A stretch of DNA of 32,000 bases from Idiomarina loihiensis L2TR (GTDB lineage Bacteria; Pseudomonadota; Gammaproteobacteria; Enterobacterales; Alteromonadaceae): positions 150,001 through 182,000 of the forward strand of contig NC_006512.1 in NCBI RefSeq assembly GCF_000008465.1. Reading direction: 5' to 3'. Positions 1-32,000 of this stretch are shown one piece after another. Position numbers and translations under genes: made by a program. The notes beneath the pieces were generated by a model, which did not search any database, was not told the DNA's origin, and was given only the letters and a program-made list of their open reading frames with translations. Every line of letters starts with the position of its first letter. Positions within the stretch are counted from its first letter, which is position 1.

Positions 1-897
1 GTATTGGGGACTAGTACGTCCGGTATTGCCTCTGGTGAATCGGCGTTAGCATACGACGAGTCTGAAGGCGGTTTACCCGATACATTTTACTATGCCATGC
101 AGGAAATGCTTGCTCCGGCAGAGTGTATAGCGGCGCTAACAGGTATTACCGGTCCGGTTTACAGTATTTCAACGGCTTGTTCGTCCAGTGCCCGAGTTTT
201 TATGAGTGCTCGCTCTTTATTGCGTTTAGGCGTCGTCGACGCGGTGGTTGTCGGCGGTGTTGATTCTCTTTGTCGGCTAACATTAAACGGTTTTAAAGCG
301 CTGGAATCGACCTCGGAAGGGCGCTGCAATCCGTTCAGTGCGAATCGCGACGGCATTACCATTGGGGAAGCTGCTGGGCTTTTTATTGCTACCCGCGAAG
401 AGGACAACCTACAGCCGTCGGAAGTGACTTTAACCGGTGCCTGTGCAACTTCAGACGCTCATCATATGTCGGCTCCTCATCCACAGGGACGAGGGGCGTT
501 GGCGGCAATCCAGGGGGCGCTGACCGATGCTGGTATTACTGCACAGCAACTCGGTTACATTAATTTGCATGGCACTGCTACGCCGTTAAACGATTTGATG
601 GAAGCTTATGCGGTCAATGCATTGGGTGCTGGAAACGTGCCCGCGAGTTCAACAAAAGCGCTGACCGGTCATACCCTGGGAGCGGCAGGGGCAATTGAAG
701 CGGTGTTCTGCTGGCTGGCGTTGGCGAAACAGGACGGCTTACCAAAGCACGCATGGGATGGCGTTAAAGATTCTGATTTGGCAGATATCCATTTGTATCA
801 AGGTGGGTCACTGCAATATCCAATAGAGCATTGTCTGAGTAATTCTTTTGCGTTTGGCGGCAACAATGTCTCTCTCGTTTTTAGTAGAGGAAAATAA
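1..897 (+). CDS. beta-ketoacyl-ACP synthase (KS), 5'-truncated at the window edge; ApeO-like position in a type II FAS/PKS cluster
   Basis: The frame is open from nt 1; the track start at 4 is only an in-frame TTG. Active-site Cys context ISTACSSSA. His motifs INLHGTATPLND and KALTGHTLGAAG. C-terminal NSFAFGGNNVSLVF. Tightly packed with downstream DH/KR/KS genes. Confidence 0.85.
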   Translation, partial: VLGTSTSGIASGESALAYDESEGGLPDTFYYAMQEMLAPAECIAALTGITGPVYSISTACSSSARVFMSARSLLRLGVVDAVVVGGVDSLCRLTLNGFKALESTSEGRCNPFSANRDGITIGEAAGLFIATREEDNLQPSEVTLTGACATSDAHHMSAPHPQGRGALAAIQGALTDAGITAQQLGYINLHGTATPLNDLMEAYAVNALGAGNVPASSTKALTGHTLGAAGAIEAVFCWLALAKQDGLPKHAWDGVKDSDLADIHLYQGGSLQYPIEHCLSNSFAFGGNNVSLVFSRGK

Positions 898-898
898 T

Positions 899-1354
899 AT
901 GGGGCATGATTTGGCTGAGCTTATCAAGCACGAACCGCCGATGCGGTTGATTGATAAGCTGTGCTCGGCTGAACAGGGGAAAGGGCAGTGTTGTCTTACT
1001 GTGACCAGTGACAACCTGTTTTACAGTGAGCAGCATAAGGGCCTGCCGGTGCATGTCGGAATTGAGCTAATGGCGCAGACTATCGCTGCTGTTGCCGGTT
1101 ATCAAAGCAAAACCGACGGTGGGGAGATAAAGCTGGGCTTCTTGCTGGGCAGCCGGAAATATCAATGTGATATTGACAGTTTTAAGCTGGGAGAAAGATA
1201 CGATATTTTTGTTGAAGAACTGCATGTTGAGTCTTCGGGTCTGAGTGTTTTTGAATGCGATATTCGCCACAACGACAAGGTCGTTGCGCAGGCTCGGCTA
1301 AATGTGTATCAACCGCCCGACGAAACAGCATTTATAGAGGAAAATTATGGTTGA
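899..1354 (+). CDS. hotdog-fold 3-hydroxyacyl-ACP dehydratase (ApeP/FabZ-like)
   Basis: I chose ATG at 899, which has SD-like GAGGAAAATAAT upstream and lies 1 nt after the KS stop (895-897), over the track TTG at 848. Conserved N-terminal LIKHEPPMRLIDKL is typical of dehydratases in these clusters. Sits between KS and KR genes. Confidence 0.7.
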   Translation: MGHDLAELIKHEPPMRLIDKLCSAEQGKGQCCLTVTSDNLFYSEQHKGLPVHVGIELMAQTIAAVAGYQSKTDGGEIKLGFLLGSRKYQCDIDSFKLGERYDIFVEELHVESSGLSVFECDIRHNDKVVAQARLNVYQPPDETAFIEENYG

Positions 1355-2087
1355 AGGTATGGCTGAACGAGTTCTTGTCACGGGTTCCGGTAAGGGAATA
1401 GGACGTGCAATTGCCTTGCAGCTGGCAAAAGATGGTTTTGATTTGGCCATCCATTGTCGCTCAGACAAAGCTTCAGCAGAGCAAGTTGTGGATGAAGTGA
1501 AATCACTGGGTCGACAAGCGTCTTTGCTGGTTTTTGATGTCAGTGACCGCGAGGCTGCACGCAACGCAATTGAGCAGGATATTGCTGATAATGGCGCTTA
1601 TTATGGTGCGGTTTGTAATGCAGGCATTACCCGTGACGGTGCCTTTCCATCGTTAACCGAAGATGACTGGGACAGCGTTTTGCAAACGAATCTGGGTGGC
1701 TTCTATAACGTGCTGCATCCGTTAATTATGCCGATGATTCAGCAACGCCGGGGTGGCCGTGTGGTGACTATTGCTTCAGTTTCCGGTATCGCCGGTAATC
1801 GCGGGCAGGTGAATTACAGTGCGTCTAAAGGCGGTGTGATTGCTGCTACTAAAGCTTTATCTCTGGAGTTGGCTAAGCGCAAAATTACTGTCAATTGCGT
1901 AGCGCCGGGGCTCATTGAAACGGACATGACTGAAGAGCTGGAACACGGTAAGGAAATTTTGTCGATGATACCCATGCGCCGTGCAGGTAAGCCGGAAGAA
2001 GTGGCTGGTTTGGTCGGTTACTTGTTTCAGCCTTCGGCCGCATACATTACGCGCCAGGTTTTCTCGGTTAATGGTGGGTTAGTTTAA
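1347..2087 (+). CDS. 3-oxoacyl-ACP reductase, SDR family (FabG/ApeQ-like)
   Basis: TGSGKGIGRAIA nucleotide-binding motif, NAG, and catalytic YSASKGG (YxxxK). The start overlaps the upstream stop (ATGGTTGA). Confidence 0.9.
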   Translation: MVEGMAERVLVTGSGKGIGRAIALQLAKDGFDLAIHCRSDKASAEQVVDEVKSLGRQASLLVFDVSDREAARNAIEQDIADNGAYYGAVCNAGITRDGAFPSLTEDDWDSVLQTNLGGFYNVLHPLIMPMIQQRRGGRVVTIASVSGIAGNRGQVNYSASKGGVIAATKALSLELAKRKITVNCVAPGLIETDMTEELEHGKEILSMIPMRRAGKPEEVAGLVGYLFQPSAAYITRQVFSVNGGLV

Positions 2088-3325
2088 TGAAACGTGTGGT
2101 CGTAACCGGTATGGGCTGTCTGACGGCTTTTGGTGACAACTGGCAGAGCTTCCGCAGTCAGTTGGAAAGTGGCAAGAACGCCGTGGTTAGTATGCCAGAG
2201 TGGGAGCGCTTTGATGGCCTGAACACACGCCTGGCGGCACCCATTCGACCGGCGTTTAAAAAGCCTTCGCACTACTCCCGCAAAGCGGTACGCTCAATGA
2301 GCACGGTAAGCTTAATGGCAACACGAGCAACCGAGTTAGCATTAACCGATGCGGGGCTGCTAGAGCACCCTTGTATTAGCGACGGGAGCTGTGGCGTTGC
2401 TTATGGCTCTTCGACCGGCGATACCGAGCAAATGAAAATTTTCGGCAATATGCTGGAAAGCGGTGATATGACCGGCCTGAACGCCACCACTTACATAAAG
2501 AGTATGGGTCATACAACCGCTGTGAATTTGGGCGTCTTTTATAATGTGAAAGGACGGGTTCATACCACCAGCTCGGCCTGTACATCCGCATCTCAAGGGC
2601 TGGGGTATGCGTACGAAGCTATTCGTTATGGTCATCAGAAAGTGATGATTGCTGGTGGTGCAGAGGCGTTGTGTCCGTCCGAAGCGGTAGTATTTGATAC
2701 CTTATTTGCCACCAGTACTCGTAATGACGAGCCACAGCTGACGCCAAGGCCCTTTGATAAAAATCGCGACGGACTGGTTATTGGCGAAGGGGCTGGCACC
2801 TTTATTCTGGAAGAGTTGGATCATGCTCTGGAACGTGGCGCGCACATTTATGCTGAACTGGTCGGTTTTGGTACGAACTCTGATGGCGCCCATGTGACTC
2901 AACCTACGGCCGATACCATGGCCATTGCTATGAAGCTTGCGTTGCAGCAGGCGCAACTTGAACCGGAGCAAGTAGGCTATGTGAACGCGCATGGCACAGC
3001 CACAGACCGGGGCGATGTTGCGGAGTCTCTGGCCACAGCAAGCGTATTTAAACGCTCGGTACCCATCAGTTCATTAAAGAGCTACCTGGGGCATACGCTG
3101 GGCGGCTGCGGTACAATTGAAGCCTGGGCCAGCATTAATATGATGCGGGAAAGCTGGTTTGCGCCCACACTTAACCTAACCGATATTGACCCGGAGTGTG
3201 GTGATTTGGATTATATAACCGAACAGGCACGTGAGCTTGATACGGACTATGTCATGACAAATAATTTTGCTTTTGGTGGCATTAATACTTCATTGATTTT
3301 TAAACGATGGAATAACTCTAATTAA
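2087..3325 (+). CDS. beta-ketoacyl-ACP synthase II-like (FabF/ApeR-like)
   Basis: Cys-His-His triad contexts TSSACTSASQG, VNAHGTATDRGD and KSYLGHTLGGCG. TAATG overlap with the KR gene. Confidence 0.9.
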   Translation: MKRVVVTGMGCLTAFGDNWQSFRSQLESGKNAVVSMPEWERFDGLNTRLAAPIRPAFKKPSHYSRKAVRSMSTVSLMATRATELALTDAGLLEHPCISDGSCGVAYGSSTGDTEQMKIFGNMLESGDMTGLNATTYIKSMGHTTAVNLGVFYNVKGRVHTTSSACTSASQGLGYAYEAIRYGHQKVMIAGGAEALCPSEAVVFDTLFATSTRNDEPQLTPRPFDKNRDGLVIGEGAGTFILEELDHALERGAHIYAELVGFGTNSDGAHVTQPTADTMAIAMKLALQQAQLEPEQVGYVNAHGTATDRGDVAESLATASVFKRSVPISSLKSYLGHTLGGCGTIEAWASINMMRESWFAPTLNLTDIDPECGDLDYITEQARELDTDYVMTNNFAFGGINTSLIFKRWNNSN

Positions 3326-3341
3326 TATAAGGAAATAGAAA

Positions 3342-3779
3342 ATGAAAAAACTCTTTGTTGCTACTGTGGTTTTATTGAGTTCGTTATTGTCGCTGCAAGC
3401 CGAAGCGCGTGATGACCTGGTAACTCTGGAGCTCAAGCCTGTTATGGAAAGTAATAAGGCGAAAGAGGCTCTGCTTGATGTTCCGGTTTATTTTGCTGGT
3501 CAATCGCATCCTGAAGTTGCGCAGTCGAAGGGCGTTATTACCACCAGCCGTAAAACTAATGCAGTGAATAAGTCCGACCGCGAAGCTTGTGAATGGGTAT
3601 TGCTCTCGGCACTTAAAGTGCTGCAAGACAATGCGCGCGAGAACGGTTACGATGCAGTAATTAACATTAAATCAAATTATGATCATAATGAGTTCAGCAG
3701 TGCCGAGGAATTTCAGTGTGGTGCTGGCTTTTTAATGGCAGGTGTTGCCTTGAAGGGTGAAGTGGTTAAATTCAAATAA
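3342..3779 (+). CDS. small secreted protein of unknown function (Sec signal, two Cys)
   Basis: Signal peptide [22 protein letters not shown]. No catalytic motif recognised. Lies 16 nt after the KS gene, so it is probably co-transcribed. Confidence 0.6.
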
Positions 3780-3790
3780 GGATAATAACA

Positions 3791-5929
3791 ATGAAATATC
3801 TACTGGGAGCAGTTGCAGTCAGTTTGCTGACAGCCTGTTCACAAAATGCTGAAACAGAACAAGAGGCGAATACGCAATCTATGTCGTATCCGGAAACGCG
3901 TAAAGGCGATGTGGTTGATACCTACTTTGGTACCGAAGTAGCGGATCCATATCGCTGGTTAGAAGATGACCGTAGCGAAGAGACCGAAAACTGGGTGAAA
4001 GCTCAGAATGAAGTGACGTTCGCACACTTAGAGTCTATTCCATATCGCGAGACGATAGAAAAGCGTCTGACGGAGTTGTGGAACTACGAGAAAATCAGCG
4101 CGCCGTTTAAAGAAGGTGATTACACTTATTTCTACAAAAACGACGGCTTGCAAAACCAGTATGTGGTGTACCGCCAGAAAGGTGACGAAGATCCGGAAGT
4201 ATTCCTGGATCCGAACACCTTTAGTGAAGACGGAACAACCTCGCTGGCGCAGTTAACCTTTTCTGACGACGGTTCGTTAGCGGCATATTCAATTTCTGAG
4301 GGCGGCAGTGACTGGCGTAAAATTCGGGTTATTGACGCCGAAACCAAAGAACAGCTGGAAGAGCCGTTAGTGGATGTGAAGTTCAGCGGTATTTCCTGGG
4401 TAGGCAATGAAGGTTTCTACTACTCCAGTTATGATAAGCCAGAAGGCAGTGAGCTTTCTGCAAAGACCGACCAGCACAAGCTGTATTACCACGAGCTGGG
4501 TACAGACCAGTCTGATGACAAACTGGTGTTTGGTGGAACGGGTGCTGAGAAGCACCGTTACGTTGGCGGCTACGTTACCGATGACGACCGTTACCTGATG
4601 ATTTCGGCGGCAAACTCCACCTCTGGCAATAAGCTCTTTATTAAAGATCTTACAGAAGAAGACAGTAAGCTGGTCACCGTTCTGGATCATACCGATTCGG
4701 ATACTCGTGTATTAGATAACGACGGCTCAAAGCTCTATCTAGTGACGAACTTAGATGCGCCAAACCAGCGTGTTGCGACCGTTGATGCCAGTAATCCAAC
4801 GCCTGAAAACTGGGAAGACTTTATTCCAGAAACAGAAAATGTGTTGAGCGTATCAACCGGTGCGGGTTATATCTTTGCCGAGTACATGGTCGATGCCGTA
4901 GCTAAGGTGAAACAATACGCTTATAACGGCGATATGGTTCGTGAAGTGCAGTTGCCGGGCGTAGGCAGCATAGGTGGCTTCTCAGGTAAAAAAGAAGCGG
5001 ACGAATTGTACTATACCTTTACTAATTACAGCACACCGTCAACGATTTATAAGTTCGACCCGGATCAGGGCGGTTCTGAAGTTTACGCCGAGTCTGGCGC
5101 TGATTTTGATTCTGCCAACTACGAATCAAAGCAGGTGTTTTATACCTCGAAAGACGGTACTGAAGTGCCTATGATCATTACCTACAAAAAGGGCACCAAG
5201 CTGGATGGCTCAAACCCGACAATTTTGTACGGTTATGGTGGCTTTAATATCAGTCTGACACCGTCGTTTAGCATTGCTAATGCAGCCTGGTTGGAAATGG
5301 GCGGGGTTTACGCCGTTGCTAACTTGCGCGGTGGCGGTGAGTACGGCAAAGACTGGCATAAAGCTGGTACCAAAATGCAGAAGCAGAATGTGTTTGACGA
5401 TTTTATCGCGGCGGCCGAGTATTTAATTGAGAAAGACTATACCTCACCGGAACGTTTAGCCATTCGCGGTGGCTCTAATGGTGGCTTGCTAGTCGGTGCG
5501 GTAATGACACAGCGGCCAGAGCTATTTGCAGTCGCTTTACCTGCTGTCGGTGTTCTGGATATGCTTCGTTATCACACCTTCACCGCTGGCGCAGGTTGGG
5601 CATACGATTATGGTACAGCCAATGACAGTAAAGAAATGTTCGAGTACTTGTTAGGGTATTCGCCTGTTCACAACGTGGAAGAAGGCGTGGCTTATCCGGC
5701 GACGTTGATTACTACCGGTGACCATGATGACCGTGTCGTTCCTGCGCACTCATTTAAGTTTGCGGCGGAGCTTCAGGACAAAGCGGGCGGTGAAAATCCT
5801 CAGCTTATCCGTATTGAAACCAATGCCGGTCACGGTGCTGGCACACCGGTTTCAAAAACCATTGAGCAGTACTCCGATATTTTCGGTTTTACTTTGTATC
5901 ACATGGGGTTTGAAGAGCTTCCTGAGTAA
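3791..5929 (+). CDS. prolyl oligopeptidase (S9A prolyl endopeptidase), lipoprotein
   Basis: Lipobox LLTAC at the N-terminus. [15 protein letters not shown]...DPYRWLED N-terminal signature. Nucleophile motif GGSNGGLL, then DHDDRV (Asp) and NAGHG (His). Confidence 0.92.
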
Positions 5930-5941
5930 CGACTGAACAGT

Positions 5942-5971
5942 AAAGGCTTCGCTACAGACGGCGAAGCCTTT
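5942..5971 (+). terminator. possible intrinsic terminator after the prolyl oligopeptidase gene
   Basis: 11-bp perfect inverted repeat AAAGGCTTCGC / GCGAAGCCTTT with an 8-nt loop, 13 nt after the stop. Only a short T stretch follows. Confidence 0.45.
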
Positions 5972-6050
5972 GCATATCATCCTTTCGATATTTTTCTCAT
6001 TTCCCGTTAATCTCTTTTCACTCCCACTCTCGTATTATAAGGATTCAATA

Positions 6051-6965
6051 ATGAACAATGATTTTAATATTATGTGGGTAGTTGCCGCTGTAGTTGTTTT
6101 ACTTTTACTGATAGCGTCGGTGCGCATTGTGCCGCAGCAAAGCGTGTATTTGGTTGAGTTGTTCGGGCGTTATCGCCGCATGCTGACGCCGGGGCTTAAC
6201 TTTATTATCCCGCTTATTGAGCAGGTCGCTCATAAACAGTCGATGAGAACGCGGCAGCTGGATGTCGATGTTGAGACCAAAACAAACGATAATGTTTTTG
6301 TCATTGTCCGGGTGTCAGTGCAGTATCGCGTGAGCAATGAAACCGCAGTTTATAATGCATTTTATCAGTTGGAAAACCCCGAGTGGCAAATGCAGTCCTA
6401 TGTGTTTGATACGGTGCGCGCACAAATTCCTAAGCAGAACCTGGACGCGGTGTTCGACAATAAAGACTCTATTTCTAAAGATGTAAAAGAGCAGTTGCGC
6501 GATACCATGGAAGAATATGGTTTTGAGATTATTGCGTCGCTGGTGACAGACATTGATCCGGACCAGTCCGTTAAAGATTCAATGAACCAAATTAACGCCG
6601 CAGAAAGAGAGCGCCGTGCGGCAGAACATAAGGCAGAAGCTGAAAAAATCATGCTGGTGAAGCAGGCTGAAGCCGACAAAGAATCGAAAATTTTGCAAGG
6701 ACAGGGCATTGCAGGCCAGCGCTTAGCAATAGCAGAAGGTTTGCGGGACTCTATTGCCATGGTTACCGATCAGGCTAATGACATAACGTCTAAAGATGTC
6801 ATCGATTTGCTGAAATTTACGAATTATGTCGACGTATTGGGTTCTTTCGATACCGCCGCCAGTAAAGTGATTATGCTGCCACAACCAACGGGTCAGCTTG
6901 ACTCCTTATCATCGGATATTTTAAGCGCAATGGAAGCGGCTAAAGACAGTAAAAAAGATGGCTGA
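6051..6965 (+). CDS. SPFH/Band-7 membrane protein, HIR-like (stomatin/prohibitin superfamily)
   Basis: ATG at 6051 is preceded by AAGGA. N-terminal TM helix IMWVVAAVVVLLLLIA. Core motif LDVDVETKTNDNVFVIVRVSVQYRV closely resembles plant HIR and bacterial SPFH proteins. Ala/Glu-rich coiled-coil region. Confidence 0.85.
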   Translation: MNNDFNIMWVVAAVVVLLLLIASVRIVPQQSVYLVELFGRYRRMLTPGLNFIIPLIEQVAHKQSMRTRQLDVDVETKTNDNVFVIVRVSVQYRVSNETAVYNAFYQLENPEWQMQSYVFDTVRAQIPKQNLDAVFDNKDSISKDVKEQLRDTMEEYGFEIIASLVTDIDPDQSVKDSMNQINAAERERRAAEHKAEAEKIMLVKQAEADKESKILQGQGIAGQRLAIAEGLRDSIAMVTDQANDITSKDVIDLLKFTNYVDVLGSFDTAASKVIMLPQPTGQLDSLSSDILSAMEAAKDSKKDG

Positions 6966-8160
6966 AACCTTTCCGCTGTTGGCGGCTCAACCCATCTACG
7001 ATAATAAAAATCGGTTTTATGCGGTTGAGCTGCTTTACCGCAGTGCTTTGAATTTAACAGCGGAAACAGTTGGAGACACAGCGGCAACCAGCGAAGTGGT
7101 GTTTAACCTTTGCGCCGGAATAACTAGTCAAACCGAGCACTATGACGCAACCGCGTTTATCAATGTTTCCAGCGAATTTTTAGTGTCACAAAGCTTTTTA
7201 CCTCTCGAACCGGATAAAGTGGTTATTGAGTTGGTGGAACGAATTAAGCCGACCAGGGCAGTAGTCAATGCGGTTGCGCGTTGGTATGAGAAAGGTTTTC
7301 GTTTTGCACTGGATGACTTCGAGTTTGACCCCGCTTGGGAGCCGCTGCTGCAGTATGCGTCGTATATAAAAGTGGATGTATCGACCCTAACTTTGGCGCA
7401 AGCCCGGGTATTTAAGCAAAAGCTGAGTGGTTTCAAAGGGAAGTGGCTGGCGGAGCGAGTCGAAGACGAAGCCACTAAGCAGGCTTATGAAGAGTTAGGC
7501 TTTGAGTTGTTCCAGGGATATTACTTTGCGAAACCGGCGATTGTTTACGGAACCAGGCTGGAACCCTCATCATTGCAACTGGCAAAAGTATTGTCGCTTT
7601 GTTTTGAGGAAGAGCCTGACTTGACCGAGCTTTCCCGGGTCATTTCTGAAGACCCTCAGTTGTCAGTTTGTTTACTGAAAATTGTAAATAGTCCCCTATA
7701 CCCGACAGCCAGTCCGATAACCCGGGTGAAAGACGTTATTATGCGTTTGGGTATTGAGAAGCTACGGCGCTGGATAGCCTTAATTGGCGCAGTAACAGCT
7801 AGTAGCCCTGAAGCTTCGCGAATGGTCCTGGTGAGAGCACAAATGTGTTATGAACTGGCTAAATGGAAAAGCTCGCCGGGTTTAGATGCCGATCAGTGCT
7901 ATTTCGTGGGTTTACTCTCGGGTGTTGATATTATGCTGGGCGTGGATAAAGCCAGCTTTTTCGAAAAACTGCCGTTATCTGAACAAACTAGAAAAGCGGT
8001 TGAGGATTGTGACGGACCTATGGGGCAATGCTTACGCATTGCACTTAAACTGGAACGTTTAGTTCGAATGAAAGAAGGGCTGGATAAAGTCGACTCGCGT
8101 CTGTTAACGACTTATCAGAGCGTGTCGACTAAAGTACAGGAACTGTTTAATACCATTTAA
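6958..8160 (+). CDS. c-di-GMP phosphodiesterase-type protein with EAL and HDOD domains (YuxH/PdeH-like, COG3434 architecture)
   Basis: EAL-domain motifs are present: ELL (YAVELLYRS), FINVS, VIELVE, LDDFEF, IKVD, AERVEDE and FQGYYFAKP. C-terminal HDOD signature VISEDPQLSVCLLKIVNSPLY. The start overlaps the SPFH stop by 8 nt (ATGGCTGA). Confidence 0.85.
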   Translation: MAETFPLLAAQPIYDNKNRFYAVELLYRSALNLTAETVGDTAATSEVVFNLCAGITSQTEHYDATAFINVSSEFLVSQSFLPLEPDKVVIELVERIKPTRAVVNAVARWYEKGFRFALDDFEFDPAWEPLLQYASYIKVDVSTLTLAQARVFKQKLSGFKGKWLAERVEDEATKQAYEELGFELFQGYYFAKPAIVYGTRLEPSSLQLAKVLSLCFEEEPDLTELSRVISEDPQLSVCLLKIVNSPLYPTASPITRVKDVIMRLGIEKLRRWIALIGAVTASSPEASRMVLVRAQMCYELAKWKSSPGLDADQCYFVGLLSGVDIMLGVDKASFFEKLPLSEQTRKAVEDCDGPMGQCLRIALKLERLVRMKEGLDKVDSRLLTTYQSVSTKVQELFNTI

Positions 8161-8582
8161 GCCTGGCTGTTGTGTTTTGCCAGTTGCTGAATTCTTCCAA
8201 CAATAGCACGTAAGCCGTTTCCGCGAGTCGGTGTAATGTGGTTTTCTAAGTCCAGCTGAGCAAAGTAGTTGTCGATATCAAAAGCAAGAATTTGTTCCGG
8301 AGTTTTGTCGTGGTAAGCCGCCATCACTAAGGTCAGTAGCCCCTGAACAATGACAGCGTCGCTATCAACGTGCAACAACAGTTTGCCGTCCTTTTCTTCA
8401 CTAATAAGCCAGACATTACTTTGGCAGCCGCGCACCAGATACTCATCTTTATGCTGGCTTTCCGGTAGACCGGGCAATGCTTTACCTAAATCAATGATGT
8501 ACTGGTAACGTTGCTCCCAGTCATCTAAAAACTCTAAGTCATCAATGATTTCATCTGTACTGGGTAAATTCATGCTGACCAA
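8157..8582 (-). CDS. sufE: cysteine desulfuration (sulfur acceptor) protein SufE
   Basis: Conserved Cys context YLVRGCQSNVWL and C-terminal TPTRGNGLRAIV. Last gene of the suf operon. Confidence 0.9.
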   Translation of the reverse strand: MVSMNLPSTDEIIDDLEFLDDWEQRYQYIIDLGKALPGLPESQHKDEYLVRGCQSNVWLISEEKDGKLLLHVDSDAVIVQGLLTLVMAAYHDKTPEQILAFDIDNYFAQLDLENHITPTRGNGLRAIVGRIQQLAKHNSQA

Positions 8583-8617
8583 TAACCTTCACTTATAAGT
8601 TAAAAGAACGACTCATG

Positions 8618-9151
8618 TTAAAAGAAAACACCGGCTTCAAGCTGAGCTTCTTCGCTCATCATGTCGCGTGACCAGGGTGGGTCAAAAACGAGTTCAACAT
8701 TCACATTTTTAACGTGCGGTACCAGAGAAACCCGATACTCAACATCACCCACTAATACCGGACCCATACCACAGCCTGGTGCGGTTAAGGTCATATCAAT
8801 AGTAACGGTGCCGGAATCTTTATCAACCGCGACTTTGTAGATAAGCCCCAGCGAAACTAAGTTAATCGGAATTTCCGGGTCATAAATGGTCTCTAACGCT
8901 TCCCAGACCTGATCTTCTGAAACTTTTCCGTTTGCTGGTGGTTCAAAGTCGAGCTTTTCTGGCTTACGGCCAATCGCATCCGCATCCGTGCCGTCTATGC
9001 GCAGCATGTTACCCTGAAAGGTAACCGTATAGTTACCGCCTAAATCCTGAGTAATAGTAACAAACTCACCTTTAGGAATAACTTTAGGCTCACCCGTTGG
9101 CACGCGACGCGCTTTAACTTCACGGGTGGTGGACACCATTTTCTGCTGCAT
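8618..9151 (-). CDS. sufT: long-form SufT-like Fe-S assembly protein (DUF59 domain)
   Basis: DUF59 core VWEALETIYDPEIPINLVSLGLIY...MTLTAPGCGMG. About 177 aa. Embedded in the suf operon. Confidence 0.8.
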   Translation of the reverse strand: MQQKMVSTTREVKARRVPTGEPKVIPKGEFVTITQDLGGNYTVTFQGNMLRIDGTDADAIGRKPEKLDFEPPANGKVSEDQVWEALETIYDPEIPINLVSLGLIYKVAVDKDSGTVTIDMTLTAPGCGMGPVLVGDVEYRVSLVPHVKNVNVELVFDPPWSRDMMSEEAQLEAGVFF

Positions 9152-9165
9152 AATTTAAACTTCCG

Positions 9166-9522
9166 TTACTGCACGTTGAAGCTTTCGCCGCAACCGCACT
9201 CATTAACAACATTCGGGTTGTTGAATTTAACCACGCCGTTAATGCCTTCTTTTACGTAATCAATTTCGGTATTACGCACCAGTTCCAACGCATTAGAGGC
9301 AATAGCGACTTTGATGTTATCGTTAATATCGACCACTTCATCGCCGTCTTCCATCGCATCGACAGAATCAAGCACATAGGCATAACCCGTACAGCCACTT
9401 TGCTTAGTAGAAAGGCGAATTAGCTTGCCCGGTTCATCTTTTAAGCGTGACTCAAAGTAACGTACAGCGTTTTCTGTCATCGAAATTAACGAAGACGATG
9501 GTACAAATGTTTCTACAGACAT
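9166..9522 (-). CDS. sufA: A-type Fe-S cluster carrier (SufA/IscA family)
   Basis: HesB-family length, QSGCTGYAY, and C-terminal CGCGESF cluster ligands. Confidence 0.88.
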   Translation of the reverse strand: MSVETFVPSSSLISMTENAVRYFESRLKDEPGKLIRLSTKQSGCTGYAYVLDSVDAMEDGDEVVDINDNIKVAIASNALELVRNTEIDYVKEGINGVVKFNNPNVVNECGCGESFNVQ

Positions 9523-9538
9523 GAGTCTCCTCCTGCCA

Positions 9539-10756
9539 TTAGGCTAGCATTAAACGAGCTTTGTTGATGCCTTCGAACAGCTTATCAACCTCGTCTAGCG
9601 TATTATAAATGGTAAATGACGCGCGCGCAGTACCTGGTACCTTCAGGCGTTTCATAAGCGGTTGAGCGCAGTGGTCACCAGTACGAATGGCTATGCCTTG
9701 CTTGTCCAGCAAAAAGCCAATATCAGCAGGGTGTGCGCCCTCTAAAATAAAGCTTAGCACGCCAATTTTATTGTCGGCGTGACCAACAATGGTTAAGCCA
9801 TCGGTTTGCTCTGCTAGTTGTGTTGCGCGTGCCAGTAAAGCGGTTTCGTGAGCTAAAATATCGGCCTTATTAAATTGCTGTAACCAGTTTATCGCTGCCG
9901 CCAGACCAATGGCTCCCGCGATATTTGGTGTACCAGCTTCCAGTCGGTTGGGTAATTCACCCCAGGTGGCGTCCTGGTAACTGACTGTGGCTATCATTTC
10001 GCCGCCGACTAACCATATAGGCCAGTCTTTTAAAACCTCGTAACAACCCCATAGCACGCCAATGCCGGTTGGCCCGAATAGCTTATGACCGGAAAACGCA
10101 TAAAAATCACAGCCAATGTCCTGCACATCGATAGCGCCATGTGCAACACCCTGAGCACCGTCTATCATGACCAGTGCGTCTTTGGCTTTAGCGGCAGCGG
10201 TGAGTTCTTTAATTGGGTTAATGGTACCCAGCGCATTGGAAATGTGCGGCATTGAAACGAAAGCCGTGTTCTCACTCAACAGAGCGTGAAACTGCTCGGT
10301 ATTCAGTGAACCGTCTTCGTTAATGGGTACGACTTTCAATGTGGCGCCAGAACGCTTACACGCCTGTTGCCAGGTTACTAGGTTCGCATGGTGCTCCATT
10401 TCGGTCACCAGCACTTCTTCACCGGGTTTTAAGCGCTGAGCAACACCATTAGCGACCAGGTTAATACCCTCGGTTGTGCCGCTGGTCCAGATAACCTCTT
10501 CTTGACGATTAGCATGTATGTAATCAGCGACGGTTTTACGTGCCGCTTCGTAGCGACGGGTGGCTTCATCAGAAAGATAATGAGCTCCGCGATGAACATT
10601 AGCGTTGCACTGAGTATAGTAATCCGTCAGCGCATCGATGACCGCTTGTGGCTTTTGCGTGGTGGCAGCGTTATCCAGATAAACCAGTGGTTTACCGTTT
10701 ACCTGCCGTTGCAGTATCGGAAACTGCTCACGAATTTGTGCAACGTTCAGGCTCAT
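9539..10756 (-). CDS. sufS: cysteine desulfurase SufS (group II, PLP-dependent)
   Basis: FPIL...VYLDNAATTQKP N-terminus. PLP-Lys motif FSGHKLFGPTG. Catalytic Cys RTGDHCAQP. Confidence 0.93.
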   Translation of the reverse strand: MSLNVAQIREQFPILQRQVNGKPLVYLDNAATTQKPQAVIDALTDYYTQCNANVHRGAHYLSDEATRRYEAARKTVADYIHANRQEEVIWTSGTTEGINLVANGVAQRLKPGEEVLVTEMEHHANLVTWQQACKRSGATLKVVPINEDGSLNTEQFHALLSENTAFVSMPHISNALGTINPIKELTAAAKAKDALVMIDGAQGVAHGAIDVQDIGCDFYAFSGHKLFGPTGIGVLWGCYEVLKDWPIWLVGGEMIATVSYQDATWGELPNRLEAGTPNIAGAIGLAAAINWLQQFNKADILAHETALLARATQLAEQTDGLTIVGHADNKIGVLSFILEGAHPADIGFLLDKQGIAIRTGDHCAQPLMKRLKVPGTARASFTIYNTLDEVDKLFEGINKARLMLA

Positions 10757-12003
10757 TGCTTCTCCATCATACTTTCAAAGCGGGTTTTCAAAATCGGCTG
10801 CAACCAGTCGGCCAGGGCTTTATTTGGCATCTGGAAAACCATTTCCTGTACGAAACCAAAGTTGAGCATAACCAGCGCTTGTTGCCTGTCGATGCCACGC
10901 GTCAGCATGTAATACAATGCTTCTTCGTCAATTTCAGCAACCGTTGCACCGTGCGCACACTGTACATCGTCTGCGTAAATTTCCAGCTCGGGCTTAGTAT
11001 TAATTTGCGCACCACGAGTCAGCAGCAGGTTACGATTATTCAGTTCGGCCAGGGTTTTTTGCGCATGGCGGTGAATATGAATGCGGCCATTAAATACTGC
11101 TTTTGCCCTGTCACCGATAATGCCGCGGGCGTTCTCTTCGGTCGTGCCGTTAGGTGAGGCATGTTCGATGGTGCTGTGCAGATCGAAGTGCTGGCGTGGA
11201 GCCAGTAAATACACGTTATTAAACTTGGCGAACGCATGCTCACCAGCGTGTTCAATGTCTACGTCCAGACGCGTTAACTGACTGCCGTAGCCAATTAGGG
11301 TGCTGTTCAGTCTGGCGTGATCGTGCAGTTTAAAGTGACTGCCGCCAATATGAATCGCTTCGCCTTCGTGCAGGGCAAAACGGTAATGCTCTAAACGCGC
11401 TTTTTCGGCTATGTCATATTCAGCAAAGACCGTATTCAGGCTGTTACCTGAGCCGCTGCCGTGCTCAATAATGGTTGCCTGCGCATTTTCACCAACACGT
11501 ACCAGCGTGCGCTGATGAGACTCGATACCGGCAGACGCAAAGTTAACAATGCGAATGGGTTGTTCAACTTTAGCGCCAGCCGCAATGTCGATAACGACAC
11601 CTTGCTGCGCCAATACGTCGTTTACCAGGCCAAACAAATGACGGCTGGGTTTTACTTGCGCAAAAATAGCTTCAGCGGGTTCGCTGGGCGCTGACAGCTC
11701 ACTAATAGTGATGCCTTCAGGTAACTTAAGCTTGCTGATGTCGGTACTAAGCTGGCCGTCCACAAACACCAAATCCAGACTGTTTAAGCCTTCAATGACT
11801 GGTGCTTCGGCGGTCGCGTTACCGGTGCTGGATTTCAGCTCTAAATCAGCAACCGGATGCAACGAGGTATAACGCCATGCTTCGGTGCGGCGTGTCGGCC
11901 ATTGCTGTTGCTTTAACGTGTCCAAGGCTTGGGCCCGGACCGGAGATAGCCAATCGTCAACGGTCGAGGCACGCTCTAAAACGTGGTTTAACCATTGACT
12001 CAT
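10753..12003 (-). CDS. sufD: Fe-S cluster assembly protein SufD
   Basis: Position between sufC and sufS with 4-nt overlaps on both sides. C-terminal NTKPELEIYADDVQCAHGATV motif is typical of SufB/D beta-helix proteins. Confidence 0.9.
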   Translation of the reverse strand: MSQWLNHVLERASTVDDWLSPVRAQALDTLKQQQWPTRRTEAWRYTSLHPVADLELKSSTGNATAEAPVIEGLNSLDLVFVDGQLSTDISKLKLPEGITISELSAPSEPAEAIFAQVKPSRHLFGLVNDVLAQQGVVIDIAAGAKVEQPIRIVNFASAGIESHQRTLVRVGENAQATIIEHGSGSGNSLNTVFAEYDIAEKARLEHYRFALHEGEAIHIGGSHFKLHDHARLNSTLIGYGSQLTRLDVDIEHAGEHAFAKFNNVYLLAPRQHFDLHSTIEHASPNGTTEENARGIIGDRAKAVFNGRIHIHRHAQKTLAELNNRNLLLTRGAQINTKPELEIYADDVQCAHGATVAEIDEEALYYMLTRGIDRQQALVMLNFGFVQEMVFQMPNKALADWLQPILKTRFESMMEKQ

Positions 12004-12758
12004 GCATCTGCTCCTTCTGCTTCAGCTAACCAGGCATAACCTGAGGCTTCGACTTCTTTCGCCAGTTCAGGACCGCCACTTTTCACAATTTTGCCTTTGG
12101 ACAGAATGTGCACATAGTCAGGCTCAATGTAATCGAGCAAACGTTGGTAGTGCGTAACCACGATAAAACTGCGTTTGCCGTCGCGCTGGCTGTTCACACC
12201 CTTAGCTACAACTTGTAGAGCATCGACGTCAAGCCCGGAATCAGACTCATCCAGAATTGCAATTTTTGGCTCAAGCATAATCATCTGCATAATTTCGTTA
12301 CGCTTTTTCTCACCACCTGAAAAGCCTTCATTGACGCCGCGCTTTAAGAAGTCGAGCGGTAACTCAACTTGCTTGCAGGCTTCTTTGGCTTTTTTCAGAA
12401 ACTCAGCTGAGCTCAAAGCGCTTTCGCCGTGAGCTTCACGCATGGCATTCACGGATTCTTTCATGAATTCCATGTTGCTTACGCCTGGAATTTCAACAGG
12501 GTATTGGAAAGCCAGAAATATACCGGCCTGGGCGCGCTCTTCTACTTCCATGTCCAGTAAGTCTTTACCGTCCATTTCAACGCTGCCGCTTTCAACTTCG
12601 TAGCCATCGCGGCCAGATAAAACGTAACCTAAAGTACTTTTTCCGGCACCGTTAGGACCCATAATGGCGTGTACTTCGCCGGGTTTTATTTCCAGATTCA
12701 GGCCTTTTAAAATTGTTGTTTCTTCCACACGTGCGTGCAGGTCTTTAATCGATAGCAT
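12000..12758 (-). CDS. sufC: Fe-S cluster assembly ATPase SufC
   Basis: Walker A GPNGAGKST, ABC signature FSGGEKKR, Walker B IAILDESDSGLD. Confidence 0.95.
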   Translation of the reverse strand: MLSIKDLHARVEETTILKGLNLEIKPGEVHAIMGPNGAGKSTLGYVLSGRDGYEVESGSVEMDGKDLLDMEVEERAQAGIFLAFQYPVEIPGVSNMEFMKESVNAMREAHGESALSSAEFLKKAKEACKQVELPLDFLKRGVNEGFSGGEKKRNEIMQMIMLEPKIAILDESDSGLDVDALQVVAKGVNSQRDGKRSFIVVTHYQRLLDYIEPDYVHILSKGKIVKSGGPELAKEVEASGYAWLAEAEGADA

Positions 12759-12761
12759 GTT

Positions 12762-14198
12762 TTACCCCACTGAACCTTCAAGACTGATTTCAAGCAACTT
12801 ACCGGCTTCCACCGCAAACTCCATTGGTAGTTCGCGGAATACCTCTTTACAGAAGCCATTTACAATCATTGAGACTGCTTTTTCAGGGTCCAGGCCTCGT
12901 TGCCGACATAAGAATAATTGATCGTCACTCACCTTAGAGGTGGTGGCTTCGTGTTCAACAATCGCAGTTGGATTGCTGCTTTCAATATATGGGAATGTGT
13001 GTGCGCCGCACTGGTCGCCAATAAGCAGCGAATCACATTCGGTAAAGTTACGCGCGCCCTCGGCACCCGGGCCCATACGAACCAGACCTCGGTAAGCGTT
13101 ATTACTGCGGCCGGCGGAAATACCTTTGGAAATGATGGTGGACTTAGTGTTCTTACCTAAGTGGATCATTTTGGTGCCGGTATCGGCTTGTTGTCTGCCG
13201 CGGGTTAACGCAACTGAGTAGAATTCCCCAACGCTGTTATCGCCTTTAAGAATACAGCTTGGATACTTCCAGGTAACGGCAGAGCCTGTCTCTACCTGAG
13301 TCCAGGAGATCTTCGCGTTTTTCTCGCACAGGCCGCGTTTAGTGACAAAGTTATAGATACCGCCTTTGCCGTTTTCATCACCCGGATACCAGTTTTGCAC
13401 CGTAGAGTATTTGATCTCCGCGTCATCCAGTGCAACCAGCTCAACTACGGCCGCGTGTAATTGGTTTTCGTCACGCTGTGGTGCGGTACAACCTTCCAGA
13501 TAACTAACGTGACTGCCTTCTTCGGCGACAATTAAGGTACGCTCAAACTGACCGGTATTCTGTTCGTTTATGCGGAAGTAAGTTGATAGTTCCATAGGGC
13601 AGCGAACGCCTTTTGGAATATAAACAAACGAGCCATCGGTGAATACGGCGCTGTTCAGTGCGGCAAAGAAGTTATCGCCACGTGGAACTACGGTACCTAA
13701 GTATTTTTTAACCAGATCCGGGTACTTATGAAGGGCTTCGGAGATAGGGCAGAAGATAACTCCTGCTTCTTCCAGCTTCTCGCGGAATGTTGTGACCACG
13801 GATACTGAGTCGAAGACTGCATCAACAGCTACACCCGCGAGCATTTCCTGCTCATGCAGAGGAATACCCAGCTTTTCGTATGTGCGTAGCAGTTCCGGAT
13901 CAACCTCGTCTAACGACTTAGGCTTGTCTTTCATACTCTTAGGTGCGGAGTAGTATGAAATTGACTGGTAATCTACCTTAGGATAATCGACGTGTGCCCA
14001 GTCAGGCTCTTCCATTTTTAACCAGGTGCGATAAGCCTTCAGACGCCACTCCAGCATCCATTCAGGCTCACCCTTAATGGCAGACAGACGGGCAATGACG
14101 TCTTCGTCCAAACCAATTGGGAAAGTTTCTGACTCTATTTCTGAAATGAAGCCTGCGTCGTATTTACGCGCAAGCGCCTGATCAATCTGTTCACTCAT
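12762..14198 (-). CDS. sufB: Fe-S cluster assembly scaffold SufB
   Basis: 478 aa. Conserved blocks [21 protein letters not shown] and [19 protein letters not shown]...HTFPYI. First gene of the operon. Confidence 0.95.
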
Positions 14199-14298
14199 GA
14201 TTTACCCACTCTAAAAGCTGCGGATGGGAGTTTCGCCCGTTACTGGCCGACAGTATAAAATACCTGACTAAAACACTCAACTTTATCTGCTGACCAAC

Positions 14299-14327
14299 AT
14301 TATACGGGATCACAGCCTTTTTGTCGC
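14299..14327 (-). promoter_or_regulatory. candidate sigma70 promoter for the suf operon
   Basis: On the minus strand: perfect -10 TATAAT (14299-14304), a 17-bp spacer, and -35 GCGACA (14322-14327). This implies a leader of roughly 95 nt before the sufB ATG. Confidence 0.4.
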
Positions 14328-14393
14328 TTATTTCGCCGGGTAAGGTAAGCCTGTTGCTCTTTATTTTAAATGCCATAAGGTAAATTAGAATGG

Positions 14394-14412
14394 TTGTTAC
14401 ATTTTGTTACAT
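14394..14412. repeat. direct repeat TTGTTACAT x2 with 10-bp phasing
   Basis: TTGTTACAT at 14394-14402 and 14404-14412, in the sufB/csgD divergent intergenic region. Confidence 0.8.
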
Positions 14413-14490
14413 GTTCTAAGGTGCTATGTCTTTTAGTACAAAATTTAATCATATATTGTAAAGAGCTACATCAATCGTTGTAAAAATGTA

Positions 14491-14512
14491 ATATAAGAAG
14501 AATATAAGAAGA
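14491..14512. repeat. perfect tandem duplication of the 11-mer ATATAAGAAGA
   Basis: ATATAAGAAGA at 14491-14501 and 14502-14512. The repeat ends 45 nt upstream of the csgD-like ATG. Confidence 0.85.
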
Positions 14513-14557
14513 AAAGTACAGTAATAAAATAAGCTTTTAGGTTTAGGGAGGGCTGTT

Positions 14558-15202
14558 ATGGGACGTTATACGCGGTTAGCTTTAATCGAACACCAAAAAC
14601 GTACGCAGAACTTAGGGTTGCTTGCAGAATCCTTAGAAATATCAGTCGTCCATCGTGCATTTTCTGAACTGGTTGATCATTCACCAGAGCCCGAGACCAT
14701 GGTGGCTTATTCTCTTGGATCGGAGCAGTTATCTCGTTCCCACATTACCAGTGAAATTGCTGCATTAACTAAAACCTACCCTTTATTTCTAGTTAATGCG
14801 AGAAAAGATGATGTTCGTCCTATTCAAGCCCTGAACCTTGGTGCTCGCGGTATTATTTACGAAAACGACCATTTAGACCGAGTACTGACCGCGATAAAAG
14901 TTATTAGCCAGGGAGAACTCTATTATCCGCGCTCATTGCTTTCAGATAAAATTGAAGAAATGATGCTGCGGCGGCAAGCGGATGACTCTTTTACTACCGT
15001 GTCTCAAATTAACTCCCTTACACCACAAGAGTTAAAAGTTATAGAGCTGGTTGCTACTGGTGCCCGCAATAAGGAAATTGCTGAGCACTTAAATATCAGT
15101 GCTCATACTGTGAAAACACACTTATCCTCTATTTTTCGAAAGACTGGCGCGCGTAACCGGGTAGAGTTACTAAAGTGGTCCAGTTACGCGACATCAGTTT
15201 AA
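14558..15202 (+). CDS. csgD: LuxR/FixJ-family regulator with receiver-like N-domain, CsgD-like curli/biofilm regulator
   Basis: GGAGG SD 7 nt upstream of the ATG. C-terminal LuxR HTH LTPQELKVIELVATGARNKEIAEHLNISAHTVKTHLSSIFRK. N-domain blocks LFLVNA...GARGIIY...GELYYP parallel E. coli CsgD. Adjacent to csgGFE. Confidence 0.8.
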   Translation: MGRYTRLALIEHQKRTQNLGLLAESLEISVVHRAFSELVDHSPEPETMVAYSLGSEQLSRSHITSEIAALTKTYPLFLVNARKDDVRPIQALNLGARGIIYENDHLDRVLTAIKVISQGELYYPRSLLSDKIEEMMLRRQADDSFTTVSQINSLTPQELKVIELVATGARNKEIAEHLNISAHTVKTHLSSIFRKTGARNRVELLKWSSYATSV

Positions 15203-15208
15203 CGCTGG

Positions 15209-15964
15209 TTAACTCTCTGCACGCCAATAACCCATTTCCAGGCCTTTTTCTATTAACTCCACCAGCGCTCTTTCCATCGCTTGCTTTACCGACAATTGAA
15301 CCGGTTCGTTGGTTGAATAACCGCCCTCGAATTCAGCCAGCCGGTTGAGAGATACGTAGCGAAACAGGCCTGCCCGTAGTTCTTGAGAGAACACTTTCTT
15401 ATTTGCTGATACCGACACCAGCACCTGCCCACTATAAACGTCTACCGCTCGTAGGTAGACGGATACCTGATCTTCCCGGTAGAGTTCAGATGCACCAATA
15501 CCAAAATACTCTGCGCCGATACCTCCGGTACTAACATTGGTGTCGTAGCTTATAATTCCGCCCTCCAGCAACAGTCTGGCCTCACTCAATGGAGGAAGTT
15601 CTTTATTGTCGCCTGAGTTATAAATTTTTCGCTCAGTTAACAGATTTTGCAGGTTTTCACGCTCCATAGGTAAGAACCAACCTGATTCCAGTAACATTTG
15701 AGTGAGCATAGAGGTTGCACCCTGAGTTACTGCGGTAGAAAAGCTGGAAACATTAGCTTGCGGTTTATACTGCCCGGTTTGATCTCTAAAGGCATAAACC
15801 GATACCGGAATACGGGTTTGGGGTAATTGTCTTTGTTTCAAAGCCGTCATTGTAGAGCTGGGCGCGTCAATTTCAGCGGGCTGTATATTGATGTCCGTCG
15901 GTTTGGGCATTAACGCGCAGCCGCTCATAACAAGTGAAGCTAGAATGAGGAAAACTTTACGCAT
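15209..15964 (-). CDS. csgG: curli production assembly/transport lipoprotein CsgG (outer-membrane channel)
   Basis: Lipobox VMSGC. Conserved VSVYAFRDQTGQYKP and TQGATSMLTQ-L-SGWF blocks. I prefer ATG at 15964 (GAGGAG SD 7 nt upstream) over the track GTG at 15979. Confidence 0.9.
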   Translation of the reverse strand: MRKVFLILASLVMSGCALMPKPTDINIQPAEIDAPSSTMTALKQRQLPQTRIPVSVYAFRDQTGQYKPQANVSSFSTAVTQGATSMLTQMLLESGWFLPMERENLQNLLTERKIYNSGDNKELPPLSEARLLLEGGIISYDTNVSTGGIGAEYFGIGASELYREDQVSVYLRAVDVYSGQVLVSVSANKKVFSQELRAGLFRYVSLNRLAEFEGGYSTNEPVQLSVKQAMERALVELIEKGLEMGYWRAES

Positions 15965-15979
15965 GATTATTCTCCTCAC

Positions 15980-16363
15980 TTATATTGAAGGCATGGTGAT
16001 AACTGTCTGTTCACCACTGCCGTTATGAGTGATGTAGACAATAACGCTACCGTCTGGCTGACCAACAACTTCAACCGTGTACTCACCTGTGTCGTACAGG
16101 CCTTCAACAATTTCGCCATCTGCAATGCGGCGGGTAAGTGAATTGATGATATTACGCTCTAACGCTTCGCGGAAACGGTCAACAAAAGAGCGGTCGGAAT
16201 CAGGTGCTGAATGAGCATTCTGAGTTTGTGCTTTTTGTAATAAAAAGTTCCCATTCAATGGGTTTCCACCAAAGCTCGGGTTAATAGGTTGATAGACAAT
16301 TTCTGTTGCTGCGGCATTCACTGCCGTAAACAAAAAACCAATGAAGAGCCAACGTAATTTCAT
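15980..16363 (-). CDS. csgF: curli assembly protein CsgF
   Basis: Signal peptide followed by the conserved IVYQPINPSFGGNPLNG motif, which is the CsgG-pore-inserting N-terminus. Typical size (127 aa) and position. Confidence 0.88.
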   Translation of the reverse strand: MKLRWLFIGFLFTAVNAAATEIVYQPINPSFGGNPLNGNFLLQKAQTQNAHSAPDSDRSFVDRFREALERNIINSLTRRIADGEIVEGLYDTGEYTVEVVGQPDGSVIVYITHNGSGEQTVITMPSI

Positions 16364-16374
16364 AATCTGCGCCT

Positions 16375-16752
16375 TTAAAAATTATTATCTTGTGGCGTAT
16401 CAAATACAGAGTCCGCTTTTACTCGCGCGACTTCGTTAATACTGATCAAAATGGCTTTCTCGGCCATTTTTTTGACATCGTTTTGCCGTCTTCCAAAGTA
16501 GGTCTGGAATATCTTGGTTTGCTCCATCTCAACCCACAAATAGGTGCCAGCCTGAGGATAGACCTGCTCGTGAATAACAACGGTAATACCATTGGTTGAA
16601 GGGATGTCACGCCAATAGCTGGTGTAGTAAAAGAAGAAGTCTTTACCGAAACGTGAAATGGTTCGGTCCAGCACCATGCCGCCAAGCTCTATTTCGTCAG
16701 CCTGACTAACCGGAGTAAACAACAGAACGAGTAGAATGAGTTTCTTTAGCAT
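16375..16752 (-). CDS. csgE: curli assembly/specificity protein CsgE
   Basis: Signal peptide, then ELGGMVLDRTISRFGKDFFFYY, which is typical of CsgE. 125 aa. Directly precedes csgF. Confidence 0.85.
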   Translation of the reverse strand: MLKKLILLVLLFTPVSQADEIELGGMVLDRTISRFGKDFFFYYTSYWRDIPSTNGITVVIHEQVYPQAGTYLWVEMEQTKIFQTYFGRRQNDVKKMAEKAILISINEVARVKADSVFDTPQDNNF

Positions 16753-16764
16753 AAAGACTAAGAA

Positions 16765-16793
16765 AGCGGCTGCACCTAAATGACGCAGCCGCT
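16765..16793 (-). terminator. intrinsic terminator/attenuator hairpin between csgA and csgE
   Basis: 9-bp GC-rich stem AGCGGCTGC / GCAGCCGCT with an 11-nt loop. On the minus strand it begins 12 nt after the csgA stop. It is followed by TTTCTTAGTCTTT, which runs directly into the csgE ATG. Confidence 0.65.
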
Positions 16794-16804
16794 AACCTTA
16801 CTTC

Positions 16805-18292
16805 TTAGTATTGAACAACAGTAGCGACGTTATAGTCGCCTTGCTGATATACGCTCATAGTGTTGCCGTCACTGGCTTGACCGCCGGTAACAACGTTGTA
16901 GTCACCTACTTGCTGAATATCAACGCTGCCATTACTACCGCCAACAATGAACGAGCCGCCATCTCCGGCGATAACGTTGCTGTTACCTTCCTGGTAGAAG
17001 CTAATAAGGTTCTCATTGCCACCGATAATGGTGTCTATTAAGTTGATATCACCTTGCTGTTCGGAATCTAACGTGTTGCCTGAGGTTGTGCCTGCATCGT
17101 AAGAGTAAGCAAGAGTGACGTTGCCATCACCAACCTGGCTAGACATGACATCGTTGTCGTCACCAACAAACACAACTTCGGCTGTGTTTGCATCACCGCG
17201 CTGACGGCTTTGGATATCGTTAGAAACGCCCTGTACAGCCACTCCGTTAAAGTTGTCATCACCACGGCTGCTGACCATAATGTCATTTTGCTCACCGTAA
17301 GATTCACCTACGGCAGTGTTGTTATCGCCAGCCTGCTCAAGTTCAACATTATGCATGTCGCCCTCGGTTGCGAACACTGCGTAGTTATTGTCTCCGCGTT
17401 GGTATGCATCAATTAGGTTGTCATTACCAATCATGCCATTCGCGGCTTCAACAACGTTTGAGTTACCTTGCTGCTGAACAACAATAAAGTTAGCTTCGCC
17501 CTGAATAGGCTGGATCAGGAATTCGTTTGCTGAACCGTCCTGAAATACATCGACAAAGTTTTCGTTACCCTCTAAATCACGAGCTATAAAAATGTTCGAT
17601 GAACCATATTGTTGAGCATAAACTTCGTTGTCGTCGCCGTCCGCGCCAACAACACCTGCAACGTTACCATCACCTTCTTGTGATGCTTCGAAGGTATTGC
17701 GGTCGCCCGACGCATTGAAATAGCCTGATTCATTAAGTGAGCCAGACTGTTCACTTAAGAACAGGTTGTCACTGCCTGAAATCTGGAAGTTGCTCCAGTT
17801 GGAATCGCCTGACTGGTAAATTTCTGCTGTATTGTAGTCGCCACTGAGGTCAATGGCGGCCTCGTTTGCATCACCGGACTGCTCAGCAACTGCAGTGTTA
17901 CCGTCACCCTGCAGGAAAATACTGGCCGAGTTCAAGCTGCCTTCCTGGTAAGCTGATAACCAGTTGTCATCACCGACGGCGTCGGCATTGAAAACGTTCC
18001 AGAGTCCAGACTGCTCACCTTCGACCAAGTTGAAGTCGCCGGTAACGTAAGCATAAGCTTCGTGCCAGTCGTCAAACTGCAACAGTGATGTAACGTTATC
18101 GTCACCGTACTGGTCAGCATACGCCCAGTGTGCAGCTCCGGCTTGTTCAACATACACTTCGTTACCAATTTCAACGGCGCCAGCCGATTCTTGATTAATA
18201 ACAGCGATGTGGTTTTCCGCAACGGCACTACCTGCAAAGGCAATGCCTAAAGCAAGAGCGATGGCACTTTTCTTTATTAGTATTTTCGACAT
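16805..18292 (-). CDS. csgA: giant acidic curlin major-subunit homologue (CsgA-like, 495 aa)
   Basis: Sec signal ending AGSAVA. The rest is almost entirely ~11-aa units centred on G-(D/N/S)-x-N with flanking Q/E and aromatic residues. GGAG SD upstream. Lies between csgB-like and csgE. Confidence 0.85.
   Translation of the reverse strand: MSKILIKKSAIALALGIAFAGSAVAENHIAVINQESAGAVEIGNEVYVEQAGAAHWAYADQYGDDNVTSLLQFDDWHEAYAYVTGDFNLVEGEQSGLWNVFNADAVGDDNWLSAYQEGSLNSASIFLQGDGNTAVAEQSGDANEAAIDLSGDYNTAEIYQSGDSNWSNFQISGSDNLFLSEQSGSLNESGYFNASGDRNTFEASQEGDGNVAGVVGADGDDNEVYAQQYGSSNIFIARDLEGNENFVDVFQDGSANEFLIQPIQGEANFIVVQQQGNSNVVEAANGMIGNDNLIDAYQRGDNNYAVFATEGDMHNVELEQAGDNNTAVGESYGEQNDIMVSSRGDDNFNGVAVQGVSNDIQSRQRGDANTAEVVFVGDDNDVMSSQVGDGNVTLAYSYDAGTTSGNTLDSEQQGDINLIDTIIGGNENLISFYQEGNSNVIAGDGGSFIVGGSNGSVDIQQVGDYNVVTGGQASDGNTMSVYQQGDYNVATVVQY
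16808..18175 (-). repeat. protein-level degenerate curlin repeat array (about 40 strand units)
   Basis: Manual parsing gives units such as GDGNTAVAEQS, GDANEAAIDLS, GDYNTAEIYQS, GDSNWSNFQIS ... GDYNVATVVQY. The DNA copies are diverged; I saw no long perfect nucleotide repeats. Confidence 0.75.
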
Positions 18293-18316
18293 GATTGTTC
18301 TCCGTAATTGTTGTAA

Positions 18317-18724
18317 TCAAAACTGCGTGATGGACATTTCAGCGGCAGAGCCGGATTGTTGGATAGTGATAGCATTGTCGTTACCCAGCTGTTGTAGCTG
18401 AATAAGATTGCTATTACCCAACTGCAGGATGATTGCTGAATTACCGCGTCCTGATTGTTCTGCAGTGACAGAATTATTGAACCCTTGCTGTTCCAGGCTA
18501 AGAGTGTTCTCAAAACCCGACTGAACCAAATACGCGTAATTTTGCTCGCCTGACTGGATAACAGAAGTGAGGTTATAAGATCCGAGTTGAGCAATTTCTG
18601 CATGGTTTGCAAGGGCCTGCCGCTCCAGTAACCCTGCTAGCGCAACAGGAATGTCTTTTGCGACTCCGGGGAGTGAGACAAAAAGCAAAACCAGTGCTGC
18701 TAAAAGTTGTTTTTTGTAAGTCAA
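18317..18724 (-). CDS. csgB: minor curlin / nucleator homologue (CsgB-like, 135 aa)
   Basis: Signal peptide LLFVSLPGVA. About 8 Q-x-G-x-x-N strand units (QSGEQNYAYLV, QSGFENTLSLE, QQGFNNSVTAE, QSGRGNSAIIL, QLGNSNLIQLQ, QLGNDNAITIQ). First gene of the unit. The start appears to be a non-ATG (TTG) codon. Confidence 0.8.
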   Translation of the reverse strand: MTYKKQLLAALVLLFVSLPGVAKDIPVALAGLLERQALANHAEIAQLGSYNLTSVIQSGEQNYAYLVQSGFENTLSLEQQGFNNSVTAEQSGRGNSAIILQLGNSNLIQLQQLGNDNAITIQQSGSAAEMSITQF

Positions 18725-18752
18725 AGCGGAACACCTTTTGTTAATAATTCCG
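18725..18752 (-). promoter_or_regulatory. 5'-UTR hairpin enclosing the csgB ribosome-binding region
   Basis: Inverted repeat GCGGAA (18725-18730) / TTCCGC (18747-18752). On the mRNA the loop contains AAAAGGUG, and the 3' arm abuts the start codon. Confidence 0.4.
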
Positions 18753-19041
18753 CTAACAAGAATAGGTGGTTCAGAGAGCTGAACAATCGTATGAAAGGGG
18801 TATTTTATGTGACTTATTGATGATGTTTTTGAATTGAAATATCTTTAATTTTCATTGCCTTGATTTTTTTTAATCGCTTCCCTGCACCAAACGTCCTAGT
18901 CCTTTATTCGTATTTATGATCAGATTTCGTAAAGCTATATCTTTCGAGATATCTTTACGTCAAAAATATGCTAGTTATTTTCTAGTGCTTAAGTTTTAGG
19001 CACGACGATAACTCATAAAACAACAAGACAGAGGAAGCAAA

Positions 19042-21576
19042 ATGGCTAATATTAAAAAGTTAGTCGTTGGTATTTCTATAGCGTTGGCCGCAGGTTCAGC
19101 TGTAGCGGCAACCGATAAGAAAGCTGATGATGATTCATTGCTGGTGATGTTTAAGCAGTCAGTGACGAAAGAACAACGTCAAGACTTAATCAAAAATGCG
19201 GGCGGCAGTTTACGCGCACTCGATGACAGTGGTCGTGATATAGCAATGCGTCATATTGCTGATGGCCGAATTGCTAAAGTTAACGTACGCAATGCAAAAC
19301 AGCGTGATGCGTTAATCAAGCGTCTGTCTCAGCATCCGCTGGTTGAGGTTGCTGAGCCTAATTACGTTATTAGTATTAACGATTCAAAAGATCCCAAGTT
19401 CAATATTCTTGCTACCCCGGATGATCCTGGCTTCGGTGATATGTGGGCACTGGAAAATACGGGGCAGAGCGGAGGTACGCCGGGCGCGGACATTGATGCC
19501 CGGCCAGCCTGGGATATTACGACCGGCGACAGTAATATTGTTATTGGCGTAATCGATAGTGGTGTTGATTACACCCACCCTGATTTAGCCGGAAATATGT
19601 GGGTTAACCCGGGTGAAATCTGCGACAACGGCGAAGATGACGATGGCAACGGTGTTGTCGATGATTGCTATGGTTACTCGGCTATAACATCCAGCGGTGA
19701 TCCAATGGATGAAAACGGCCATGGCACGCACGTTGCCGGAACCATTGGTGCAACATCAAACAATGGCGTGGGCGTTACCGGGGTTAACTGGGATGTGCAA
19801 ATTATAGGTTGTCAGTTCCTCGATGCCGATGGTTATGGTAGTACAGCTGGCGCTATCGAGTGTATTGATTATATGGCCAATTTAAAGGTTAACCATGGGG
19901 TAAATTTGGTTGCGACTAATAACTCCTGGGGTGGCGGTGCTTATTCAGAGTCGTTAAAAACAGCCATCAGCGACAGTATTGATCAGGGTATTATGTTTGT
20001 TTCAGCGGCAGGGAACGATGGTATCGATGCAGACGTTACGGCAAGTTACCCTGGTGGGTACGATCTTGACGGTATTGTGAATGTTGCTAATACAACGCGT
20101 ACCGACAGTATGTCCGGAACGTCAACCTATGGTCTGGAGTCTGTTGATTTAGGTGCTCCGGGTACTGAAATTCTTTCCACTTACTTAAATGATGGCTATG
20201 CAACGGCGAGCGGAACATCAATGGCCAGTCCACATGTTGCAGGTGTTGCTGCATTAGTCTGGTCAATTGACCCAAGCCTGACAATTGCCGAAGTGAAGCA
20301 AATTCTTATGGATTCCGGTGAGAGTATTCCTGCGTTATCGGGTAAAACGGTCTCCGGAAAGCGCCTGAATGCATTAAGTGCTTTAGAGGCTGCCGACCCT
20401 GATCCTGCTTACCGGTTAACTTTGTCTCCGGGCAGACAGGAAATTGTCGCTGGTGACAGCACAACCTTTACTCTGGATGTTGGCAGTATTGCAGATTGGT
20501 CGGGTACCGTTGATTTAAGTGTTGCGGCTGAGCCTGAACTGGATGTTTCGCTGTCCTCAAGTCAGGCTGACGAAGGAGACAGTGTCGATGTACAGGTGAA
20601 TACAACCGATGAGACACAATGGGGTGAGTACAGCATCACTGTCAGTGGCTCAGATGTTGAAACGGGCGAAATTACCCGTGAAGTGAGCTCGGCTGTGTAT
20701 GTTCTGCCGCAAGGTTTGTCAGACTTCTATTATGAAGACGCAGCAAATACGGATATTCCGGATGATGACAATGAGGGTATTTCGCGAGTCATTAATGTGC
20801 CTGAAACGGGTGTTGTTTTTGGTGCGGATGTGAGTGTTGATATTACTCATACCTGGCAGGGCGACCTGATTGTCAGCTTAACCTCGCCTGAAGGTACTGA
20901 GCATGTATTGCACGACCGTGCTGGTGGTAGTACTGAAGATTTAGTGCGCAGCTGGTCTGTTGATACCTTTAATGGTGAAGATATGACGGGTGACTGGACA
21001 CTGACCGTTTCAGATAATGCCGGCGCTGATACAGGCACATTAAATCATTGGTCATTAACGTTAACGGCGGTGGAAGAAGATGATGGTTTGCCGGATGCGC
21101 CGGTTGCCAGCTTCGAAGCCAGTGTTGATGATTTAACCGTAACCTTTAGCAATACTTCGTCAGACAGTGACGGCGATATTGCCAGCTATTTCTGGGAGTT
21201 TGGTGACGGTAGCACATCGACTGAAGCTAACCCGGTTTACGCTTACTCTGAAGCCGGAATTTACGATGTAACATTAACGGTTACAGATGCAACTGAGCTG
21301 TCTGATAGCGTAACGCAGTCGGTTAATGTCAGCATAACGGACATTGAACTGAGTGTTTATCGTGCAACTCATTTGCGTAACGATACAACCTTAGTTGATT
21401 TACGCTGGAGCGGTGCTGCCGGAGATGTTGATCTTTACCGTGACGGTGAGTTTATCGAAACCCTGGATAATTCAGGTCGATACCGCGATCGCTTTAAGTC
21501 AGATGGTAGTGACGTAGTTTATGAACTGTGTGAAACCGGAACAGAAGCTTGTCAGTCAGCTACAGCCAGCTTCTAA
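19042..21576 (+). CDS. secreted multidomain subtilisin-like serine protease (S8) with I9 propeptide, kexin-type P-domain and PKD domain
   Basis: Signal peptide. Catalytic triad contexts VIGVIDSGVD, HGTHVAGTIG and SGTSMASPHVAG, plus oxyanion NNSWGG. P-domain: THTWQGDLIVSLTSPEGTEHVL...GDWTLTVSDNAGADTGTLNHWSLTL. PKD: FWEFGDGSTS...YSEAGIYDVTLTVTD. AGAGGAAG SD upstream. Confidence 0.92.
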   Translation: MANIKKLVVGISIALAAGSAVAATDKKADDDSLLVMFKQSVTKEQRQDLIKNAGGSLRALDDSGRDIAMRHIADGRIAKVNVRNAKQRDALIKRLSQHPLVEVAEPNYVISINDSKDPKFNILATPDDPGFGDMWALENTGQSGGTPGADIDARPAWDITTGDSNIVIGVIDSGVDYTHPDLAGNMWVNPGEICDNGEDDDGNGVVDDCYGYSAITSSGDPMDENGHGTHVAGTIGATSNNGVGVTGVNWDVQIIGCQFLDADGYGSTAGAIECIDYMANLKVNHGVNLVATNNSWGGGAYSESLKTAISDSIDQGIMFVSAAGNDGIDADVTASYPGGYDLDGIVNVANTTRTDSMSGTSTYGLESVDLGAPGTEILSTYLNDGYATASGTSMASPHVAGVAALVWSIDPSLTIAEVKQILMDSGESIPALSGKTVSGKRLNALSALEAADPDPAYRLTLSPGRQEIVAGDSTTFTLDVGSIADWSGTVDLSVAAEPELDVSLSSSQADEGDSVDVQVNTTDETQWGEYSITVSGSDVETGEITREVSSAVYVLPQGLSDFYYEDAANTDIPDDDNEGISRVINVPETGVVFGADVSVDITHTWQGDLIVSLTSPEGTEHVLHDRAGGSTEDLVRSWSVDTFNGEDMTGDWTLTVSDNAGADTGTLNHWSLTLTAVEEDDGLPDAPVASFEASVDDLTVTFSNTSSDSDGDIASYFWEFGDGSTSTEANPVYAYSEAGIYDVTLTVTDATELSDSVTQSVNVSITDIELSVYRATHLRNDTTLVDLRWSGAAGDVDLYRDGEFIETLDNSGRYRDRFKSDGSDVVYELCETGTEACQSATASF

Positions 21577-21611
21577 TGCTGAGTTGAGTTAGGCCAACAG
21601 TTGTAACGTAT

Positions 21612-21635
21612 AAAGGGCACCAGTCGGTGCCCTTT
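21612..21635. terminator. bidirectional intrinsic terminator between the two convergent protease genes
   Basis: Perfect 10-bp stem AAAGGGCACC / GGTGCCCTTT with a 4-nt loop. T-runs follow the stem on both strands. Confidence 0.85.
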
Positions 21636-21663
21636 TCTATGCTCAATTATACCTGGCGGTTAA

Positions 21664-23514
21664 TTAAGGTTCATAGCGCGCTTCAAGATCGACGCCTGAG
21701 TATGCGCTGTAGGCAAAGACACCAATGTGCCAGCGACCTTCCTGAGGGTTGTCGATAGTGCAGACTTCTTCGTTTCCTGCATTATAAGGACGGCAGTCCC
21801 AGTTTGACTGAGTCGGCTGGCTGCCCTGACGCAGGTATAGATCCGCATCGCCGCTGCCACCAGTGATGGTTACTGTCAATGTAGACATGCCAGCCGGAAC
21901 GTCCAGATAGAAGCGGTTCCACTCATTAGTGGACGCTGATAAGTCATCGACAGTGCCACCACCGCCAGATGAGCCGTCATCGCCACCATCATCGCCTCCA
22001 TTATCACCGCCGTTTCCGCCGCCGGAAGCCAGTGCTACTGCCGCAGCGGCATCAACGATACCAGTACCGCAACCGTTGCAACTACCCGGGAAAGAGCGGG
22101 CTGAGTTACGCAGAATCTGCTCGATATCATCTGGTGTCGCTGCAGGATCAGCGGCTTTAATTAAAGCGGCCGCGCCTGCTACGTGAGGTGCTGCCATTGA
22201 CGTGCCCTGGCTGTAGCCGTAGCTATCAGAGCCTGGTGTTGAAGTACCTGTGTTGTAAGTGGACAGCACACCGTTAGGGTCGTTAGCGCTTTGCATTGCA
22301 CCGCCAGGTGCTGCAACGTCAACATTCGAACCATAATTTGAATAGTAAGCGCGATCGCCATTGCGGTCAGTAGAGGCTACGTTAACAACACCGTTACAGT
22401 TACCCGGATTGTAGTTGGTTGAGTTGTCGTTGCTGTTACCAGAAGCCACGACTACTGTAGCGCCGTTATTACGAGCGGTGTTGATTGCATTCTGGGTTGT
22501 GGTGGAGCAGGTACCGCTGCCGCCCAGACTCATGTTTAAGACATCGGCCGGGTTAGCATTAGGGCTTGTTCCCGGAACCGAACCGCCTGAGGCCCAGACA
22601 ATACCGTCGGCAATATCGGCTGTGGTTCCGCCACAGCGACCAAGAACACGTACGGGTACAATTTTAGCGCCATAGGCAACGCCGGCGACACCGGTGGAGT
22701 TATTTGTTTCAGCGGCAATGGTTCCTGCAACGTGAGTACCATGCCAGCTAGAGTCTTGATCCTGAGCCGGGTAACCATTACCACAGGCTCCGGCACTGAC
22801 CCAGTCGCCCGGATCTTGTGCGTCGCTGTCGCGACCGTCGCCGTCATTAGCGATAAAGCTGTCTGAAATCATGTCGTAGCCGGGTAAAATATTACCGGCC
22901 AAATCAGAGTGTGGGCGATAACCGGTATCGAGTACGGCTACAACAACGCCGCTGCCGTCTACTGAATCCCAGGCAGTTGGGGCATTCAGTCCACCAACGC
23001 TCTCATAATAATGCCACTGGTCGTCATAGTTAGGGTCGTTTGGTGTGGCAAAGTGACGGAGAATTTTATTTTCCTCTACGAATTCAACGTCGCTGTCTGC
23101 TTTAAGTGACTGAAGGTATTCTTTTGTTTCTTCCGGGCTTAAGCGGCCTTGTGCTTTTACGACGAAGTGTTGTTGTAAAGCCATGGAACGCTCAAAGGCG
23201 ACACTTTTGCCGGTGCGTTTAGAAAGCACTGAGGTAAAGCCACGCATTTGTTGGGCGACAGCCGCCGCATTTGATGAAGGGTGTTCTGCCGATTGTTGTT
23301 GCATTTGCTGCACAACTTGAGAGCCATCTTTAAGCTTAACAATAAAGCTGGTTGCAGGTCCGTTTGACCGCTCTTTCAGTGATGGCTTTGCGCCATTATT
23401 GCCGTTATCAGATCCGTTCTGCGATAAGGTTTCAGCTGCTACGCTGGTGCCAGCTAATAAGCCTGACAGTGCGATAGCAATTAACGTCTTATGCTGTTTA
23501 TTTTTTGTCATCAT
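21664..23514 (-). CDS. secreted subtilisin-like serine protease (S8) with I9 propeptide, Gly/Asp linker and C-terminal pre-peptidase (PPC) domain
   Basis: Signal peptide. Triad contexts VVAVLDTGY, WHGTHVAGTIA and QGTSMAAPHVAGAAAL. Linker GGGNGGDNGGDDGGDDGSSGGGG. PPC-like GGSGDADLYLRQGSQPT...CRPY...EEVC. Confidence 0.92.
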   Translation of the reverse strand: MMTKNKQHKTLIAIALSGLLAGTSVAAETLSQNGSDNGNNGAKPSLKERSNGPATSFIVKLKDGSQVVQQMQQQSAEHPSSNAAAVAQQMRGFTSVLSKRTGKSVAFERSMALQQHFVVKAQGRLSPEETKEYLQSLKADSDVEFVEENKILRHFATPNDPNYDDQWHYYESVGGLNAPTAWDSVDGSGVVVAVLDTGYRPHSDLAGNILPGYDMISDSFIANDGDGRDSDAQDPGDWVSAGACGNGYPAQDQDSSWHGTHVAGTIAAETNNSTGVAGVAYGAKIVPVRVLGRCGGTTADIADGIVWASGGSVPGTSPNANPADVLNMSLGGSGTCSTTTQNAINTARNNGATVVVASGNSNDNSTNYNPGNCNGVVNVASTDRNGDRAYYSNYGSNVDVAAPGGAMQSANDPNGVLSTYNTGTSTPGSDSYGYSQGTSMAAPHVAGAAALIKAADPAATPDDIEQILRNSARSFPGSCNGCGTGIVDAAAAVALASGGGNGGDNGGDDGGDDGSSGGGGTVDDLSASTNEWNRFYLDVPAGMSTLTVTITGGSGDADLYLRQGSQPTQSNWDCRPYNAGNEEVCTIDNPQEGRWHIGVFAYSAYSGVDLEARYEP

Positions 23515-23550
23515 AAGATTCTCTTTGTTGTTTTTCTGTGAATTTAAATT

Positions 23551-23571
23551 TAGTGATAAACAGCATCACTA
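23551..23571. promoter_or_regulatory. 7-bp-arm dyad TAGTGAT-N7-ATCACTA upstream of the PPC protease gene
   Basis: Perfect inverted repeat 37-57 bp upstream of the start codon at 23514. Confidence 0.45.
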
Positions 23572-23723
23572 GATACGTAACGTTATGTTACATAAGTAGA
23601 TTCTGTAGAGAATGCTTAAAAAGTAAACCTTGCTAACAGTATGGAAATATAACTAATATTATGTTTTATGGGTTTTTGTTACCCCATGTTAACGTCTTGA
23701 AAGTCAACGTTCACGTAAGTTGA

Positions 23724-23743
23724 CGTCATTTTTAAAAATGACG
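23724..23743. promoter_or_regulatory. perfect 20-bp palindrome CGTCATTTTTAAAAATGACG (operator or weak terminator)
   Basis: Read directly from the sequence. It overlaps the TGACGTCA palindrome (23721-23728) and adjoins a GTCAAC-N10-GTTGAC dyad (23703-23724). It lies between the oxygenase stop and the protease start. Confidence 0.5.
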
Positions 23744-23800
23744 AATGATTTACACAACTTTACTTATATCGTTTTGTTATATTTTTATAGCAAGACTTGA

Positions 23801-24811
23801 TTAACAGGAGCTGCATTTTTCTTCTGACGCGTAAAAACGCGCTGATACGTCCGGGTGGGAGCGCTTTCTGCCTTTCATCACGTTTTCGCCAACGTTATGC
23901 AGCAAGGGGTTGCCCGGATCACTGGTTGGCCCCTTCGCGTGTTTTGCTAAATGGGAAGGGAGTTTTAACACCGGTACCGAAGCATTCAGCTGAGCGGCCA
24001 TGAAGAATGCCGACGAATAACGAGTAACCCCAGTTTTAGGGCTGCTAACACGATGGTTAGTCGCTTTTAAATAGCCATTAGACGCCAGCTCCAGTAATTC
24101 GCCGATATTTACCACAAAAGCGCCGGGGCGCGGAGCCACCTTGTACCATTGTTGCTCGTACTCCACTTCCAGTCCGCTGTTTTCGTCTTGCAGAACTAAG
24201 GTGAGGTAGCCCGGATCCTTATGCGCACCAACACCCTGACCAGAGGCTTCTGGGCTGCCGGGGTATTTAATAAGCTTAGTATGACGGTAAGGACCGTTGC
24301 TGATGGTTTCAGCCAATGCGTCAGCCGGTTGCTCCAGGCTTTCGCATAACGCCGCCAAAAGCTGCAGAGACACTTCGGTTAGCTTGTCCTGCCAGGACAA
24401 CAACTGGCTTTTTATGGCAGGCAATTGCCGAGGCCACTGGTTAGGGCCTATGAGTTTTTGCCACTCATGGTGTATAGCGGATGCAGACAGAGCAGGCAAT
24501 TCGTCCATTATATCAAATTGTTCACGACGATCCGGCCGGCCTGCCGTTAACTCCGAGTAGTTTGCTGAATAGCCACGAAAGTGCGGTGAATGAATCATCT
24601 GGACCTGTTTCTTTTCTGCATCACTGAGTGCAAAAAAGCTTTTAGCGGTGTCCAGCACCTTAACTTGTTCTGCCAGTGAAATACCGTGGTCTTCCAGGTA
24701 GAAGAAGCCAACATCACGCGCCGCTCTACCAAGGTCAGCAATGAATTGCTGGCGGTCAGAGGCTCCGAGATAAAGTTTTCGCATGGATAATACAGGTATC
24801 GGGCTTTGCAT
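23801..24811 (-). CDS. 2-oxoglutarate/Fe(II)-dependent oxygenase (isopenicillin-N-synthase-like family)
   Basis: HxD facial-triad motif GAHKDPGYLTL, distal His in ATNHRV, and 2OG-binding RYSSAFF. N-terminal DVGFFYLEDHGI block. Confidence 0.85.
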   Translation of the reverse strand: MQSPIPVLSMRKLYLGASDRQQFIADLGRAARDVGFFYLEDHGISLAEQVKVLDTAKSFFALSDAEKKQVQMIHSPHFRGYSANYSELTAGRPDRREQFDIMDELPALSASAIHHEWQKLIGPNQWPRQLPAIKSQLLSWQDKLTEVSLQLLAALCESLEQPADALAETISNGPYRHTKLIKYPGSPEASGQGVGAHKDPGYLTLVLQDENSGLEVEYEQQWYKVAPRPGAFVVNIGELLELASNGYLKATNHRVSSPKTGVTRYSSAFFMAAQLNASVPVLKLPSHLAKHAKGPTSDPGNPLLHNVGENVMKGRKRSHPDVSARFYASEEKCSSC

Positions 24812-25013
24812 AATTTACTCAACAGGTTGTTTCTGGGGCTGAGTTTACGTTGCTATGCAGCGTTAACTGAAGAATCAAAATCTTCTATGGTAGACAGCTT
24901 GGCTATATCAATAATCTGCAATTAAGCCGGTACTTATTTCTGCTAGTACTCGACCCGTAACAGCTGCCTGTGTAAAATCTTTGGGTCTTTAATTAACCAG
25001 TGAGAAATTCAGA

Positions 25014-25730
25014 ATGGGTCGCGCCTATCAAAACCGAAAAGATTCAATTGCTAAAACGGCGAATGCAAAGAGCAAAGTCTATAGCCGTTATGGCCGTGAA
25101 ATTTACGTTTGCGCCAAGCAAGGTGGTGGAGATCCTGATGGCAACCTCGCGCTTCGAGGCTTAATAGATCGGGCGAAAAAAGATCAGGTTCCTGCTCACG
25201 TTATTGAAAAAGCAATAGACAAGGCGCAGGGCGGAGCAGGAGAGGACTTTTCTCCGGCGCGTTACGAAGGTTACGGACCCAGCAACTGTATGGTTATCGT
25301 CGAGTGTTTAACCGATAACCCGAACCGTACCTTTGGCGATGTCCGGAACTGCTTTACCAAAAGTAAATCAAAAATTGGCGCTCAGGGCAGTGTTGCGCAT
25401 TCGTTTGATCACTGTGCGATTTTTGCCTTCCGGCATGACAATGAAGACGAAGTGCTGGAAGCCATGATGGAAGCTGATGTTGATGTTACCGACGTCGAAT
25501 TCGAAGATGGTCTGGTTACCGTATTTGCGCCAAATACCGAGTACGCGGCAGCCCGTCAGGCCTTAACTCATGCGTTTCCTGATATTGATTTTGAAGCCGA
25601 CGAAATTCAGTTTTTACCTCAGGTAACGACCAGTATAGCTGAAGATGATTTACCAATGTTTGAACGTTTGATGGATATGCTGAACGATTTGGATGACGTT
25701 CAAAACATTTACCATAATGCCGAACACTAG
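25014..25730 (+). CDS. YebC/PmpR-family transcriptional regulator (YeeN-like subgroup)
   Basis: N-terminal [30 protein letters not shown] and the EGYGP block. 238 aa. Confidence 0.88.
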
Positions 25731-25731
25731 G

Positions 25732-25745
25732 TTGATGCAGATCAA
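25732..25745 (+). promoter_or_regulatory. perfect FNR box TTGAT-GCAG-ATCAA with a class II promoter geometry for ompW
   Basis: TTGAT (25732-25736), N4, ATCAA (25741-25745). A -10 candidate TATAAA lies at 25766-25771. The box centre is therefore about 41 bp upstream of the expected transcription start. Confidence 0.7.
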
Positions 25746-25803
25746 CTCGGTTATTCAGTAAACCTTATAAACTTCAGGGGTCTTCATTAACAAGGAGTTC
25801 CCC

Positions 25804-26502
25804 ATGAAGCTTAAAGCATTATCGTGCGGTGTATTGTTAGGCTTGCTAAGCACTTCTGCATTAGCAAATGATTTTTCTATCAACGTTGGTGCCATCTCTG
25901 TCATGCCTGATGACAGCAGTAGTCACTTGAACGTTGTTGAGTCAGTAGCTGGTTTACCAGAGAACAGTACTGGCGTTGGTGTAAACACGAATACTCAGTT
26001 AGGTTTAACTTTTGATTATAAGTTAACTGAAAACTGGACGCTTGAACTGGTTGCAGCAACACCGTTCAGCCATGATATTACGGCAACAGGTTCGTTGGCT
26101 GGGCTGAAAATAGGTAAAACCAAGCATTTGCCACCAACCTTGCTGGCGCAATATCATTTTGATATCGACAGTGAAATGTTTAAACCTTTCGTCGGTATTG
26201 GTGTTAACTACACAGCTTTCTTTGATGAGCAAGTCGACCCGCAGTTGCGCTCAACGTTAGGCGACCTGGGTGTTGTTACCGACAATGACGATGTCTCTTT
26301 AGCGCTGAAAAACAGCTGGGGCTATGCTCTGCAAGCTGGTGTAAATGTCGATTTGAGTGAAAACTGGGGTCTTCACTTCATGGTCAGCCGCATGGATATC
26401 GATACCACGGGTGATGTTCGTGTGAACGGTAATACCATTGAAAGTGTTGATGTTGATATCGACCCTTACGTTGCTATGGCCGGTGTTCGCTATAACTTCT
26501 AA
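25804..26502 (+). CDS. ompW: outer-membrane protein OmpW family (8-stranded beta-barrel)
   Basis: Signal peptide ending SALA. Motifs VGAISVMPDDSS, ATPFSHDI and KHLPPTLLAQYHF. C-terminal GVRYNF. AAGGAG SD upstream. Confidence 0.9.
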   Translation: MKLKALSCGVLLGLLSTSALANDFSINVGAISVMPDDSSSHLNVVESVAGLPENSTGVGVNTNTQLGLTFDYKLTENWTLELVAATPFSHDITATGSLAGLKIGKTKHLPPTLLAQYHFDIDSEMFKPFVGIGVNYTAFFDEQVDPQLRSTLGDLGVVTDNDDVSLALKNSWGYALQAGVNVDLSENWGLHFMVSRMDIDTTGDVRVNGNTIESVDVDIDPYVAMAGVRYNF

Positions 26503-26509
26503 AGCCTTT

Positions 26510-26540
26510 GCGCCGCTCGCCCCCGGGCGGCGCATTTTTA
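26510..26540 (+). terminator. intrinsic terminator after ompW
   Basis: Stem GCGCCGC / GCGGCGC with a GC-rich loop, followed by ATTTTTA. Confidence 0.7.
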
Positions 26541-27059
26541 ATGTGGTGAGCGTTTCGACAATTTGCGCTGTAACGTACGCCGATGCATTCCCAGTTCTCG
26601 TGCTGTCTTAGAAACATTTCCCTGATTATCCGTGAGCACTCTTTGAATATGCTCCCACTCAATTTGAGTTGGCGTTAAACGGTTTACCGAAGCGTCTTCT
26701 AACTCCAGTTTCTCATTAGTAAAGCGACGTAGTAATTCATTGGTACCCACGGGTTTCGTTAGGTAGTCCGTTGCGCCGCGCTTCATCGCCTCTACGGTTG
26801 TTGCAATACTGGCGTAGCCGGTTAGTACCACTAAGTGACAGGGGGAGTAGCGTTCTTTGAGTGGTTGAATAAGTGCCAGTCCATTGTCGTCGCCCAGCAT
26901 CATATCCAGCAGAATACCGTCAAAATGACCTTCTAGCGCTAGTGCCTGATGACCCGAGTGTGCCATTTGCACCAAAACACCATGATGCCCCAGACGCCGT
27001 TGCAAAATGCCGCAGAAACCCTCATCGTCATCAATAATAAGCAGCCGGAATTTATTCAT
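26538..27059 (-). CDS. response regulator of the RegA/ActR/PrrA/RoxR family (receiver plus Fis-type HTH)
   Basis: Receiver residues IIDDDE, ILLDMML (phospho-Asp), VLTGY and TKP. C-terminal NVSKTARELGMHRRTLQRKL. 8-nt overlap (ATGAATAA) with the kinase gene. Confidence 0.88.
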   Translation of the reverse strand: MNKFRLLIIDDDEGFCGILQRRLGHHGVLVQMAHSGHQALALEGHFDGILLDMMLGDDNGLALIQPLKERYSPCHLVVLTGYASIATTVEAMKRGATDYLTKPVGTNELLRRFTNEKLELEDASVNRLTPTQIEWEHIQRVLTDNQGNVSKTARELGMHRRTLQRKLSKRSPH

Positions 27060-28149
27060 AGGCTGTTACCGGTAAAAGAACCAACGTGAGCGTGCCCTCG
27101 GAAGTGGATTGCCAGCTGACCTGACCACCAAGCCGTTCAAGTGTGGCATGGCTGATAACCGCGCCAATACCCATACCATTTTCACTTAAGGCCATTGATT
27201 TGCCTATTTTTCGTTGTTGCGCCTGGCTTAACCCATCACCATTATCGAGAATGTGGATGGTGAGCTGAGGATTCGCATCAACTAACGTCAGGTTGAGTTG
27301 CACGGATACGACCAACTGATGACTGCGCTCGCCAGCGCTAATAGCATTAATGACCAGGTTAGCGATAGCCGGGAACAGGGTGCGGTCGGCGCTAATAATG
27401 GTGGTTTTAAAGCGTTCGGGGCATTGCCAGTTGACCTGAGCATCGGGTCGGGCAATTCGCAGAAGCTGACGTAACTGAGTAATAATTTCCCCGACAGTGT
27501 AATTGTGCTGGCGCCTGGTGCGCACGTCTTCAGCAGCGTCCCGCCATTGTTCAAGGCTTGCTTCAACTTTGCCCAGGTGCTCACTAAACTCTTGTTTTAG
27601 TGACAGCTCAATATCGCATTCCTGAAGTTCTTCGTTGAGTAACCGTAACGACTGCACAGGAGTAGCAACGTCATGAGTTAACTGAGCTGCGGCTGCACCT
27701 ATGGTCAAAAGCTGTTCGTCGCGCAGCTGGCGCTCACGTGCATTCTGTAATGCTTTTTCTGACTGAAACCATTGCCGCTTTAGGTAGTACATTGATAAAG
27801 CAATAATAGCCGCTGCAATCACAAAGCCGCTGACCATACCCATGGCGTGTTTCAGCATCTCGTCGCTTAAGGCATGGGCGGTGTGACTTTGCTGCCCGGG
27901 CAAAAGTGAAGGCAATCCTATTTGGGCAACTTGCCCCAGAATGCTTATCAACACAACAATCAAAGCAAAAGTTGGTGGTAACAATAAAAACGCGATGACG
28001 ATAAATATCAGTAATAACGAAGTGAACGGATTACTGATACCACCATTAAAGGCAACCAAGAGGTTGCCCAGTACTATGTCCAGACATAAGGCTAAGCACA
28101 ATGGCCAGGCTCTATGAGTAATAAATTTATAGGTCAGTAATGTCAGCAT
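27052..28149 (-). CDS. membrane sensor histidine kinase of the RegB/PrrB/ActS/RoxS family
   Basis: Multi-TM N-domain carrying the RegB-family quinone-site heptapeptide GGxxNPF (GGISNPF, nt 28024-28044). H-box AAAAQLTHDVATP. N-box NLVINAISAG. G-boxes DNGDGL and GMGIGAV. Confidence 0.85.
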   Translation of the reverse strand: MLTLLTYKFITHRAWPLCLALCLDIVLGNLLVAFNGGISNPFTSLLLIFIVIAFLLLPPTFALIVVLISILGQVAQIGLPSLLPGQQSHTAHALSDEMLKHAMGMVSGFVIAAAIIALSMYYLKRQWFQSEKALQNARERQLRDEQLLTIGAAAAQLTHDVATPVQSLRLLNEELQECDIELSLKQEFSEHLGKVEASLEQWRDAAEDVRTRRQHNYTVGEIITQLRQLLRIARPDAQVNWQCPERFKTTIISADRTLFPAIANLVINAISAGERSHQLVVSVQLNLTLVDANPQLTIHILDNGDGLSQAQQRKIGKSMALSENGMGIGAVISHATLERLGGQVSWQSTSEGTLTLVLLPVTAYE

Positions 28150-28154
28150 CGGGC

Positions 28155-30173
28155 TTAAAAGTGGTAGTTGGTCTGCAGCCAGACAGTACGACCCGGCTCA
28201 TTAACTTTGTCAATTTGCTGGTATCCGGAAATGCTGGCGGCGGAGCGACTCAAGTGCTCTGCATAGGTTTTATCCAGTATATTATCGACTCCTAAACTTA
28301 GCTGCCACTTTGGATCAATTTTCCAGTCGATATTTGCCGATAAAACACCATAACCCGGGCTATTACCGATATCATAGCCAATGACATTGCCCTGATTCAC
28401 TGCTGTGCGCTCTTGTTTATCCACCAGGCGCCAGAGCAAAGAGTAAGTCAGTGCGTTGTGGCGGTAATCAGTGCCAATACGCAGTTCATCAGCAGGTTGC
28501 TGCGGCAGATAGTTATCATCGGTTTTATTACTTCCGCGGGTTATGGCCAGTGCTGATGACACCGACCAGGCTTGGGTCAGTTGGTAACTTAAGGTTGTTT
28601 CCCCGCCCCAGGTTCGGGCATTAATATTACGGACGGTATCCGGCTGCATCATCATGCCTTTTTGCAAAAGAATAAAGTCATCGACCCGACTGTAGAAAAT
28701 GGACGCGTCCAGTCGCCATTTATCGGTGTTTATATCGAGACCAATATCCCATTGTTGGTTGGTCTCTGCGTCGGTGTAAAAAGCCGATTCTGACGTTGGT
28801 GACTGGCGGCTGTTACCAATGGCCTCCCAGTAGTCCGGGAACCGCTCCGCCTGACCCCAACCCGCATACCAATAACCATTTTTAAGCTGTTTTTCTATAC
28901 GAAGAAACCCGCTATGAAGGTTCTCACTGCGTGTTTCATTCGCCGTGGGGTTGGATTGAGCCGGAGCTGACATAGGTTGAATGTCGGTGCGCTTGTCTGT
29001 CATTTTCCAGTGATCAAGCCGATAACCGCTGACTAACTGCCATTCTTGATCTATAGAGTGGCGGTATTCTGCATAAATGCCATCTTGCTCAATAAAAGCG
29101 TCATCAACTCGGTTAAGGCTTTCAAATGGTTGGTTAAACTGATCTTTGCTGGAACGGTTACGGTGAGCCGACTCATTATGTTCAAGCCCAGTTTTGAGTT
29201 GCCCGGAAGGGGGTAACTGCCATTCGGAGGCAATTTTAAAACCACGGGAATATCTATCCGGGTTACTGGCGGTTGGGCTGGGCATCATCATCGACGGGGT
29301 AAACTCGCGCAAAGAATAGTTGTCCATAACGTGGTCAATGGTATTGAAATAGGTATTAACAGAAAGTTCTTCGAGCGAACGGTTGTCAGGTTGCCATTGG
29401 TAATTCAGTGCGACGCTTTCACGGTCAAAGAGCACCCCATCCATACTGCGATCGGCGTAGGCTGCCTCGCCATCGCTGACGCCAAGCTTGAGCATCAGAC
29501 GATGCTGCCGTGAGGGTGTCCAGGCAAGGTCAATATCGCCACTCCAGCGTTCATACTGGCTGTTAATGCTATTACCCGAGCCATCTTCGTAGTCATCGGC
29601 GGTTGCGGCAGATGCGTTCACGCGTACATAGCCTGGTTGCGCTCCCCAGGTTAAATCAGCGGTGGTATTCAGGCGGCCGTACTGCGCTGTGGTGGCATTT
29701 AAGTAACCGGTAAACTCGGGTACTTCAAAGAATGTTGCTTCGCGCTCAAAATGAATAGATGCCGCTGAACCGGCGAACAATACGGTTTGTGGGCCCTTAA
29801 CAATCGTCACGCTGTCATAACTTTGTGGGGTTATGTACGCCGTTGGCGGATCCATGCGGCTGCTACACCCACCCTGCAGCATTTGCCCGTCATTAACTAT
29901 GGTCAGTCTGCCTGCTCCCATGCCGCGGAATAAAGGGTCAGCAGAGGCTCCACCTTTGCGGGTTGCACTAAATCCAGCAAGGCTTTTTAAAAAATCACCA
30001 GCATCGTGAGCAGGCAGCGGTTGTCTGGGTTGTTTCGAATCGACCACCCATTCACTGGGCGACTGCATCGATTCGCCAATAATGACAATTCTTTCCTGAA
30101 TATCGGTGGTTTCGTTAGCGTAACTGACAATTGGCAAGAGTAAGCAAGTTGCCAGAGGATAAATAGCTTTCAT
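28155..30173 (-). CDS. oprC: TonB-dependent copper receptor, OprC/NosA-like
   Basis: Signal peptide, plug domain and C-terminal WLQTNYHF. CxxxM (C103-S-S-R-M107, nt 29853-29867) and HxM (H281-V-M283, nt 29325-29333) match the OprC CxxxM-HxM copper site. The Cys-to-His spacing is 178, versus 180 in P. aeruginosa OprC. Confidence 0.8.
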   Translation of the reverse strand: MKAIYPLATCLLLPIVSYANETTDIQERIVIIGESMQSPSEWVVDSKQPRQPLPAHDAGDFLKSLAGFSATRKGGASADPLFRGMGAGRLTIVNDGQMLQGGCSSRMDPPTAYITPQSYDSVTIVKGPQTVLFAGSAASIHFEREATFFEVPEFTGYLNATTAQYGRLNTTADLTWGAQPGYVRVNASAATADDYEDGSGNSINSQYERWSGDIDLAWTPSRQHRLMLKLGVSDGEAAYADRSMDGVLFDRESVALNYQWQPDNRSLEELSVNTYFNTIDHVMDNYSLREFTPSMMMPSPTASNPDRYSRGFKIASEWQLPPSGQLKTGLEHNESAHRNRSSKDQFNQPFESLNRVDDAFIEQDGIYAEYRHSIDQEWQLVSGYRLDHWKMTDKRTDIQPMSAPAQSNPTANETRSENLHSGFLRIEKQLKNGYWYAGWGQAERFPDYWEAIGNSRQSPTSESAFYTDAETNQQWDIGLDINTDKWRLDASIFYSRVDDFILLQKGMMMQPDTVRNINARTWGGETTLSYQLTQAWSVSSALAITRGSNKTDDNYLPQQPADELRIGTDYRHNALTYSLLWRLVDKQERTAVNQGNVIGYDIGNSPGYGVLSANIDWKIDPKWQLSLGVDNILDKTYAEHLSRSAASISGYQQIDKVNEPGRTVWLQTNYHF

Positions 30174-30174
30174 A

Positions 30175-30203
30175 CGACATTGTCCTTTAATAAGGTAATG
30201 TCG
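30175..30203 (-). promoter_or_regulatory. 5'-UTR hairpin around the SD of the copper receptor gene
   Basis: Inverted repeat CGACATT / AATGTCG with a 15-nt loop. On the mRNA the loop contains AAGGA, and the 3' arm ends 1 nt before the AUG. Confidence 0.35.
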
Positions 30204-30269
30204 CTATTATTCTCTATTTTTTAGGTGGTTAGGATGCGACAAAAGGTAGCATCCCTTTAGTAGTACCAC

Positions 30270-30581
30270 TTAAAGCGAAGGGCAGAATTTATCTTTCAAT
30301 AACGTCATAAAAGCTTCGGTATCCGGGTCTTTTATGGAGTAGTACACGGTTTGCGACTCTTTACGAATGCTGACCAATTGCTGCTGACGCAATACCGCAA
30401 GATGTTGTGAAAAAGCTGACGGGCTTAAGTCAAAAAACTGATGAAGCTGACCCACACTTTGTTCACCTAAAGCCAGTCGGCATAAAATTTGTAAACGGTG
30501 GGGGTTACCTAAAGAGCGCAGAAAGCTTGCTGCATTCTGCGCCTCTTCCTGATGCATCTCTTGTGATTCAGTTGCACTCAT
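30270..30581 (-). CDS. ArsR/SmtB-family repressor, 2-Cys SqrR/BigR/YgaV-like (candidate persulfide sensor)
   Basis: Winged-helix core LGNPHRLQILCRLALGEQSVGQL...SQHLAVLRQQQLV. Has only Cys34 and Cys100 (spacing 66). There is no ELCVCDL metal site. Confidence 0.75.
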   Translation of the reverse strand: MSATESQEMHQEEAQNAASFLRSLGNPHRLQILCRLALGEQSVGQLHQFFDLSPSAFSQHLAVLRQQQLVSIRKESQTVYYSIKDPDTEAFMTLLKDKFCPSL

Positions 30582-30588
30582 GGTGTCG

Positions 30589-30807
30589 TTATTTTCCTGA
30601 TTTTTCTAACTCACGCTCTGTTTTTAATCCTAAGACTTTTCTCATAAAAATGCCTGCAGGACAAAAACCCGTGAAAGATTGTTGAAATAGATTGGCGCCA
30701 ATAAATACGGTCAGCCATACCCAGTTGGGGTGAACCCAATAAGTCAAAGCTACCGATAACAATACCATAAAGCCTGCAAATGCGGTTATAGCTCTTTCTA
30801 CACTCAT
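30589..30807 (-). CDS. small two-TM membrane protein, DUF2892 (YgaP C-terminal-domain-like)
   Basis: 72 aa. Two hydrophobic helices and the conserved NLFQQSFTGFCP motif. 7 nt upstream of the ArsR-family gene. Confidence 0.75.
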   Translation of the reverse strand: MSVERAITAFAGFMVLLSVALTYWVHPNWVWLTVFIGANLFQQSFTGFCPAGIFMRKVLGLKTERELEKSGK

Positions 30808-30830
30808 TATCGAACTCCTTAGTTTTTCTA

Positions 30831-32000
30831 TTAAAACGCATACCGCATACGCAGATACGCGTTGTTGTTTTCGGTGAACTGGCCAAAAAAGGTCTCTGGA
30901 CGTTCGCGGAAAAATAGGTTGAAGCCGCCGCTTAATGACCAGTTATCGTCAATGCGGTAGTCAAAAGTCGGCCGTAAATAGCCGTCGCTTTGATTCGGTG
31001 ATACAAAAGCAAACAACGACAGATTCAGATCATCACGCTCGTCGCGCCAGGTTAGACGGGTGGTGAATACGGTGCGTGTTTGGTTGTCGCCTTTCTCTAC
31101 GTAAGCCTGAAAGCCGCCGGTAAAGCGCGTCCATAATTCTTGCTCGTAGCCAACCAGTGCGCGCCAATGATCTTCTGCATCATGACGGTTGTAATTGGCG
31201 ACTTCAGTATTCACCAGTCCTGGTCCCAGAGGCATCCTAACGGAGGCGCCAACCACGGTTAAGCGGCCGAAGGTGGGTTGGAAGTTGTCAGTCACTGCCT
31301 CCGGGCTTTTGGTAAAGCCGTCGTAACCATAGACGGCGTATTCCACACCTTCGTGATTACGGAACAAGCGCAAAGCGTACTCATCGCGCGTGGGCTCAAC
31401 AAACTGAATGGACGGATCGTCGCCTGTCAGCTGCTGGGTTAGCGGATTAAAATAAGAAATGCGTTCACCGCGAATGTAATTGTCGGGGTCAAACTCAGGA
31501 GACCAGACAAAGTCGAGATTGAACCAGTCGAAGTAGCTGGTGATACGCAGTGCGTCAGATGGCGCCTTCAAGTATTCCTGGTCACGTCCGACAAAGAAGG
31601 ACTGCCAGTCTTTAGGGAACAGATCGTTAAGGAATAAGTAGTCGCCAGTGCCCCAGGTGAGTACCTGACGGCCAATTTTTATATCGGTGTTATCGAAAAC
31701 CGTAAACTGAGCATTAAGTTCGCGAATTTGACCGTGCCAGGTTTCATCAAAGCCGTCGTACCAGCCGTCGGCTTTTGCTGTCCAGGCAATATCTTGCCAG
31801 CGTTCGTCAAAACCCAACTGTAGTCGAGGCTCAGCAATAGACAGACGCTTGTGATAGGGGGAGGATTCAAATCGTCCGCCTATTGCCGCCTCAACATAAC
31901 CATAGACATCAATACCCTGGTCTTGTTCCGTTCCCCAGTCACTTTCCCATTCGTCATCCCCCCAGGAGTCCTGTGCCGATGCGGCCTGAGCCAAAGTGAA
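30831..32000 (-). CDS. outer-membrane beta-barrel protein of undetermined family, 5'-truncated at the window edge
   Basis: The frame stays open to nt 32000 (..FTLAQAASAQDS looks like the end of a signal peptide). Alternating beta-strand pattern, GRQVLTWGTGD block, and C-terminal YLRMRYAF ending in Phe. Confidence 0.6.
   Translation of the reverse strand, partial: FTLAQAASAQDSWGDDEWESDWGTEQDQGIDVYGYVEAAIGGRFESSPYHKRLSIAEPRLQLGFDERWQDIAWTAKADGWYDGFDETWHGQIRELNAQFTVFDNTDIKIGRQVLTWGTGDYLFLNDLFPKDWQSFFVGRDQEYLKAPSDALRITSYFDWFNLDFVWSPEFDPDNYIRGERISYFNPLTQQLTGDDPSIQFVEPTRDEYALRLFRNHEGVEYAVYGYDGFTKSPEAVTDNFQPTFGRLTVVGASVRMPLGPGLVNTEVANYNRHDAEDHWRALVGYEQELWTRFTGGFQAYVEKGDNQTRTVFTTRLTWRDERDDLNLSLFAFVSPNQSDGYLRPTFDYRIDDNWSLSGGFNLFFRERPETFFGQFTENNNAYLRMRYAF

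Follow-up and report, generated by a model that had tools for sequence, protein, structure and literature searches.

The 32,000-nucleotide stretch of the Idiomarina loihiensis L2TR genome analysed here (contig NC_006512.1, positions 150,001 to 182,000, hereafter the window) encodes a long, strongly acidic protein of curlin-like repeats with no lysine in its mature form. Is this an ordinary major curlin subunit, which polymerises into amyloid fibres at the cell surface, or do its length and charge point to another mode of action, such as assembly gated by the cations of seawater, a monomeric surface solenoid, or a joint function with the secreted protease encoded next to it? On our best explanation, the gene codes for the CsgA orthologue of I. 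loihiensis, the major curlin subunit of its type VIII (curli) secretion system, and we give this complete reading, polymerisation included, a probability of about 0.85.

Identity of the gene and its operon

The open reading frame starts with ATG and ends with a stop codon at 16805-16807 on the minus strand. Its position had been given correctly in an earlier note on this DNA, which left the strand unstated. The same note had called the product a CsgA-like major curlin, and this holds: the gene lies between csgB and csgEFG, and the Pfam curlin-repeat model (Curlin_rpt, PF07012), which the note had suggested as a check, matches the protein with an E-value of 7.4e-42 and 141.4 bits, well above the cut-off of 20.7 bits, with six stretches passing. 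The model of the enterobacterial CsgA equivalog (NCBIfam NF007470) scores it at 86.4 bits, under a cut-off of 160 bits; the protein is therefore a curlin without being an equivalog of the enterobacterial one. CsgA (YP_154551), CsgB, CsgD, CsgE, CsgF and CsgG of I. loihiensis L2TR are all listed in Table S1 of an earlier survey, where CsgC is absent (Dueholm et al. 2012). CsgA homologues in the survey reach 529 aa and 22 repeats, and the size class thus has the precedent that the note had claimed for it. The gene was therefore catalogued already in 2012, together with its size class and operon layout, and it encodes an ordinary curlin despite its length and acidity.

The genes csgB, csgA, csgE, csgF and csgG form one co-directional block (Table 1), in which CsgB, CsgE, CsgF and CsgG all match their Pfam families, and this synteny is kept across 10 Idiomarina loci. 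A tblastn search with E. coli CsgB also gives the csgB-like gene as its top match (1e-8). CsgG is 42% identical to E. coli CsgG in an alignment that starts at 15964; the ATG at this position is probably the true csgG start, and would give MRKVFLILASLVMSGC with a lipobox. The csgD-like protein reaches 66 bits with the NCBIfam CsgD model, under its cut-off, and no CsgC homologue was found within the window (tblastn E above 3). In 9 Idiomarina loci the hairpin between csgA and csgE persists through compensatory changes; it probably acts as a partial terminator or mRNA stabiliser.

Table 1. Features of the csg locus and its flank, in window coordinates.
Feature	Position	Strand	Basis
csgD-like LuxR/GerE regulator, convergent with csgG	14558..15202	plus	GerE E 1e-18; CsgD in Table S1 of Dueholm 2012
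csgG, secretion channel lipoprotein	15209..15979	minus	Pfam CsgG E 4.6e-82
csgF	15980..16363	minus	Pfam CsgF E 4e-27
csgE	16375..16752	minus	Pfam CsgE E 3.1e-36
GC-rich hairpin between csgA stop and csgE start	16765..16793	minus	12-bp stem, folding energy -25 kcal/mol
csgA, major curlin subunit, 495 aa	16805..18292	minus	ORF; Curlin_rpt match; AF2 model; Table S1 of Dueholm 2012
CsgA C-terminal repeats, aa 397-495	16808..17104	minus	most conserved part, invariant fraction 0.64-0.76 vs 0.30-0.64 elsewhere
CsgA regular solenoid core (predicted), units 4-41, aa 66-495	16808..18097	minus	unit parse and position-specific composition
CsgA degenerate N-terminal repeat units 1-3 and preceding residues, aa 26-65	18098..18217	minus	unit parse; pLDDT 42-73
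CsgA Sec signal peptide (plausible), aa 1-25, cleavage between AVA and EN	18218..18292	minus	sequence inspection; AxA motif; AF2 pLDDT < 50 at residues 1-27
csgB-like minor curlin (nucleator), 135 aa, TTG start	18317..18724	minus	Curlin_rpt E 3.9e-19; Table S1 of Dueholm 2012
Secreted S8 subtilase with P-domain and PKD domain (AAV81004.1)	19042..21576	plus	Pfam; exact match to AAV81004.1

Repeat architecture and predicted fold

Parsed by register, CsgA consists of 41 eleven-residue units of the pattern N1-x-ψ3-x-ψ5-x-Q7-x-G9-x-x, two units making up each repeat of 22-23 aa, which gives 20.5 curlin repeats. The estimate of about 40 units and 20 repeats made in the earlier note was correct. Strict GxxN motifs number 35, compared to 6.5 +/- 2.3 (maximum 16) in 5000 shuffles, and 22 of their 34 spacings are exactly 11 residues, for which the shuffles give 0.07. 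Within units 4-41, glutamine occupies position 7 in even units only, the odd units being without it there; D or E is never present at positions 1, 3, 5, 7 and 9. Tandem Repeats Finder detected no DNA-level tandem repeat in csgA; the repeats are therefore old and diverged, and a recent repeat expansion was rejected.

The AlphaFold prediction that had been proposed for this protein yielded one continuous all-β AF2 model (pLDDT 84.7, pTM 0.80) that is free of helix and has 40 strands, each 6-8 residues long. A capping element is absent from its secondary structure, leaving the solenoid open-ended. The strand pattern and homology point to a two-sheet β-solenoid fold. Foldseek comparison of the model with the PDB returned weak matches to three-sided β-helices only (E above 0.01), none of them significant, and also missed 8C50, the curlin structure found by sequence search. 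A circular permutant with the C-terminal half fused to the N-terminal half, designed to probe head-to-tail compatibility, reached an AF2 pLDDT of 51 in single-sequence mode.

The N-terminus of the pre-protein, MSKILIKKSAIALALGIAFAGSAVA followed by ENH, combines a basic n-region and a hydrophobic core with an AxA cleavage motif that is conserved among orthologues; judged only by these rules, the 25-aa Sec signal proposed earlier is plausible. The mature chain begins with a degenerate repeat, ENHIAVINQESAGAVEIGNEVYVEQAG. The unit parse of the chain contains no Gly-rich N22-like segment, as had been observed before; this absence is no oddity, since N22 is an outlier among curlins and curlins without it are usual. 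Because the N-terminal units are modelled at low confidence, the strand parity, and hence the docking geometry, is uncertain.

Conservation among orthologues

Homologues were collected by a genome scan and an exhaustive HMMER search; a word-indexed search, in which candidates saturated at 8000, missed all Idiomarina orthologues. The ten Idiomarina orthologues all have 495 codons and are colinear, free of indels, with a csgA dN/dS of 0.05-0.10 in the genus, and on these grounds a pseudogene or non-functional relic was rejected. Across genera the length is fixed at 492-495 aa, with 2-6 gap positions. Among the ten orthologues the Gly is 100% and the Asn 98% invariant, and 76% of the inward positions and Gly are invariant, compared to 26% of the outward or arc positions. 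The C-terminal repeats, the most conserved part of the chain, are likely to be the subunit-docking end.

Charge of the mature protein

Mature CsgA (470 aa, 49.8 kDa) contains no Lys, 6 Arg, 46 Asp and 31 Glu, with a net charge of about -71 and a pI at or below 4.05, which bears out the earlier description of a strongly acidic chain with no Lys and some 6 Arg. Its D+E content of 16% is ordinary for the window, while its K+R content of 2% is low. Relative to length, the net charge of CsgA is -13.7 per 100 aa, that of the neighbouring secreted subtilase -11.4, and that of CsgB (net -6) -3. In the predicted fold all 77 acidic residues of CsgA are exposed, sitting either in one of the two β-arcs or at an outward-facing strand position. 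Three RGD motifs, at aa 299, 343 and 365, come from an Arg at position 8 before G-D; only one is conserved, and they are probably meaningless.

The residue after the Gly had been described as mostly Asp, which is just true: GDxN accounts for 19 of the 35 GxxN motifs (54%), against an overall Asp frequency of 9.8% (binomial p 6e-11). These Asp residues lie on both arc edges of the predicted solenoid, in consecutive turns. They occupy β-arc position 10, a variable position at which Asp is the commonest residue across the retrieved relatives (30%) and at which orthologues may carry N, S, E or A instead; 11 of the 19 GD units do not vary within the genus, and the other eight show such exchanges. 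To speak of an "all-gatekeeper" curlin, as had been done, over-reads an Asp that sits at a variable position and can be exchanged. Strong acidity as such is kept in the orthologues of Idiomarina, Aliidiomarina, Gallaecimonas, Rheinheimera and Arsukibacterium, and the mature curlins of this clade carry 0-2 Lys. Going by what is known of the family, the extreme acidity and the absence of Lys are likely to reflect the way in which marine or halophilic organisms usually build their exported proteins. In a system without CsgC, they would probably also keep unfolded CsgA in solution and delay its self-nucleation, which would make assembly dependent on the much less acidic CsgB. In E. coli CsgA, surface Asp slows nucleation and leaves seeded growth unaffected.

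Proposed assembly and alternatives

Our analysis establishes the family, the operon, the repeat register, the conservation and the predicted strand architecture; the secretion route, the polymerisation and the role of charge are proposed by analogy with the curli family. Sec would carry the CsgA pre-protein over the inner membrane, where the 25-aa signal peptide would be removed, and CsgE would hand the unfolded chain to the CsgG channel in the outer membrane. At the cell surface, CsgB anchored by CsgF would template CsgA, which is expected to fold into a two-sheet β-solenoid of 41 strands and 20.5 turns, with a length of about 10 nm if each turn takes up 4.8 Å, around a core formed by the canonical N/ψ/ψ/Q ladder. 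The subunits would then stack head to tail into amyloid fibres.

Could the charge instead act as a switch? The stacked arc Asp, in runs of 5-6 rungs, might repel each other unless bridged or screened by the Mg2+, Ca2+ or Na+ of seawater, so that CsgA would fold and polymerise only outside the cell, functionally like the Ca2+-triggered RTX β-rolls. The net charge of -71, the Asp after Gly at both arc edges in consecutive turns, the 11 genus-invariant GD units, the retention of acidity in five genera and the absence of CsgC from the window are all consistent with such gating, as is the fact that added surface Asp blocks primary nucleation in E. coli CsgA; the part of PMC9900396 available to us describes nucleation as salt-sensitive and controlled by the gatekeepers' charge state. 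However, the Asp-enriched E. coli CsgA mutant is not rescued by NaCl, and the acidic curlin R15.5 polymerises in 10 mM EDTA and at pH 9 with pH-independent kinetics, Ca2+ affecting only its bundling and mineral encrustation. Moreover, 8 of the 19 GD units swap their Asp among orthologues, an unrelated secreted enzyme encoded nearby is similarly acidic, and CsgA has no RTX GGxGxD motif and a period of 11, not 9. Taken together, we regard cation- or ionic-strength-gated assembly as doubtful.

The earlier note had also envisaged a single-molecule solenoid, that is, a monomeric adhesin or spacer on the cell surface that does not polymerise into amyloid fibres. The extreme charge and the very long subunit, fixed at 492-495 aa across genera, would suit such a protein, as would repeats that are not interchangeable, given that no DNA-level repeat exists in csgA. 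Against it stand the dedicated nucleator csgB and csgF, which are kept in every locus, the position of the most conserved region in the C-terminal repeats and the open-ended AF2 secondary structure with no cap. Every long curlin assayed to date makes fibres, including those of 13-46 repeats from Halomonas, Alteromonas and three other source species, for which this was found experimentally. A non-polymerising CsgA is therefore very improbable, and the fibre-forming major curlin subunit remains our preferred reading.

The adjacent subtilase

The S8 subtilase gene is divergent from csgB, with which it shares a 317-bp intergenic region. The whole csg operon, with a CsgA of about 495 aa, adjoins an S8/P-domain/PKD subtilase in five genera. 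No publication on a curli-subtilase link was found in the literature searched, and the conserved module is undescribed there. One may ask whether the curlin and the subtilase work as a unit, with the enzyme processing or trimming the subunits, remodelling or dispersing the fibres, or being held on them as an "attach and digest" device; if it had a kexin-like preference for cleavage after basic residues, a Lys-free and nearly Arg-free CsgA would be protected. In all loci with sufficient flank, the subtilase gene and csgB diverge over some 300 bp; these are 10 Idiomarina and 6 metagenomic loci and those of Aliidiomarina, Gallaecimonas, Rheinheimera and Arsukibacterium. Their outer flanks differ, and the linkage outlasts a rearrangement in two loci (L014 and L015). 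About 70 loci that match the S8 catalytic domain alone have no csg genes, and the 0-2 Lys of the mature curlins of the clade also agree with a functional unit. Yet all cases may go back to one and the same ancestral arrangement, inherited within a single gammaproteobacterial clade, E. coli CsgA likewise contains little K and R, and a low Lys content is common to halophiles in general, which leaves a functional unit a rather unlikely proposition.

A broader version would posit a curli subtype of its own, with assembly or turnover controlled by seawater cations, by the dedicated subtilase or by both instead of by a CsgC-type chaperone, the Lys-free surface being an adaptation to the protease. 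The loci that would make up this subtype, from the five genera and related uncultured marine bacteria, have a Lys-free, strongly acidic CsgA with 20.5 repeats in about 495 aa, lack CsgC and always lie beside the subtilase. We would entertain this idea only tentatively, as an improbable one.

Comparison with known systems

The nearest solved structure to I. loihiensis CsgA by sequence (E 6e-22) is R15.5, the CsgA of Pontibacter korlensis (A0A0E3UX01, PDB 8C50), which has 20% D/E, a pI of 2.98 and QDGxxN and GEDN arcs, and which, when expressed, yields fibrils in EDTA, at pH 9 and with Ca2+ (Sleutel et al. 2023). The view that acidic curlins are biochemically uncharacterised has thus been superseded, R15.5 forming fibrils with or without Ca2+. 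Both proteins are multi-repeat curlins with a terminal half repeat and a predicted regular β-solenoid, and both are very acidic, their Asp and Glu lying in the arcs and at the surface. They differ in repeat number (15.5 in R15.5, 20.5 in I. loihiensis CsgA) and in acidic motifs, CsgA carrying GDxN on both arcs in place of QDGxxN and GEDN. In addition, R15.5, from a Bacteroidota organism, is centrosymmetric with Q on both strands, and its polymerisation is known, whereas that of CsgA is predicted. Am18-CsgA of Alteromonas macleodii is likewise a long curlin from a marine gammaproteobacterium, and forms Congo-red-positive fibres when secreted by E. coli (Adv Mater 2026). The csgBAEFG loci of Alteromonas and Pseudoalteromonas have the same layout, with csgD downstream on the opposite strand, and encode a long CsgA; this arrangement has been described for other Alteromonadales (Dueholm et al. 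2012). Since 2012 the structure and fibre formation of long curlins, a highly acidic one included, have been studied directly, and to this the I. loihiensis protein adds little.

RTX β-rolls (GGxGxDxUx) resemble CsgA by analogy only, being two-sheet parallel β-solenoids with Gly/Asp-rich turns that are secreted unfolded, as is predicted for CsgA; they have a period of 9 instead of 11 and use another secretion system. A motif scan of CsgA found neither GG.G.D nor G.G.D, and membership in the RTX-like Ca2+ motif family was rejected on the missing GGxGxD and the period of 11.

With the CsgA of E. coli and Salmonella, the I. loihiensis protein shares the curlin repeat family, the Sec signal, the partners CsgB, CsgE, CsgF and CsgG, the Q-x-G-x-x-N core logic and a chain ending in ...VxQY. 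It differs in having 20.5 repeats instead of 5, a net charge of -71 (-15 per 100 aa) instead of -6 (-4.6 per 100 aa), and no Q at position 7 in every second strand. The I. loihiensis system further lacks the N22 segment and csgC, and is encoded by a single csgBAEFG operon, in contrast to the divergent csgBAC and csgDEFG operons of E. coli and Salmonella. With its repeat number fixed across genera, the protein could be used to ask how amyloid nucleation in seawater depends on charge and on subunit length, and it offers, with its charge placed fully at the surface, a clean natural example of the acidic, Lys-free extreme of the curlins.

Repeat architecture of the acidic CsgA

The curlin (CsgA-like) assignment made in the earlier note was correct: the 495-aa CsgA gave a significant match to the Pfam model Curlin_rpt (141 bits, E 7e-42), and the neighbouring genes are csgB-like, csgE, csgF and csgG. 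On inspection, residues 1-25 resemble a Sec signal (n-region with KK, hydrophobic core, AVA/E site). The mature protein of 470 aa and 49.8 kDa contains 0 Lys, 6 Arg, 46 Asp and 31 Glu, with a net charge of about -71. The strict GxxN motif occurs 35 times, compared to 6.5 ± 2.3 in shuffled sequences, with a spacing of exactly 11 residues in 22 of 34 cases (0.07 in shuffles). GDxN accounts for 19 of the 35 motifs, and the overall Asp content is far below that share (9.8%). Parsed in register, the chain yields 41 units of 11 residues, equal to 20.5 curlin repeats; no tandem repeat was seen in csgA at the DNA level. The earlier description of motifs, units and composition was accurate, and omitted the strand (minus).

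The CsgA unit takes the form N1-x-ψ3-x-ψ5-x-Q7-x-G9-x10-x11. Gln at position 7 is found in the even-numbered units and not in the odd-numbered ones, which puts CsgA in the non-centrosymmetric or degenerate class and outside the centrosymmetric one. The inward positions 1, 3, 5, 7 and 9 contain no Asp or Glu; the acidic residues occupy the outward positions 2, 4, 6 and 8 and the arcs, chiefly position 10, after Gly. Three RGD tripeptides (aa 299, 343 and 365), each consisting of Arg at unit position 8 followed by G-D, are probably incidental; only that at 343 (SSRGDDN) is kept across the genus.

AF2, run with a 16-sequence alignment (pLDDT 84.7, pTM 0.80), predicted 40 strands, each 6-8 residues long, without any helix, and left residues 1-27 disordered. 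By sequence, the closest solved structure is 8C50 (E 6e-22), that of R15.5, an acidic 15.5-repeat CsgA from Pontibacter korlensis. Since a Foldseek search of the model against the PDB gave nothing significant, the two-sheet solenoid that we propose for CsgA rests on the strand pattern and on homology.

Conservation and place among curlins

The ten Idiomarina CsgA orthologues all have 495 codons and are colinear without internal indels, at 67-96% identity, dN/dS of 0.05-0.10, 0-2 Lys and net charges of -65 to -78. Almost no change is seen at Gly or at the Asn that opens each unit, and the invariant share is 76% at inward versus 26% at outward and arc positions. The post-Gly residue is only moderately conserved (mean major-residue frequency 83%); Asp fills 176 of the 350 cells, and its substitutes are N, S, E and A. 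Conservation is highest in the last 100 residues, as would fit a docking end. In Gallaecimonas, Rheinheimera and Arsukibacterium, CsgA has 492-495 aa, 0-1 Lys and only 2-6 gap positions each at 42-46% identity, so that the 20.5-repeat length does not vary between genera, an uncommon trait in a repeat protein. No Curlin_rpt match is listed in the precomputed Pfam annotation of the orthologues at homologous loci L098, L099 and L100.

An exhaustive HMMER search returned 660 CsgA relatives at E < 1e-3. We compared CsgA with 139 long curlin-like sequences, pooled from two protein searches and thus chosen by similarity to the query, which qualifies the rarity figures. Their median length is 462 aa, 56 have at least 495 aa, and Asp is the commonest residue after Gly (30%). 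Five equal the GDxN share of CsgA (0.54) and four exceed its charge density; within this similarity-selected sample CsgA thus belongs to a continuum, of which it occupies the acidic end, and does not make up a separate class. Its D+E content (16%) is ordinary within the window, and it is K+R (2%) that is low. The subtilase next door is nearly as acidic (-11.4 versus -13.7 charges per 100 aa).

The operon and its linkage to a subtilase

Features of the curli region and csgA orthologues
Feature	Position	Strand	Remark
EAL + HDOD protein	6958-8160	+	
csgG, downstream ATG	15964-15979	minus	five codons inside the ORF
Hairpin	16765-16793	minus	between csgA stop and csgE start; 12-bp, GC-rich, -25 kcal/mol, then weak T-tract
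csgA	16805-18292	minus	ORF, 495 aa
Mature CsgA	16808-18217	minus	
csgB-like	18317-18724	minus	curlin neighbour of csgA
S8 subtilase with P-domain and PKD	19042-21576	+	secreted; 317 bp from csgB, divergent
Second S8 subtilase	21664-23514	minus	secreted; C-terminal PPC domain; adjoins the first
csgA orthologue, L098	6786-8264		length compared with csgA
csgA orthologue, L099	6810-8291		length compared with csgA
csgA orthologue, L100	6801-8288		length compared with csgA

The minus-strand gene order is B-A-E-F-G, with a convergent csgD-like LuxR regulator downstream. The csgG ORF is listed from a GTG; the ATG further in gives MRKVFLILASLVMSGC with a lipobox. As similarity to E. coli CsgG begins there, this ATG is, judging from sequence, probably the true start. 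The hairpin, probably a partial terminator or 3' stabiliser, is kept with compensatory changes in nine Idiomarina loci, and the Tara contig L011 has a different GC hairpin at this position; it may set a high csgBA : csgEFG expression ratio. About 6 kb from the cluster, past the suf operon, lies the EAL + HDOD gene, whose product may take part in c-di-GMP turnover or signalling.

A subtilase of 824-844 aa (prodomain, S8, P-domain and PKD) stands beside csgBAEFG in every locus with enough flank (among them the window, L011, L014-L016, L018, L019, L085 and L097-L100), divergent from csgB except in the rearranged pair L014/L015. The linkage holds in nine Idiomarina loci (L008, cut just upstream of csgA, was left out), in contigs from Tara and other metagenomes whose outer flanks differ, and in 4/4 named genomes of other genera (Aliidiomarina, Gallaecimonas, Rheinheimera and Arsukibacterium). 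Some 70 loci that match the S8 catalytic domain only have no csg genes. The second subtilase is found at its position only in the closest Idiomarina (L001, L002) and is missing from more distant ones. We found no description of a curli-subtilase link in the literature, and this conserved module may be the sole new element here. The P-domain of the first subtilase is of the proprotein-convertase type, and that family often cleaves after basic residues. CsgA orthologues across five genera contain 0-2 Lys, and the Lys-free CsgA may reflect protease resistance or simply halophile composition.

Proposed assembly of CsgA and comparison with known curlins

The evidence best supports the classical curli pathway. 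CsgA would be exported by Sec, secreted unfolded through CsgE/CsgG, templated by CsgF/CsgB to fold into a 20.5-turn solenoid, and stacked head-to-tail into fibres. For its surface charge, a marine or halophile trait is the simplest explanation; with no CsgC homologue found within the window and a CsgB much less acidic than CsgA, this charge would also keep so long an amyloidogenic chain in solution and delay its self-nucleation. This agrees with work on E. coli CsgA, in which added surface Asp stops primary nucleation, not seeded growth.

The earlier note proposed that cations gate assembly, and the runs of 5-6 stacked Asp that the unit parse places along both arc edges could accommodate this. 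As a strict requirement it is nevertheless unlikely: NaCl gave no rescue in the E. coli CsgA work, Asp positions vary among orthologues, and R15.5, chosen for its strong acidity (20% D/E, pI 2.98), polymerises with Ca2+ as well as in EDTA and at pH 9, its kinetics not depending on pH and the effect of Ca2+ being limited to bundling and mineral encrustation (Sleutel et al., 2023). That CsgA would instead persist as a non-polymerising monomer is also unlikely, because csgB and csgF are conserved and other long curlins form fibres: according to a 2026 study, curlins of 13-46 repeats, Halomonas and Alteromonas included, are exported via the E. coli machinery and give Congo-red-positive cross-β fibres.

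With such long curlins and R15.5 since studied, the novelty seen in the earlier note is largely superseded, and csgA itself is already catalogued. Dueholm et al. (2012, Table S1) list for I. loihiensis L2TR CsgB (YP_154552), CsgA (YP_154551), CsgE (YP_154550), CsgF (YP_154549), CsgG (YP_154548) and CsgD (YP_154547), with no CsgC, and the genes follow this order in the window as well. The subtilase adjoining csgB is identical to AAV81004.1 of the same strain; among species representatives of the genome collection, an Idiomarina MAG and I. rhizosphaerae come nearest (92-94% nucleotide identity). A 15-billion-protein collection holds the same-genome subtilase with NCBI accessions but contains no exact copy of CsgA or CsgB, and a word-indexed homologue search returned no Idiomarina curlins. 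Alteromonas and Pseudoalteromonas also have a csgBAEFG operon with csgD downstream, and CsgA homologues reach 529 aa and 22 repeats (Dueholm et al., 2012). Curlins have between 4 and 62 repeats, and the distribution shows secondary maxima near 15 and 22; an N22-like segment, noted earlier as missing from CsgA, is an outlier among curlins and not the rule; and the CsgA unit matches the consensus curlin kernel (Sleutel et al., 2023).

Follow-up and report, generated by a model that had tools for sequence, protein, structure and literature searches.

The CopRS and CusRS systems sense excess copper through a periplasmic domain of ~130 residues, and their OmpR-type winged-helix regulators induce efflux and detoxification. 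The TonB-dependent receptor OprC of Pseudomonas aeruginosa binds copper through the ligands C143, M147, H323 and M325; anaerobic conditions induce both OprC and NosA, and copper represses them (PMC8610252). In Bordetella and Pseudomonas, CrtA-CrpH is a copper TonB transporter tied to heme-copper oxidases, with control exerted by the upstream ORF CruR (PMC12914433). RegB/RegA, the two-component system also described as PrrB/PrrA, ActS/ActR and RoxS/RoxR, activates the feo operon in Methylomonas sp. DH-1 (PMC13274454). No publication describing a copper receptor in an operon with a RegBA-like pair was found, in agreement with the preliminary description, which regarded the arrangement as uncharacterized.

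Such an arrangement is present in Idiomarina loihiensis L2TR, in the 32,000-nucleotide stretch of DNA analyzed here (the window), with the following features:

28155-30173, minus strand: receptor gene, 672 aa
27052-28149, minus strand: kinase gene, 365 aa, encoding a short RegB-like sensor histidine kinase (profile matches, motifs, alignment and AlphaFold model)
26538-27059, minus strand: regulator gene, 173 aa, its start overlapping the kinase stop by 8 nt
26509-26534, no strand assigned: GC-rich hairpin with T-runs on either side, directly 3' of the regulator gene
30235-30251, minus strand: operator TGCTAC-CTTTT-GTCGCA, an imperfect palindrome to which the RegA-like regulator is predicted to bind
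30206-30211, minus strand: -10-like hexamer AATAAT, separated from the operator by 23 nt, a putative promoter element

The ORF and junction check confirmed the three tightly packed minus-strand genes of the preliminary description, with a 5-nt gap between receptor and kinase (28150-28154) and an 8-nt overlap between kinase and regulator (27052-27059, ATGAATAA). No terminator-like sites were found between the receptor, kinase and regulator genes, and the hairpin appears to be a bidirectional terminator common to these genes and the convergent ompW gene. The layout points to co-transcription of the three genes as one operon. A distance of 18 nt, with no terminator in it, separates the operator from the end of the upstream ygaP-like and arsR genes, so that transcription may read through into the operon.

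The receptor contains the Pfam domains Plug and TonB_dep_Rec_b-barrel, a signal peptide that ends in ...SYA, and a TonB-box-like ERIVIIG, and it scores 589.9 bits against the TIGR01778 'TonB-copper' model, above the cut-off of 472.45. Its sole CxxxM motif (C103-SSR-M107) and sole HxM motif (H281-V-M283) align in a phmmer comparison with P. aeruginosa OprC (6FOK; E 7e-143), in which C103, M107, H281 and M283 fall, ungapped, on the four OprC copper ligands. The same four residues are invariant in an alignment of 15 receptor homologues. The AlphaFold model (pTM 0.82) superposes in its overall fold, a plug within a 22-strand barrel, on the OprC structures (TM-score 0.91-0.94, rmsd 2.1-2.3 A, 39% identity), with the CxxxM loop (residues 100-107) at pLDDT < 50. 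By family score, alignment and model, the protein thus appears to be a bona fide OprC/NosA-type TonB-dependent copper receptor, as first proposed from its CxxxM and HxM motifs, and copper import is predicted.

The kinase carries an HATPase_c domain at 257-361 (39.6 bits, above cut-off) and an H-box histidine, His159, that is invariant in alignments. Its AlphaFold model has four transmembrane helices (14-34, 41-56, 59-82 and 96-~125) and no periplasmic domain. The GGxxNPF motif of the polytopic kinase described earlier was confirmed as GGISNPF, which occupies residues 36-42, where the chain makes its first periplasmic turn from helix 14-34 into helix 41-56. It is preceded by 35 residues versus 85-150 in long-type and RegB-named kinases, and the first two RegB transmembrane helices are missing (four, not six). 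The form G(G/A)xxNP(F/Y) is found in 52/52 short-type kinases examined. Downstream of the H-box lies the column of the redox-active cysteine (RegB Cys265); the window kinase has Trp202 in this column, and the Trp is invariant across the 49 distinct short-type kinases. A Cys at this place, in the context ...QxxxC(K/R)xIL, is found in most of the longer RegB-like kinases aligned (P0016, P0017 and P0019-P0024, two of them named RegB at source). With 76.5 bits against NF033792 (RegB/PrrB/ActS; cut-off 350, hence far below) and 42.1 against the Rhodobacter RegB model (cut-off 570), the kinase is a trimmed relative of the RegB type and not a RegB orthologue. One contig of Aliidiomarina iranensis encodes a kinase of each type, short and long, which indicates that the two types are paralogous lineages.

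A second feature of the kinase is a His/Met-rich loop at residues 83-105 (H89, H92, M98, H101, M103 and M105). In every short-type kinase the loop that leads into the last transmembrane helix, ~22-33 residues long, holds 2-5 His and 1-6 Met, with H101 and M105 invariant, and in the AlphaFold model the loop is disordered and exposed (residues 83-93 with pLDDT < 50). The loop favors a role for copper in signaling, as a co-signal at the least. It is also the basis of a rival to redox sensing, in which the kinase would instead sense copper directly, in the periplasm or the membrane: copper delivered by the receptor would bind the loop (H92, H101, M105 and neighbors), shift the kinase into phosphatase mode and switch the importer off. 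Such a sensor of copper sufficiency, opposite in sense to CusS/CopS, would fit the loss of the redox cysteine and the copper repression of OprC and NosA (PMC8610252). The His-rich loop is, however, also found in many long-type kinases and in RegB-named kinases away from copper genes and is thus not specific to the module, and the strict retention of the quinone-site motif is left unexplained if quinone plays no role. As a complete account, copper sensing to the exclusion of redox sensing is considered unlikely; as routes for the signal, direct copper sensing via the loop and respiratory redox sensing are equal candidates.

The regulator consists of a Response_reg domain (7-112) and a Fis-type HTH_8 domain (131-169); an AAA+ domain is absent from its 173 residues, as is Trans_reg_C, in whose place HTH_8 is found. 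It matches NF033791 (RegA/PrrA/ActR) over its full length (4-173 of 173) with 146.3 bits versus a cut-off of 250, and its receiver domain reaches 53.6 bits versus a cut-off of 279 with the heavy-metal response-regulator model TIGR01387. The closest solved homologue is the response regulator 3RQI (E 8e-42), which is presumably a RegA homologue. The helix-turn-helix is near-identical in the two (...ARELGMHRRTLQRKLSKR in the regulator vs ...ARALNMHRRTLQRKLAKK in 3RQI) and both have MHRRTLQRKL as their recognition helix; a further match is the PrrA effector domain 1UMQ (E 7e-11). The protein is a RegA-like regulator and not a RegA orthologue. Of the RegB/RegA (RoxS/RoxR-like) pair named in the preliminary description, the RegA-type regulator with its Fis-type helix-turn-helix stands, and RegB and RegA are indeed the nearest relatives; orthology does not hold for either protein, with 76.5 vs 350 and 146 vs 250 bits.

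The receptor promoter appears to carry a RegA-type DNA site. The palindrome at 30235-30251 is the only exact operator match in the 32-kb window and is kept in the alignment of Idiomarina upstream regions. Sites that match TGCGAC-N5-GTCGCA at ≥10/12 positions occur in 47/49 receptor-linked loci (1.6 expected by chance), at ~80 nt before the receptor ORF, with a range of ~55-150 nt. The family consensus GCGACAATTTGTCGC agrees with the motifs published for RegA, PrrA and RegR, as quoted in PMC5506826 (SSGNVRDNHYSNCSS, 12/12; YSCGGC(5)GWCRMA, 11/12; GNGRCRTTNNGNCGC, 10/11 specified positions). From the center of the operator to the inferred transcription start is ~44 nt, and ATAAT of the -10-like hexamer is invariant in the upstream alignment of 10 Idiomarina loci. 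The 6 nt adjoining the operator, TCCTAA, resemble a -35 element poorly, in keeping with a promoter that depends on an activator, and the regulator would activate the operon rather than repress it. Beside related systems the same operator precedes mbnP-mbnH, PepSY_TM and Tll0287-like/cydAB genes, which ties mbnPH, PepSY_TM and the genes for cytochrome bd to one type of regulator.

The linkage of receptor and kinase is conserved. In a kinase-side survey restricted to one genome per species, a TonB receptor lies directly upstream in 43/46 short-type kinase loci, a count that, like the others from this survey, overstates the number of independent events, as the loci were retrieved through their similarity and share ancestry. 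Two of the three exceptions lie at contig ends and the third has mbnP-mbnH instead. The Cys/Met/His/Met site is present in 49/49 receptors upstream of related kinases, even though these receptors form three families with a mutual identity of only 17-21%; what stays constant is therefore the copper site, not a single receptor lineage. Eleven unrelated TonB receptors encoded near long-type kinases in Pseudoalteromonas lack the ligand set. Among 80 metagenomic OprC-type loci, 15 have an adjacent RegB-like kinase and 18 have the operator (0.4 expected). Many bacteria, marine and environmental, share the arrangement, which ranges from Idiomarina to uncultured proteobacteria of the environment; the early concern that the linkage might be missing from all related genomes is thus answered by its wide conservation. 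The genes flanking the trio vary by lineage, and the trio alone is conserved. In I. ramblicola and I. aminovorans, a swap that runs from the operator to the middle of the regulator gene takes in receptor, kinase and the receiver half of the regulator together, which suggests that the cassette is inherited as a unit; kinase type tracks receptor type in this swap, a point that also favors a copper-sensing kinase.

These observations bear on whether the pair is an ordinary global RegBA/RoxSR redox regulator that merely adjoins a copper receptor gene, with no dedicated link. ActS/PrrB/RegB and ActR/PrrA/RegA are the families matched best, the named Idiomarina species showed no second RegBA-like pair, and the regulator could have many targets outside the 32-kb window. 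Against a global role stand the linkage across three receptor families, many genera and differing flanks, the operator in nearly every receptor promoter, the joint replacement of receptor and kinase as a cassette, scores far under the equivalog cut-offs, and the two kinase types side by side in Aliidiomarina iranensis. A merely accidental neighborhood is thus very unlikely.

On balance, the operon is probably a self-contained, autoregulated copper-acquisition module, with the kinase most likely reading the quinone pool. The comparative genomics suggests that a single promoter would drive the receptor, kinase and regulator, and that the phosphorylated RegA-like regulator would bind the palindrome beside the poor -35 and activate the whole operon. 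The kinase, as a four-helix trimmed RegB-type membrane sensor that lacks a periplasmic domain, would read the quinone pool via its retained G(G/A)xxNPF site, as in RegB. An over-reduced respiratory chain, caused by low O2 or by copper-starved heme-copper oxidases, would turn the OprC-type importer on, and restored oxidase activity would turn it off; direct negative feedback may come in addition from copper bound to the periplasmic His/Met-rich loop. The coupling of copper acquisition to respiratory redox signaling, as originally proposed, is thus supported in part: conserved linkage and a RegA-type operator favor it, and for the redox signal the one piece of evidence is G(G/A)xxNPF. As the redox cysteine and two helices of RegB are missing and the score is far below cut-off, the transfer of quinone sensing to this kinase is uncertain.

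A further alternative is substrate-induced feed-forward, in which periplasmic copper or a copper chelate would activate the kinase and so raise receptor synthesis, as PfeS/PfeR do for the enterobactin receptor. The pairing of a TonB receptor with a neighboring two-component system that answers to the receptor's substrate is well established (PfeRS, cited in PMC7190382). For a toxic metal, positive feedback on import is implausible; copper represses OprC and NosA and does not induce them (PMC8610252), the kinase has no periplasmic ligand-binding domain, and the regulator is Fis-type and not OmpR-type. Feed-forward is accordingly highly improbable here.

A broader proposal, which is tentative and rather doubtful, is that a branch of the RegB family has turned into a sensor of copper demand. 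The redox state of quinone would serve as a readout of copper-dependent oxidase function, and the output would be import via OprC-type receptors, two unannotated CxxxM/HxM receptor families and mbnPH, all under one conserved operator. In its stronger form, the His/Met-rich loop, widespread in beta- and gammaproteobacterial RegB-like kinases, would bind copper; if so, the integration of copper status with redox state would be a general property of RegB-type kinases. For the control of copper import across the outer membrane of Gram-negative bacteria, the module offers a candidate kinase, a candidate regulator and a candidate 17-bp operator. The set of probable copper receptors grows by two unannotated families, and the four-helix, cysteine-free form of RegB is a natural variant for separating quinone from thiol sensing.

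The nearest parallels differ from the module in distinct ways. OprC (P. aeruginosa PA3790) and NosA (P. stutzeri) have the fold and the CxxxM-HxM ligands in common with the window receptor, and the Met-rich stretch MMMPSP has a counterpart, MMPMP, at the equivalent place in OprC. The window receptor is ~40 residues shorter at the N-terminus (residue 29 corresponds to OprC residue 69), its operon lacks a PepSY_TM (PA3789-like) partner gene, and it is followed by a kinase and regulator pair of a kind not described for Pseudomonas oprC. RegB/RegA has the same polytopic kinase architecture free of a periplasmic domain, the GGxxNPF quinone-site motif, the H-box and the HATPase domain, a small receiver plus Fis-type helix-turn-helix regulator with a near-identical recognition helix, and target motifs that the sites of the window family fit. 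RegB has six transmembrane helices and a redox-active Cys, in contrast with four helices and a Trp in the window kinase, and RegB/RegA is placed with senC/prrC, whereas the window pair lies downstream of a copper receptor to which it is apparently dedicated. CopRS and CusRS likewise set a membrane kinase and a regulator beside copper-handling genes; unlike them, the window system has a Fis-type regulator, a kinase lacking a periplasmic domain, and an importer as its target. CrtA-CrpH shares the concept of outer-membrane copper import for respiratory oxidases, but belongs to another receptor family, imports chelated Cu(II), and is controlled post-transcriptionally by an upstream ORF and not by a two-component system. 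In Methylomonas sp. DH-1, metal uptake for the respiratory chain is an output of RegBA, as is proposed for the window module; there, however, the metal is iron, the RegBA system is canonical, global and not operonic with the transporter, and a TonB receptor is regulated only indirectly.

The copper operon comprises three minus-strand genes, which were re-found where the preliminary description had placed them; 5 nt separate receptor and kinase, and kinase and regulator overlap by 8 nt. Over this locus, the window and I. rhizosphaerae M1R2S28 share 93% DNA identity.

Copper operon and other features of the window
28155-30173, minus strand: TonB-dependent copper receptor of the OprC/NosA type, 672 aa
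27052-28149, minus strand: RegB-like sensor kinase, 365 aa
26538-27059, minus strand: RegA-like regulator, 173 aa
26509-26534, both strands: GC-rich hairpin with T-runs on both strands, 3' of the regulator gene, also serving the convergent ompW
30270-30581, minus strand: ArsR/BigR-like regulator
30589-30807, minus strand: ygaP-like membrane protein, 72 aa
30831-31994, minus strand: ORF of 387 aa
9539-14198, minus strand: SUF iron-sulfur operon
15209-15979, minus strand: csgG
16805-18292, minus strand: curlin-repeat protein

The ygaP-like and arsR genes lie on the upstream side of the copper operon and are found as a pair in some Idiomarina only. The pair stops 18 nt short of a RegA/PrrA-type palindrome, termed here the operator, and because no terminator lies between them, transcription from the pair into the copper operon is possible. 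The 387-aa ORF has no match in Pfam or NCBIfam and ends in ...RMRYAF, an outer-membrane-barrel-like C-terminus; its homologue in the compared locus L001 sits after MMPL and TP_0789-like genes. Window positions 9539-18292 hold ordinary genes, none copper-related, including a LuxR-type regulator and two subtilases. The operon leader gave no sign of a riboswitch or other structured RNA: no Rfam model matched anywhere in the window at gathering thresholds.

The window receptor is, by every testable criterion, a member of the OprC/NosA family, to which it adds a new protein. It consists of a Plug domain and a TonB barrel (Pfam), scores 589.9 bits against the NCBIfam model TIGR01778, 'TonB-dependent copper receptor' (cut-off 472), and has P. 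aeruginosa OprC as its sole phmmer match among PDB sequences (E 7e-143). The only CxxxM and HxM motifs of the receptor, C103xxxM107 and H281xM283, align in ungapped stretches with C143, M147, H323, and M325 of OprC, the copper ligands of that protein (PMC8610252). The alignment and the TIGR01778 score bear out the proposal of an OprC-type receptor. An AlphaFold model built from 15 homologues (pLDDT 81, pTM 0.82) superimposes on 28 OprC chains with TM-scores of 0.89-0.94 and rmsd of 2.1-2.4 Å, against only ~0.77 for the next-best TonB transporters. The fold therefore matches OprC, while the CxxxM loop of the putative copper site (residues 100-107) is modelled at low confidence, with pLDDT below 50.

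The kinase and regulator had been assigned to the RegB/RegA family, an assignment that stands for nearest family and architecture and falls for membership. The best NCBIfam matches are ActS/PrrB/RegB for the kinase and ActR/PrrA/RegA for the regulator, at 76.5 bits against a curated cut-off of 350 and 146.3 bits against 250, respectively. In an alignment with homologues that include proteins source-named RegB, the window kinase shares with RegB the G(G/A)xxNPF motif (GGISNPF, residues 36-42) and the H-box (H159). In contrast, the first ~50-100 residues of RegB-like kinases, comprising two membrane helices, are missing from the window kinase and its close relatives, and an invariant Trp (W202) occupies the position of the 'redox box' Cys. 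The AlphaFold model of the kinase (pLDDT 78) has four membrane helices, 14-34, 41-56, 59-82, and 96 onward, with two outward turns between them; GGISNPF occupies the first, and a loop at 83-95 that is modelled as disordered occupies the second. The regulator consists of a receiver domain and a Fis-type helix-turn-helix (Pfam), and its DNA-binding end is near-identical to the solved response regulator 3RQI, in our reading a RegA homologue, and also matches the PrrA effector domain 1UMQ. Judged from sequence, the pair has a RegB/RegA-like architecture, yet differs from RegB/RegA in three defining tests, namely scores, helix number, and redox box; it is a separate short lineage, a new, trimmed variant of RegBA.

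The linkage of the three genes was surveyed from both sides. A kinase scan with one genome per species gave 377 relatives, and the loci of the 80 best were retrieved; among these, 43 of 46 loci with a short-type kinase (RegB-like, with four transmembrane helices) have an upstream TonB receptor, defined as at least 600 residues long, on the same strand, and ending at most 400 nt upstream of the kinase, in loci that share descent and were picked by similarity. The proposed linkage to RegB homologues thus extends to related genomes. Two of the remaining three loci lie at contig ends, and the third, from Oceanobacter (L040), carries mbnP-mbnH and an unknown gene in place of the receptor. What short-type loci have in common is the trio of receptor, kinase, and regulator alone, with flanks that vary with lineage. 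From the receptor side, 80 metagenomic loci with OprC-type receptors (39-72% identical) include 15 with an adjacent RegB-like kinase, seven co-directional downstream and eight divergent. A synteny accident limited to Idiomarina is ruled out, since the trio is kept across lineages and the linkage recurs in metagenomic OprC loci. A search for a plasmid-borne copy of the module gave only long-type kinases, those with extra N-terminal helices (Pseudoalteromonas second chromosomes; Thioclava and Vibrio records).

Three families make up the receptors upstream of short-type kinases. The OprC type is confined to some Idiomarina and one MAG. The GFF type (~700 aa; CANQMNPP...HEMGFF; e.g. L034:5828-7966) and the NFG/DFG type (~755 aa; CPNHMNPP...HMMNFG; e.g. 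L025:5564-7825), whose gene is preceded in Alteromonas by two PepSY_TM genes, share no more than 17-21% identity with the window receptor and fall under every NCBIfam cut-off. Cys, Met, His, and Met nevertheless occupy the OprC ligand columns in all 49 upstream receptors, whereas 11 unrelated TonB receptors by long-type Pseudoalteromonas kinases, used as a negative control, have neither motif at the ligand positions. The GFF and NFG/DFG families (among L017-L057) probably represent copper receptors that have escaped recognition. Long-type Pseudoalteromonas kinases have a TonB receptor 1.7 kb downstream, which was ruled out as a copper receptor because it lacks both CxxxM and an aligned HxM. 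In I. aquatica (L003:548-3814, L016), a second TonB receptor of 717 aa and a PepSY_TM gene lie divergently beside the OprC-type module, an arrangement resembling CrtA-CrpH. Aliidiomarina iranensis carries a short-type kinase with a GFF-type receptor (L021) and a long-type RegB-like kinase (P0036) on one contig (NZ_PIPJ01000001.1), so the two kinase types are paralogous. A second, canonical RegBA pair was sought in Idiomarina, and the long type was seen only in MAGs and Aliidiomarina.

Aligned upstream regions of ten Idiomarina loci share the invariant block TGCTACCTTTTGTCGCATCC, with ATAAT 21-23 nt further on. The operator core at 30235-30251 is the sole exact copy within the 32 kb, and the consensus over all loci is the palindrome TGCGAC-AATTT-G(T/C)CGCA. 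Between -300 and +60 of the receptor ORF, matches of at least 10/12 occur in 47 of 49 receptor-linked loci (1.6 expected from the background rate elsewhere in those loci), with most sites lying between -76 and -84. Matches of at least 11/12 occupy the same place in 18 of the 80 metagenomic OprC loci (0.4 expected), nine of them without an adjacent kinase. The consensus agrees with the binding motifs quoted in PMC5506826 at 12/12 (RegA), 11/12 (PrrA), and 10/11 (RegR) specified positions. An ArsR-family protein as partner is ruled out because loci without arsR (L002, L003, and all non-Idiomarina loci) retain the site. The conserved -10 is AATAAT at 30206-30211, which predicts a transcription start some 7 nt further on. 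The operator centre lies ~44 nt upstream of that predicted start, and a poor -35 (TCCTAA) directly abuts the operator, a geometry that suggests an activator site. In a consensus promoter scan, sigma-70-like sites were less frequent than in shuffled sequence, and the conserved -10 was not among them, so the promoter call rests on conservation.

In I. ramblicola (L034) and I. aminovorans (L039), flanks 83-88% DNA-identical to those of the window reach through the operator (window 30233) and resume mid-regulator gene (window ~26822), with no detectable DNA similarity between. The GFF-type receptor, kinase, and receiver domain encoded there are 19%, 40%, and 44% identical to the window proteins, and the C-terminal half of the regulator 69-77%. 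These break points indicate that receptor, kinase, and receiver are inherited and exchanged as a unit while operator and DNA-binding domain stay.

The operator also precedes other genes beside related kinase-regulator pairs.

Genes downstream of further operator copies
L007:2417, L040:4542: mbnP-mbnH
L080:9611: PepSY_TM gene
L005:4008: Tll0287-like gene and cydAB
L078:7203: redoxin-fold gene
L054, L064, L066: OprC-like receptors

The common denominator is copper acquisition, with the copper-free bd oxidase in one case, which suggests a wider copper and respiration regulon. The OprC-like receptors L054:9600-11714 and L064:9722-11812 keep H.MDN and have lost CxxxM, yet a perfect operator lies 42-77 nt upstream of them.

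On sequence evidence, the data are best read as a dedicated module with positive autoregulation, and control of the copper receptor operon by its RegA-like regulator is likely. Neither a global RegBA that happens to lie nearby nor substrate induction of the PfeRS kind agrees well with the data. Within the dedicated module, the favoured signal is the quinone pool: copper import would respond to an over-reduced respiratory chain, including one with copper-starved oxidases. Quinone sensing is favoured because G(G/A)xxNPF is strictly retained although the kinase shed other RegB features, and because OprC and NosA are anaerobically induced by an unexplained mechanism (PMC8610252). The main rival, which may coexist with quinone sensing, is direct copper sensing through the second outward loop, rich in His and Met in every short-type kinase. 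Many longer RegB-like kinases have a similar loop, so it is not diagnostic. The loop precedes the last transmembrane helix (residues 83-105 of the window kinase, window ~27835-27903), and loops of this kind are widespread among RegB-like kinases of beta- and gammaproteobacteria (L058-L086, P0075/P0076), including source-named RegB. This breadth prompts the question whether these kinases bind a metal as a family.

A full-text literature search found neither a paper that ties RegBA-type regulators to OprC, to copper TonB receptors, or to MbnPH nor an account of the conserved module and its operator, in keeping with the view that the arrangement is uncharacterised. The nearest concepts are the CrtA-type receptors, which serve heme-copper oxidases (PMC12914433), and the Methylomonas RegBA, which activates feo (PMC13274454).
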